Shown here: positions 1 through 44,149 of the stretch, piece by piece
Layout of the letters: each line of letters begins with the position of its first letter
Numbering within the stretch: the stretch's first letter is position 1
From: a virus
UHGV virus genome: UHGV-0110190
Reading direction: 5' to 3' (one strand)
Length of the DNA stretch: 44,149 nt
The notes under the pieces: model-generated
Told to the model about the DNA's origin: nothing
The model's input: only the letters and a program-made list of their open reading frames with translations
Databases searched by the model: none
Translations under genes and position numbers: made by a program

Positions 1-248
1 ACACTAAGTACACCCTTCCTCCCGCCACAAAAACTATACTTGGTGGAGTGAAAGTTGGCGATGGCATCAACGTAAGTGATGATGGCACTATATCTGTAAC
101 TGCCGTGTCCTACCCCATCAGCGTAGCTAACGGAGGTACCGGTGCGAATACGGCGGCCGCAGCTCTTGTCAATCTCGGTATAACGATGGGTACAGCAGCG
201 GCTCCTTCCACTGGCACGGCAGGTTCCATCTACATCCAATACACGTAA
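1..248 (+). CDS. C-terminal part of tail fibre/receptor-binding protein (continues from 42622-44149 across the circular junction)
   Basis: G44149 plus bases 1-2 (AC) form codon GAC; the frame then reads TKYTLPPATKTILGGVKVGDGINVSDDGTIS, the same repeat unit as at 43948-44149. Also contains a GGTGANTA motif; stop TAA at 246-248. Confidence 0.88.
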   Translation, partial: TKYTLPPATKTILGGVKVGDGINVSDDGTISVTAVSYPISVANGGTGANTAAAALVNLGITMGTAAAPSTGTAGSIYIQYT

Positions 249-258
249 GGAGGGATGA

Positions 259-1191
259 ATGGCATCTACAGGAAATGTCTCTGTCTCTGTGCAAGAGGGA
301 GCGACTGTCGGAGCTGACCCTTCTTATTTCAAAGTGCGATCCTGGTTGACTTGCGATCAGATCGAAGACAACCGGGTGCATTATCAAGGAACGTCTTTCA
401 TCACCGTCACCGCTGGTAATTTCAATGGCACAACCGTAAGCGTTTCTGGAACGTTGTTCACAGGTGACGTCAATATTGGCGCACCGGGAGCGTATGCGAC
501 CCATCAAAAAGTAGATTTGGGTTGGTTCACTGTAGGTCAAACTTGTTCCGTTTCGATCACGGCGCAATATACGAGTGAAAACGGAACTACCTACAGATCG
601 ACTTGTACGTCTACCGCGTCCGGTGGAGGAACAAGAGATATGGTAGAGGATGTGACGGTATCGGTTGATGGTAGATCGTACATCTCCGGGTCGAACATCA
701 TACCTGTCCCTCCTGATAAGAACGTCGATATTGTAGTCACGAGAGAAGGAGTAACCCCCTTCCCTTCCATCGTAATGCGAACCGCTATATACGATTTGTA
801 CGCCTACGCCGTGTCTAAGAGTGGAGCCGGAGCAACCACGCTATCTTTCTCTACGAATCCCTATGTGTTGTACCTTAACGCTAAAGCTAAAGGAGATTAC
901 GAAGCGAAAGTGAAAGCCTGGTCTGGTTTGGAGGAGATAACCGGCGTTGGAAAGCAATATTACGACGAAGTGATGTACGGTTACATCGGAGTTTATTTTA
1001 GCATAGGAAGCTATACGACAGCTGTACTAAAAGCAGTTTATTGTACTTTCGATTTCAGGGCACAAACTCTCACCATATACGATTCTGCCGGTAAAGCTCA
1101 TTCTGGGGTTCCGTTCGTATACGATTCTGCCGGTAAACTGAGAGACGTGGTAAAAATCACCGTATACGATTCTGCCGGTAAAGCTCATTGA
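259..1191 (+). CDS. Putative tail-associated/virion protein, beta-rich, with C-terminal YDSAGK repeats
   Basis: 310-aa ORF with AAGGAGG SD, directly downstream of the tail fibre; Thr/Ser/Val/Gly-rich. Confidence 0.6.
   Translation: MASTGNVSVSVQEGATVGADPSYFKVRSWLTCDQIEDNRVHYQGTSFITVTAGNFNGTTVSVSGTLFTGDVNIGAPGAYATHQKVDLGWFTVGQTCSVSITAQYTSENGTTYRSTCTSTASGGGTRDMVEDVTVSVDGRSYISGSNIIPVPPDKNVDIVVTREGVTPFPSIVMRTAIYDLYAYAVSKSGAGATTLSFSTNPYVLYLNAKAKGDYEAKVKAWSGLEEITGVGKQYYDEVMYGYIGVYFSIGSYTTAVLKAVYCTFDFRAQTLTIYDSAGKAHSGVPFVYDSAGKLRDVVKITVYDSAGKAH
1071..1189 (+). repeat. Three in-frame copies of TATACGATTCTGCCGGTAAA (1076, 1118, 1163) encoding (I/V)YDSAGK
   Basis: Copies 1 and 3 match over 32 bp with one mismatch (1071-1102 vs 1158-1189). 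Confidence 0.9.
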
Positions 1192-1202
1192 TAGGATAGC
1201 TT

Positions 1203-1523
1203 ATGCAGCCCGAAGCAATCATGCAAACGACCGTTTCGGCGGTCACTCTTCTCAGCATCTTCGGTGGCTTCATTATCAGCATCTACAACTCCAATAAGAA
1301 CCGAATCTTGGGGGACGAGAGACGGAAGCAGGAAAACGTAGAGGTTAAGAAGTCCATCAACGATTTGAGCGAGGAAGTAACAGCTACGAACAAGCGCCTA
1401 GAGGAAAAGATCGACTCCGTTGCCGAGAAAGTGGAGGAACACGCTCACTTTGAAGCACGAATCGCTTGCCTGGAAGGTAAGGTTAGCGGTTTGGAATCAC
1501 TCGTTAAAGTCCTTCATCCCTAA
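1203..1523 (+). CDS. Small membrane protein: N-terminal TM helix plus coiled coil (holin-like/lysis accessory)
   Basis: Hydrophobic VSAVTLLSIFGGFIISIY followed by a charged heptad-like region; last gene of the late operon. Confidence 0.55.
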   Translation: MQPEAIMQTTVSAVTLLSIFGGFIISIYNSNKNRILGDERRKQENVEVKKSINDLSEEVTATNKRLEEKIDSVAEKVEEHAHFEARIACLEGKVSGLESLVKVLHP

Positions 1524-1524
1524 T

Positions 1525-1567
1525 AGAAAACCCCCATAGCCAAGTGGCCGTGGGGGTTTTCTTATTT
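1525..1567. terminator. Probable bidirectional intrinsic terminator between the convergent late and early arms
   Basis: AGAAAACCCCCAT...GTGGGGGTTTTCT inverted repeat with A/T tracts on both sides, at the convergence point. Confidence 0.8.
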
Positions 1568-1753
1568 CCGATTGGTTGCGAAGATAGGATACGTCGAACG
1601 TCTATCCAGCTCTATGCACTTTTGCACGTCTCTGTCCCGTGAATAAAATCACAGGTGATGAATCGTATAATCATCACTCATCCTATGCTCGATGGTCAGT
1701 CCGTACTCTAAACCGCATTTCGGACATGCTGGAAGATCAAACGAATCAAGCAT
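1562..1753 (-). pseudogene. Possible degenerate Lar-like Zn-finger ORF interrupted by an in-frame TGA at 1649-1651
   Basis: ATG overlaps the SSB stop; reads MLDSFDLPACPKCG...HHL*FYSRDRDVQKCIELDRR...NRK* and ends at the terminator. CPxCG start and a KxIExxRR-like end recall Lar-family proteins. Confidence 0.3.
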
Positions 1754-2249
1754 AGGGATCGTCTTCATCATCGTCCGATGACACATCCTCCGCGACTTCC
1801 TCCACCGTATCGTTCTTCTTAGCGTCTCGTGCGTTCTCACGCTCGATGTACTCGCTAATGTCATCCTCGAACGATTCGGCATGTGCGATGACGTAACCCA
1901 AATTGACGTAGGTGTTGTTGCCCTTCTCCGTGTGCTTGATCTTGGCGACGAAGTACTTGCCCAGGGCATCTTCCGGTTCGATCTCACCGTCAGCAGTCTC
2001 AATGAGACCGCATCCCGTTTTCAGCAGGGAATAGAACGCACGCATGGAGTTCAGGTACCACTGGTTCTTCGGGTTCATGTTGTAGTTGTTCCAAACCTTA
2101 CGGCCTTTGCAATCTTCAAATTCACCTTTGTACTCTTTGATCTTACCCATGTTGCTGATGGGCTTCATCTTCGTGACTTTCAGGATAGTAACCCCAGCAG
2201 GGATACGCTCGAAGCCACCGTTTTTCATATCTTCGGTAAATTTAACCAT
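1746..2249 (-). CDS. Putative single-stranded DNA-binding protein (DUF669-like)
   Basis: GGFERIPAG N-terminus, OB-like body and very acidic tail (DDDEDDPYA); follows exonuclease and annealase genes. Confidence 0.65.
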   Translation of the reverse strand: MVKFTEDMKNGGFERIPAGVTILKVTKMKPISNMGKIKEYKGEFEDCKGRKVWNNYNMNPKNQWYLNSMRAFYSLLKTGCGLIETADGEIEPEDALGKYFVAKIKHTEKGNNTYVNLGYVIAHAESFEDDISEYIERENARDAKKNDTVEEVAEDVSSDDDEDDPYA

Positions 2250-3357
2250 TCTGTTCTTCTTTCCTTTTCGTTCTGATCGCTTTGTCCAATGTCACGTACT
2301 TTTCAAAAAGACCGTCTCGCTTTAGTGCGTCGTAGTCCACCTTTCTAGTCGATGAGACGGTAAACACATAAGAACCTGCATCGACGGAATTCTTTCCTTC
2401 GATTTCGTTGATCATAGGTTTGATGAATTGCTGTATCTTAGCGTTCAGCTCTTTACGTTGCTTCTTCAACTGATCGAGCTGATTATCGCGTTCGATGGCT
2501 TCGATCTCATCATCCAAATCTTTCAGCATGGCCAATGTCAATTCTAGCTCATCTTGGTCATCTTGGCTAGCCCCTAATTCAGACAATTCGCATTGACGGA
2601 TAAGGGCCAGATACTCAGCGTCTTTCTTCTCATCGAATTCAGGAGACGTGAGAGTATCCTCGATGAACGTATCCCACCAATCCCGAGCATAACGCATGGC
2701 TTCTTTGATATTGCCGTACACTCCGATAGGCTCTTCGCTTCGTTTGACATGATACAATCGGGTGTTCTCGTCCGTGCATTCGAACTCCTCAGGATAGTCG
2801 TAGTCCTCAGGTTCTAAGAAAGCCACGGGGAAGTACACATCCTCCACATCCAACAGCTCGGCGTAGAGCAACCCCTGTGCCTTATAGTTGTCGGGCACAC
2901 CGTTCACCCAATCTTGCGGTCGGCTGGTGGTCTTGCACTCAATCACAGCTATCGGTCGCACGGGGGTGGAGCTTATCACGTTAGGCTCATCGAACGCCAA
3001 CGCGTCCCACATGCCTCCGAACAGATCATCGTCGAAGAACTCGAAATTCATTTCACGCTTCGCGTCCTCGCACTCGAAGTACTGCTCAGGATCGCGGATG
3101 TAAGGCGACACCATTTCCCTGGCGTAATCGATCAGCTTAGGCTCGATCAGCTTACCTGCGATGGTGTACTTGTTATCCTCGAACGCAGGAACTTTGCACT
3201 TGACGATCTCACACCACGCCTGGAACGGGGTTCCCCAATAGTTCACTCCGATCGCTTTCGAGAATCGACCAGCCGTGAAGTACTTGAACTTCTTAGGAGG
3301 AGATACTACTTTGAAGCGATTGCCATAGATTTCCTTGACCTCCGTGTACCTACTCAT
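2242..3357 (-). CDS. YqaJ/lambda-exonuclease-like recombination nuclease
   Basis: PD-(D/E)xK-type motifs GMWDAL and IECKT, plus the VPDNYKAQGLLY helix and N-terminal NYWGTPFQAW. Confidence 0.8.
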   Translation of the reverse strand: MSRYTEVKEIYGNRFKVVSPPKKFKYFTAGRFSKAIGVNYWGTPFQAWCEIVKCKVPAFEDNKYTIAGKLIEPKLIDYAREMVSPYIRDPEQYFECEDAKREMNFEFFDDDLFGGMWDALAFDEPNVISSTPVRPIAVIECKTTSRPQDWVNGVPDNYKAQGLLYAELLDVEDVYFPVAFLEPEDYDYPEEFECTDENTRLYHVKRSEEPIGVYGNIKEAMRYARDWWDTFIEDTLTSPEFDEKKDAEYLALIRQCELSELGASQDDQDELELTLAMLKDLDDEIEAIERDNQLDQLKKQRKELNAKIQQFIKPMINEIEGKNSVDAGSYVFTVSSTRKVDYDALKRDGLFEKYVTLDKAIRTKRKEEQNG

Positions 3358-4156
3358 TGTGAGCGTCCAAATCTCCCAAGATCGCGTTCGCGGCCTTCTT
3401 CTTCACAATCCAAACGTTCTTCTGGCCATCGAGCCGCTTAGGCTCGCCGTTCTCGAATTTACTAGCCTTGAACTTTTCCAGCGTCTTGCGGAAGTCAGCC
3501 GGAATGTCATTGGCCAACGTTTCCTCGATGCGCTTGTAAACCACCTTGCCGAATGCCACGGTAGCGTATTCATTGACGGTTTTGGTGCTGTCCAACAGCT
3601 CTTTGCGTTGCTCAGCTTTAGCCTTGTCCGTGAGGAAATTGCTGTCGCCGATGGTCGCTTTCATATCGTCATTGTCGCGGTCATTCGTCGGAATCAGGAA
3701 GTTGTTGGTGATGAAATTGCGTATCGCGTTGGTGTTGGCAATGGACAGCGCGTAGTTGTTGCCCACGGAGATACCCATGCCGGAAATGTCAAGCTCGATG
3801 CGCTCCTCACTGTACTTGTCCCTGAACGTCGCGCAACCTGTGATAATGATAATGAAAATCTGCTTGCCGTTGTCGTTCTTGGCGAGCGTCAATTCTGGAC
3901 GGTACGTGCTCCACGTGAACGACATGTCGCACGCATCAGCGCACATGCCTAAAAACGACTTGTACTGCTGAGTGTCCACGTAGTCGTAATCGATGTTCGA
4001 TACGTTACTGTCGAACTTCAACACTTTCGGAGCTTGCTCACGGACGTAGGCCCCGAGCATCTGATAACGCTCCCAGAACGACAGCTCAGCCCGTGGCTCG
4101 CTGGATTCCTCGATCTTCTCATCCGCGACGGGAACCTCTTCTTTTTTGACTACCAT
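3350..4156 (-). CDS. ERF-family single-strand annealing protein (divergent)
   Basis: YDYV motif and GMGISVGNNYALSIANTNAIRNFITNNFLIPT resemble the ERF core; adjacent to the exonuclease. Confidence 0.6.
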   Translation of the reverse strand: MVVKKEEVPVADEKIEESSEPRAELSFWERYQMLGAYVREQAPKVLKFDSNVSNIDYDYVDTQQYKSFLGMCADACDMSFTWSTYRPELTLAKNDNGKQIFIIIITGCATFRDKYSEERIELDISGMGISVGNNYALSIANTNAIRNFITNNFLIPTNDRDNDDMKATIGDSNFLTDKAKAEQRKELLDSTKTVNEYATVAFGKVVYKRIEETLANDIPADFRKTLEKFKASKFENGEPKRLDGQKNVWIVKKKAANAILGDLDAHNE

Positions 4157-6180
4157 CTTGTTTGAAACACCTCCTGTTGATCTTGCCCTGTGAATGCTTT
4201 TAACTTTTCGATCGCTTCTCTATAATACCAGTGTTTGTCTACCTCGTCAATGCCTTTCAGATTGAAATCCTCTAAAGCACAAACTGGCGAACTAGGAAAT
4301 ATGGCCGGGTTTCCTTCACCTTTGCGTTTGAAGAAAGTGAAGCCTTTTCCGCGCGTTGCATAGACGCGGTGAACTTTTCCGTTGATGGACTCGTACTCAT
4401 GGAAGTTCTTTGCTTGGTATTTGGTTTTCGGGATGATTTCATAATCCTTTTGTCCTTCTTTCTGTACCACTCTTTGCGGTGCGTAATTGTATTCTCTCCA
4501 CGGAACACGCCCGGTCTCCGTGTACCCGCTACCGGCTTTCAGAATAACTTGGAAACGCTCCAGATCATTGCATTTCTTAACAGTCTCCTCGACCGATATG
4601 TTGTACAACAAGCTCTTGACGATGGCCTCATCGATGATGGTAGCCGTGTTGGATTTAAAGTCTCCCCCACGCCAGTTCTTAACAGTGCCTCCCTTCGCCT
4701 TGACCTTGCCGGTGTCGAACTCCATGACGTAGTTGTTCACATCACGCTGCCACAGCTGCTTGATAATGTCGGTGTCCACCGTGAACCCGGTCAATTCCTT
4801 CCAATCCTCGATAACCTCATCGAGCACGGGAACATCCTCGTCCGGCACGGACAGCACCCAACCGTCGGTATTGAGCTGCACAATCTCCATATCAGGAACC
4901 CTGTCATGGATGCGGTTCATCAAATCTATGATCAAAAGCTGACCGGTGATACATACGCAAGTTCCCATGAACGGATCGTAGAGCTTATTATACTGATTCT
5001 TCAAACAACCGTAAACCGTGTTGAGCACCAACTTTGCAGCATCTGCCTGTGACTTCCAATAGGCAGCACCTTTGGTATCGCCCTTGGCCTCGCACTCTCT
5101 AATGTGCTTTTTCGATGACATGCGAAGATCGTAAAAGTCGGTGAACAGGTGAACCCACTCGGGAGGTATGCCACGGGAGAGGAAGTTGAAGATGATCATC
5201 ATCGACGGATAGAACGAACCAATGTCCTGAATCAGAACGGTGCGTCCGTTTCCGCTGACGAAATGATCGGGCCTAGCTACGTACCGATGTTCAATCGTAC
5301 CCTTCCTGGGGCCGCTTTTGAACATGTGCGGTACGATACTCCCCGTGCTCGCATGCAACCCTCCAACTCCCATGATCGTGGGCGTGCCGTACAGGTCGAA
5401 CAGAATAGGTTCCAGCTCTTCTTTCCATCCCGAGAACGTGTTGATACCCGACACGAAATCTTGCACAATCTCAGGCAACTTGTCGAAGTCGATAATGTCA
5501 TCCGGCAACCTGTCGATGTAGTACTCTTTACCAAAGGTGTTGATCGGGTTGCAATGAACGGCATGAAGCGCTTCAGAAACCACGCGAGCGTTAGTGTTCT
5601 TCATCATTTCAGCGTCGCTCAGATCGGCCATTTCGCACAACGTTTTTTTGGTGCGGATATAATCGTAACGCAAACGGTACAACCTCTCCGTGGCCTCAAC
5701 GTCGTGGATACAGTAATGAACGGCTCCCTGCAACTCCTCTTCGGTCAACGGACGATCAATGTCGAACGAAACGTTCGTTTCCTCAACGTCCATACCGATG
5801 TTACCTTCGATCTCTTTGAGAGACTTTCGAGGTACAATGTCATGGAACAGATCGATGATAGGAGGTACTTCGACTTCCCAAGATTCGCTTCCAAGATAAT
5901 CCCATGCATCCCTAAAGCTGTCGTAGATGAGAATGTCATTCAGCTCTTTGAGCTGTCGATTGGTGAAGCCCATCAACGTGCCTTTAAGGATATACTGGTC
6001 ATAGTCACGGAAGTTGTAACCGACCAACCATATGTTAGGGTGCTCGGCTATGAAGTCCATCACGGCATCCACGTCGTTGTGGAACCATACGACCTCTCCT
6101 GTCTTGTTGCTCTTGAATACCCAGATCAGGTCGTATGCGTAAACCTCACAGTCTGAGAACCACAATTCAGGCTTGTCCAT
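4150..6180 (-). CDS. Family B-type phage DNA polymerase with N-terminal 3'-5' exonuclease
   Basis: Exonuclease motifs DCE, GYNFRDYD and YCIHDV; polymerase motifs DIGSFYPS, KLVLNTVYG and NTDG. Confidence 0.9.
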   Translation of the reverse strand: MDKPELWFSDCEVYAYDLIWVFKSNKTGEVVWFHNDVDAVMDFIAEHPNIWLVGYNFRDYDQYILKGTLMGFTNRQLKELNDILIYDSFRDAWDYLGSESWEVEVPPIIDLFHDIVPRKSLKEIEGNIGMDVEETNVSFDIDRPLTEEELQGAVHYCIHDVEATERLYRLRYDYIRTKKTLCEMADLSDAEMMKNTNARVVSEALHAVHCNPINTFGKEYYIDRLPDDIIDFDKLPEIVQDFVSGINTFSGWKEELEPILFDLYGTPTIMGVGGLHASTGSIVPHMFKSGPRKGTIEHRYVARPDHFVSGNGRTVLIQDIGSFYPSMMIIFNFLSRGIPPEWVHLFTDFYDLRMSSKKHIRECEAKGDTKGAAYWKSQADAAKLVLNTVYGCLKNQYNKLYDPFMGTCVCITGQLLIIDLMNRIHDRVPDMEIVQLNTDGWVLSVPDEDVPVLDEVIEDWKELTGFTVDTDIIKQLWQRDVNNYVMEFDTGKVKAKGGTVKNWRGGDFKSNTATIIDEAIVKSLLYNISVEETVKKCNDLERFQVILKAGSGYTETGRVPWREYNYAPQRVVQKEGQKDYEIIPKTKYQAKNFHEYESINGKVHRVYATRGKGFTFFKRKGEGNPAIFPSSPVCALEDFNLKGIDEVDKHWYYREAIEKLKAFTGQDQQEVFQTRW

Positions 6181-6187
6181 AATCCGT

Positions 6188-8602
6188 CTAACCTTCGATC
6201 AACGTCTCGGTTTGCTTCGTCACGTATCTCCACACGCGGACAGTCTTTCCGTCTATCCACTTTTGTTCTGCTTTCACTCCACGCTCACCCAGCTTACGGC
6301 TGAGCAGAATCTTGCTCAACGGTTTGGCGATGTTGTTCTCAATGCACCAATCCACATAATCTTGATAAATCTCGTTCGGATTGCTCCAAGTGTTCGGATG
6401 CCGCAAAGGATCGACGATAACCAAACGCTCATCGACGTACTGATCGAAGAATTCCCGCTGCGTCTCACGGTACTTGTTCGATGCCAGCCTGACCGCAGGT
6501 GGCTTCTCACCGTACGTGCAGCCGTTCTCGTAGAAAGCGATCGCACCATCCACAAGCCATTTCAAAATGTACGCGCCATCTTCGGCGATGAGCACATCCT
6601 GAAAGTTCGTTATCATTTCGTCCCGTGTGATTGTGGCATCGAACGGGATAACCGTCAAGCGTCGCCACGTACCCTCATCGTTGTCCTTGACCTTCGGCAG
6701 ATGGTTGGTAGCGAGTAAAGTCGAATGCGTAGGCTCGAACTCGATATAACCATGGTTCAGCACTCGTCCGATCATGGTATCCGATGACACCATGCGCTTC
6801 ACGCTCGCCGTGGACAACACCTGTCCGCTTTCCGTCTCCTGTCCAATCACAAGGCGCTTGCCCTTGATCTGAGCGATGGCGATCTGCTGTTCGTAGTTCA
6901 CCTTCGACATGAGAATATCAGGGTTCACGGAGGTGCAATAATCGCCCAACACCGCTTTCATGATCGAGAACAGCGTGGACTTGCCGTTCGAGCCTGAACC
7001 TGTGGCAATGAGAAGATTTTCCTCGTATACCTTGCCAACGCATGCCGCGCCCATCCGCACCTGCATGTAGTCGATCAACGATTGATCGTTGCAGAACGTT
7101 CGATTCAAAAACTCGTCCCACATGCCGTTGTTCTCGGCGTTAGGGTCGTACACGATGTTCGTCAGCTGAGAGTTGAAGTGGTTCCACATGGGAGGATACG
7201 TCTCTCCCGTGCGCAAATCGACCACGACGTTGGGCGTGTTAAGCTCCCAGCCGTTCGAATCGAACAAGCTAGCAGGTTGCTTCATCATCCCTTCTGCCAG
7301 CTTCAACATGGCGCGGATACCCTTCTCGCTGTTCGTCTTCTTCGCGTGGTTCATGAAGTTAGCCGCAGGTGCCATAATCTCCTTGCCCTCACGGCTATCG
7401 GGCGTACAGCACTCGTCCGAGCACTTGTCCTCCAACATCGACCAGTATTCCTTGGCTATGTACATGACGTTCTCAGCGAACTCCACCGCACACTGTTGAG
7501 CACGGTATTCCTGTCCCAGCTCCCAGTTGGAACCGCAGTAGTAGCACCAACCCCACTCGGAAGTGTAACATAGCTCCTGTGAGAACAATTCGGCGAAGGC
7601 TCTAGCATTTCCCACGTCGGTGTAGTCGTGCAACGGAAGAAGAATCTCACCTTCCGGATTCTCGCTCAAGCGTAACGCAACGTCTGAAATGTTCTTCACC
7701 TTACGGTCATTGTCCGCTGCGGTTGTTGTTGTCATGCTGACAGCTTTGATAATGCTGTTCTCCAAATAATCCGAACGCGAAGCAACCTTATCAAGGTGTC
7801 TGCGATCCTTGGAGTTGACCCACGGGGAATCGAGGAACACTTGCTCGATGGCTTCAATGTCTCGGTTCAACCAGTACGCCAGCTTGCACAGAAGCGCCAT
7901 GTCGTGCGAGCTTTCATCGTCCTCGTGGTCTGTGTCGTTGAACAGACGATGGAGCTTGTCATCATGCGTTAAGCCAATGTCCAGCCATTCAGCGGTTGAC
8001 TTATCCCCATGATCGATGACGATAGCTTCCGGCTTCACAGCGGTTTCGATGGTCGGTAGGTACTTTTCGAACAGCCAGTCGATCTCTTTCTGCATGTTGA
8101 GAACCCGGTCGCCGGATTCATCAACATGATCACCTGTGACCGTCACGAAGTTGTAACCGGTATACACTTCGACACCGGGAACTCGCGTTCGGTCGTTCGG
8201 TTTAGTACCTTGACAGAAGATGTGCAAACCGTTGCCGCTCGGGCTGTACTCCATGTAGGTCACGATAAAGTGGTCCACTATATCTTGCGCCATTTCGGTC
8301 AGCGTGCCGTCATCCTTGAAGCAATCGTCCAAATCGATAGCCATGAAACCATGCAGGAACACGAAGCCAACACCGTCAGCGTCGTGCATTTCCACACCGG
8401 CCAACGCTCGATCGAAGTCGGTGAACATACCTTCGTCGGCCTTAGAACACACCTCACCCGAAAAGGGTGATACGGGGGGCTTTCCGAATTTGCCGTCGCC
8501 TTTATCGATCAGCTTGTAGATGAGCCACAGGGGTACGTCAGTCATTTCCTTTGGGAACGAACGCTTCATAAGCGTATCCAAAGAAATTGTCATCCAGCTC
8601 AC
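6188..8602 (-). CDS. Primase-polymerase (AEP) fused to a D5/P4-type SF3 helicase
   Basis: IDLDDC and YSPSGNGLHIF (AEP motifs); TDVGNA, Walker A GSGSNGKST, TNHLP and GTWRRL (D5 helicase). Start could be 8602 or 8593. Confidence 0.9.
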   Translation of the reverse strand: MSWMTISLDTLMKRSFPKEMTDVPLWLIYKLIDKGDGKFGKPPVSPFSGEVCSKADEGMFTDFDRALAGVEMHDADGVGFVFLHGFMAIDLDDCFKDDGTLTEMAQDIVDHFIVTYMEYSPSGNGLHIFCQGTKPNDRTRVPGVEVYTGYNFVTVTGDHVDESGDRVLNMQKEIDWLFEKYLPTIETAVKPEAIVIDHGDKSTAEWLDIGLTHDDKLHRLFNDTDHEDDESSHDMALLCKLAYWLNRDIEAIEQVFLDSPWVNSKDRRHLDKVASRSDYLENSIIKAVSMTTTTAADNDRKVKNISDVALRLSENPEGEILLPLHDYTDVGNARAFAELFSQELCYTSEWGWCYYCGSNWELGQEYRAQQCAVEFAENVMYIAKEYWSMLEDKCSDECCTPDSREGKEIMAPAANFMNHAKKTNSEKGIRAMLKLAEGMMKQPASLFDSNGWELNTPNVVVDLRTGETYPPMWNHFNSQLTNIVYDPNAENNGMWDEFLNRTFCNDQSLIDYMQVRMGAACVGKVYEENLLIATGSGSNGKSTLFSIMKAVLGDYCTSVNPDILMSKVNYEQQIAIAQIKGKRLVIGQETESGQVLSTASVKRMVSSDTMIGRVLNHGYIEFEPTHSTLLATNHLPKVKDNDEGTWRRLTVIPFDATITRDEMITNFQDVLIAEDGAYILKWLVDGAIAFYENGCTYGEKPPAVRLASNKYRETQREFFDQYVDERLVIVDPLRHPNTWSNPNEIYQDYVDWCIENNIAKPLSKILLSRKLGERGVKAEQKWIDGKTVRVWRYVTKQTETLIEG

Positions 8603-8702
8603 ACTCCAATTCGTCTAACTCCTCGTAATAATAGCGCTCGTTCAAGCACTCGTCACGTTCGGCTATCTCATCGGCTAGCTGACTTAGGTTTACGCTTTCC
8701 AT
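8538..8702 (-). CDS. Small highly acidic protein (54 aa), not in the ORF track
   Basis: AGGAGG SD then MESVNLSQLADEIAERDECLNERYYYEELDELECELDDNFFGYAYEAFVPKGND*; overlaps both neighbours. Confidence 0.5.
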   Translation of the reverse strand: MESVNLSQLADEIAERDECLNERYYYEELDELECELDDNFFGYAYEAFVPKGND

Positions 8703-9033
8703 TTGCGAAACCCTCCTCTACTGCCGCCAATATCTGATTGGTCGAACGTGTTATTGCCTTTTTCAACTCCGTGAACTCCTTGGTTCGCAAACCGCAGTTC
8801 ATGATAAGCTGGTCGCGTATGACGTCGCAAGCATGGTCAAGAGTGGACGGGTACTTCCCCGTGTCCTTCCATTCCATGACTTCTTCGCCGGTATCTCGAC
8901 GAGTGGTCGCACCCCACTCGTAAATGTTATAGCATAGGTGATTCGAATATGGGACTATCTTGTAAAGATTGTTACCGTCCGCATCGCATATAGTCCACTC
9001 CAAATCACCCGTGTCCTTAGCTTGTACGCTCAT
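8668..9033 (-). CDS. Hypothetical phage protein
   Basis: ORF in operon; probable start MSVQAKD, after GAGG, overlapping the upstream gene. Confidence 0.6.
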   Translation of the reverse strand: MSVQAKDTGDLEWTICDADGNNLYKIVPYSNHLCYNIYEWGATTRRDTGEEVMEWKDTGKYPSTLDHACDVIRDQLIMNCGLRTKEFTELKKAITRSTNQILAAVEEGFANGKRKPKSASR

Positions 9034-9352
9034 AATAACCTCGCATTTGGTTCTTAAGTCGAACAGCATTGATCAAATCTGTATATTCTTCGTCATCGAC
9101 ACCATAAAAACGAAGAATACTTTCACACACATGCATAACGTCGATGAGTTCCATCAAAGCGTTCATTCGCTCAACGCATGGAGCAAATCTATCGTTGGGA
9201 GCAACAGACATTCGAGCTGCTTCATATACATCCATACTTGCTTTTACTTCTTCGATTTCTTCGTCAAGTTTCGCCATAAGAGACCTGTTCGAAACATCAA
9301 GCTTTAGTTTAATCTTCGGGAACAAGTACCCTCGATTTTCGCTCAGCTTCAA
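9017..9352 (-). CDS. MazG-like nucleotide pyrophosphohydrolase
   Basis: KLDEEIEEV ... MELIDVM (EExxE ... ExxD all-alpha NTP-PPase motif); GGAGG SD before TTG. Confidence 0.65.
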   Translation of the reverse strand: MKLSENRGYLFPKIKLKLDVSNRSLMAKLDEEIEEVKASMDVYEAARMSVAPNDRFAPCVERMNALMELIDVMHVCESILRFYGVDDEEYTDLINAVRLKNQMRGYYERTS

Positions 9353-9572
9353 TATGTTCCACCTCCTCTATCATAAAATCTATATACTTACGTGCTTTAA
9401 GCAAATCTTGCTCGATCCCTTTATCCTCGTAACGCCAAATATATTTGAGCACATTGCCGCGACAATAATCTCGGTAACCTTTTGAACCAAGCATTCCTCG
9501 AATGGCTTCGATGCACTCCATACCATCAGGTTCTTGGGCGTAATGCGAAGGATGATTTACGTTATCTGTCAT
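9309..9572 (-). CDS. DUF3310 / SaV-like protein
   Basis: DNVNHPSHY...ECIEAI...GNVLKYIWR...DLLKARKY signature; ATG overlaps the stop of the upstream ORF (ATGA). Confidence 0.85.
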   Translation of the reverse strand: MTDNVNHPSHYAQEPDGMECIEAIRGMLGSKGYRDYCRGNVLKYIWRYEDKGIEQDLLKARKYIDFMIEEVEHIEAERKSRVLVPED

Positions 9573-9781
9573 ACTGTCAGCATTGCGATAACGGACGTAA
9601 CCAGGAACCACATGAGCGCTACCATTGCGCTACCAGCTGCGATACCTTTGAATTTGGACGTAACCTTCGGAGGCTTAACTACGGCTATGTCACAAAAAGT
9701 GTCCATAAAAAGCGCAATACACCCGCTGACGCCAGCAACAGCACCGAATAGAAGTGTGATAACTCCCATAACTTGAACCAT
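9569..9781 (-). CDS. Small membrane protein (2 TM)
   Basis: Two hydrophobic segments; coupled to neighbours by TAATG and ATGA overlaps. Confidence 0.6.
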   Translation of the reverse strand: MVQVMGVITLLFGAVAGVSGCIALFMDTFCDIAVVKPPKVTSKFKGIAAGSAMVALMWFLVTSVIAMLTV

Positions 9782-9876
9782 TATACAACCCCTTTAGCCA
9801 ACATCCAACCGATCAACATGCTCATCAAGCAGATAGCGATCCACAGGGTTACTAGCTGTGGTGACCACTTATGCAT
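9781..9876 (-). CDS. 31-aa single-TM peptide, not in the ORF track
   Basis: MHKWSPQLVTLWIAICLMSMLIGWMLAKGVV*; fills the gap exactly with overlapping start/stop on both sides. Confidence 0.55.
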   Translation of the reverse strand: MHKWSPQLVTLWIAICLMSMLIGWMLAKGVV

Positions 9877-10252
9877 CGCTCTCACCAGCCATGAAGTCCA
9901 TGAGTACTTTGAGGCCGTACATTTCACCGTCCAAATCGCCCAGCGCCGCGCAGCACCGAATGTAATTGCTGACCTCCATGATCAACTTCCAACCTTTGAT
10001 GACGAGTTCATTGTAAGGAACCGACCGATCATCCACTATGGATATGTACTCTTCCATCTTCTCCTTGACGAGGTCTCCCTGCTTACCGGCCACGGCAATG
10101 GCCTCGCCAAAGCATTCCGTTACGCTCTCGTTAAGCTCATGTGGATTGTCAGCTTCAATCTGATTGGCAGCCTCGTTCCAAGCCTGTGTTAGCTGGGCAT
10201 TGTTGTTAGGCGGGAATGGATATTCCATCCGTACCTGATAATTCGTAGCCAT
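9869..10252 (-). CDS. Hypothetical phage protein
   Basis: Probable start MATNYQ after a GGGAG SD. Confidence 0.6.
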   Translation of the reverse strand: MATNYQVRMEYPFPPNNNAQLTQAWNEAANQIEADNPHELNESVTECFGEAIAVAGKQGDLVKEKMEEYISIVDDRSVPYNELVIKGWKLIMEVSNYIRCCAALGDLDGEMYGLKVLMDFMAGESDA

Positions 10253-10619
10253 AGTTCTCCCACGCACCTTCCTTAAAATCGTTCTTCGACAACAGATACA
10301 CTCGATTCGACAGACGATAGAATGATATATCATCAGTGCCGAAATTGTCAAGGGCGGCAGCGAACATCGAATGTGCGATGCCCATGAACCGCTCTTGATC
10401 GAAGTCTGCTGTGAACACCAGTCCTTCGATAGGTTCGTCACCCTCTTTGGGGGTCATAATGAAAACGGCCGGGCATTTCGTATCCACAGCAAAGCGGAAC
10501 AAAACCCCGGCCATCAACGTTTCGATAGATGACAAACCTTGCGCGGCTTCGTTGAATTTGCGAAGCTCGACTTGCTTCCCAAGTTCTCGAAGCCGCACCG
10601 TAGGCAGAAATGCTATCAA
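10206..10619 (-). CDS. Hypothetical phage protein
   Basis: 137-aa ORF; TTG overlaps the stop of the upstream membrane ORF (TTGA). Confidence 0.55.
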   Translation of the reverse strand: MIAFLPTVRLRELGKQVELRKFNEAAQGLSSIETLMAGVLFRFAVDTKCPAVFIMTPKEGDEPIEGLVFTADFDQERFMGIAHSMFAAALDNFGTDDISFYRLSNRVYLLSKNDFKEGAWENYGYELSGTDGISIPA

Positions 10620-10795
10620 TTCTTAGCGAGTAGTGCCGCTGCGATGATGAGCACGCACGCGAAGGACAACCCCCCAACTCCGAATGCGGTAAAGATCACC
10701 ATCCCAAGCCAACACAAAAACAAGTAAGCTAACACTGAAATAGCCAAGCAAGCTATCACGCCAAGAATTCCACCGATGATCTTGACTGCGTTCAT
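10616..10795 (-). CDS. 59-aa hydrophobic membrane protein, not in the ORF track
   Basis: MNAVKIIGGILGVIACLAISVLAYLFLCWLGMVIFTAFGVGGLSFACVLIIAAALLAKN*; fills the operon gap. Confidence 0.6.
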   Translation of the reverse strand: MNAVKIIGGILGVIACLAISVLAYLFLCWLGMVIFTAFGVGGLSFACVLIIAAALLAKN

Positions 10796-10797
10796 GA

Positions 10798-11310
10798 TTA
10801 AGCGTTCGCTTCGATAACCTTCTCGGCGGACAGATGCTCGACCTGGTGCAGCGTCACAACCGTGTAAGTCATGGCGGCAAGCGCGTCCACGATAGCCTGG
10901 GTGTATTCCTCGTCCTTGAACGTGCGGGCGATGGAGCCACGGGGAGCGTCCAGAATCTCCAGCATGGCGTCCGTAGCGCTAGCACTAGCCGAATTAATGT
11001 CGCTGGTGATCGCGTCCAGAATCTCGGCCAGAACCTCGACACGAGCCTTGTCGCGAACCTCGTTAACGTAATCAGCGAACCCTCCGTACAGATAGCCAGT
11101 CAGCCCCTTCTTGCGACTCAGCTTTTCAACTCGCCCATTCTCGAACGCATCGATCAGCATTTCCTCCACCACGTTGCAGATGAACTCCATCGTCTCCACG
11201 CCATGTTTCGAAGCCTCGCGCTCCTTCGGGGTAGCAGCCGCATCAGCCGCATCGCACAGGTTGTTCAGAACATCGTCCATCAGCTGCTCTATCGTCGTGT
11301 AAGTAGTCAT
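10798..11310 (-). CDS. Hypothetical alpha-helical phage protein
   Basis: 170-aa ORF with AAGGAG SD. Confidence 0.65.
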   Translation of the reverse strand: MTTYTTIEQLMDDVLNNLCDAADAAATPKEREASKHGVETMEFICNVVEEMLIDAFENGRVEKLSRKKGLTGYLYGGFADYVNEVRDKARVEVLAEILDAITSDINSASASATDAMLEILDAPRGSIARTFKDEEYTQAIVDALAAMTYTVVTLHQVEHLSAEKVIEANA

Positions 11311-11311
11311 A

Positions 11312-12706
11312 CTAAGCTCCTTTTCTCGTTTTCATTTCAGCATGTTCCTTGCGTTTAAGCTCAATCCATAGCTTCTCGTTGAAGTCCTCGTGAGCTTGCA
11401 AGCGTTCGTAAATGTCTCGTTCAATCGAGTCCTTCGTCAAAAGGAATGTGAACGTGCAAGCCCGTGAAACTCCATTTCGATGCGTACGGCTTCTGCTTTG
11501 ATCGAGCACCGTGCTTGATGTGCAAGGTTCATAATAGATTGTATCACTTGCCGTGTACAAGTCAATACCCGCGTTCGCACTTTTATACTGGGCGAGAAAG
11601 ACTTTACACTCGTTTGCGCTCGCCGCTTGGAAGTCTCGCCAAATGTTCTTGTTCGATTGTTCTCCGTTGAGGAACATGAACGGTATTTTGAGCTTCTTCA
11701 AAGCGTGTGCCAACGTCTTGAACGATTCTATGAACTCATAGAATACCACCGTCTTGTTCGGGTTGTTCTCAATCAACTCCATGGCATATTCCACCTTGTA
11801 GTTGTTGAGGGGCAGCACCTTGCCCTCGCCCTTGATATGTCCCGATGCGATTTGACGTAAACGCAGCGTCCTTACCAAAGCGTTGTCGAACACCTCTTCC
11901 GTGGCTTCAATCACGTTCTCGTTCAGCGCGTCCAAATACGTCTGTTCCGTGCTCGCTCCTGTAGCCTTGTTCGTGCCTCCCTTCCATGGTATCTCGATCG
12001 CATTATCAGGCATTACCTCGGGTAAGTCCAAGCACTCGTCCTTCGTGATTGACTGGGAATATCCTGCCACCTCGGTAAGCAGCTTGTCCGCGTTGCGGTA
12101 CCCGTCAATCACCTTCACGTAAGTGCCCGGAAGGAAATGCGTTTTCAAATACTCCCGCTCGAAGCTGGGGTAATTGTAGTAGTTGCCTCCTGTGACCGTC
12201 ATCATGAATGACCAAAAATCTTCCAGTCGTGAGTTGGTCACAGGGGTTCCCGTCATGGCGTAACGATATTTGATGCGGTTGATCAGGCCTTTCGATCTTC
12301 CTGTCCCGATCACGTACTTGCTTCGGTTGGATGTTGGGCGAGCCAGGCAATGCGCTTCGTCCATAACTATAGCGTCGAACTCGGTGTTATCGACTAGTTT
12401 TCTGTATTTGCTGTCTTTGCGGGACAGCTTCTCGTAGTTCATCAAGACGATGCGGCCGCGCAGAGCCTCCGATCTGTAGGCTAACCCCTGCGCCTCCATC
12501 GTGTCCAAATCCCTATCCACGGCTCCCAGAGCCGATTTGGGAGCAAGCCATAAGATGGTCTCCACTTCACCGCTTAGCACCAGATTGGATAGGTGGATAA
12601 GCATAGTGAGCGTCTTGCCGCTGCCCATATCCCAGAACAAACCGAAACTATCGTGCTCGGCTAACAGCTCGATGCCTTTAGCCTGGTGCTCGAACAGCTT
12701 GATCAA
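11312..12706 (-). CDS. SNF2-like (SF2) helicase
   Basis: DMGSGKT (Walker A), DEAH, MTGTP, AGIDL and QSRSRTHRNG motifs; TTG start overlaps the upstream stop. Confidence 0.9.
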   Translation of the reverse strand: MIKLFEHQAKGIELLAEHDSFGLFWDMGSGKTLTMLIHLSNLVLSGEVETILWLAPKSALGAVDRDLDTMEAQGLAYRSEALRGRIVLMNYEKLSRKDSKYRKLVDNTEFDAIVMDEAHCLARPTSNRSKYVIGTGRSKGLINRIKYRYAMTGTPVTNSRLEDFWSFMMTVTGGNYYNYPSFEREYLKTHFLPGTYVKVIDGYRNADKLLTEVAGYSQSITKDECLDLPEVMPDNAIEIPWKGGTNKATGASTEQTYLDALNENVIEATEEVFDNALVRTLRLRQIASGHIKGEGKVLPLNNYKVEYAMELIENNPNKTVVFYEFIESFKTLAHALKKLKIPFMFLNGEQSNKNIWRDFQAASANECKVFLAQYKSANAGIDLYTASDTIYYEPCTSSTVLDQSRSRTHRNGVSRACTFTFLLTKDSIERDIYERLQAHEDFNEKLWIELKRKEHAEMKTRKGA

Positions 12707-12927
12707 AAGTCCATCACCTTCCAATTGCGATTAACCAGTTCCAACGTATCGTACGGAATCGTACACTGAGCACCATTGCCAGGGTCTATCACCGTGACGT
12801 ACTGCTTGCCACGAGAGTCAAAGTACCTTCGCGCTGGCTTCACATAGATATAATACCGACGGCCATTTTGAACATAGAACGGATAGTAGGGTACTATGCC
12901 CGACGTGCCGACGAATCGAGCGATCAT
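12703..12927 (-). CDS. Hypothetical phage protein
   Basis: 74-aa ORF coupled to both neighbours. Confidence 0.55.
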   Translation of the reverse strand: MIARFVGTSGIVPYYPFYVQNGRRYYIYVKPARRYFDSRGKQYVTVIDPGNGAQCTIPYDTLELVNRNWKVMDF

Positions 12928-13202
12928 TTGCGCACCACCTTGAATCGAGGAGTCGTAGTAGGCTTAGTACAAGCGCTGTACTCTTCGACCCCGTATCGTT
13001 TGATAAAGATATTCTTGTTGAAGCGCTTCGACGTAACCTCGGTGACCTGCACCTTGAATCGGTCGGTTTCGAAGTCTCCTTGTGCGTTGCGGAACTCCTT
13101 TTTAAGCTCCGACAACAACGAATCCGCAATGCTCTTGTGGCGTAAATACTGTTCTGCCAGTTGGTTCACGCGCTCTTTGCGCGTTCCGATCAGCTTTGAC
13201 AT
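12924..13202 (-). CDS. Basic hypothetical protein resembling a stand-alone YqaJ C-terminal domain
   Basis: AAGGAG SD; helix followed by VTSKRFNK...YSACTKPTTTPRFKV. Confidence 0.55.
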   Translation of the reverse strand: MSKLIGTRKERVNQLAEQYLRHKSIADSLLSELKKEFRNAQGDFETDRFKVQVTEVTSKRFNKNIFIKRYGVEEYSACTKPTTTPRFKVVRK

Positions 13203-13244
13203 GATGCGCTCCTTCCTTCGGCATTCCTAGCATACCACAAAAAA

Positions 13245-13577
13245 TCAATCCGGTGAATAGCCCCAATGCGAAACCGCCATGTTCGGATTCTTGACCAAAG
13301 TATCGATTGTGCGAGCGAACGACGTGAAGTTGTATTTGTCCACGCAGCACGCCACGCCTCCGCAACTCGCTATTTTATTCAAGCGCATGATCTGGGCTTT
13401 CGTGAGCTGATACGGGCCGTTCTTATCGTCTTTCACCTCGATGCCGACGAATCGACCGTTCACACAGGCGATAAGGTCGGGCATGCCTGTGGTTGACGTA
13501 ACCCGCAACCCTATGCACTTGCTGTGATGTTGCAGCAGATGTTTAACCTTCTGCAACACGCTTGCTTCGTTAGCCAT
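13245..13577 (-). CDS. VRR-NUC nuclease / Holliday junction resolvase
   Basis: NEASV...GMPDLIACVNGRFVGIEVK...LTKAQ PD-(D/E)xK motif; start MANE after GGAAAGG. Confidence 0.85.
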   Translation of the reverse strand: MANEASVLQKVKHLLQHHSKCIGLRVTSTTGMPDLIACVNGRFVGIEVKDDKNGPYQLTKAQIMRLNKIASCGGVACCVDKYNFTSFARTIDTLVKNPNMAVSHWGYSPD

Positions 13578-13578
13578 A

Positions 13579-13755
13579 TCAATCCTTTCCCAAAACCATA
13601 AGGAACGACGCATACCACGCAACGCACCATGCTAGCAACAATACTATCACTTCCAATGGAGACGTAGGAACAACGCCTAACAGGAGAGCGGCCAGCGTGA
13701 GACACATGACCACACCGGCAGCTAACCTTACCCTCCGCTTATCCTCGGCTGTCAT
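13579..13755 (-). CDS. 58-aa membrane protein (2 TM), not in the ORF track
   Basis: MTAEDKRRVRLAAGVVMCLTLAALLLGVVPTSPLEVIVLLLAWCVAWYASFLMVLGKD* after an AAGGAG SD. Confidence 0.6.
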   Translation of the reverse strand: MTAEDKRRVRLAAGVVMCLTLAALLLGVVPTSPLEVIVLLLAWCVAWYASFLMVLGKD

Positions 13756-13758
13756 TTA

Positions 13759-15402
13759 TTACAGCTCCTTCAACAGATTGCGATGTTTGATATACTCGAT
13801 GGTCTTTTCCAGCTTGACGTAAGGTATTGTGGCACGAATGAAGTCTCCCCACACCATATCGTACAATTCTACAAGATTCTTATCAGCGCACACGTCGAGC
13901 AAAGCGCTGGTGAAGTCTACCGTAGCCCGCAGCGTATCCGGGTTGTGAGTACCCTTCCACAGCCTGAACTCCACGGTCGCGGCAGGGGATAGGTTAACCG
14001 CCTTGTAACGGTTGTGTCCTGCATTCTCCATCTTGAGGTGTAACAACTCGTTATCGTCAACCTTGTTGATGTCCGCTCGTGGACGATCAGCCCAATGCCG
14101 CGCTTGCGCCTTGCTGATACGCCGTCCGAACTGGCATAGCTCGGGATAGAACTTGTCGAAGATCAGCAGAACCTTGGCCATGGTAAGATCGAAGTTCGAG
14201 ATGGAATCCTTGTTCACATGGATATGCAACCCGCACGTCTTTGTGTTGTGCGACTTCATGTGGTACTTCTTGGCTTGCTCATGGATGAAGTCGAACGGGT
14301 AACCGTCAAGCGCATAACCAAGCGCGATGGGAACCGTCGTTACCTCGACCCCCGTGACCTCGCCAAGATCGTTACGCAACGAACCGTCATGCTTGAAGTA
14401 GAACAGATGATCGATCCCTGCGTCTACCGCGGCGTCATAGCAACCTTCCACGAACTCGTTACGCTCGCCTTTATCGACCTCAATTTCCAAACCGACGTAA
14501 CGCACGCCTTTAACCGGACGGCCCTTGTGACACTCGTCACGTGCATGAGCGAACAAAGGAGTGGGCTTGTAGTAGCACTGTTTCACCAAGTTGTCTCGGC
14601 AAATGATGCGCTCGCAATCGTTGCATCTTTCGGCAGCCTCGTTCCAATTCTTAGCGGGGACGAAGGACAAACACTCGTCACAGTATTCGTACTCGTCGGC
14701 CAAAACATCACGAGGCAAGCACTGGGGACACACGTAAGCTCGAATGTTACCGGTTGCCTCCGAAGTCACAGGGTGCATGTCGCATCGTACGTGATATTCG
14801 CCGCATATCGCGCACACCTCCACCTCGTAGACGGCACATTCATGGCATAGGTGCTCGAACGCGTTGCCGTGTCCATTGAGCACGTCATGACCGTCCAGCT
14901 CATCATGATAGTCCGTCCCAGTCCTTTGCTGGCACAATTGGCACCTGGGCGTATCGGAATAAAGCTCCGCGTAAATCCATTCTTCGAGCTGGTCTGCTTG
15001 CCGGTCGAATAGCAGCCGGCGCATGGTGGCGCTGGCGAGCCATGCACTTCCAGTCATATCGTGAAAATCGACGTCGAGAAACCATCCATTCTCGAATCGT
15101 TTAACCTCGAAGTCATCGCTCAACCTACCCGGCAAACAATCGACGCGGTAAAGCTCTCCGTTCTTAACCAAGTACGCTCGATTGGTCTTGAAACTCGTAC
15201 AATTTCCCTGTTCGACAGTTTTGATCATCACCCGGTTCAGGTTATGCACAGGAGTGTCCACAACGTATTCCCGCACCGCGTCGATGGAATGGCTGGCGAT
15301 CAGATGATCGTCGAACACGATCTGGAACATCCTGTTATCGTCCTCCCCGACCGTGCATAACTTGCACCTGTTCTCCGTGCCTATAATCTCGACAACAGAC
15401 AT
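13759..15402 (-). CDS. Putative amidoligase (COOH-NH2 ligase type 2) with N-terminal Zn-ribbon repeats
   Basis: GLEIEVD, FKHDGSL, GVEVTT, TCGLHIHV, RYKAVNL and TVEFRLWKGT motifs; several CxxC pairs upstream; start MSVVE overlaps the upstream stop (TGATG). Confidence 0.8.
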   Translation of the reverse strand: MSVVEIIGTENRCKLCTVGEDDNRMFQIVFDDHLIASHSIDAVREYVVDTPVHNLNRVMIKTVEQGNCTSFKTNRAYLVKNGELYRVDCLPGRLSDDFEVKRFENGWFLDVDFHDMTGSAWLASATMRRLLFDRQADQLEEWIYAELYSDTPRCQLCQQRTGTDYHDELDGHDVLNGHGNAFEHLCHECAVYEVEVCAICGEYHVRCDMHPVTSEATGNIRAYVCPQCLPRDVLADEYEYCDECLSFVPAKNWNEAAERCNDCERIICRDNLVKQCYYKPTPLFAHARDECHKGRPVKGVRYVGLEIEVDKGERNEFVEGCYDAAVDAGIDHLFYFKHDGSLRNDLGEVTGVEVTTVPIALGYALDGYPFDFIHEQAKKYHMKSHNTKTCGLHIHVNKDSISNFDLTMAKVLLIFDKFYPELCQFGRRISKAQARHWADRPRADINKVDDNELLHLKMENAGHNRYKAVNLSPAATVEFRLWKGTHNPDTLRATVDFTSALLDVCADKNLVELYDMVWGDFIRATIPYVKLEKTIEYIKHRNLLKEL

Positions 15403-16313
15403 CACCGCACCTCCGTTTCCTGTATATACTTGCCGTTCTCGACAAGTTCGCGGATGCCGTCGGGACACACCCAACCCAAATCCGTCACGTTCTGCCAATC
15501 TGCTGCAAGCCCCACAATCTCGTATGTTTGATGGTGGGCGCAAAAGCGGCATGTCATATTAACGCCGTCGATCTTGAAATAACGTTCGCCGTAACGGCAC
15601 TCGTCGCATACCTTCACCGTCTTGCGCTGGCCGTCCGGCATGGCAACCTTGAGCTCTCGAAGGTCGCCGGGATGATGCACATTGCCGCATAACTCGCATC
15701 GAGCGACGGACTTATCGTGCGCACACGCCTCGCAATATACAGGGTACCCGTACGTCGCACTAGTATAATCCGGGTGCGGCTCGCCGTAGCACTTATCGCA
15801 CACCCGAAGAAAAACCTCCTCGTTCGCCTGCACGCAAGACTCCGCGTTGAACTCGTGACAACCGATCAACTCGTCGAACGCCTCATCGGACGCAACCCTC
15901 AACGTGCGTTCGTTGCCGGCTGCCAGGACGAACCGAGCGCCCCAATCCCAATACGCGATCATCCAACGGTAACCGTACTCGTCCCCATCATCGTCCTTGT
16001 GATACCTTTCGGTTTGAAAGCGAAGATGAGAGCGCTCGAGAACAGACTTCACGCCCGTGACATAGTTATCGATGAGAATATCCGCGTTGTTCGCGTCGCA
16101 CGTCGGCGCTTCGAAAAATACGTCCTTATGCGTGCAACCTTCCATCATGACGCACCACAGATGGGCAACGTTGGCAAGGTACTCGACGATCGGCTTGCAA
16201 TTGTTCCCCTTTTCGAACTCCTTGGCCATCTTACGAATCGCACTCATGTTGCGGGTACGCAACCGCTCGATAGAGCCATCCACCGTGTCGTAGTGCCGTC
16301 CAAATGCTCTCAT
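15402..16313 (-). CDS. Hypothetical protein with multiple C-terminal CxxC Zn-ribbons
   Basis: CDKC, CEAC, CELC, CDEC and CRFC motifs; GAGG SD. Confidence 0.7.
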   Translation of the reverse strand: MRAFGRHYDTVDGSIERLRTRNMSAIRKMAKEFEKGNNCKPIVEYLANVAHLWCVMMEGCTHKDVFFEAPTCDANNADILIDNYVTGVKSVLERSHLRFQTERYHKDDDGDEYGYRWMIAYWDWGARFVLAAGNERTLRVASDEAFDELIGCHEFNAESCVQANEEVFLRVCDKCYGEPHPDYTSATYGYPVYCEACAHDKSVARCELCGNVHHPGDLRELKVAMPDGQRKTVKVCDECRYGERYFKIDGVNMTCRFCAHHQTYEIVGLAADWQNVTDLGWVCPDGIRELVENGKYIQETEVR

Positions 16314-16359
16314 TGTTCCTTCTTTCCGCTGTGAGCCAACCTATTGCAAATTTGCTTTC

Positions 16360-16638
16360 CTACGCTTGCTCAACCTTAACGCTATTGTCGCGCTTGTCAA
16401 CCGTCACTGTGAAGTCCACACCGATCATAGGCGTGGAGAACTGCATGGTGTACACGTCCACGCACTTCCCACAACTCGCGCTAATGAGGTGGACGCGCCC
16501 GACGAACAGCCCGGTGCGCAACCGCAACTCGCTCTCCAGCAGCTCGGTGTCGATGCCTCCCGTGTCCTCGATGATGCCATCCTCGTGCTCGAAAGTTTCT
16601 TTGATCTGATCCATCATGTGATTCATGTCGTTCTCCAA
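16360..16638 (-). CDS. Hypothetical phage protein
   Basis: 92-aa ORF in operon; exact start uncertain. Confidence 0.55.
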   Translation of the reverse strand: MENDMNHMMDQIKETFEHEDGIIEDTGGIDTELLESELRLRTGLFVGRVHLISASCGKCVDVYTMQFSTPMIGVDFTVTVDKRDNSVKVEQA

Positions 16639-16650
16639 TCCTTCTCGATC

Positions 16651-16842
16651 TTACCATCGCCAGCATTCGTTAAAGTCCACCTCGTCGGCGTCCTTCGGCT
16701 CATCGTCCTTGTGCCTCATATATGTGTAAGCCCCGAGGTAGCACGATACGAGGAATACGCATTCCAGCCACCCGTGGAACATGCAGACCACGAGGGCGAC
16801 CAATCCTAAGAAATACGCAGCGAAGCCAATGACCCTGTCCAT
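16651..16842 (-). CDS. Small membrane protein with acidic tail
   Basis: Two hydrophobic stretches; GAGGTG SD. Confidence 0.55.
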   Translation of the reverse strand: MDRVIGFAAYFLGLVALVVCMFHGWLECVFLVSCYLGAYTYMRHKDDEPKDADEVDFNECWRW

Positions 16843-16857
16843 CCCGGCACCTCTATT

Positions 16858-17064
16858 CTAGTCGTTGTCGTTGTTGTCGCCGTGCGCCTCGATCCATTCG
16901 TCGCACGCCTCGATGACCCCTTGCCCGAACTCGCCGGGCAGCTCGCCGTCCGCGTACTCATCCGCGTACGCCTCGGCCACGCCCACGGCGTACCGGACGC
17001 CGCACCGCCTGCGCGCCTCGTCGAACCATGCGCGCCCGTCGGCCCTCCGACCGCCCTCGCCCAT
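16858..17064 (-). CDS. Small acidic early protein
   Basis: GGGAGG SD; 68 aa; GC-rich third codon positions. Confidence 0.55.
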   Translation of the reverse strand: MGEGGRRADGRAWFDEARRRCGVRYAVGVAEAYADEYADGELPGEFGQGVIEACDEWIEAHGDNNDND

Positions 17065-17403
17065 GCCACCACCTCCCGTGTCCTATCCGCCATACCATCA
17101 TATATAATCTAATTACAGTCCTTCGCGCCCTATCATAGATATAGCGCCCTCGCGAGCGTGCTGAATCCAGCCCGCCCACGGGGACGCTATGCAGTTGTCA
17201 AGGTGCCGCCAGCAGTCGAGCGCGTTCTCGGTGCCCCACTTGTTGACAGTCCATAGTGTACGCCAGGGAGCCACGGGGGGCAAGGGGCCTGCGCCCGTCT
17301 CCACGAGTCCTCCATAATCCGACGAGAGACGATGAGAGACGATGAAGTTAAGCATGGTTGACTTCAAAGTTAGCCAAGACCTACTTTATTTTCGGCCAAA
17401 ATG

Positions 17404-17958
17404 CGGTATGTCGGTAGGCGCAGGTCACAGGGGGTGTTTTTCGTTCGATTCGCATAATGCCTGATAGATGCGTAAAGGTAGCTTTGGTTAACTCCTTTAC
17501 GTATAAATGTTCGCTTTTTGGGAAAAATAAGGGAAGTTTATTAATGGTGAACTGGGATTATAGAACAGATGTTGCACGAACAAATATACGGTATGTGCGT
17601 TTGGCCTGATCAGAGTGGGTATTTTAGGTACTAAAATGACTTCCTACCGATGAAAAAAAAGCGAACATATATACGGTAGGCCCTGATCAATCTAATCATC
17701 CTTTACGCATACCGATAAAAGTACCACCGTCCATATTTCTGCACTCAAAAAGTAGCTAATATATAGCATACTAACTAAATTACACTCTATATATACCTTT
17801 GCCAAAAAAGGCCATTTCATCGGTATGCGGTAGGAAATGGGGTCTGATCAGGCTGAATAATCCTACCGATGACTTTTCGAATTGTGGAGAAACGAGCCTG
17901 TGACCTGCGCCTACCGATGCCATCAGGGGAAATACCTTCATCGGTAGGTCCTGATCAG
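17404..17958. repeat. Non-coding iteron / nested inverted-repeat locus, putative replication origin
   Basis: 11 copies of CGGTA(G/T)G on both strands, 4 copies of CTGATCA, perfect 21-bp IR at 17411-17431/17897-17917, AT-rich core. Confidence 0.7.
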
Positions 17959-18064
17959 CGATAGGGTGCATTTGAGAATAATACAAATATTTTCGCGATT
18001 TTAATTCCTAGTGAATAACTCAGAATTAGAATATGCAGTATTTTCGAGGGTCAAAAACCGTTCA

Positions 18065-18129
18065 CCGGCGATTTGCTACCGTTCATATGCGTGTAGCGTT
18101 ACAACTCGCCGGCGATTTGCTACCGTTCA
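18065..18129 (+). repeat. 21-bp perfect direct repeat CCGGCGATTTGCTACCGTTCA x2
   Basis: Copies at 18065-18085 and 18109-18129. Confidence 0.9.
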
Positions 18130-18181
18130 CCCTTTCCGCAGGTCAAAAGGGGTGTTATGCATTTTTGGGTTATTTTTATGC

Positions 18182-18216
18182 AAAAAAGAAATAGGGCCCC
18201 TAAAAGGCCCTGTTTT
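18182..18216 (-). terminator. Intrinsic terminator ending the first leftward mini-operon
   Basis: Minus strand reads AAACAGGGCC-TTTTAGG-GGCCCTATTT followed by CTTTTTT. Confidence 0.7.
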
Positions 18217-18286
18217 AACGATCATGAGTACTCGTACGCTAAAGGGCGAAACCTGCCCTCATACGGGCTGTGGGAGGCTCACAGCG

Positions 18287-18595
18287 CTATCCGAGCACGA
18301 TCGGCCACCTGTGTATTCTCCGTCCCGAACGGACTGCCGCGATAAGCTGCCTTTTGCTAATGTGGGCGAACCGCTCATTGCAGCACTGTGCCAAAAACTC
18401 GCGGACGTGCCGCAGTGTCGTGTTGCTGTGGTCCCATTGCTCGCGTAGCGTGATGGTGCGGGTAGCGCGATTCACAGTGCATACCCGCGTGTCGTAACTG
18501 TAAAGGTCGATGATATAGCTGTTGACCTGGTGAACACATGCCTTGCCGTAAAAACCCTTCTGATTGCTGTGCACTGCCTTAAGCTCCAGTAACAT
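18287..18595 (-). CDS. Conserved-looking phage early protein
   Basis: GGAGG SD; QKGFYGKA...LYSYDT...TTLRHVREF pattern that I recall from small phage early proteins (not verified). Confidence 0.65.
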   Translation of the reverse strand: MLLELKAVHSNQKGFYGKACVHQVNSYIIDLYSYDTRVCTVNRATRTITLREQWDHSNTTLRHVREFLAQCCNERFAHISKRQLIAAVRSGRRIHRWPIVLG

Positions 18596-18606
18596 GGTTA
18601 GCCTCC

Positions 18607-18879
18607 CTATAGCAGCTCGATAATAAATGTCGACAACCCCACGTCCTCCCCAATGAGGCACGTATAATTCTCACGCAACTCATCATCGGAGTACCACTCA
18701 TCGGCCGTCACGCTAACCACCGTGCTGCCGTATGCGTCGCACTGATCGCATATGCGCGCCGCAGCCTCGCAGTCGCACAGCCACTCACAGGCCCACTCAT
18801 ATGCCGCCTGTATTCTCGGATTCTCGTAGCGAGGACCAGCCTCGTCAACATCGATACCGGCATTCTCAAATTTATCCAT
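18607..18879 (-). CDS. Small acidic early protein
   Basis: 90 aa, D/E-rich with aromatic and Cys residues; AAGGGG SD. Confidence 0.6.
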   Translation of the reverse strand: MDKFENAGIDVDEAGPRYENPRIQAAYEWACEWLCDCEAAARICDQCDAYGSTVVSVTADEWYSDDELRENYTCLIGEDVGLSTFIIELL

Positions 18880-18893
18880 GATATTACCCCTTG

Positions 18894-19049
18894 CTAATCA
18901 AACCGTATGTGCTTGCCTTTAAGATTAAATTCAGCGCGGTAGCGTGATATGGCTTCGCGTCGGCTATAATACAAATACCTGCGATACGGAAAGTCTTCGA
19001 CTCGTATCGTGTACCACCCATTATCTTTCGTCACAACACCATACAACAT
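18894..19049 (-). CDS. 51-aa basic/aromatic early protein, not in the ORF track
   Basis: GGGGAGG SD; MLYGVVTKDNGWYTIRVEDFPYRRYLYYSRREAISRYRAEFNLKGKHIRFD*. Confidence 0.6.
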   Translation of the reverse strand: MLYGVVTKDNGWYTIRVEDFPYRRYLYYSRREAISRYRAEFNLKGKHIRFD

Positions 19050-19060
19050 GATAGCCTCCC

Positions 19061-19276
19061 CTAGTTTCGCCCGCAGACGCGCTTAATCACTGAAATATCA
19101 GTGTTCGCCGATTTGCAACATGGGGAACCGTACACCATTACCCCGTCGATCATGCACTTGTGAATGGGGTGGTAATTCCACCTACCGGCGTTATGATCGA
19201 GGTTGTTCCGATAATTGTCTTTGGTTGCCATTTCATGGCTCAATACTTCGATAAATGTGTCCATGTTGACTTTCAT
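19061..19276 (-). CDS. Hypothetical early protein (first gene of the leftward arm)
   Basis: 71-aa ORF preceded by a purine-rich SD-like sequence. Confidence 0.5.
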   Translation of the reverse strand: MKVNMDTFIEVLSHEMATKDNYRNNLDHNAGRWNYHPIHKCMIDGVMVYGSPCCKSANTDISVIKRVCGRN

Positions 19277-19421
19277 AGCCGCCTGCTTTCCTCGTGTATT
19301 CTTTACTTTTAAGCGCTGATGCTATGATACACCACCTTACCCCCACTTTTCCCTATCTTCACAATTCCCACATAAGTCACGGGCACTATCCCTTTTATCA
19401 GGCTTTATGGAGAAAAATGCA

Positions 19422-19486
19422 TGGTACCCCTTCTGTGGTACCCCTTCGGTGGTACCCCTTCGGTGGTACCCCATGGGGTATACCCC
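19422..19486. repeat. 14-bp tandem repeat TGGTACCCCTTC(T/G)G x~3.6 followed by overlapping palindromes
   Basis: Units at 19422, 19436, 19450 and 19464 (partial); palindromes TACCCCATGGGGTA (19467-19480) and GGGGTATACCCC (19475-19486). Confidence 0.9.
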
Positions 19487-19780
19487 CTATAGAGCAGCGC
19501 CCCTATATATGGGCATATACGATCGTTAAGTGTGTATGATATCTATATAGCTTTGCGCCTCGAAAGTATTTTTGAATTTGTTTTTATTGCAATTCGCAAA
19601 GAAATATGGTGCACGCCAGGCCTCCATCATTTTGTTTTTTTTTTATGAAAATTGGAAAAAATAATTGACATTTGCGATATGATACCCCGATTTGGGTTGG
19701 TGGACGGGTACCCGCCCCCTATTGCCTCGCCGAAGGCGGGGCGCCGCATATCAAAGCCGCGATCACTCCAAGTATAAAAC

Positions 19781-19845
19781 GAATCCCCTTTAAATCCCTT
19801 TAAATCCCCTTAACTCCTCCCTTGAATCCCCTCAATGTCCCTCAA
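19781..19845 (+). repeat. ~10-bp-period degenerate tandem repeat (TAAATCCCCT-like)
   Basis: GAATCCCCTT TAAATCCCTT TAAATCCCCT TAACTCCTCC, then further decayed copies. Confidence 0.75.
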
Positions 19846-19917
19846 CCCTACCCCCCTTCGCGCATGCTATTGACCCACCCCCTCGAATTCAAGCTAAAAT
19901 CGGCGGGAAAAATTCCC

Positions 19918-19946
19918 TTGAAAACGCACCTCCTGTGGTCTATAAT
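19918..19946 (+). promoter_or_regulatory. Sigma70/sigmaA-type promoter for the PAPS-reductase-family gene
   Basis: TTGAAA-17 bp-TATAAT. Confidence 0.75.
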
Positions 19947-19992
19947 GACGGTGCACGATGAAAATCGCTCATCAACTAGAAAGGTGCATCAT

Positions 19993-20913
19993 ATGCTGAC
20001 CCAACATAATTTGGAAGCTAGGCAAAATCTACCATTAGAACAAAAAATCGTATTATCGCAATTCAGAATCAAAGATTGGTATGATCATTTCAAAGGTGAC
20101 GTTTACGTGTCATTTTCAGGTGGTAAAGATTCTACTGTATTGTTAGACCTTGTGCGTAATACGCCAGGTGTATATGATGTTCCAGCCGTGTTTTGCGACA
20201 CTGGATTGGAATATCCGGAAATCAGAGAATTTGCGAGACTGAACGCAGATGTTGTTTTACGGCCGAAACTGACATTTAAGGAAGTTATAGAAAAATATGG
20301 TTTTCCTGTGATAAGTAAAGAACAAGCACAATACATACGTCAATACACTACTACAAAAAGCGACAAACTTAAAAATTTGAGATTTAACGGAGGCGAGAAA
20401 GGTAACTTTTGTATAAGTAAAAAATGGAGATATTTAATCGACGCTCCGTTCAAAGTGTCAGAACAATGTTGTGATGTTATGAAAAAAAGACCTTTCAAAG
20501 CTTACGAAAAACTTAGTGGACGAAAACCAATGACCGGTGTAATGGCGTGTGAATCAAATCTGAGAAAACAACAATATCAAAAGAATGGTTGTAACTCCTT
20601 TGATGCTAATAATCCTAAATCATCACCCATGGGTTTCTGGACAGAACAAGATGTACTCAATTATATGAAAATAAACGAATTGGAGTATGCTAGTGTTTAC
20701 GGTGAGATAATACCAGACCCAAATGTAGAAAACGCTCTGACAACAAGTGGTTGTAAACGAACCGGGTGTATGTTTTGTATGTTTGGGGTTCATCTTGAGC
20801 ACGAACCTAATAGATTTCAACTAATGAAAGAAACGCACCCTAAACAATACTCATATTGTATGAAAAATCTTGGATTGGCAGAAGTACTAGACTATATTGG
20901 TGTGCCGTACTAA
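19993..20913 (+). CDS. Phosphoadenosine phosphosulfate (PAPS) reductase-family protein (PP-loop, Fe-S cluster motif)
   Basis: VSFSGGKDS, DTGLEYPE, CCDVMKK and RTGCMFC motifs; real start likely ATG 19993 after AAAGGTG; markedly AT-rich. Confidence 0.88.
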   Translation: MLTQHNLEARQNLPLEQKIVLSQFRIKDWYDHFKGDVYVSFSGGKDSTVLLDLVRNTPGVYDVPAVFCDTGLEYPEIREFARLNADVVLRPKLTFKEVIEKYGFPVISKEQAQYIRQYTTTKSDKLKNLRFNGGEKGNFCISKKWRYLIDAPFKVSEQCCDVMKKRPFKAYEKLSGRKPMTGVMACESNLRKQQYQKNGCNSFDANNPKSSPMGFWTEQDVLNYMKINELEYASVYGEIIPDPNVENALTTSGCKRTGCMFCMFGVHLEHEPNRFQLMKETHPKQYSYCMKNLGLAEVLDYIGVPY

Positions 20914-20976
20914 GCGTGGTTGTGTTATACTAACCGTGTCAGACAATTCCAAAGGAGGCGCGAAGGCGGTGGACGA

Positions 20977-21120
20977 ATGAGCGTTAAAATGAAAATATTA
21001 GTAGCTTGCGAAGAAAGTCAAGTTGTAACTGAAAATCTTCGAAAACTTGGCCATGAAGCGTATTCATGCGATCTGTTAGACTGTTCAGGTGGTCATCCCG
21101 AATGGCATATACGTGGACGA
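20977..21120 (+). pseudogene. N-terminal fragment of a phage DNA cytosine methyltransferase
   Basis: MKILVACEESQVV...GHEAYSCDL..CSGGHPEWHI matches the N-terminus of a common phage C5-MTase-like family; no catalytic PPC motif follows. Confidence 0.7.
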
Positions 21121-21199
21121 TATGGCCTATCTTCACGAGGATGGCGACCCCGGAGAGGGAGAAGAGGAGGCCGAGGACGCTTGAAGAGCGGATGGGGCG

Positions 21200-21228
21200 T
21201 TGACAGGTCGGGGAGGGTATGGTATAAT
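21200..21228 (+). promoter_or_regulatory. Perfect consensus promoter with extended -10, upstream of terS
   Basis: TTGACA (21200-21205)-17 bp-TATAAT (21223-21228), with TG at the extended -10 position. Confidence 0.9.
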
Positions 21229-21265
21229 AGGGGACGTTCCGTGGTGATACCAGCCGTGTGATACA

Positions 21266-21328
21266 CCTCCTTCTGGCGCGGGGAGATTCGAGCGCGAGTT
21301 CGGGTCTCCTCGATCACTTTTCAGGAGG
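21266..21328 (+). promoter_or_regulatory. Structured 5' leader: anti-SD CCTCCT + 15-bp GNRA hairpin + SD AGGAGG
   Basis: CCTCCT at 21266-21271; stem 21279-21293/21298-21312 with GCGA loop; AGGAGG at 21323-21328. Confidence 0.6.
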
Positions 21329-21331
21329 GAT

Positions 21332-22024
21332 ATGATAAGATACGAACCTGCTCGCATGAGCGGGCCAACCAAGAAGAGAGCCAAGGACGAGGTGGTGAGC
21401 GCTATCGGGAATTCTACGGAGACGGACGGCCTGGTGCGCAACGATGCCGCCAAGACCGTCAAGCACCTGCTCGGCGAGAAGGCCGCTAGGATGTTCGGGG
21501 ACACGCTGGAAGACTTGCGAGCCAACCCGCAGCAGTTCAGCATGGTGTTCAAGGACAAGGGGCTGAGGATGAAGGCGCTCGGCGCCATCAGCGAGAAGGC
21601 TCGGGTGACCGACTTTCCCACGGAGGCCGCGACCGTCTACGAGGAGTTCTCGCAGTACATGGAGTATTGCGAGACGTTCTTCATACCACCGAGCTTGGGT
21701 ATGTTCGCCGTCTGGTGCGGCACGAACATCGACGATTTCAACAAGCACATGAAAGCGTATCACACATCGAGGCCCGACGTAGCGTCGGCGCTGGAGGTGT
21801 GCAAGGAGACTCTGCGCGGGTTTCTGGAAAGCAAGGCGGTGGACGGGGACATTGCGCCCGCCGTGTACCTGCACCAGAACAAGGCGTATTTCGACGCTGT
21901 GGAAACGTCCACGGTGCGTCATGAATCGGTATCGGATCAGCATGTGCGCGACTCTGCGGCCATCGCGGAGGTCATCGACCTGATACCGGAGGAGATCAAA
22001 CGGAGGGCAACGTCGGGTGAATGA
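21332..22024 (+). CDS. Putative terminase small subunit (P22 gp3-like DNA-packaging protein)
   Basis: YMEYC...PPSLGMFAVWCG...K..L...LE....G.I.P..Y....K..F pattern; no other terS candidate near terL. Confidence 0.6.
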   Translation: MIRYEPARMSGPTKKRAKDEVVSAIGNSTETDGLVRNDAAKTVKHLLGEKAARMFGDTLEDLRANPQQFSMVFKDKGLRMKALGAISEKARVTDFPTEAATVYEEFSQYMEYCETFFIPPSLGMFAVWCGTNIDDFNKHMKAYHTSRPDVASALEVCKETLRGFLESKAVDGDIAPAVYLHQNKAYFDAVETSTVRHESVSDQHVRDSAAIAEVIDLIPEEIKRRATSGE

Positions 22025-22226
22025 GGCGCTTGCCGTGCTGTTTTGGAGCAGTGACAAACTGCCCTGACGCTGGGGCGTATAATACAGCGTGGATGGGGTT
22101 GGTGGGAGTTTAATCGAGTCGATCTGCCGTGTGCAGAAACGATACCGGTCACAGGCTTGCGGGGGCGGCCTGTCCTGAGGGCGTGATATATCCGCTGACC
22201 GCCGCATGTGAAAGCCCTCCGGATAT

Positions 22227-22300
22227 TTTCCGGTAGTTCAACGGTAGAACATCGGGTTTTGGCCCCGACGATGAGTGTTCGATTCGCTCCCGGAAAGCCA
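22227..22300 (+). tRNA. tRNA-Gln (anticodon UUG)
   Basis: Acceptor TTTCCGG/CCGGAAA, D arm GTTC/GAAC, anticodon stem TCGGG/CCCGA with loop TT-TTG-GC, T arm GAGTG-TTCGATT-CGCTC, discriminator G and encoded CCA. Confidence 0.92.
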
Positions 22301-22301
22301 T

Positions 22302-22386
22302 GCCGCTGTATGCTGCTATGGAGACAGCTCGGGCTGTAAACCCGCACTTTATAGATTTTTAGGTTCGATTCCTTTCAGCGGCACCA
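22302..22386 (+). tRNA. Atypical tRNA-Tyr (anticodon GUA)
   Basis: Acceptor GCCGCTG/CAGCGGC with A73-CCA; loop CT-GTA-AA; long variable region; TTCGATT T-loop. T-stem has only 3 bp and the anticodon stem 4 bp. Confidence 0.75.
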
Positions 22387-22398
22387 TTGAAAATTTCT

Positions 22399-22429
22399 TA
22401 CCCCTGTGGCTTACCATGGGGGTATTTTT
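22399..22429 (+). terminator. Intrinsic terminator after the tRNA pair, overlapping the thyX promoter
   Basis: TACCCCTGTGG-CTTA-CCATGGGGGTA followed by TTTTT. Confidence 0.75.
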
Positions 22430-22439
22430 ATGCTATAAT
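22411..22439 (+). promoter_or_regulatory. Extended -10 promoter for thyX
   Basis: TTACCA-17 bp-TATAAT with TG (TGCTATAAT). Confidence 0.6.
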
Positions 22440-22463
22440 GCAATTCATAAGGAAAGGAGAACT

Positions 22464-23066
22464 ATGAACATCGACGTAATGGATTCGACCCCGAACCCTA
22501 TCGACCTGATCTCCATGGCGATGGGCACGTGCTATGCGAAGGACAACGCAAGCGAGCTGCGCGTGAAACGCGCGTACGAGGCCAACCACATGAGCGTGTT
22601 CGAGCACGCCAAGTTCACGGTGAGGATCAGCGGGGTGTCGAGGGCGCTCACACATCAGCTGGTGCGCCACCGCATGGCCAGCTATTGCCAGGAATCGCAG
22701 CGCTACGTGAAGTTGGACACCGAGGGTGACGCTTGGTACGTCATCCCCGACACCATACGCCTGACCGGCCAGCTGGAGCAGTATGTGGGTACCATGCGGG
22801 CTTGCGGGGAGGAGTACCGCAAGATGCTCGAAGACGGCGTTCCCGCCGAGGATGCGCGCTACGTCCTGCCGAACTCGTGCAAGACCACCATCGTCATGAC
22901 GATGAACCTCCGGGAGTTCTTCGCGTTTCTGGCGCTCAGGCAGGATTCCCATGCGCAATGGGAGATTCGAGCGCTGGCCGATGCAATCGAGGAGACGCTG
23001 CGCGGCTTCGACATGCAATGGGCGTGGCTGCTCGATCTGAGGAAAACAGCCGGTGGTAGGCGTTGA
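22464..23066 (+). CDS. thyX: Flavin-dependent thymidylate synthase
   Basis: HMSVFEH, RHRMASYCQESQRY (ThyX motif), EDARYVLP and HAQWEIR; start after AAAGGAG. Confidence 0.95.
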   Translation: MNIDVMDSTPNPIDLISMAMGTCYAKDNASELRVKRAYEANHMSVFEHAKFTVRISGVSRALTHQLVRHRMASYCQESQRYVKLDTEGDAWYVIPDTIRLTGQLEQYVGTMRACGEEYRKMLEDGVPAEDARYVLPNSCKTTIVMTMNLREFFAFLALRQDSHAQWEIRALADAIEETLRGFDMQWAWLLDLRKTAGGRR

Positions 23067-23091
23067 CGTTGGTTACTGGATATGGTATAAT
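23063..23091 (+). promoter_or_regulatory. Consensus promoter for the nrdD operon
   Basis: TTGACG-17 bp-TATAAT; shares GGCGTTGAC and TATGGTATAAT with the terS promoter. Confidence 0.85.
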
Positions 23092-23100
23092 GTGAACAGT

Positions 23101-23170
23101 CCTCCTTTTCTCAGGAAACAAGTGCTCCGCGGCGTATACGTTGTGGGGCACTTGCTGTCTGAGCTAGGAG
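23101..23170 (+). promoter_or_regulatory. Structured 5' leader: anti-SD CCTCCT + long hairpin + SD AGGAG
   Basis: CCTCCT at 23101-23106; CTCAG/CTGAG outer stem; 16-bp stem CAAGTGCTCCGCGGCG-TATA-CGTTGTGGGGCACTTG; AGGAG at 23166-23170. Confidence 0.6.
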
Positions 23171-23179
23171 AACGTACAA

Positions 23180-25024
23180 ATGTCTGGAAGGAGGAACATG
23201 CACGATATTGACGATGTATACGAGATTTTGGACACTGCCACGTTCGCACAGTCCGAGGAGTCGGACATGAAGAGATCGAACGCGAACGTCAACACAGACA
23301 GCCCTATGGGGGCTATGCTGACGTACGGCTCTGAGGTCGCCCGCCTGTGGGTCGATGACACAGTGCTCCCGCAGTACGTGAAAGAGGCTGTGGACGATAA
23401 CATCATATACATACATGATAAAGACTTTTACGGGTTGACCATGACGTGCTGCCAGATCGACCTGAGCCAGCTGTTCGAGCACGGCTTCAACACGGGACAC
23501 GGGCACATCAGGCCTCCCAAGTCGATAGGCACGGCGGCTGCTTTGGCTTGCATCGCCATACAGTCCAACCAGAACGACATGTTCGGCGGTCAGTCTGTTC
23601 CGGCGTTCGATTATTATCTGGCACCGTACGTGAAGATGACCTACGAGAAGAACGTGGCTGAGCTTAACCGCTTGGTGTCAGCGTTCGGAGGCAAGCCCGA
23701 CCAGTATTCGCGGGTACCCGAGTTCGCGTGGAACAAGACCGTGGAGCAGACAGACCAGGCCATGGAGGCGCTGGTCCACAACCTGAACACCATGCATTCA
23801 CGCGCTGGGGCACAGGTGCCGTTCTCCACCTTGAACTACGGCACGGACACGTCGAGGTGGGGACGGCAGGTCATACACAGTTTGCTCAAAGCCACGCATC
23901 AGGGTATGGGAAACGGGGAAACGCCTATCTTCCCGGTTCAAATCTTCAAGATCAAGGAAGGTGTGAACTACAACCCCGAGGACCCGAACTACGACCTGTT
24001 CCAACTGGCTATGCGAGTGAGCGCCGAGCGCTTGTTCCCGAACTTCTCGTTCATGGACTCGCCGTACAACGCGCAGTATCTCAAACGAGACGAGGACGGG
24101 CACATCGACCCGGACACCGAGGTGGCCTACATGGGGTGCCGTACGCGCGTCATGGCCAACGTCAACGGGCCTGAGACCACGAGCGGAAGGGGCAACCTCA
24201 GCTTCACCTCCGTGAACTTGGTGCGTTGCGCGCTCGAAAGCAAGGGATCGTTTGACATTTTCTTGAAGAACGTGTATGATGCTTGCACGATTGCACGCGA
24301 TCAGCTGTTGCACCGATTCGAGATTCAGAAGCACAGGCACGTTTACAACTATCCGTTCTTGATGGGGAACGGGGTGTACCTTGACTCGGGTGACCTTGAA
24401 TGGGATGACGAAATCGAAAGCGCTCTCGTGCATGGAACGCTCTCAATCGGATTCATCGGACTCGCCGAGGCGATGTTCTGCATCTTCGGACAGCATCACG
24501 GAGAGTCTGATGCAGTGTGGAAGCACGCTTTCGACACAGTTAGATTTATGCGCGACTTCTGCGATCGAGAATCTGAGGAACATAGACTTAATTTCTCTTT
24601 GCTTGCAACGCCAGCTGAGGGGTTAAGTGGTAAATTCGTTGGGAAGGATAAGGAAAAGTTCGGTGAGATTCCAGGTGTCACGGACAAAGACTACTACACC
24701 AATTCCTTCCATGTCCCCGTTTATTACAACATCGGAGTTGCCGAGAAGATTGAGAAGGAAGCACCGTTTCATTCCCTATGCAACGCCGGACATATTACGT
24801 ATGTTGAGCTGGATGGAGACACAACGAGCAACCTCTCAGCGTTCGAGACGATTGTTCGGCACATGCATGATTGCGGCATTGGGTATGGTGCTATCAATCA
24901 TCCTGTGGATCGCGATCCGATTTGCGGTTATCGGGGTGTGATTTACGATACGTGCCCGTGTTGCGGGCGTAAAGAGTTCGAAGCAGTGCCAATGGAAAAA
25001 AGGAGCGATATATGCTTGAAATGA
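23180..25024 (+). CDS. nrdD: Anaerobic (class III) ribonucleoside-triphosphate reductase catalytic chain, lacking the ATP cone and the C-terminal glycyl-radical motif
   Basis: IYIHD, TCCQI, QNDMFGGQS, YMGCRT, GRGNLSF, ATPAEGL, YYTNSFH and DPICG..CPCCG motifs; ends without RxxGY. Confidence 0.93.
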   Translation: MSGRRNMHDIDDVYEILDTATFAQSEESDMKRSNANVNTDSPMGAMLTYGSEVARLWVDDTVLPQYVKEAVDDNIIYIHDKDFYGLTMTCCQIDLSQLFEHGFNTGHGHIRPPKSIGTAAALACIAIQSNQNDMFGGQSVPAFDYYLAPYVKMTYEKNVAELNRLVSAFGGKPDQYSRVPEFAWNKTVEQTDQAMEALVHNLNTMHSRAGAQVPFSTLNYGTDTSRWGRQVIHSLLKATHQGMGNGETPIFPVQIFKIKEGVNYNPEDPNYDLFQLAMRVSAERLFPNFSFMDSPYNAQYLKRDEDGHIDPDTEVAYMGCRTRVMANVNGPETTSGRGNLSFTSVNLVRCALESKGSFDIFLKNVYDACTIARDQLLHRFEIQKHRHVYNYPFLMGNGVYLDSGDLEWDDEIESALVHGTLSIGFIGLAEAMFCIFGQHHGESDAVWKHAFDTVRFMRDFCDRESEEHRLNFSLLATPAEGLSGKFVGKDKEKFGEIPGVTDKDYYTNSFHVPVYYNIGVAEKIEKEAPFHSLCNAGHITYVELDGDTTSNLSAFETIVRHMHDCGIGYGAINHPVDRDPICGYRGVIYDTCPCCGRKEFEAVPMEKRSDICLK

Positions 25025-25320
25025 TCAACGGCAATATGAGCCTGACCGGTTTTCATCATGATGTGGATTCCGACAAGAAGACTACCACCTTCGACGGTCT
25101 GATCCATGCTGCCGATAACAACTCTATCGAGGTTCACGTAGAGCTGACGGCACGAAACACGCCCGGCGATGTTTCTCCTGTGCTCAAGTACGATAAGGCA
25201 GAGCCTATCGTGTTCGCCATGGTTCCTATGAGCGTTCAGCAGAAGCTCATGGAGGAGCAGCCGAAGCCGGAAGCCAAGGTAGAGCCTGAGGCTGTGAGTG
25301 CGGAGGTCATCGATGAGTAA
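25012..25320 (+). CDS. Unknown 102-aa acidic protein between the two nrdD parts
   Basis: AAGGAG SD inside the nrdD 3' end; overlaps both flanking nrdD ORFs. Confidence 0.7.
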   Translation: MLEMINGNMSLTGFHHDVDSDKKTTTFDGLIHAADNNSIEVHVELTARNTPGDVSPVLKYDKAEPIVFAMVPMSVQQKLMEEQPKPEAKVEPEAVSAEVIDE

Positions 25321-25456
25321 GAGCGTTGAAGAGAAGTACGGCAAGGGCGTTGGTTTTGAACGTATCCGCCGAATTACAGGCTACCTTGTGGGCTCTACAG
25401 ACCGATGGAACGATGCAAAGCGGGCGGAGCTGAAAGACCGCGTTAAGCATACTTAA
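25313..25456 (+). CDS. nrdD: Stand-alone NrdD glycyl-radical peptide (47 aa), not in the ORF track
   Basis: GGAGG SD at 25302-25306; MSKSVEEKYGKGVGFERIRRITGYLVGSTDRWNDAKRAELKDRVKHT* matches the NrdD C-terminal RITGYL motif. Confidence 0.92.
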   Translation: MSKSVEEKYGKGVGFERIRRITGYLVGSTDRWNDAKRAELKDRVKHT

Positions 25457-25459
25457 AAT

Positions 25460-25492
25460 AAAAAAAGACCCCGTTATGGGGTCTTTTTTTTT
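25460..25492. terminator. Bidirectional intrinsic terminator
   Basis: AAAAAAAGACCCC-GTTAT-GGGGTCTTTTTTTTT between convergent genes. Confidence 0.9.
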
Positions 25493-25751
25493 ATACGTCA
25501 AGTTCGTCAAGGTAATAGCCTCGATAATGCTCACCGTATTCCATGAGCTTTACGATTGCGTTCCCGATTTCCTGATCGCATTCGAGATATGCGCGCCAGC
25601 ATGCGCGGCAATCGCAATCAGGGCATTCGCGTCCTTCGTACATGGTGCTGTTATAATCGAATGGAGGCGGGCAGATAAGCGCCGCATCGTAAACAAGATC
25701 AAGCAGGTGACCGAGACGTTCGTCATCGATCATTTGTACTTTATTGGACAT
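25491..25751 (-). CDS. Small Cys-rich (putative Zn-binding) protein, the lone antisense gene of the right arm
   Basis: AAGGAG SD; MSNKVQ...ICPP...ECPDCDCRACWRAYL; has its own promoter and terminator. Confidence 0.7.
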   Translation of the reverse strand: MSNKVQMIDDERLGHLLDLVYDAALICPPPFDYNSTMYEGRECPDCDCRACWRAYLECDQEIGNAIVKLMEYGEHYRGYYLDELDV

Positions 25752-25768
25752 AGTTCTCCTTTCTTCAC

Positions 25769-25797
25769 TTGACATTTTACCATAAACAAAGTATAAT
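25769..25797 (+). promoter_or_regulatory. Perfect consensus promoter for the lysis/packaging operon
   Basis: TTGACA (25769-25774)-17 bp-TATAAT (25792-25797). Confidence 0.88.
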
Positions 25798-25802
25798 AGC
25801 AA
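25774..25802 (-). promoter_or_regulatory. Overlapping divergent promoter for the Cys-rich gene
   Basis: Minus strand TTGCTA (25802-25797)-17 bp-TAAAAT (25779-25774), with TG extended -10. Confidence 0.7.
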
Positions 25803-25841
25803 TAAGTTTCTGAAAAATCAATATCGAAAAGGAGATATTGC

Positions 25842-26129
25842 ATGGTTGCTGAAGCGGAACTCCTCGCCTTTGAGGGCGAGATTAAGATCATGGACGCTAT
25901 GAAGATGAGCTATAGCGTCAACGGGACGATGGCTTACGGAGAGTCTTACAAGCTGGAATACGAAAGCCCCGAGCGCAAGGCCGCTCTTGCCGAGGCTGGC
26001 GACGATCCCATGGCCGACGTTCCTCCGGCGTTTCTGATCAGCGCGTCGTTTGATACGTCTGACGGTGGCCCGACGATGCTCACCCCGAACAAGACGTACA
26101 AGCTGACGCTTACCGAGATTACGGAGTAA
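25842..26129 (+). CDS. Hypothetical protein, first gene of the late operon
   Basis: AAGGAG SD; 95 aa. Confidence 0.7.
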   Translation: MVAEAELLAFEGEIKIMDAMKMSYSVNGTMAYGESYKLEYESPERKAALAEAGDDPMADVPPAFLISASFDTSDGGPTMLTPNKTYKLTLTEITE

Positions 26130-26131
26130 AT

Positions 26132-26383
26132 ATGAACTGGATTCTGCGATTCAAGAACAAGACAACCCTCGTTGCTCTCATCGCTGCGGTGGTCGCATTC
26201 GTCTATCAAGGTTTTGCTCTGTTCGGGTTCGTTCCTGCTATTTCGTCCGAGGCGATTATCGAGTGGGCCGGTCTCGCGGTCAACATCCTCGTGATTCTCG
26301 GCATCGTGGTCGATCCCACGACGAACGGCGTTAAGGATAGTAATCAGGCGATGAATTACGAGGAGCCTCGAAAAGACGCATAG
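26132..26383 (+). CDS. Holin (phiLC3 family)
   Basis: NWxLRFKNK start, two TM helices, VVDPTTxGVxDSxQAMxYxEP end. Confidence 0.9.
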   Translation: MNWILRFKNKTTLVALIAAVVAFVYQGFALFGFVPAISSEAIIEWAGLAVNILVILGIVVDPTTNGVKDSNQAMNYEEPRKDA

Positions 26384-26394
26384 GAAGGAGCGAT

Positions 26395-26559
26395 ATGGCA
26401 GACAATACCCCTATGCAAGATGCTGAGCTGAAAATCATCCGCGAAACGGATAACTCGGCTCGTGAAGCGGACGGCGTTCAGCCGCCCCAAGACAACAAGC
26501 CGCTCGAACTGAGCGTGGACGGCAAGCCTGTCGATGTTAAGTTCGGAGGCGATGCTTAA
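26395..26559 (+). CDS. 54-aa acidic protein between holin and endolysin, not in the ORF track
   Basis: GAAGGAG SD; MADNTPMQDAELK...VKFGGDA*; TAATG overlap with the endolysin start. Confidence 0.7.
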   Translation: MADNTPMQDAELKIIRETDNSAREADGVQPPQDNKPLELSVDGKPVDVKFGGDA

Positions 26560-27494
26560 TGGCTACGCCTCAACAGGTCATCGAAGTCGCTGCATCCCAG
26601 ATCGGTATCAGCGGCACCAACAACAAGTTCAACCAATGGTACTGGGGGCATCCCTGCTACGATGCTGGAGTTTATCCCTGGTGCGCTGCGTTCCAGTCCT
26701 GGGTCGCAGATCAGGTAGGCGGGCTTGGGTACAGTTACTCGGCCAGCGTGTCGGGTATCTGCAACCAGCTCGTGCGCGTGGCCGACGAGGATGCTCGTCC
26801 CGGAGACTACGTGATGTTCAACTGGGACGGTCGTTCCGACACCGGTTGGGCCGATCACATCGGTCTGATCGAATGGAGCGACATTGCCGGCTCCGGTTAC
26901 TTCGGCACCATCGAGGGCAACACCGACGGAGCTGCTGGCGGCCTGTGCGCTCGTCGCATCCGCTACAACTACACCAGCTACTTCACGGCGTTCTACCGCC
27001 CTGTGTACGACGGTGTTCCGGCACCTACGCCGAATCCTTCGCTTCCCACTCTGGACATGCCTCAGATCAAGTACCGCGTGTACGCTGACGGAGGCTGGCT
27101 TCCGGAAATGATCGACCGTCATGACACCGGCGGTTCGTCCGACACTTATGCTGGTAACGGCAAGCCTATCCAATACCTGGCTATGGATTTCCCTGGTTGG
27201 TACCAGGTTCGCACCAAGGCCAACGGTTGGCTCCCCCGTGTCTATCGATACGACGTTAACGACCTTGAAAACGGCTGTGCCGGTGACGGGTCTGATATCA
27301 CAGGAGTTCGGTGCTATTACGATACCCCCGATCCGAACAAGACCGGTTGGATTCGAATCCGGTACGCCGTGGCGAACGTCGGCGGTGATTTCTTCGCTGA
27401 AATGGAAGATGACATTCAAGACGCATACGGCGACGATTACGCCGGTAACGGCGGGGTCATCAGCGCGTTCTACGCGTATCCTGTAAGGGTTTAA
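26559..27494 (+). CDS. Endolysin: CHAP domain, Pro linker, C-terminal cell-wall-binding repeats
   Basis: PWCAAF, HIGLI and TIEGNT (CHAP); PAPTPNP linker; GWLP...(Y/C)AG repeats. Confidence 0.9.
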   Translation: MATPQQVIEVAASQIGISGTNNKFNQWYWGHPCYDAGVYPWCAAFQSWVADQVGGLGYSYSASVSGICNQLVRVADEDARPGDYVMFNWDGRSDTGWADHIGLIEWSDIAGSGYFGTIEGNTDGAAGGLCARRIRYNYTSYFTAFYRPVYDGVPAPTPNPSLPTLDMPQIKYRVYADGGWLPEMIDRHDTGGSSDTYAGNGKPIQYLAMDFPGWYQVRTKANGWLPRVYRYDVNDLENGCAGDGSDITGVRCYYDTPDPNKTGWIRIRYAVANVGGDFFAEMEDDIQDAYGDDYAGNGGVISAFYAYPVRV

Positions 27495-27495
27495 C

Positions 27496-29187
27496 ATGAA
27501 CGACCAGCTGAAAAGCCAAATCGACATTTTGCAGAAAAGTATCTCGCTCTCTGAGGGTCACTATGATAAACTAGTGATGTTGGATGCGCTGCGGTCGGCT
27601 TGGCTGTTGGCTGGGGATAATGCGAACGCAGAGATCGTCGCCTGTGACTTTAACGAGCAGGCGACGATTTTCTTGCGTGAGCAGGGTGCTACGCTAGAGC
27701 AGAAGGAAGACGTTCTTCAAAAGATGTTCGACGCGTATGTCACGCTTGCGCCCAATGACTTTCATTCGTTTCTCATGGCGCTTGAATGGGAACGCGACCC
27801 GTCCGAGCGTTTCTACCAACCGCGACTGTCAATACTCAGACCTATCACTGATGACATGTCTGATATGATCGTCAAGGACAAATACGATATGATGATGCTT
27901 TCCATGCCGCCAGGTACAGGAAAGTCTACATTGGGTCTGTTCTACTTGATGTGGGTGATCGGGCGCGAGCCTGACAAATGTAACCTTGCTGTCGGCTATT
28001 CAACGCCTATGGCCAAATCGTTTTTCAGTCGTGTAGGCTCTATTGATGAAAGTCTCGATTACACATATCATAAGATTTTCCCCAAGCTGACTAGAATATA
28101 CACTTCTGCCAAGGAATTGGAATACGATTTTTCCAACAACCAGGCAGACGTTAAAAAGCCGTTCTCTTCTCTCACCTGTGCGTCCGTAGGAGGCTCTCTG
28201 ACGGGTCGTACCCGTTGCGAGCGACTACTTTACTGCGATGACTTAGTTGAGGGCGCAGAAACGGCCATGTCGCCTCTGCGGCTTGAAAAACTGTGGGAGC
28301 TGTACAACTCCAATGCTCGTTCCCGTAAAAAGGACGGATGCAAGGAGCTGCACATCGGAACGCGTTGGTCGCTCAACGATCCTATCGGAAAGCTGACGGC
28401 GATCTACGGCGAGAAGTCTCGTTGCAAGATCATATCGCTTCCTGCTCTCGATGAGAACGACGAATCGAATTTCGACTACGGATACGGCGTAGGATTTTCC
28501 ACGGCGATGTACCACGACCTGCGTTTGACGCAGAACACCATCGCTTGGAACGCGCTGTACATGCAGCGTCCTATCGAGGCCGAAGGGCTTCTGTTCCCTG
28601 TGGACACGCTGCGTCGATACTCGATTGACGATATTGATCTGCACCACAATGCGCCTGATGACATATTCGCTTTCTGCGACGTTGCGTTCGGCGGTTCAGA
28701 CTACCTGTCCATGCCTATCATGGCACAATGGGGAACCGACCCGCCGCTTGTGCTGGATGTTGTGTTCATGCGAGGTTCGTATGAGCGCACGCAACCAGCG
28801 GTTGTAGGCAAGATCGCACAATGGGGAGTTATGCGAGCTGTGTTCGAAGCGAACAACGGCGGCGACTTTTACGCCGAGGACATTAAGCGTATCTGCAAAG
28901 ACCAAGGAATTCCTTGTTACGTAACCACGCAGCGAGCTGGAACCAGGGTTTCCAAGGAAGCCCGTATCATCCAACACTCACCAGCCATCAAGACTTTCGG
29001 ATTCAGGAAGTCAGATGACTATCCTACCGACGGCATGTACCGAGACTTCATACAGAACCTCATAACATATTCTGCCGAAGGTAGCAACGAGCACGATGAC
29101 GCACCTGATAGTTGCGCTGGTGTGGCCTCGATCATGAGGACGAATACCCGGGCCAAGATCAGGGTTATCGCTCGTCGATTTTTATAA
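27496..29187 (+). CDS. terL: Terminase large subunit
   Basis: MPPGTGKS (Walker A), LYCDD (Walker B), GTRW, and nuclease motifs CDVA, FEAN and HDDAPDS. Confidence 0.93.
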   Translation: MNDQLKSQIDILQKSISLSEGHYDKLVMLDALRSAWLLAGDNANAEIVACDFNEQATIFLREQGATLEQKEDVLQKMFDAYVTLAPNDFHSFLMALEWERDPSERFYQPRLSILRPITDDMSDMIVKDKYDMMMLSMPPGTGKSTLGLFYLMWVIGREPDKCNLAVGYSTPMAKSFFSRVGSIDESLDYTYHKIFPKLTRIYTSAKELEYDFSNNQADVKKPFSSLTCASVGGSLTGRTRCERLLYCDDLVEGAETAMSPLRLEKLWELYNSNARSRKKDGCKELHIGTRWSLNDPIGKLTAIYGEKSRCKIISLPALDENDESNFDYGYGVGFSTAMYHDLRLTQNTIAWNALYMQRPIEAEGLLFPVDTLRRYSIDDIDLHHNAPDDIFAFCDVAFGGSDYLSMPIMAQWGTDPPLVLDVVFMRGSYERTQPAVVGKIAQWGVMRAVFEANNGGDFYAEDIKRICKDQGIPCYVTTQRAGTRVSKEARIIQHSPAIKTFGFRKSDDYPTDGMYRDFIQNLITYSAEGSNEHDDAPDSCAGVASIMRTNTRAKIRVIARRFL

Positions 29188-29197
29188 GGAGATTGGT

Positions 29198-29983
29198 TTG
29201 ACTATCAAGCCGTTTGTGCTTCAATACCCTGAACTGACTACCATGGAAGTGATGTGCGTAGGTGACTTTCACATCGGGGATGCTAACCACGCTCCCAAAG
29301 TCCTATCTGATATTGTGGATTGGGCTTCTGGCGCTGCAAACCGTTTCATTACTATTGACGGCGACATTTTCAATGCTGCCTTGACTTCCAGCATCAGCGA
29401 TGTATACTCAGAAGAGTTCACGCTTGACGAATGCGTGGAGCTGTTCGCTAAGTTCATTGATGACATTACCCCGGAGAAGATTCTGGTATGCATCGACGGC
29501 AACCACGATCAGCGAGTGTGGAAGTCGGTGGGCATCGACCCTGTGAAATACGTCTGCCAGAGCAAGGGAGTGAGGTATTCCAGCGGAGAGGCGTACGTCA
29601 CGGTGAAGCTCGGTTGCTGGGACAAGTCGAAGCCTGTCGACAAGCGTCCTATGATCAACTACACCATCTACGTTACGCACGGTGTCGGCGGTGGACGAAG
29701 CGCCGGTGGCAAGGTCAACAGTCTCATGCGTTTGAGCGAGATCGTGGTCGCTGACATTTACATCCAAGGGCACCAGCATGACCCGGTTATCAAGCCGAAG
29801 GTCATCAACGAATGGAACTCCAAGTGCAATGGAATCATCGAACGAGAGCAGATGTTCGTCGTTACCGGTTCCTGCCTTGAACGTGGTGGATATGCCGTAG
29901 CCAAAGCATACCCTCCTGTCTGCACTAAATCTCCCGTGCTTACTCTGAGTGGGGAAAGCAAGCAAATTAAGGCCTCAATCTAA
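29198..29983 (+). CDS. Calcineurin-like metallophosphoesterase
   Basis: GDFH, GD, GNHD, HG and GHQH motifs; AAGGAG SD before TTG. Confidence 0.85.
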   Translation: MTIKPFVLQYPELTTMEVMCVGDFHIGDANHAPKVLSDIVDWASGAANRFITIDGDIFNAALTSSISDVYSEEFTLDECVELFAKFIDDITPEKILVCIDGNHDQRVWKSVGIDPVKYVCQSKGVRYSSGEAYVTVKLGCWDKSKPVDKRPMINYTIYVTHGVGGGRSAGGKVNSLMRLSEIVVADIYIQGHQHDPVIKPKVINEWNSKCNGIIEREQMFVVTGSCLERGGYAVAKAYPPVCTKSPVLTLSGESKQIKASI

Positions 29984-29991
29984 GGACAGAT

Positions 29992-31563
29992 ATGGCACTT
30001 CCTTTTATTCCGCAATTTAGGTTCACAGGACGGCAACGTCTGTACACCTATCTTACGCAAGAACAGCTCGACGGGCCTGACGCAGCTGAACTTCTCCGAG
30101 AGGATTTGATTCAGTGGGTGATTCCCTTCCATTTCTTCAATGCGATGGAAGAGCAGTATCTTTTCGATTACTACGCCGGTTATCACCCCAAGATTCACGA
30201 TCGCGTCAAGGAAAACCGCACTGACATTAACAACAAAATCGTGATGAACTACGCGAAATCGTTCTCACGAGACATTGTATCGTATTTTTTGGGCAAACCC
30301 ATCCAATACGTGCAACGTGATTCGAAATTCCGCGAAGATGCGGAGAGTTTGCAGTACGCTTTCGACTCCGAGAGCAAGAACCTGGTCGATTACAACATCG
30401 CCATGAACATGTCGGTGTGCGGATTGGGCTATCGCGGCATTTTCACCGAGAAAGACGCTCATAACGGGACGCACCTGTCCATTGTGAGCCTCGACCCCCG
30501 TGAATCCTTCGTCGTTTGGTCGCCGGACCGTGCAATCGGGCAGCTTTATTGCGGTACTTACTACAGTACTCCTCCGCACCCATTTACGCAAGAGTCGAAG
30601 ACGATCTACACGATCTATACACGCAACAAGAAGTACGTTTTCGAGTCTCCGGGCCTCGTTGGTGCTATGACCTATACGGATATGCAACTGATCGAGGAAA
30701 GCGACGCTAGTTTGGGCGGCAACTTCCCGATCATCGAGTACCAGAACTCCATGAACGCCATGGGCGACTGGGAGAGCGAGCTTTCCATCATGGATTCGCT
30801 CGACAAGCTCACCAGCGACTCCATGAACGACATTGAGCAGTTCGTCAACTCGATCCTGCTCGCTCAGGGCTTCGATCTTACGCCTGAGACGCTTGAAACG
30901 CTCGAACAGGAGAAGATGCTGAACATCCCGGATGTTCCTCCTGGTGTTCAGGTGGTTGTCAAGTACATCGCGGAACAGGTCGATAACGAGAACGTCGAAT
31001 CCCTCCGTGACTGGCTCGAAGCCACCATGCGAACCATCGTAGGCGTGCCCGATCGCAAGCAACGCGGTGGCGGTGGCGCAGATACCGGCGATGCCGTGTT
31101 CCTGCGCGACGGCTGGCAAGACATTGACCTCGTGGCCGGTTCGAAGGAGCAGTTCTTCATCGATGCCGACCGCAAGGCTCTCGCAACGTGCATCTACATC
31201 ATGCAAACGTTCAACGAAATCAGCAAGGAAGTCAAACCCGAGGACATTGAGATCAAGTTCTCGCGTACCAAGCAAGCCAACCTCCAAGCTAAGGCACAGG
31301 CGTACTCCACCATGGTGGGCGCATCTGCTCCCATCGCTCCCGAGGACGCTCTGGAATTTGCCGATTTGACAAATAACGTAAGTGATGTTATAATGCGTGG
31401 AGAGGAATATGCTCAGAAGAAACTAAAGGAAACTGCCGAAGCGCAGCAACTCTTTATGAACAACAAACCTCCCACTGGGCAGACTACTCAACAATCCAGC
31501 GCCAAACCGGCGCAAAATAATCCTAAACCGACTGGGGGCGCACCCAAGGGTGCTACGAACTAG
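29992..31563 (+). CDS. Portal protein (SPP1 gp6-like)
   Basis: NNKIVMNYAK..., YFLGKPIQY, PIIEYxN...GDWE patterns; position after terL. Confidence 0.9.
   Translation: MALPFIPQFRFTGRQRLYTYLTQEQLDGPDAAELLREDLIQWVIPFHFFNAMEEQYLFDYYAGYHPKIHDRVKENRTDINNKIVMNYAKSFSRDIVSYFLGKPIQYVQRDSKFREDAESLQYAFDSESKNLVDYNIAMNMSVCGLGYRGIFTEKDAHNGTHLSIVSLDPRESFVVWSPDRAIGQLYCGTYYSTPPHPFTQESKTIYTIYTRNKKYVFESPGLVGAMTYTDMQLIEESDASLGGNFPIIEYQNSMNAMGDWESELSIMDSLDKLTSDSMNDIEQFVNSILLAQGFDLTPETLETLEQEKMLNIPDVPPGVQVVVKYIAEQVDNENVESLRDWLEATMRTIVGVPDRKQRGGGGADTGDAVFLRDGWQDIDLVAGSKEQFFIDADRKALATCIYIMQTFNEISKEVKPEDIEIKFSRTKQANLQAKAQAYSTMVGASAPIAPEDALEFADLTNNVSDVIMRGEEYAQKKLKETAEAQQLFMNNKPPTGQTTQQSSAKPAQNNPKPTGGAPKGATN
31366..31394 (+). 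promoter_or_regulatory. Perfect consensus promoter inside the portal gene, upstream of scaffold and capsid genes
   Basis: TTGACA (31366-31371)-17 bp-TATAAT (31389-31394), with TG extended -10. Confidence 0.8.
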
Positions 31564-31595
31564 CAAACTTGTGAGCGAAACCAAAAGGAGCACAA

Positions 31596-32228
31596 ATGCC
31601 CGAACTCAATCTTGAGGAATTTCCCGAGGATCAGCGCTCAGCTATCCAGGCTGAGATCGACCGCCGTGTCACCTCTGCCGTGCAGACCACGACCAAGAAG
31701 GTCACGGAGCAGGTTTCCGCTGAACTCAGCGAGAAGATGCAAAAAGACTACGAAGCTAAGATGCAACAGGCCATCGCCGACGCGCAAGCTCAGGCTACGA
31801 TGACCGAGGAACAGAAGATTCAAGCTCTGTCCCAGCAGCTCGAAGAGCAGAAAAAGGCTTTCGAGCGCACTCAACTGGAAATCAAGGCGCAGTCTAAGCT
31901 GCTTGATGCCGGTTTGGACAAGAACGCTGTCGAACAGCTCGTTCCGCTTATCGTTGCAGGTGCCGATGCGGCCAGCATCGATGCCCATCTTAACACCTTC
32001 GTGGCTACGCAGCAAGCAGCCGTTGAAGCGGCCTTGCAGAAGCAGAAGGAAGCCCTGGCTTCCAATGTTACTCCTCCGGCGAGTGTGGGCGGTGCAATCA
32101 AGCCGCAAGACCCCGACGCTGTTGTCTCCAATATCCTGCAAGATCAGAACCTCGATCCTCGCTTCGCGCAAGCTAGCGGTATCCAAGTTCTCCTCGATGC
32201 GGCTATGGGGGATAATACGGGGCTTTAA
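31596..32228 (+). CDS. Capsid scaffolding protein (DUF4355-like)
   Basis: EIDRRVTSA and MTEEQK motifs, coiled coil, position before the capsid gene. Confidence 0.8.
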   Translation: MPELNLEEFPEDQRSAIQAEIDRRVTSAVQTTTKKVTEQVSAELSEKMQKDYEAKMQQAIADAQAQATMTEEQKIQALSQQLEEQKKAFERTQLEIKAQSKLLDAGLDKNAVEQLVPLIVAGADAASIDAHLNTFVATQQAAVEAALQKQKEALASNVTPPASVGGAIKPQDPDAVVSNILQDQNLDPRFAQASGIQVLLDAAMGDNTGL

Positions 32229-32253
32229 TAGTTTCGTAAAGGAGTAAGGAATA

Positions 32254-33315
32254 ATGGCAGCTACTTCTGGCATTATGATGGTCAACAGCCCGGTTAACCT
32301 TACCGGTCTGCTGTTCAACAAGACTCGCATTGAGACCCCGCTGTTCAACAGCATTCGGTCTACGATGCAAACCTCCCGTGAGTTTATCACGGGTGCGACG
32401 TTTGACACCGGTTATCCCGATCCCACTGCCCCGGCTGCTGGCATTACCGAGCAAGCGTCCCTGACGGCTCCCGCCCCGGAGTATTGGGAGCGTGAGAACG
32501 CGTTCAACGTGACGCAGATTTTCCAACGCTCCGTGCAAATTTCCTACCGTAAGCTCTCCAACGGTGCTGACCTGACCAACTACAAGACCCCGGCTGCACA
32601 ACAGCCGCCTCTGGTCGGCAACACCAACAACGTTCCCAATGAGCTTTCCTTCCAGATCGCTAACTCCCTGGACGCTATACGTATGGACATTGAGAACTGC
32701 ATCATCAACGGCAAGTTCAACGACTCCAAGGGTACGGCTACCAAAGCCGACTCCACCCGTGGTCTGCTCGAAGCCTGTGTGACGAACGACATCGCCGCTG
32801 GTGGCGAAGAGCTGAACTTTGAAATGATCTACGATACGGCGCAGCAGCTCATCAAGAACGGCACGCCGTACGGCATGGAGAACTATCTGTTCGTGCTGTC
32901 TTTCGAGCAGTACAAGCAGCTCCAAAAGGTCGTTGCAGACGAGGGCCTGAAAATCGATACAAGCGAGGCTGGCGTGAACGTGACGCGTATCATCACGCCG
33001 TTCGGCCCGATTCGCTTCCTGGGCCACCGCTTCATGCCCAACGGCACGGCTGTCATGGCTTGCATGCCTGTTCTGGGCAACGCTCTGCAACCCACGCCTG
33101 GTAAGGGCAACTTCTTCTTCGAGCCGCTGGCTAAGAACGGTGCTAGCGACCACGGCATGATCTACGGCCAATGGGGCCTCGATCACGGCCCGGAGTTCCT
33201 GCACGCGAAGATCACCGGTATCTCCACGACCACGGCTAAGTTCACGCCGCCGCAACGCTACATCGTGAACATGCCCGCTTCTGGTGGCGGCGAAACTGCC
33301 AAGGCGAGCAAGTAG
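32254..33315 (+). CDS. Major capsid protein (DUF5309/SU10-like)
   Basis: NVTQIF, NELSFQI, TRGLL, EPLAKNGA and IYGQWGLDHGPE patterns; strong codon bias. Confidence 0.9.
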   Translation: MAATSGIMMVNSPVNLTGLLFNKTRIETPLFNSIRSTMQTSREFITGATFDTGYPDPTAPAAGITEQASLTAPAPEYWERENAFNVTQIFQRSVQISYRKLSNGADLTNYKTPAAQQPPLVGNTNNVPNELSFQIANSLDAIRMDIENCIINGKFNDSKGTATKADSTRGLLEACVTNDIAAGGEELNFEMIYDTAQQLIKNGTPYGMENYLFVLSFEQYKQLQKVVADEGLKIDTSEAGVNVTRIITPFGPIRFLGHRFMPNGTAVMACMPVLGNALQPTPGKGNFFFEPLAKNGASDHGMIYGQWGLDHGPEFLHAKITGISTTTAKFTPPQRYIVNMPASGGGETAKASK

Positions 33316-33326
33316 CCTAGGTTTAA

Positions 33327-33671
33327 GTGGCATCTGAAAAGACCATAAGCGGAATGCTGTCTTGGTTGGGGATCGATGCCCCAACCGAGCAGCAGACCGT
33401 GTTGATCGGAATAGCCGCCGATGATGCAGAGTACACCATCAAGGATATTCGTCAACAAGACGATTCTGAGGACATTGAACCTAAGTATCAAGGCCTCGCA
33501 ATTGAAATGGGCGTGTATCTGTATGAAAAACGCGGCGTAGATGGTGTTACGAGCTTCACGGAGAACGGTATCAGCCGCGTCTATGAGCGCGGCACCTTTC
33601 CGAATTCAATGCTTCGACGGATTACGCCGAAGCCCTCTATCGCAGCATTCGTCAAACCACCTGTGAGTTAG
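33327..33671 (+). CDS. Head-tail adaptor (connector)
   Basis: YEKRGVDGVTSFTENGISRVY motif; position after the capsid gene. Confidence 0.8.
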   Translation: MASEKTISGMLSWLGIDAPTEQQTVLIGIAADDAEYTIKDIRQQDDSEDIEPKYQGLAIEMGVYLYEKRGVDGVTSFTENGISRVYERGTFPNSMLRRITPKPSIAAFVKPPVS

Positions 33672-33679
33672 GATAGCAT

Positions 33680-34051
33680 ATGTTCTTCGCAGATAACTTG
33701 AAGCGAACGATCTATGTCTGTCCCCGCTCGGTGAACGATGACGGTGTTAGCGTTTTCGGAGAACCAATAGAGTATCAAGTCAATTGCTACAATGTGCTCC
33801 CCACTTCGGCTAGTGCCGATTTGGTTACGGTCGGCACTAGCTATCTTGAATATATGCAGGTACTTGGCGACCCCGAGTACCTGCGTTCCATCAAAGCTCT
33901 GGACAAGGTATATGTGAACGTCGAACCGCCTACGACGGCTGATCCTCTGGCTAAGTCAGCGGATTTCTTCGTCAAAGGCGTTGTTCCGTTCCCTAACGTC
34001 ACGAGGGTTCTTCTCAAATCCCTCACGGTAGAAGAAGATTCGAATGTCTGA
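33680..34051 (+). CDS. Putative head closure protein
   Basis: Size and position in the neck module. Confidence 0.6.
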   Translation: MFFADNLKRTIYVCPRSVNDDGVSVFGEPIEYQVNCYNVLPTSASADLVTVGTSYLEYMQVLGDPEYLRSIKALDKVYVNVEPPTTADPLAKSADFFVKGVVPFPNVTRVLLKSLTVEEDSNV

Positions 34052-34553
34052 TCTCGGCAACTTCGCAAAGAAGTTGAGAAACCTGGAAACGAACATGAAT
34101 CGTCGTAACGGCATTGCGAAATCTCTTGCCGATGACTTCGCCGACAAACTGCGTGACAACCTCCCTCAATTGGGGGATAATTACGCTAAGGGTGCTGGCA
34201 ACGATTTGGGTTACGTTTCTACTAGCGTAGCAAAGCAAACCGCTACGATCACTTGGACGGGCAAGCAAATTTTCTATATCGAGTTCGGTACCGGCTCACC
34301 CGCTGTGGGCCGCTATCAGAACACACCTCAGATGATGGACGCGGGTTACGCGCCTAGACCCAACGGGCACAGTCTGGGGATGTACTGGACGCTTCCGATG
34401 GAGGAATTTAGCACTAGCGACGGTAAGCCAATCGTAACCAAAGGTTGGGAACCGTATGCTCCTTTCTTGAACACGCAGCTGGCATACCATGGTGGACAAT
34501 TCCACGGCGGTATGATAGACGCAACAAAGAAACAGGTAGAATCACTATTATGA
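34044..34553 (+). CDS. Tail completion / neck protein (HK97 gp10-like)
   Basis: FYIEFGTG and TKGxxxxAPF motifs. Confidence 0.75.
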   Translation: MSDLGNFAKKLRNLETNMNRRNGIAKSLADDFADKLRDNLPQLGDNYAKGAGNDLGYVSTSVAKQTATITWTGKQIFYIEFGTGSPAVGRYQNTPQMMDAGYAPRPNGHSLGMYWTLPMEEFSTSDGKPIVTKGWEPYAPFLNTQLAYHGGQFHGGMIDATKKQVESLL

Positions 34554-34963
34554 ATCTAATTGCAGGAGAAATCAAGACGCTGCTAGAAAATCATGATTAT
34601 GGTTACCCTGTGAGCGTGGTGCGAAGTTTCAATGCTTCAACCAAAGTGTTCCCGCGTATCGTGGTGCGACAGATCAACGATATGACGAGCATCAGGGATG
34701 CGAACAAAGAACTTGTGTCGCTCCTGTCTTTTCAAATCGAGATTTACACACAAGACGCGGTGGACGCTACTGGCAAGGTAGTTGGGCGAGTTGATGTAAG
34801 CGATGACATTGCGCAACAGATCGACACTGTGATGTACAAACAGTACAAAATGAATCGTGATAGCGTCGCAGATGACGAATCGTACGCAACTGATACTGCA
34901 CGTAGAATCATGAGGTATAGCTGCGCTATTGACCAGTTCGGCTATACCTATCGAATAGTATAG
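34550..34963 (+). CDS. Tail terminator protein
   Basis: ATGA overlap at 34550; FPRIVV, FQIEIY and RRIMRY patterns; precedes the major tail gene. Confidence 0.7.
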   Translation: MNLIAGEIKTLLENHDYGYPVSVVRSFNASTKVFPRIVVRQINDMTSIRDANKELVSLLSFQIEIYTQDAVDATGKVVGRVDVSDDIAQQIDTVMYKQYKMNRDSVADDESYATDTARRIMRYSCAIDQFGYTYRIV

Positions 34964-34973
34964 GAGAACAGCG

Positions 34974-35438
34974 ATGGCCCAAAGTTCTGCTGGTATTAAG
35001 CTGTACTACGGTCAGTCCACAGACGGCAATGCTAAGCCCGCCACTTGGACGGAAATCCCCGATGTGACGGCTATTCCGGCGCTCGGTGGCGAACCGAACA
35101 TGCTCGATTGCACGCCTCTTTCCGAGACTGTGCAGAAGCAATATATTCCCGGTCTGAAAGACCCCGGCGGTGCGCTTGGCTACACGGTCAACATGACCCC
35201 GGAAATGCTCACGGCTACGGATGCCGCTTCCACGGTGCCTAAGAGTCCGGCTAAGATGGCGTTTGCCGTCGAATTCCCGGCTCCCCTGAGCTGCCACTAC
35301 TGGTACTTCGGTTCCGGTGTGAACGTTACTCCTGGTGAGACTGAGGTTGACGCTGTTGTCACCTCCACGTTCTACACCTCTGTGGAATCCACGATCACCA
35401 AGGTCACCGGCCCCGTAACCCCTTCGACTGGTAAGTAG
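34974..35438 (+). CDS. Major tail (tube) protein
   Basis: IPALGGEPNMLDCT...QYIPGLKDPGG motif. Confidence 0.85.
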   Translation: MAQSSAGIKLYYGQSTDGNAKPATWTEIPDVTAIPALGGEPNMLDCTPLSETVQKQYIPGLKDPGGALGYTVNMTPEMLTATDAASTVPKSPAKMAFAVEFPAPLSCHYWYFGSGVNVTPGETEVDAVVTSTFYTSVESTITKVTGPVTPSTGK

Positions 35439-35470
35439 TACAACACGACACATGAAAGTGGGGAGAATCA

Positions 35471-35761
35471 ATGCAACGTGAAATCAATGGTCAGAAGTAT
35501 AATTTCCGTATGACGCGTGGTGGCATTCGTGCTGCCGAGCGTGCCGGTATGAACATGGGTGAGATCGGCGACAAGCCGATGGAAGCCCTGTATTACCTGT
35601 GGTACGCGTCCCTCTACGCCGAACATCCGATGGCGATGAAGAAGTGCGATGCGCTGCTTGACGATTATCTGGATGACCCGAGCTGTCCTGAGAGCTACGA
35701 GGATTTGATCGGTACTCTGATGGAGGATTATGCTGCGGTTTTCAATATAGCCACAGAGTAA
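35471..35761 (+). CDS. Tail assembly chaperone (G-like)
   Basis: Position between the tail tube and tape measure genes; GGGAG SD. Confidence 0.75.
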   Translation: MQREINGQKYNFRMTRGGIRAAERAGMNMGEIGDKPMEALYYLWYASLYAEHPMAMKKCDALLDDYLDDPSCPESYEDLIGTLMEDYAAVFNIATE

Positions 35762-36216
35762 CGGAAATATTGAGTGATGAGAAGTCTGTGGCTCCTGACG
35801 AAGATGACGATGACACTCAACAAGCTACTACCATAGAAGATGTGTTCACAGAGGAATGCACGCTAGCAATGAGCATAGGAATGACGTACGAGCAGTATTG
35901 GAATTCCGAGCCTGAAATATTTCTAGCTTATGCTAAACTCTACAAGCGCCAGACTAAAGCTGACTTTGCCGAACAAGACACCCTTGCATGGATGATCGGT
36001 TCTTACGTGGATGCAGCTGTCGGCCACATCATGAGCGCTGCATTTGGTACGAAAGGTAAGCCCAAAGCCAAGTACCCCGATCAACCCGTATACATTACGG
36101 AGATCGATGAAAATGCCAAGGCAAAGAAGCGCGAGCGTGAAGCACGTAAATTTGAAGCTAACTTCCTTGCTGCGGTTCACAACATGGGTAAAACTATTGA
36201 AGAAGCCGCACGCTAG
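35737..36216 (+). CDS. Tail assembly chaperone extension (T-like), probably reached by -1 frameshift
   Basis: The -1 frame is open across the end of the G gene; no good SD; GGTTTTC at 35737-35743 plus a downstream stem; IGMTYEQYW motif. Confidence 0.65.
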   Translation, partial: GFQYSHRVTEILSDEKSVAPDEDDDDTQQATTIEDVFTEECTLAMSIGMTYEQYWNSEPEIFLAYAKLYKRQTKADFAEQDTLAWMIGSYVDAAVGHIMSAAFGTKGKPKAKYPDQPVYITEIDENAKAKKREREARKFEANFLAAVHNMGKTIEEAAR

Positions 36217-36232
36217 TAGTGCGGCTTTTTCT
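36203..36232 (+). terminator. Intrinsic terminator/attenuator before the tape measure gene
   Basis: AAGCCGCAC-GCTAGTA-GTGCGGCTT followed by TTTCT. Confidence 0.65.
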
Positions 36233-36249
36233 ATGCTCAGGAGAAACAT

Positions 36250-39200
36250 ATGGCACAACAGATCAAGCAAGAGGTCTTAGTTGACGTAACCGTCAAAGGC
36301 GGTGAAGCAGCAGCCAAGACCCTTGAAAGCATTGATGCTAAGATTAAGAGCATCAAGCAAAACGCCCGTGGCCTGTCCTCAGCGCTAAGTTCCATGAACA
36401 AAGTGAACGGATCGGGTAAGATCAATGCTTCTCTTGGCAGCATTGATACAGGGGGCACGGCTAACCTGCAAAGCTCCATGCGTGCGGTGCAGACGGCGAC
36501 CTCCAAGGCAGGAGCGGCAGCTAAAACGGCTACGCCTCTGTTCTCAAAGCTCAAAGCGTCTTTGGATGCTTCGAGCAAAAGCGCTAAGTCGGCAAGTTGG
36601 AACTTCTTCCGCACCCGCGCGGCGATCGCTGCCGTGGCTATGGTTGTCGGTACGCTCGGCTTGGGCACTAAGAAGTGGTTCGATATGGCTTCCGACTATG
36701 CCGAAGCGAACCACTTGTTCTACACTACACTTGCATCTTCTTTGAGTGATGTGGCAGAAGCCGAAAAGACAGCCACCATCCAAGGTAAAGACCTGTTCGG
36801 CAATCTCACCGGGGACAGTGTTGCCGTGACTCCTGCTGTAGCTGCTGCTGCCGAAGAAGTAGAGCGCATGGCTAAGGCTATGATGCTCGATCCCACGCAA
36901 ATGAAGCGTACGTACGCGACGTTCTACGAAATGGCGAACTCTGCGGGCATGGCGACCGATAAGGTCATGAAGCTGTCGCAGGGCATGACCCAGCTTACGT
37001 ACGACCTTTCGTCCTTGTGGGACAAGCCGTTCGACGAGACGGCATCTAAGCTCCAATCCGGTATTTCCGGTATCTCCACCGCCGTGAAGTCTTACGGTAT
37101 CGATATTAGCCGTACAGCAGCCGACCAATGGTTGTTATCCAACGGCATCAACAGCACGTATAACGAACTTGACCGTGCCAATAAGATGATCGTCATGTAC
37201 AACATGCTCATGGAGCATACCACGACGGCTCAGGGCGACCTTGCCCGTTCTGCTCTGCAACCCGCCAACATGTTCCGTATCCTCGGTGCACAGGCGAGTG
37301 TGGCAGGACGTATGCTCGGTGCTGCGGTATTCCCCGTGGTTACCAAGCTCATCCCGCTGTTCATCATGCTTGCTCAAGCTATCCAACGTGCTGCGGCTGT
37401 TCTTGCCTCATTCCTTGGCAAGAAGCTAGGAAGCTGGTACACTGAGTCCCAAGATCAATGGAACAGCTATCTGTCCAACCTCAACGGTTCTTTCGGTAGG
37501 GTGGATGTTGGTGCTGACGAAATGGAAGATGACTTAGGAAACGTGGGCGATGCCGCCCAAGATACCGCTTCCAAGCTGAAAGAAATCACTGATTTCACCC
37601 TTCCGTTCGATGAACTTCACATTCTCCCTGACACGCCTACTGCTGGTGGTGGAGGCGGAGGCGGCGGAGGTGGTGCGCCCGGTGGAGGCGGCGGAATCGA
37701 CATTCCTATGCTCGATCCCTATCCGTGGGAAGATCAGCTTACCGATGTCCTTCTTGGCGATGCCGCTAAGACGCTCGACCTTCTCAAAAAGAAGATAGAC
37801 GATATCTTCGACCCTGGCACGTTCGACGCGTTCATGCGCGCAACGTCTAAGATGTGGAAAACGGTAAAGCGCGACACGGCACAAGTGGTGGACGCTATCA
37901 GGCGTGTAGGGCAAGCGTTTGACGAAAGCTGGGATTGGGTTGACTTCCTAGACGCATTCGCTGAGGGCTTCACTAATGCTAGCGACGTGATCACAGGGGC
38001 GATAACCTCGATCCTCAACGCTGTCCCAGGCTTGAAGGACTTCCTTGAAAACCTGCCTATCGTAGGCGACATGTTCAAGGGACTGTTCGACAACATGGAC
38101 TCCGGTCTAGGCTACGTGCTCGGCGTGATGTTGGCGTTCAAGGGCGTTAGCGGAGCGTTGAAGATTCTCGGCAAAGTCCTCTCCCCTGTGCTCAAACTGT
38201 TTCAGACCATCTTCACTCCGATCTCCAAAGTAGCTGGGGCGATCAAGAACATCATTTCTCCCGCTGGTAAAGCTGCCGGAGGTGTCAGCAAGCTGGGCGA
38301 CGCGTTCGTCGGTGCCGCAGGAGTCGGCAAGCTGGGCAAGTTCGTAAGCAAGATCGGAAAGGCGTTCGGGCCGGTAGGCATCGTGCTCGCCATAGCTGAT
38401 GGTCTGAGGAGCATTGCCACTGACATTCTACCGAAGGGTTTGGATCGATGGAGTAAGGTATTCGAGAGCAAAGACCCGATTGGCACTTATTTCGAGCAGA
38501 TGAAGGACTACGTCGCCAGTGGCGATTGGATCAACAACATCTTGAACCTTGTGCTGTGGGAAGGTGCGCTGGACGATCTTGCCGGATGGTTCCAAAATGC
38601 TGCGGACGCTGTATGGAACTTCGGAAAGAGCATCGGCGAGAGTCTCACTCCCGTGTTCTCCACTATCGGTCAAAAGATGGTGGAAGCTGGCGCGACAATC
38701 TATGATGCCGTCACTGGCGTGTTCATTGCTATCGGTGATAAGATTGTTGGTATTCTCAACATTCTTGGTATCGACGTGGGCGATCAATGGACAGCCATGA
38801 AAGATAGTATCAAACTCACCAGCGATCAAATCCACAGTATAGCAGAAAACGGCTTCAAAGGTATTTCTGAATCGGTCAACCGTAATACACGGGAAGCCAA
38901 GGAAGCTGCTGTCAATAATTTTAACCAGACTAGGGAATCTGGTCAAAGTGCTTTTTCCATTCTTGGAAGTGCTATTTCTAGCGCTATGGGCAGCGTTAAA
39001 AGCAATGTGACCAATAATTCTGCTCAAATGCAAGTCAATTCCTCCAACAGTTTCAATCGTACCGAAGCTAACGGAAGACAAGCATTCAATAATCTTGAAT
39101 GGGGCATAAGCCAAAAAATGGCTGCTGCTCGACGGAACACTGACTGGGAAGCGGCGAGTATCCAACGCGCGTTCAATTTCGAGTGGCGCATGCCACGATT

Positions 39201-39618
39201 GAAGCTTCCGCACTTCAATTGGAGTACTAGGACGATCGGCGGGTTCACTTTTCCGATTTTCGGCGGCATCGATTGGTATGCTAAGGGTGGTATTTTCGAC
39301 AGCGCCACAATTGCCGGTATTGGCGAAGCTGGCCCTGAGGCTGTCGTGCCGCTACAGGGAGCGCGTATGCGCCCGTTTGCTGAGGCTGTTGCATCCAATA
39401 TCCATAACAGCAATGACGGGTCTTACAATGGCTCTGCTTCGCTCGACGGCGACGCGCTGGTGGCGGCAATCTCCACCTCCGTGTATAATGCCATGGTTCA
39501 AGGCTTCCCGAAGGAAATCAAGACCGACGTTAGTTTGGATGGTGTTAAAGTGAACAAAGAACTTGATCGCATTAAGCGTCAACAAGGCGTTGGGACTAGT
39601 CTAGTAAGCGCGGTGTAA
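36250..39618 (+). CDS. Tape measure protein
   Basis: 1122 aa, Ala/Gly-rich helical; GDLARS, FDELH and WYAKGG...GEAGPEAVVPL motifs. Confidence 0.93.
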   Translation: MAQQIKQEVLVDVTVKGGEAAAKTLESIDAKIKSIKQNARGLSSALSSMNKVNGSGKINASLGSIDTGGTANLQSSMRAVQTATSKAGAAAKTATPLFSKLKASLDASSKSAKSASWNFFRTRAAIAAVAMVVGTLGLGTKKWFDMASDYAEANHLFYTTLASSLSDVAEAEKTATIQGKDLFGNLTGDSVAVTPAVAAAAEEVERMAKAMMLDPTQMKRTYATFYEMANSAGMATDKVMKLSQGMTQLTYDLSSLWDKPFDETASKLQSGISGISTAVKSYGIDISRTAADQWLLSNGINSTYNELDRANKMIVMYNMLMEHTTTAQGDLARSALQPANMFRILGAQASVAGRMLGAAVFPVVTKLIPLFIMLAQAIQRAAAVLASFLGKKLGSWYTESQDQWNSYLSNLNGSFGRVDVGADEMEDDLGNVGDAAQDTASKLKEITDFTLPFDELHILPDTPTAGGGGGGGGGGAPGGGGGIDIPMLDPYPWEDQLTDVLLGDAAKTLDLLKKKIDDIFDPGTFDAFMRATSKMWKTVKRDTAQVVDAIRRVGQAFDESWDWVDFLDAFAEGFTNASDVITGAITSILNAVPGLKDFLENLPIVGDMFKGLFDNMDSGLGYVLGVMLAFKGVSGALKILGKVLSPVLKLFQTIFTPISKVAGAIKNIISPAGKAAGGVSKLGDAFVGAAGVGKLGKFVSKIGKAFGPVGIVLAIADGLRSIATDILPKGLDRWSKVFESKDPIGTYFEQMKDYVASGDWINNILNLVLWEGALDDLAGWFQNAADAVWNFGKSIGESLTPVFSTIGQKMVEAGATIYDAVTGVFIAIGDKIVGILNILGIDVGDQWTAMKDSIKLTSDQIHSIAENGFKGISESVNRNTREAKEAAVNNFNQTRESGQSAFSILGSAISSAMGSVKSNVTNNSAQMQVNSSNSFNRTEANGRQAFNNLEWGISQKMAAARRNTDWEAASIQRAFNFEWRMPRLKLPHFNWSTRTIGGFTFPIFGGIDWYAKGGIFDSATIAGIGEAGPEAVVPLQGARMRPFAEAVASNIHNSNDGSYNGSASLDGDALVAAISTSVYNAMVQGFPKEIKTDVSLDGVKVNKELDRIKRQQGVGTSLVSAV

Positions 39619-39620
39619 TC

Positions 39621-40043
39621 ATGGCTACTATTCTACCTACTGGCCTTATCAAGGTCAAGAAATACATTTCCGACGCATGGGTCAACCTTCCGGTCCCTGC
39701 GGAGGGCGGTGTCAGTTACGAGATTCAAACCACAGTGGACGATGCGCGTAACGCCAACAACACCATGATCGGCAACCCGGTCGGCACCGACAAGATCAAG
39801 TTGAACATCAAATATCCCCCATTGACAGATGCTGAACTTAATAGTATACTGAGGGTATTTGATCGTGAACAAGGCGGTTCGTTCTTCGTTTACGTCAACT
39901 ATTACGACCCGCGCATTATGCAACGTCGCACAAGCTACATGTATGTAGGCGACCGCTCGTTCGAGCCATGGATCGTTCCTTCCGTCAATGTCGGCGTTCC
40001 CAAGCGGTGGATTAATTGTCAATGCAACCTGATTGAGTGTTAA
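39621..40043 (+). CDS. Distal tail protein (Dit-like)
   Basis: RNANxTM, MYVGDRS and CNLIE motifs; directly after the tape measure gene. Confidence 0.75.
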   Translation: MATILPTGLIKVKKYISDAWVNLPVPAEGGVSYEIQTTVDDARNANNTMIGNPVGTDKIKLNIKYPPLTDAELNSILRVFDREQGGSFFVYVNYYDPRIMQRRTSYMYVGDRSFEPWIVPSVNVGVPKRWINCQCNLIEC

Positions 40044-40044
40044 T

Positions 40045-42612
40045 ATGGCTAATGTAGGAGTAACGACATTTCAAGGCTCACCCTGTGATCTTGATTGGTA
40101 CAACTACTTCAAGAATCTCACAGACCACAGAGATATCGAATGTACCGTTCATTTCTGTGAACCAAAACTACTGAATGATAAGATTCATACGCGGATGTTC
40201 CCCGTCGCCATGGCGAGCAACCTGCAATGCAAGAACCAAACGACGTATCTAGGTAACGGGAAACTGACAAACTACACCCTTCCCGTTCACCAGCTGGTGT
40301 CGATGAACGCTACTGACGAAATCGACCCGCGTTGTCTCGAAACCAAGATTCCCTCTGCCTCGTTTTCTTTCAAGGTGGAGGGGATCGACCACAATACTCC
40401 TCTCGCAACCGTTGATGCTTTATTGAATGCGTTCGATGACAAGATGGTTCGCATCTACCGTGGCTTCAACGATCCGAAGGGGAAAATCCTAGACGATAAC
40501 GGACGCTGGGCACTTGATTATTATGCCGGGTTCGATCATGATCTTGTTTGTCTAGGCAATTACAAGATCGTTGATCGCGAGTACAATTACGAGAAATGCA
40601 CCATCGAAGTTCAATGCGAACACATTTTCTTCAATAAATTCGCTGAGGATGACACGTACAAAGCGATGCACAAGACGGGTAATCCTGCCAAGACCGCCGT
40701 GCTTTATCAACGGTACCCTTATCCTTACAGTGCCGTTACGGTTGAAGGTGGCGGTGATTCTACTCACCCGACCAAAGCAATCAGCTCGTACAAGCTCGGT
40801 TACAATGCGTGGGAAATGTTGCGAAGCACTTCTTATGCTAAATTAGGTTCTAACTCTATTCCACTTTATGGATGGGCGTTCCCCGATGCTACGATGGCAT
40901 CTTACGGGGTGAACACAGGGGGATTCATCCAAGGAGTTGAGACTAGCTATACCGCTGCTGCTCGTGTATGGAACCTGGCCGCAGAGAACGACCTGCAACA
41001 GATCAGGGACACCACCACTCCTTTCACTCGCACGTTGGACGTTCGCGCCACGTTGTGCCAACTCAACAATACGTGGAAAAAGGAAAGCGCTCTCGAAACG
41101 CTTCTTTGTTGGAATCTGATGAATTGCATCCATTGGGTTCCTGCGCGTCCATTGCAGAAGCTCCAAGAGGAAATGCAACCGATAAGCAACGACGTGTGTT
41201 TCGACGGTACATGGACTATCATGCAAGGTTTATCGCCCACAGAAGATGTGTTCTTAGACAAAACTAAGATTTCTACGTGGACGATGCTAGAAAACGGTAA
41301 CAACGGCACTTGGTTCCCGACTATCGCCAACACGGTTTACAAGGTTCTTCCTAGTTTTTTGGTGTCTCAATCAGTCAAGAAAGAGAACATCGAATGGGAG
41401 CCGGTTAAATGGGCCAAAACCTACTATATGGATTTGCTCAACGTACCGACTAGGCTTTCTACCGATTACTATGCGTTCCAAAATCAAACGTACTTCGCCG
41501 ATACCGTAGATGTTCACAAGTTCAACACGCCCGCATATCAGCCTTATCCGTCCGATCAGAATAGCGGTTTCCGCATCATGACCAGCCAACCGTTGAAAAA
41601 CGATACCTGGTACATGAACCGAACTGCTGAGATCACGGGGGCGAACAACTTCGTCGCCGATCTGTTCGGCTTCGACGAACCGGCTAATAACCAGATGGGG
41701 GAGGTCAACATCCCCGTTCGCGGGGATAGCGTCCTCGCTTGGCGCGTCCTGTGGAACACCAACATCCCGGGGTTGGCAAACAGGCAACCGTTGTCGCTTG
41801 GGCTCATCACCTGTAACCCTACTATATACGCTTACGATGCGAACGGCAACCTGGTTGATGAAGGTTCCACTCAGAACACTAAGGGAATCGACACCATCCA
41901 CGCATACGGCTTGTACAAGAATCTTTCGACTAGAATGATCGCTCGGGCCAACGTGGGAGATACCAACGTCGCGCCCATGTACCAGCTCACATGGACGATG
42001 GTCGATGACCCGAGCTTGCGCGTAGGCACGGTGGTTTGGGTACCTCTGCAAAACGAGTACTTGAAAGTGTACATTACCAAGCAGGAGCGTTCGTTCGATG
42101 GCGGTGCGCGCCTCACCTGCACCGGCTGGGCTTATGCTAAGACCGGTCAAAAAGTGTACGATCCGAAGATCACCAACGCGAAATGCACGTATTTCGTCAA
42201 CAACCCGGACAACGATCCGAAGGGCGAATGGTTCAAGCTCACATGGACCCCTACGGGAGACTACTCGCCTGTGGATACGGTTACCTACGTGTTCACATAC
42301 ACCGATGAGCTCGGAGCGTGGTCTAAGACGATTGGGAGCGCGAGCATCCTATTCGGCGAAACAGCGGAATATCTGCTCAACGGCCCTAGGATAGCGCAAG
42401 AATCAGGCATCGATCTCGATGAGCTGATCAACGGAAAAGGCTACTTCGGAATCACGGGGTACTTCCCTCCCGACGCCAAATCCGCGTACGCTACCGCGCC
42501 GAAGACCATCACCACTTGGGACAACACGGCATTCTCGCAACTTCATGTCGGCTACATACGAGCATCCAATCAGCATCAACCGCTCATCGTCGGCAATCCG
42601 CTCCAAGGTTAG
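40045..42612 (+). CDS. Tail tip / baseplate hub (Tal-like) protein
   Basis: ~855 aa after Dit; DPSLRVG motif near the hub C-terminus; start 40045 (ATG) or 40033 (TTG). Confidence 0.65.
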   Translation: MANVGVTTFQGSPCDLDWYNYFKNLTDHRDIECTVHFCEPKLLNDKIHTRMFPVAMASNLQCKNQTTYLGNGKLTNYTLPVHQLVSMNATDEIDPRCLETKIPSASFSFKVEGIDHNTPLATVDALLNAFDDKMVRIYRGFNDPKGKILDDNGRWALDYYAGFDHDLVCLGNYKIVDREYNYEKCTIEVQCEHIFFNKFAEDDTYKAMHKTGNPAKTAVLYQRYPYPYSAVTVEGGGDSTHPTKAISSYKLGYNAWEMLRSTSYAKLGSNSIPLYGWAFPDATMASYGVNTGGFIQGVETSYTAAARVWNLAAENDLQQIRDTTTPFTRTLDVRATLCQLNNTWKKESALETLLCWNLMNCIHWVPARPLQKLQEEMQPISNDVCFDGTWTIMQGLSPTEDVFLDKTKISTWTMLENGNNGTWFPTIANTVYKVLPSFLVSQSVKKENIEWEPVKWAKTYYMDLLNVPTRLSTDYYAFQNQTYFADTVDVHKFNTPAYQPYPSDQNSGFRIMTSQPLKNDTWYMNRTAEITGANNFVADLFGFDEPANNQMGEVNIPVRGDSVLAWRVLWNTNIPGLANRQPLSLGLITCNPTIYAYDANGNLVDEGSTQNTKGIDTIHAYGLYKNLSTRMIARANVGDTNVAPMYQLTWTMVDDPSLRVGTVVWVPLQNEYLKVYITKQERSFDGGARLTCTGWAYAKTGQKVYDPKITNAKCTYFVNNPDNDPKGEWFKLTWTPTGDYSPVDTVTYVFTYTDELGAWSKTIGSASILFGETAEYLLNGPRIAQESGIDLDELINGKGYFGITGYFPPDAKSAYATAPKTITTWDNTAFSQLHVGYIRASNQHQPLIVGNPLQG

Positions 42613-42621
42613 GAGAACTTT

Positions 42622-44149
42622 ATGGCTTTACATGCGTGGCCCACAGTCACGGATCGAAATGTGGCACAGCCGTCACGCGTTCGTCTCTCCACCGCGCCAG
42701 AAGCGGGGGCTGACATTTACGATGTTACGCCTATTCCTGGTACCGTCGTGAACGAGGGCACTTTGATCAACCAAGCCCTTTTCGCCTCCGAAAAGGCGTA
42801 CATCGACGAACATGACATTCCGTTGGTAACTTCAACTGGCAATGGAGCCTCGTATGCGGTAACCGTGCCAGCTTGGTCTGGCTTGACACTAGCTGAAATG
42901 AACGGTAAGGTGTTGGCGGTCAACTTCAACGTTACGAGCACCACCAGCTCTCCTGTATTGGCGGTCAACGGCTTGACTCCCAAGACTATCACGGTACTCG
43001 GTGGAGCCACCACCACCCAGATAGCTACCTTCCCGACAAACCACTTTATCAGCGCAAACAGAGTTTCCCTGTTGAAATTCGACGTGAACGCTGATGTATT
43101 TTACATTATAAGCGCTGCTTCACGTCCTTACGGTGACAGTTTCGTATATTCCCCGTGGGCTATCACCGCAGGAGGCACAGGGGCTAACACCGCTGCCGGT
43201 GCTCGCGCCAACCTCGTAGTGCCGCAGTACACAACTAAGAACTCGTATGCCTCTCTGAACACGCCAGCTGGGGCTGAAACTACATGGTGGCGCATGGGCT
43301 CTACCGCCTCGACCGCATCGGGTATTCTTCCATGTGTCGCTGATGCCACTAACGGTTGGGGCTATTTGGGTACGTCTGATAACCCGTGGGCCGTTATTCA
43401 TGCCAAAAAGCTTAACGGAGCCCTCGCTGCAAGCGGAATCACAGGGGTGATTCCAGTTTCAAGCGGCGGTACCGGTGCTAACACCGCCCCTCTCGCTGCC
43501 AATTCCATGCAGCTTAAAGGTCTTGGCAACGGTTATGCGGTTATGCCCGATGGCTCTGATCTTAATACTTTCACCAAGCCTGGTAATTACGGTTGCGCGC
43601 TTGATGTTAGTGCTAGAACTATTTTGAACACTCCCAAAAGTCCTGCACAAGCATTCAACCTTACGGTGGAAAGCAGTTTGCAAGCAACTAGAGGTCTCTA
43701 CTATTTGCGTCAAACGTACAAAGAATGGCGCTATCCCGGCACTGACGGTTCTGGCATGCAGGACGCTGCTACCTACATGCGCGTTACGTCAAATGGCGGA
43801 ACCACATGGGGGCCGTGGCGAGTAGTTTCTACACCCATGTACGCAACGACCTACTCTCCCGGTTTCGTCAAGATCGACGGAAGCACGATCACCATCGACT
43901 CCAATGGTGTTATCAGCGCTGTCGGCGGCGGTGGCAGTGGAAGCGGCTACGTCCTTCCTCCGGCTTCCGCAACCACTCTGGGCGGTGTCAAGGTCGGTTC
44001 AGGACTCTCGGTCACAGCCGACGGTACCCTGTCTGCTACAAGCGGTGGAAGCGGCTACGTCCTTCCCCCTGCTTCTGCATCTACGCTCGGTGGCATCAAA
44101 GTCGGTTCTAATCTGAGTATCACAGCAGACGGAGTTTTGTCTGCCACTG
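42622..44149 (+). CDS. Tail fibre/receptor-binding protein, N-terminal part (591 aa in total with 1-248); absent from the ORF track because it runs off the end
   Basis: AGGAG SD; I translated it stop-free to the end of the window. Contains GGTGANTA motifs, a pyocin-knob-like DLNTFTKPGNY...YMR...WGPW segment and LPPASxxTLGGVKVG repeats. Confidence 0.88.
   Translation, partial: MALHAWPTVTDRNVAQPSRVRLSTAPEAGADIYDVTPIPGTVVNEGTLINQALFASEKAYIDEHDIPLVTSTGNGASYAVTVPAWSGLTLAEMNGKVLAVNFNVTSTTSSPVLAVNGLTPKTITVLGGATTTQIATFPTNHFISANRVSLLKFDVNADVFYIISAASRPYGDSFVYSPWAITAGGTGANTAAGARANLVVPQYTTKNSYASLNTPAGAETTWWRMGSTASTASGILPCVADATNGWGYLGTSDNPWAVIHAKKLNGALAASGITGVIPVSSGGTGANTAPLAANSMQLKGLGNGYAVMPDGSDLNTFTKPGNYGCALDVSARTILNTPKSPAQAFNLTVESSLQATRGLYYLRQTYKEWRYPGTDGSGMQDAATYMRVTSNGGTTWGPWRVVSTPMYATTYSPGFVKIDGSTITIDSNGVISAVGGGGSGSGYVLPPASATTLGGVKVGSGLSVTADGTLSATSGGSGYVLPPASASTLGGIKVGSNLSITADGVLSAT

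Follow-up and report, generated by a model that had tools for sequence, protein, structure and literature searches.

A gut phage class III ribonucleotide reductase probably encoded in two pieces, with the glycyl-radical loop on a separate 47-residue peptide

The DNA analyzed here (hereafter, the window) is the complete 44,149-nucleotide stretch of UHGV virus genome UHGV-0110190. Family searches identified it as a tailed-phage genome that encodes terminase, portal, capsid, holin, endolysin, primase/helicase, polymerase, and thyX. When the window ends are joined, the last ORF runs into a stop codon, which fits a complete, circularly permuted genome. The nearest cultured relative is the Eggerthella phage EL753P1 (44,015 bp), which has an identical gene order and shares 85.5% identity in capsid and 71.5% identity in NrdD; the host of the window phage is therefore likely to be an Eggerthella-like gut anaerobe. 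A search for the host reductase found no nrd terms in the supplements of PMC10234575 (11 of 24 files searched) or PMC9734109 (nine files). Elsewhere in the window, the minus strand carries a weak family-B polymerase match, an NrS-1-like primase-helicase, and an amidoligase-family gene (4150–6180, 6188–8602, and 13759–15552), and a PAPS-reductase-family gene and a partial DNA methyltransferase match are found in a low-GC stretch at 19822–20913 and 20920–21261.

The locus of interest lies on the plus strand next to thyX, a neighboring gene of nucleotide metabolism (22464–23066; PF02511, TIGR02170). Two tRNAs, tRNA-Gln and tRNA-Tyr, are encoded 5′ of thyX (22227–22386), and the corresponding region of a relative (L004) has seven tRNA matches. 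A predicted sigma70-like promoter (TTGACG-17-TATAAT with a TG; 23063–23091, plus strand; 11 of 12 consensus matches) precedes nrdD (23198–25024), which codes for a class III ribonucleotide reductase (RNR) large catalytic subunit of 608 residues. An alternative start at 23180 would yield 614 residues; the ATG at 23198 is where the proteins of L004 and EL753P1 begin. The subunit matches positions 2–534 of the 562 in PF13597 and aligns to residues 107–707 of P. copri NrdD. Its structural model (pLDDT 89) contains the NrdD-type ten-stranded alpha/beta barrel, as indicated by its Foldseek match to 8P2S_B (TM 0.90, E 5.5e-59).

Motifs associated with catalysis are retained in the large subunit. Cys84-Cys85 (TCC; 23447–23452) falls in the beta-A active-site cysteine region and aligns to TCVQ of P. 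copri, while alignment also places the MGCR finger loop, with the putative thiyl-radical cysteine, at 24131–24142, a position that is an intein insertion site in relatives. Among 57 aligned split large subunits (row L132 was left out as it contains unknown residues), C84, the NxN flap, and M312-G-C-R315 were invariant (57/57), as were D573, C576, C586, and C589 of the zinc-site region D-P-I-C...C-P-C-C (24914–24964, by alignment). The protein stops after this site, ending in ...CGRKEFEAVPMEKRSDICLK, and has no glycyl loop. An earlier, sequence-only reading of this DNA had described an NrdD that keeps TCC, MGCR, and a Zn-site region and is devoid of the glycyl motif; the Pfam coverage agrees with this, and the zinc region is indeed on the large chain, but its first putative ligand is Asp. 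Partial text of Burnim et al. (PMC9669993) links MGCR to formate use and the ATP cone to overall activity control, from which we infer that formate is the reductant (MGCR type) and that dATP shut-off is absent (no cone). In the close relative L001 (L001:2651-5987) and in EL753P1, a LAGLIDADG intein is located at the active site between MGC and R.

The missing glycyl loop is encoded by a separate gene (25313–25456, plus strand) that is preceded by GGAGG, lies in the same frame as nrdD, and specifies a basic peptide of 47 residues (pI 10). The peptide matches NrdD models only (PF13597, positions 533–562) and not the C-terminus of pyruvate formate-lyase (PFL), and it aligns to P. copri NrdD 707–738, spanning Gly711 in the numbering used in the available portion of PMC11226230. 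Its RITGY motif, with Gly23 encoded at 25379–25381, is the sole occurrence of R[VI][TSC]GY in the six frames of the window, and G23 was invariant in 56/56 aligned peptide rows. The gene is followed by a hairpin (25460–25490) with A and T runs on its flanks, likely a two-way intrinsic terminator; a similar hairpin occurs in L003, L004, L187 (EL753P1), and L242. These results uphold the earlier description of the glycyl piece as its own gene with a Shine-Dalgarno (SD) sequence and a terminator.

Between these two genes, and overlapping both as had been noted (by 13 nt with nrdD and 8 nt with the peptide gene), is an ORF for an acidic protein of 102 residues (25012–25320, plus strand; pI 4.6). 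No Pfam, NCBIfam, or PHROG family matched this ORF, nor did any nuclease family, and its own family comprises five clusters at 50% identity among 1.84 billion representative proteins, seen only in the phage family of the window. Its frame is kept at 34–79% identity with invariant motifs, which suggests that it is probably a real gene. The predicted structure is a low-confidence beta-meander (pLDDT 58) that had no Foldseek viral match at E ≤ 0.001, a best Z of 5.0 in a wide PDB search, and Atlas scores of 0.84–0.87 to unnamed clusters. An internal promoter-like site in nrdD (TTGACA-17-TATGAT; 24252–24280, plus strand), which was noticed post hoc and arose in 4 of 500 synonymous shuffles, could allow the middle and peptide genes to be transcribed on their own; it is present in L001, L003, L239, and L240 and not in L004 or L194.

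Absence of both an ATP cone and a radical-SAM activase (nrdG) from the genome had also been claimed, and neither was found. Pfam detected no ATP cone in the window and no radical-SAM family among the 30 window ORFs scanned (there are 140 frames of at least 80 aa, many of them shadows). The single ORF with a CxxxCxxC pattern, of 190 aa, had no family match. TIGR02491 (nrdG) likewise retrieved nothing from the nearest complete record (G001) or from G002, G003, G207, and EL753P1, and nrdG was present in only 3 of 26 virus records searched. Phages with nrdD and no nrdG have been reported (PMC3653736, in part available), and a fused phage NrdD (L051) is also devoid of an ATP cone; absence of the two is ordinary for phages. 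We infer that the window enzyme would be activated by host NrdG. Activases are described as specific for the Gly-loop sequence in the accessible part of PMC13450708, a point that counts against this reading.

The sequence-only reading had allowed that the split might not be unique, and this is confirmed by its distribution. Among the best 80 bacterial loci, a sample biased by the query, 65 were split, 7 were fused, and 8 were peptide-only; these loci derive from Bacillota, Fibrobacterota, Bacteroidota, Spirochaetota, and Desulfovibrionaceae bins, and most split loci are arranged nrdD–peptide–nrdG. Homologs of the peptide form 2651 clusters of 25–83 aa, some share of which may be contig-end fragments, and R[IV]TGY[LI] is kept in 120/120 homologs among the matches listed. 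A G-E-G-V-like segment occurs on both halves of the enzyme (35/57 large chains and 50/56 peptides). When 151 Clostridia genomes were drawn at random, NRDD matches were obtained in 141, and full-length proteins accounted for 148 of the 150 matches listed. A peptide search of 150 of these genomes (one partly scored) placed 7 of 49 matches in short frames. Two of the seven are split operons, four are peptides additional to a same-subfamily fused NrdD encoded in that genome, and one is a contig-edge fused gene. Judging from these gene sets, the split is a recurrent minority state. A quick tree of 110 rows grouped the five phage-family rows at 99 support and required 2–6 fused/split changes; the tree has no root, so no order of these events is claimed, and it omits 10 near-duplicate loci (including EL753P1) and includes unreliable labels for L101 and L106 due to interruptions. 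On the large phage contig L106 (L106:3966-8393), nrdD is in at least five pieces with one break within the radical motif, suggesting several introns.

Peptide genes also occur in phages apart from any large subunit. Among 80 viral loci, 60 had no large subunit in the flanks examined, 15 were fused, and 5 were split, and R[IV]TGYL was kept in 60/60 of the peptide-only loci. Of 22 phage records at least 90% complete, drawn from 50 chosen viral records that were mostly peptide-only, 19 encoded no large subunit, with Pfam positions 530–562 alone being present in those 19. Neighboring genes were varied and included lysis, tail, and DNA-metabolism genes; two peptide-only loci (L034 and L046) are flanked by PAPS-reductase genes, a family represented in the window as well. 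A complete 49-kb phage record (G037; L053:262-970) has nrdG and the peptide with no large subunit, and the same pair is found without a large subunit in a cellular genome (L193:4150-4867), where it adjoins rubrerythrin, a thioredoxin-reductase-like gene, and NifU.

A longer form of the free peptide, of ~90 aa with an N-terminal extension, turned up in 23 genomes (25 loci) among 151 from a single clostridial order, with the glycine motif in 25/25. A rubredoxin or flavodiiron gene lies within about 1.5 kb of 13 of these 25 loci (12 on the same strand), compared to 4 of 80 larger nrdD-operon loci. Since the genomes are related and not independent, this context reflects one or few events, and it belongs to the ~90-aa type of one order rather than to the 47-aa type of the window; it offers a hint that the radical peptide is linked to oxygen. 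The free ~90-aa peptide ends a rubredoxin/flavodiiron gene run in L189 (L189:2379-4140), L243, and L246-L270, and its locus is next to a divergent Crp/Fnr-type regulator in L189 and L243. In L188 (L188:1162-4714), the gene immediately after a fused nrdD encodes an additional radical peptide of 87 aa, and nrdG comes next. Twenty-one of the Clostridia genomes with the ~90-aa peptide were searched further: 15 encode a fused NrdD, five a large NrdD without a tail, and one no large subunit. Each of the five tail-less proteins (L271-L275, from draft assemblies) terminates at a stop codon of its own beyond the zinc site; in three of five, more than 2 kb of downstream sequence contained no peptide gene or nrdG, while the other two are near contig edges. 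Several tail-less clostridial NrdD keep an eroded, FERI-like remnant of the radical tail. The remote matching peptide genes in these five genomes are the strongest sign of action in trans.

Collectively, these observations suggest, with a probability that we put at roughly three in four, that the class III RNR of the window phage comprises the products of two genes and that the 47-aa peptide docks its RITGY loop in trans. The pieces tile one enzyme (Pfam 2–534 and 533–562; P. copri 107–707 and 707–738), the cut position is shared by many microbes and phages, and peptide genes can be upstream, remote, or unaccompanied by a large subunit. The proposal in the sequence-only reading of a separate radical carrier that acts in trans thereby gains comparative support. 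Host NrdG would install the glycyl radical on the peptide, which, being charged in this way, would dock its loop into the large subunit; the glycyl radical domain of P. copri NrdD is described as mobile in the part of PMC11226230 available. As the radical Gly would reside on a separate peptide, oxygen would destroy only a small, replaceable part, and a cleaved peptide could be exchanged.

The middle protein had been put forward as a third subunit, with a survey of whether its gene accompanies split nrdD as the check. It sits between nrdD and the peptide gene in three phage lineages (the species of the window, L242, and EL753P1/L194; 34–40% identity), which are all of the cases with visible middle-gene context. 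Its profile matched none of the 65 split bacterial loci nor any cellular locus among L001-L237, and within the phage family it is absent from L004 (74% NrdD identity), where the large and peptide genes are directly coupled, and is cut in frame to 35 aa in L003 (98% identity). A gene confined to one phage family, and absent or mostly deleted in members of it, is not a required third subunit. It may still be a phage-specific accessory of the reductase, such as an acidic chaperone of the basic peptide or an adaptor that recruits a foreign host NrdG, which would be compatible with the two-piece enzyme; its constant position, its overlap with both neighbors in the window, its charge (pI 4.1–4.6 versus 10 for the peptide), and the lack of nrdG in the family members searched fit such a role. 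We nevertheless regard this role as unlikely given the losses above, given that neighboring unknown genes are equally syntenic in this family, and given that unrelated genes occupy the same gap elsewhere (NUMOD4-HNH in L001, DUF1653 in L027, and a 267-aa ORF in L102). The middle protein is most likely the product of an unrelated, at most accessory, phage gene in a gap that appears tolerant of insertions. A free-standing NUMOD4-HNH gene follows nrdD in the close relatives L001, L239, and L240, and the 3′ end of nrdD has been exchanged in L001. A homing endonuclease as the cause of the split was considered and rejected, as the middle ORF has no family match, the split occurs without an insert, and HNH genes are found in only some relatives.

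The remaining alternatives concern the peptide itself. In EL753P1 (L187:7019-7178), five extra bases and a stop lie inside the RRITGY codons, and the same break is present in an independent metagenomic record (L194), such that the peptide gene is broken in both records of this lineage, one of them a cultured phage, while nrdD is intact; the phage's own peptide can therefore be lost, which counts against the two-piece reading. This, together with the missing nrdG, could mean that the phage can do without the peptide, or without the module altogether, or that either is decaying, and that the large subunit uses a host radical peptide or does nothing. We consider this improbable, somewhat more so than an accessory role for the middle protein, because the window-species peptide varies at silent sites only (1, 2, and 6 synonymous and 0 non-synonymous codon differences versus L001, G001, and L003) and is unchanged on 135 contigs, and because, within the EL753P1 lineage, nrdD has 11 synonymous differences to 1 non-synonymous in its 3′ half. 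Moreover, L194 and EL753P1 share 94% identity over 7 kb and about 99% in the immediate surroundings of the break, which may therefore be recent. An intact version of the exact EL753P1-lineage allele was not found in the viral collection (one match), and an intact relative exists (P0019). The broken gene in EL753P1 and L194 still has a promoter-like site of its own, a hairpin upstream, and a strong SD sequence, and may be either a pseudogene or subject to recoding. That a single NrdD chain is made after all, through splicing, ribosome bypass, frameshift, or readthrough across the gap, would accord with the shared frame of peptide and nrdD in the window and with the introns that phage nrdD genes often carry (PMC3653736, in part available). 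It is nonetheless very improbable: no Rfam intron was detected in 10 sources (the window among them), the three frame relations occur about equally often (26/28/21) in 75 split loci (65 cellular and 10 phage), where gaps range between −1 and 811 nt and each of the three stop codons is used, the peptide gene is upstream of the large gene in L095 and remote in other genomes, and an SD-like sequence precedes 71 of the 75 chosen peptide starts, although starts were picked by that same score. Two specific versions were rejected: an intron-interrupted nrdD, on the same Rfam and frame results, and a −1 frameshift in the A-rich sequence that closes nrdD, where the run is the SD sequence of the middle gene and a second shift would be required. 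RNA data were uninformative on both expression and splicing: 15 runs matched at most 0.15 of words, and four runs, in the form of contigs, gave no cover of 25034–25324 and no joint across the gap.

The two-piece enzyme may belong to a wider family of NrdD spare parts, in which cells would co-express the interchangeable peptide with oxygen-detoxifying rubredoxin/flavodiiron genes and re-arm NrdD cleaved by oxygen, some lineages would later have lost the tail from the large subunit, and phages, many of them devoid of a reductase, would use the peptide to keep dNTP synthesis running in gut hosts exposed to oxygen; we hold this broader proposal tentatively, at slightly less than even odds. Whether spare parts exist for glycyl-radical enzymes beyond PFL is explicitly an open question in the portions of PMC8683613 and PMC13450708 available, and the latter, a 2026 review, states that formate lyases are the only enzymes for which they have been identified. 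We found no account of an NrdD whose radical peptide is detached in the mostly open-access literature searched, available in part (PMC9669993, PMC13450708, PMC12288474, PMC4390871, PMC11226230, PMC3653736, PMC8683613, and PMC9531940), which does not prove its absence from print. The split loci provide named, small, and easily expressed spare-part candidates for an essential enzyme, and a cultured strain, Allofournierella massiliensis DSM 100451 (L176), has a split operon together with its own nrdG. A detachable radical loop, if true, would be a simple system for studying substrate recognition by NrdG, and detached peptides would explain the thousands of short NRDD-matching proteins in databases (the 2651 clusters above).

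Compared to characterized class III NrdD/NrdG systems (P. copri 8P23/8P2S, phage T4 1H78, and T. maritima 4COI), the fold, NxN flap, MGCR, zinc region, and RITGY of the window enzyme are alike, whereas a second gene encodes its glycyl loop and C-terminal helix, its first zinc position is Asp, and both the ATP cone and a phage nrdG are missing. It is classed as an NrdD variant because the radical Gly is not on the same polypeptide. RNR genes in pieces are also known from the Aeh1 nrdA split by mobE, the split class II NrdJa/b, and the fragmented phiAS4 nrdD (PMC3653736, in part available), and the window enzyme resembles these in being encoded by separate ORFs with another gene in the gap; unlike in these systems, the NrdD cut falls at a constant position C-terminal to the zinc site and does not depend on an insert. 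A functional analogy can be drawn to the PFL cofactors GrcA/YfiD of E. coli and Y06I of phage T4, in which the radical domain is likewise its own small gene, is found in cells and in phages without the large enzyme, and shares a duplicated segment with its partner. According to the available part of PMC8683613, YfiD and cleaved PFL both need a duplicated strand, which the G-E-G-V-like segment on both NrdD halves recalls, and the ~90-aa NrdD-type peptide has an N-terminal extension as GrcA/YfiD does. In contrast to GrcA/YfiD, the window peptide is homologous to the NrdD tail and not the PFL tail (PF13597 only), and coexistence with a full-length partner, which 15 of 21 Clostridia genomes show for the ~90-aa peptide, does not apply to the window. 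There, the nrdD gene itself encodes a truncated partner, which would make the peptide obligatory and not a spare. By analogy, the window enzyme would work like GrcA plus PFL, yet its peptide is not a GrcA.
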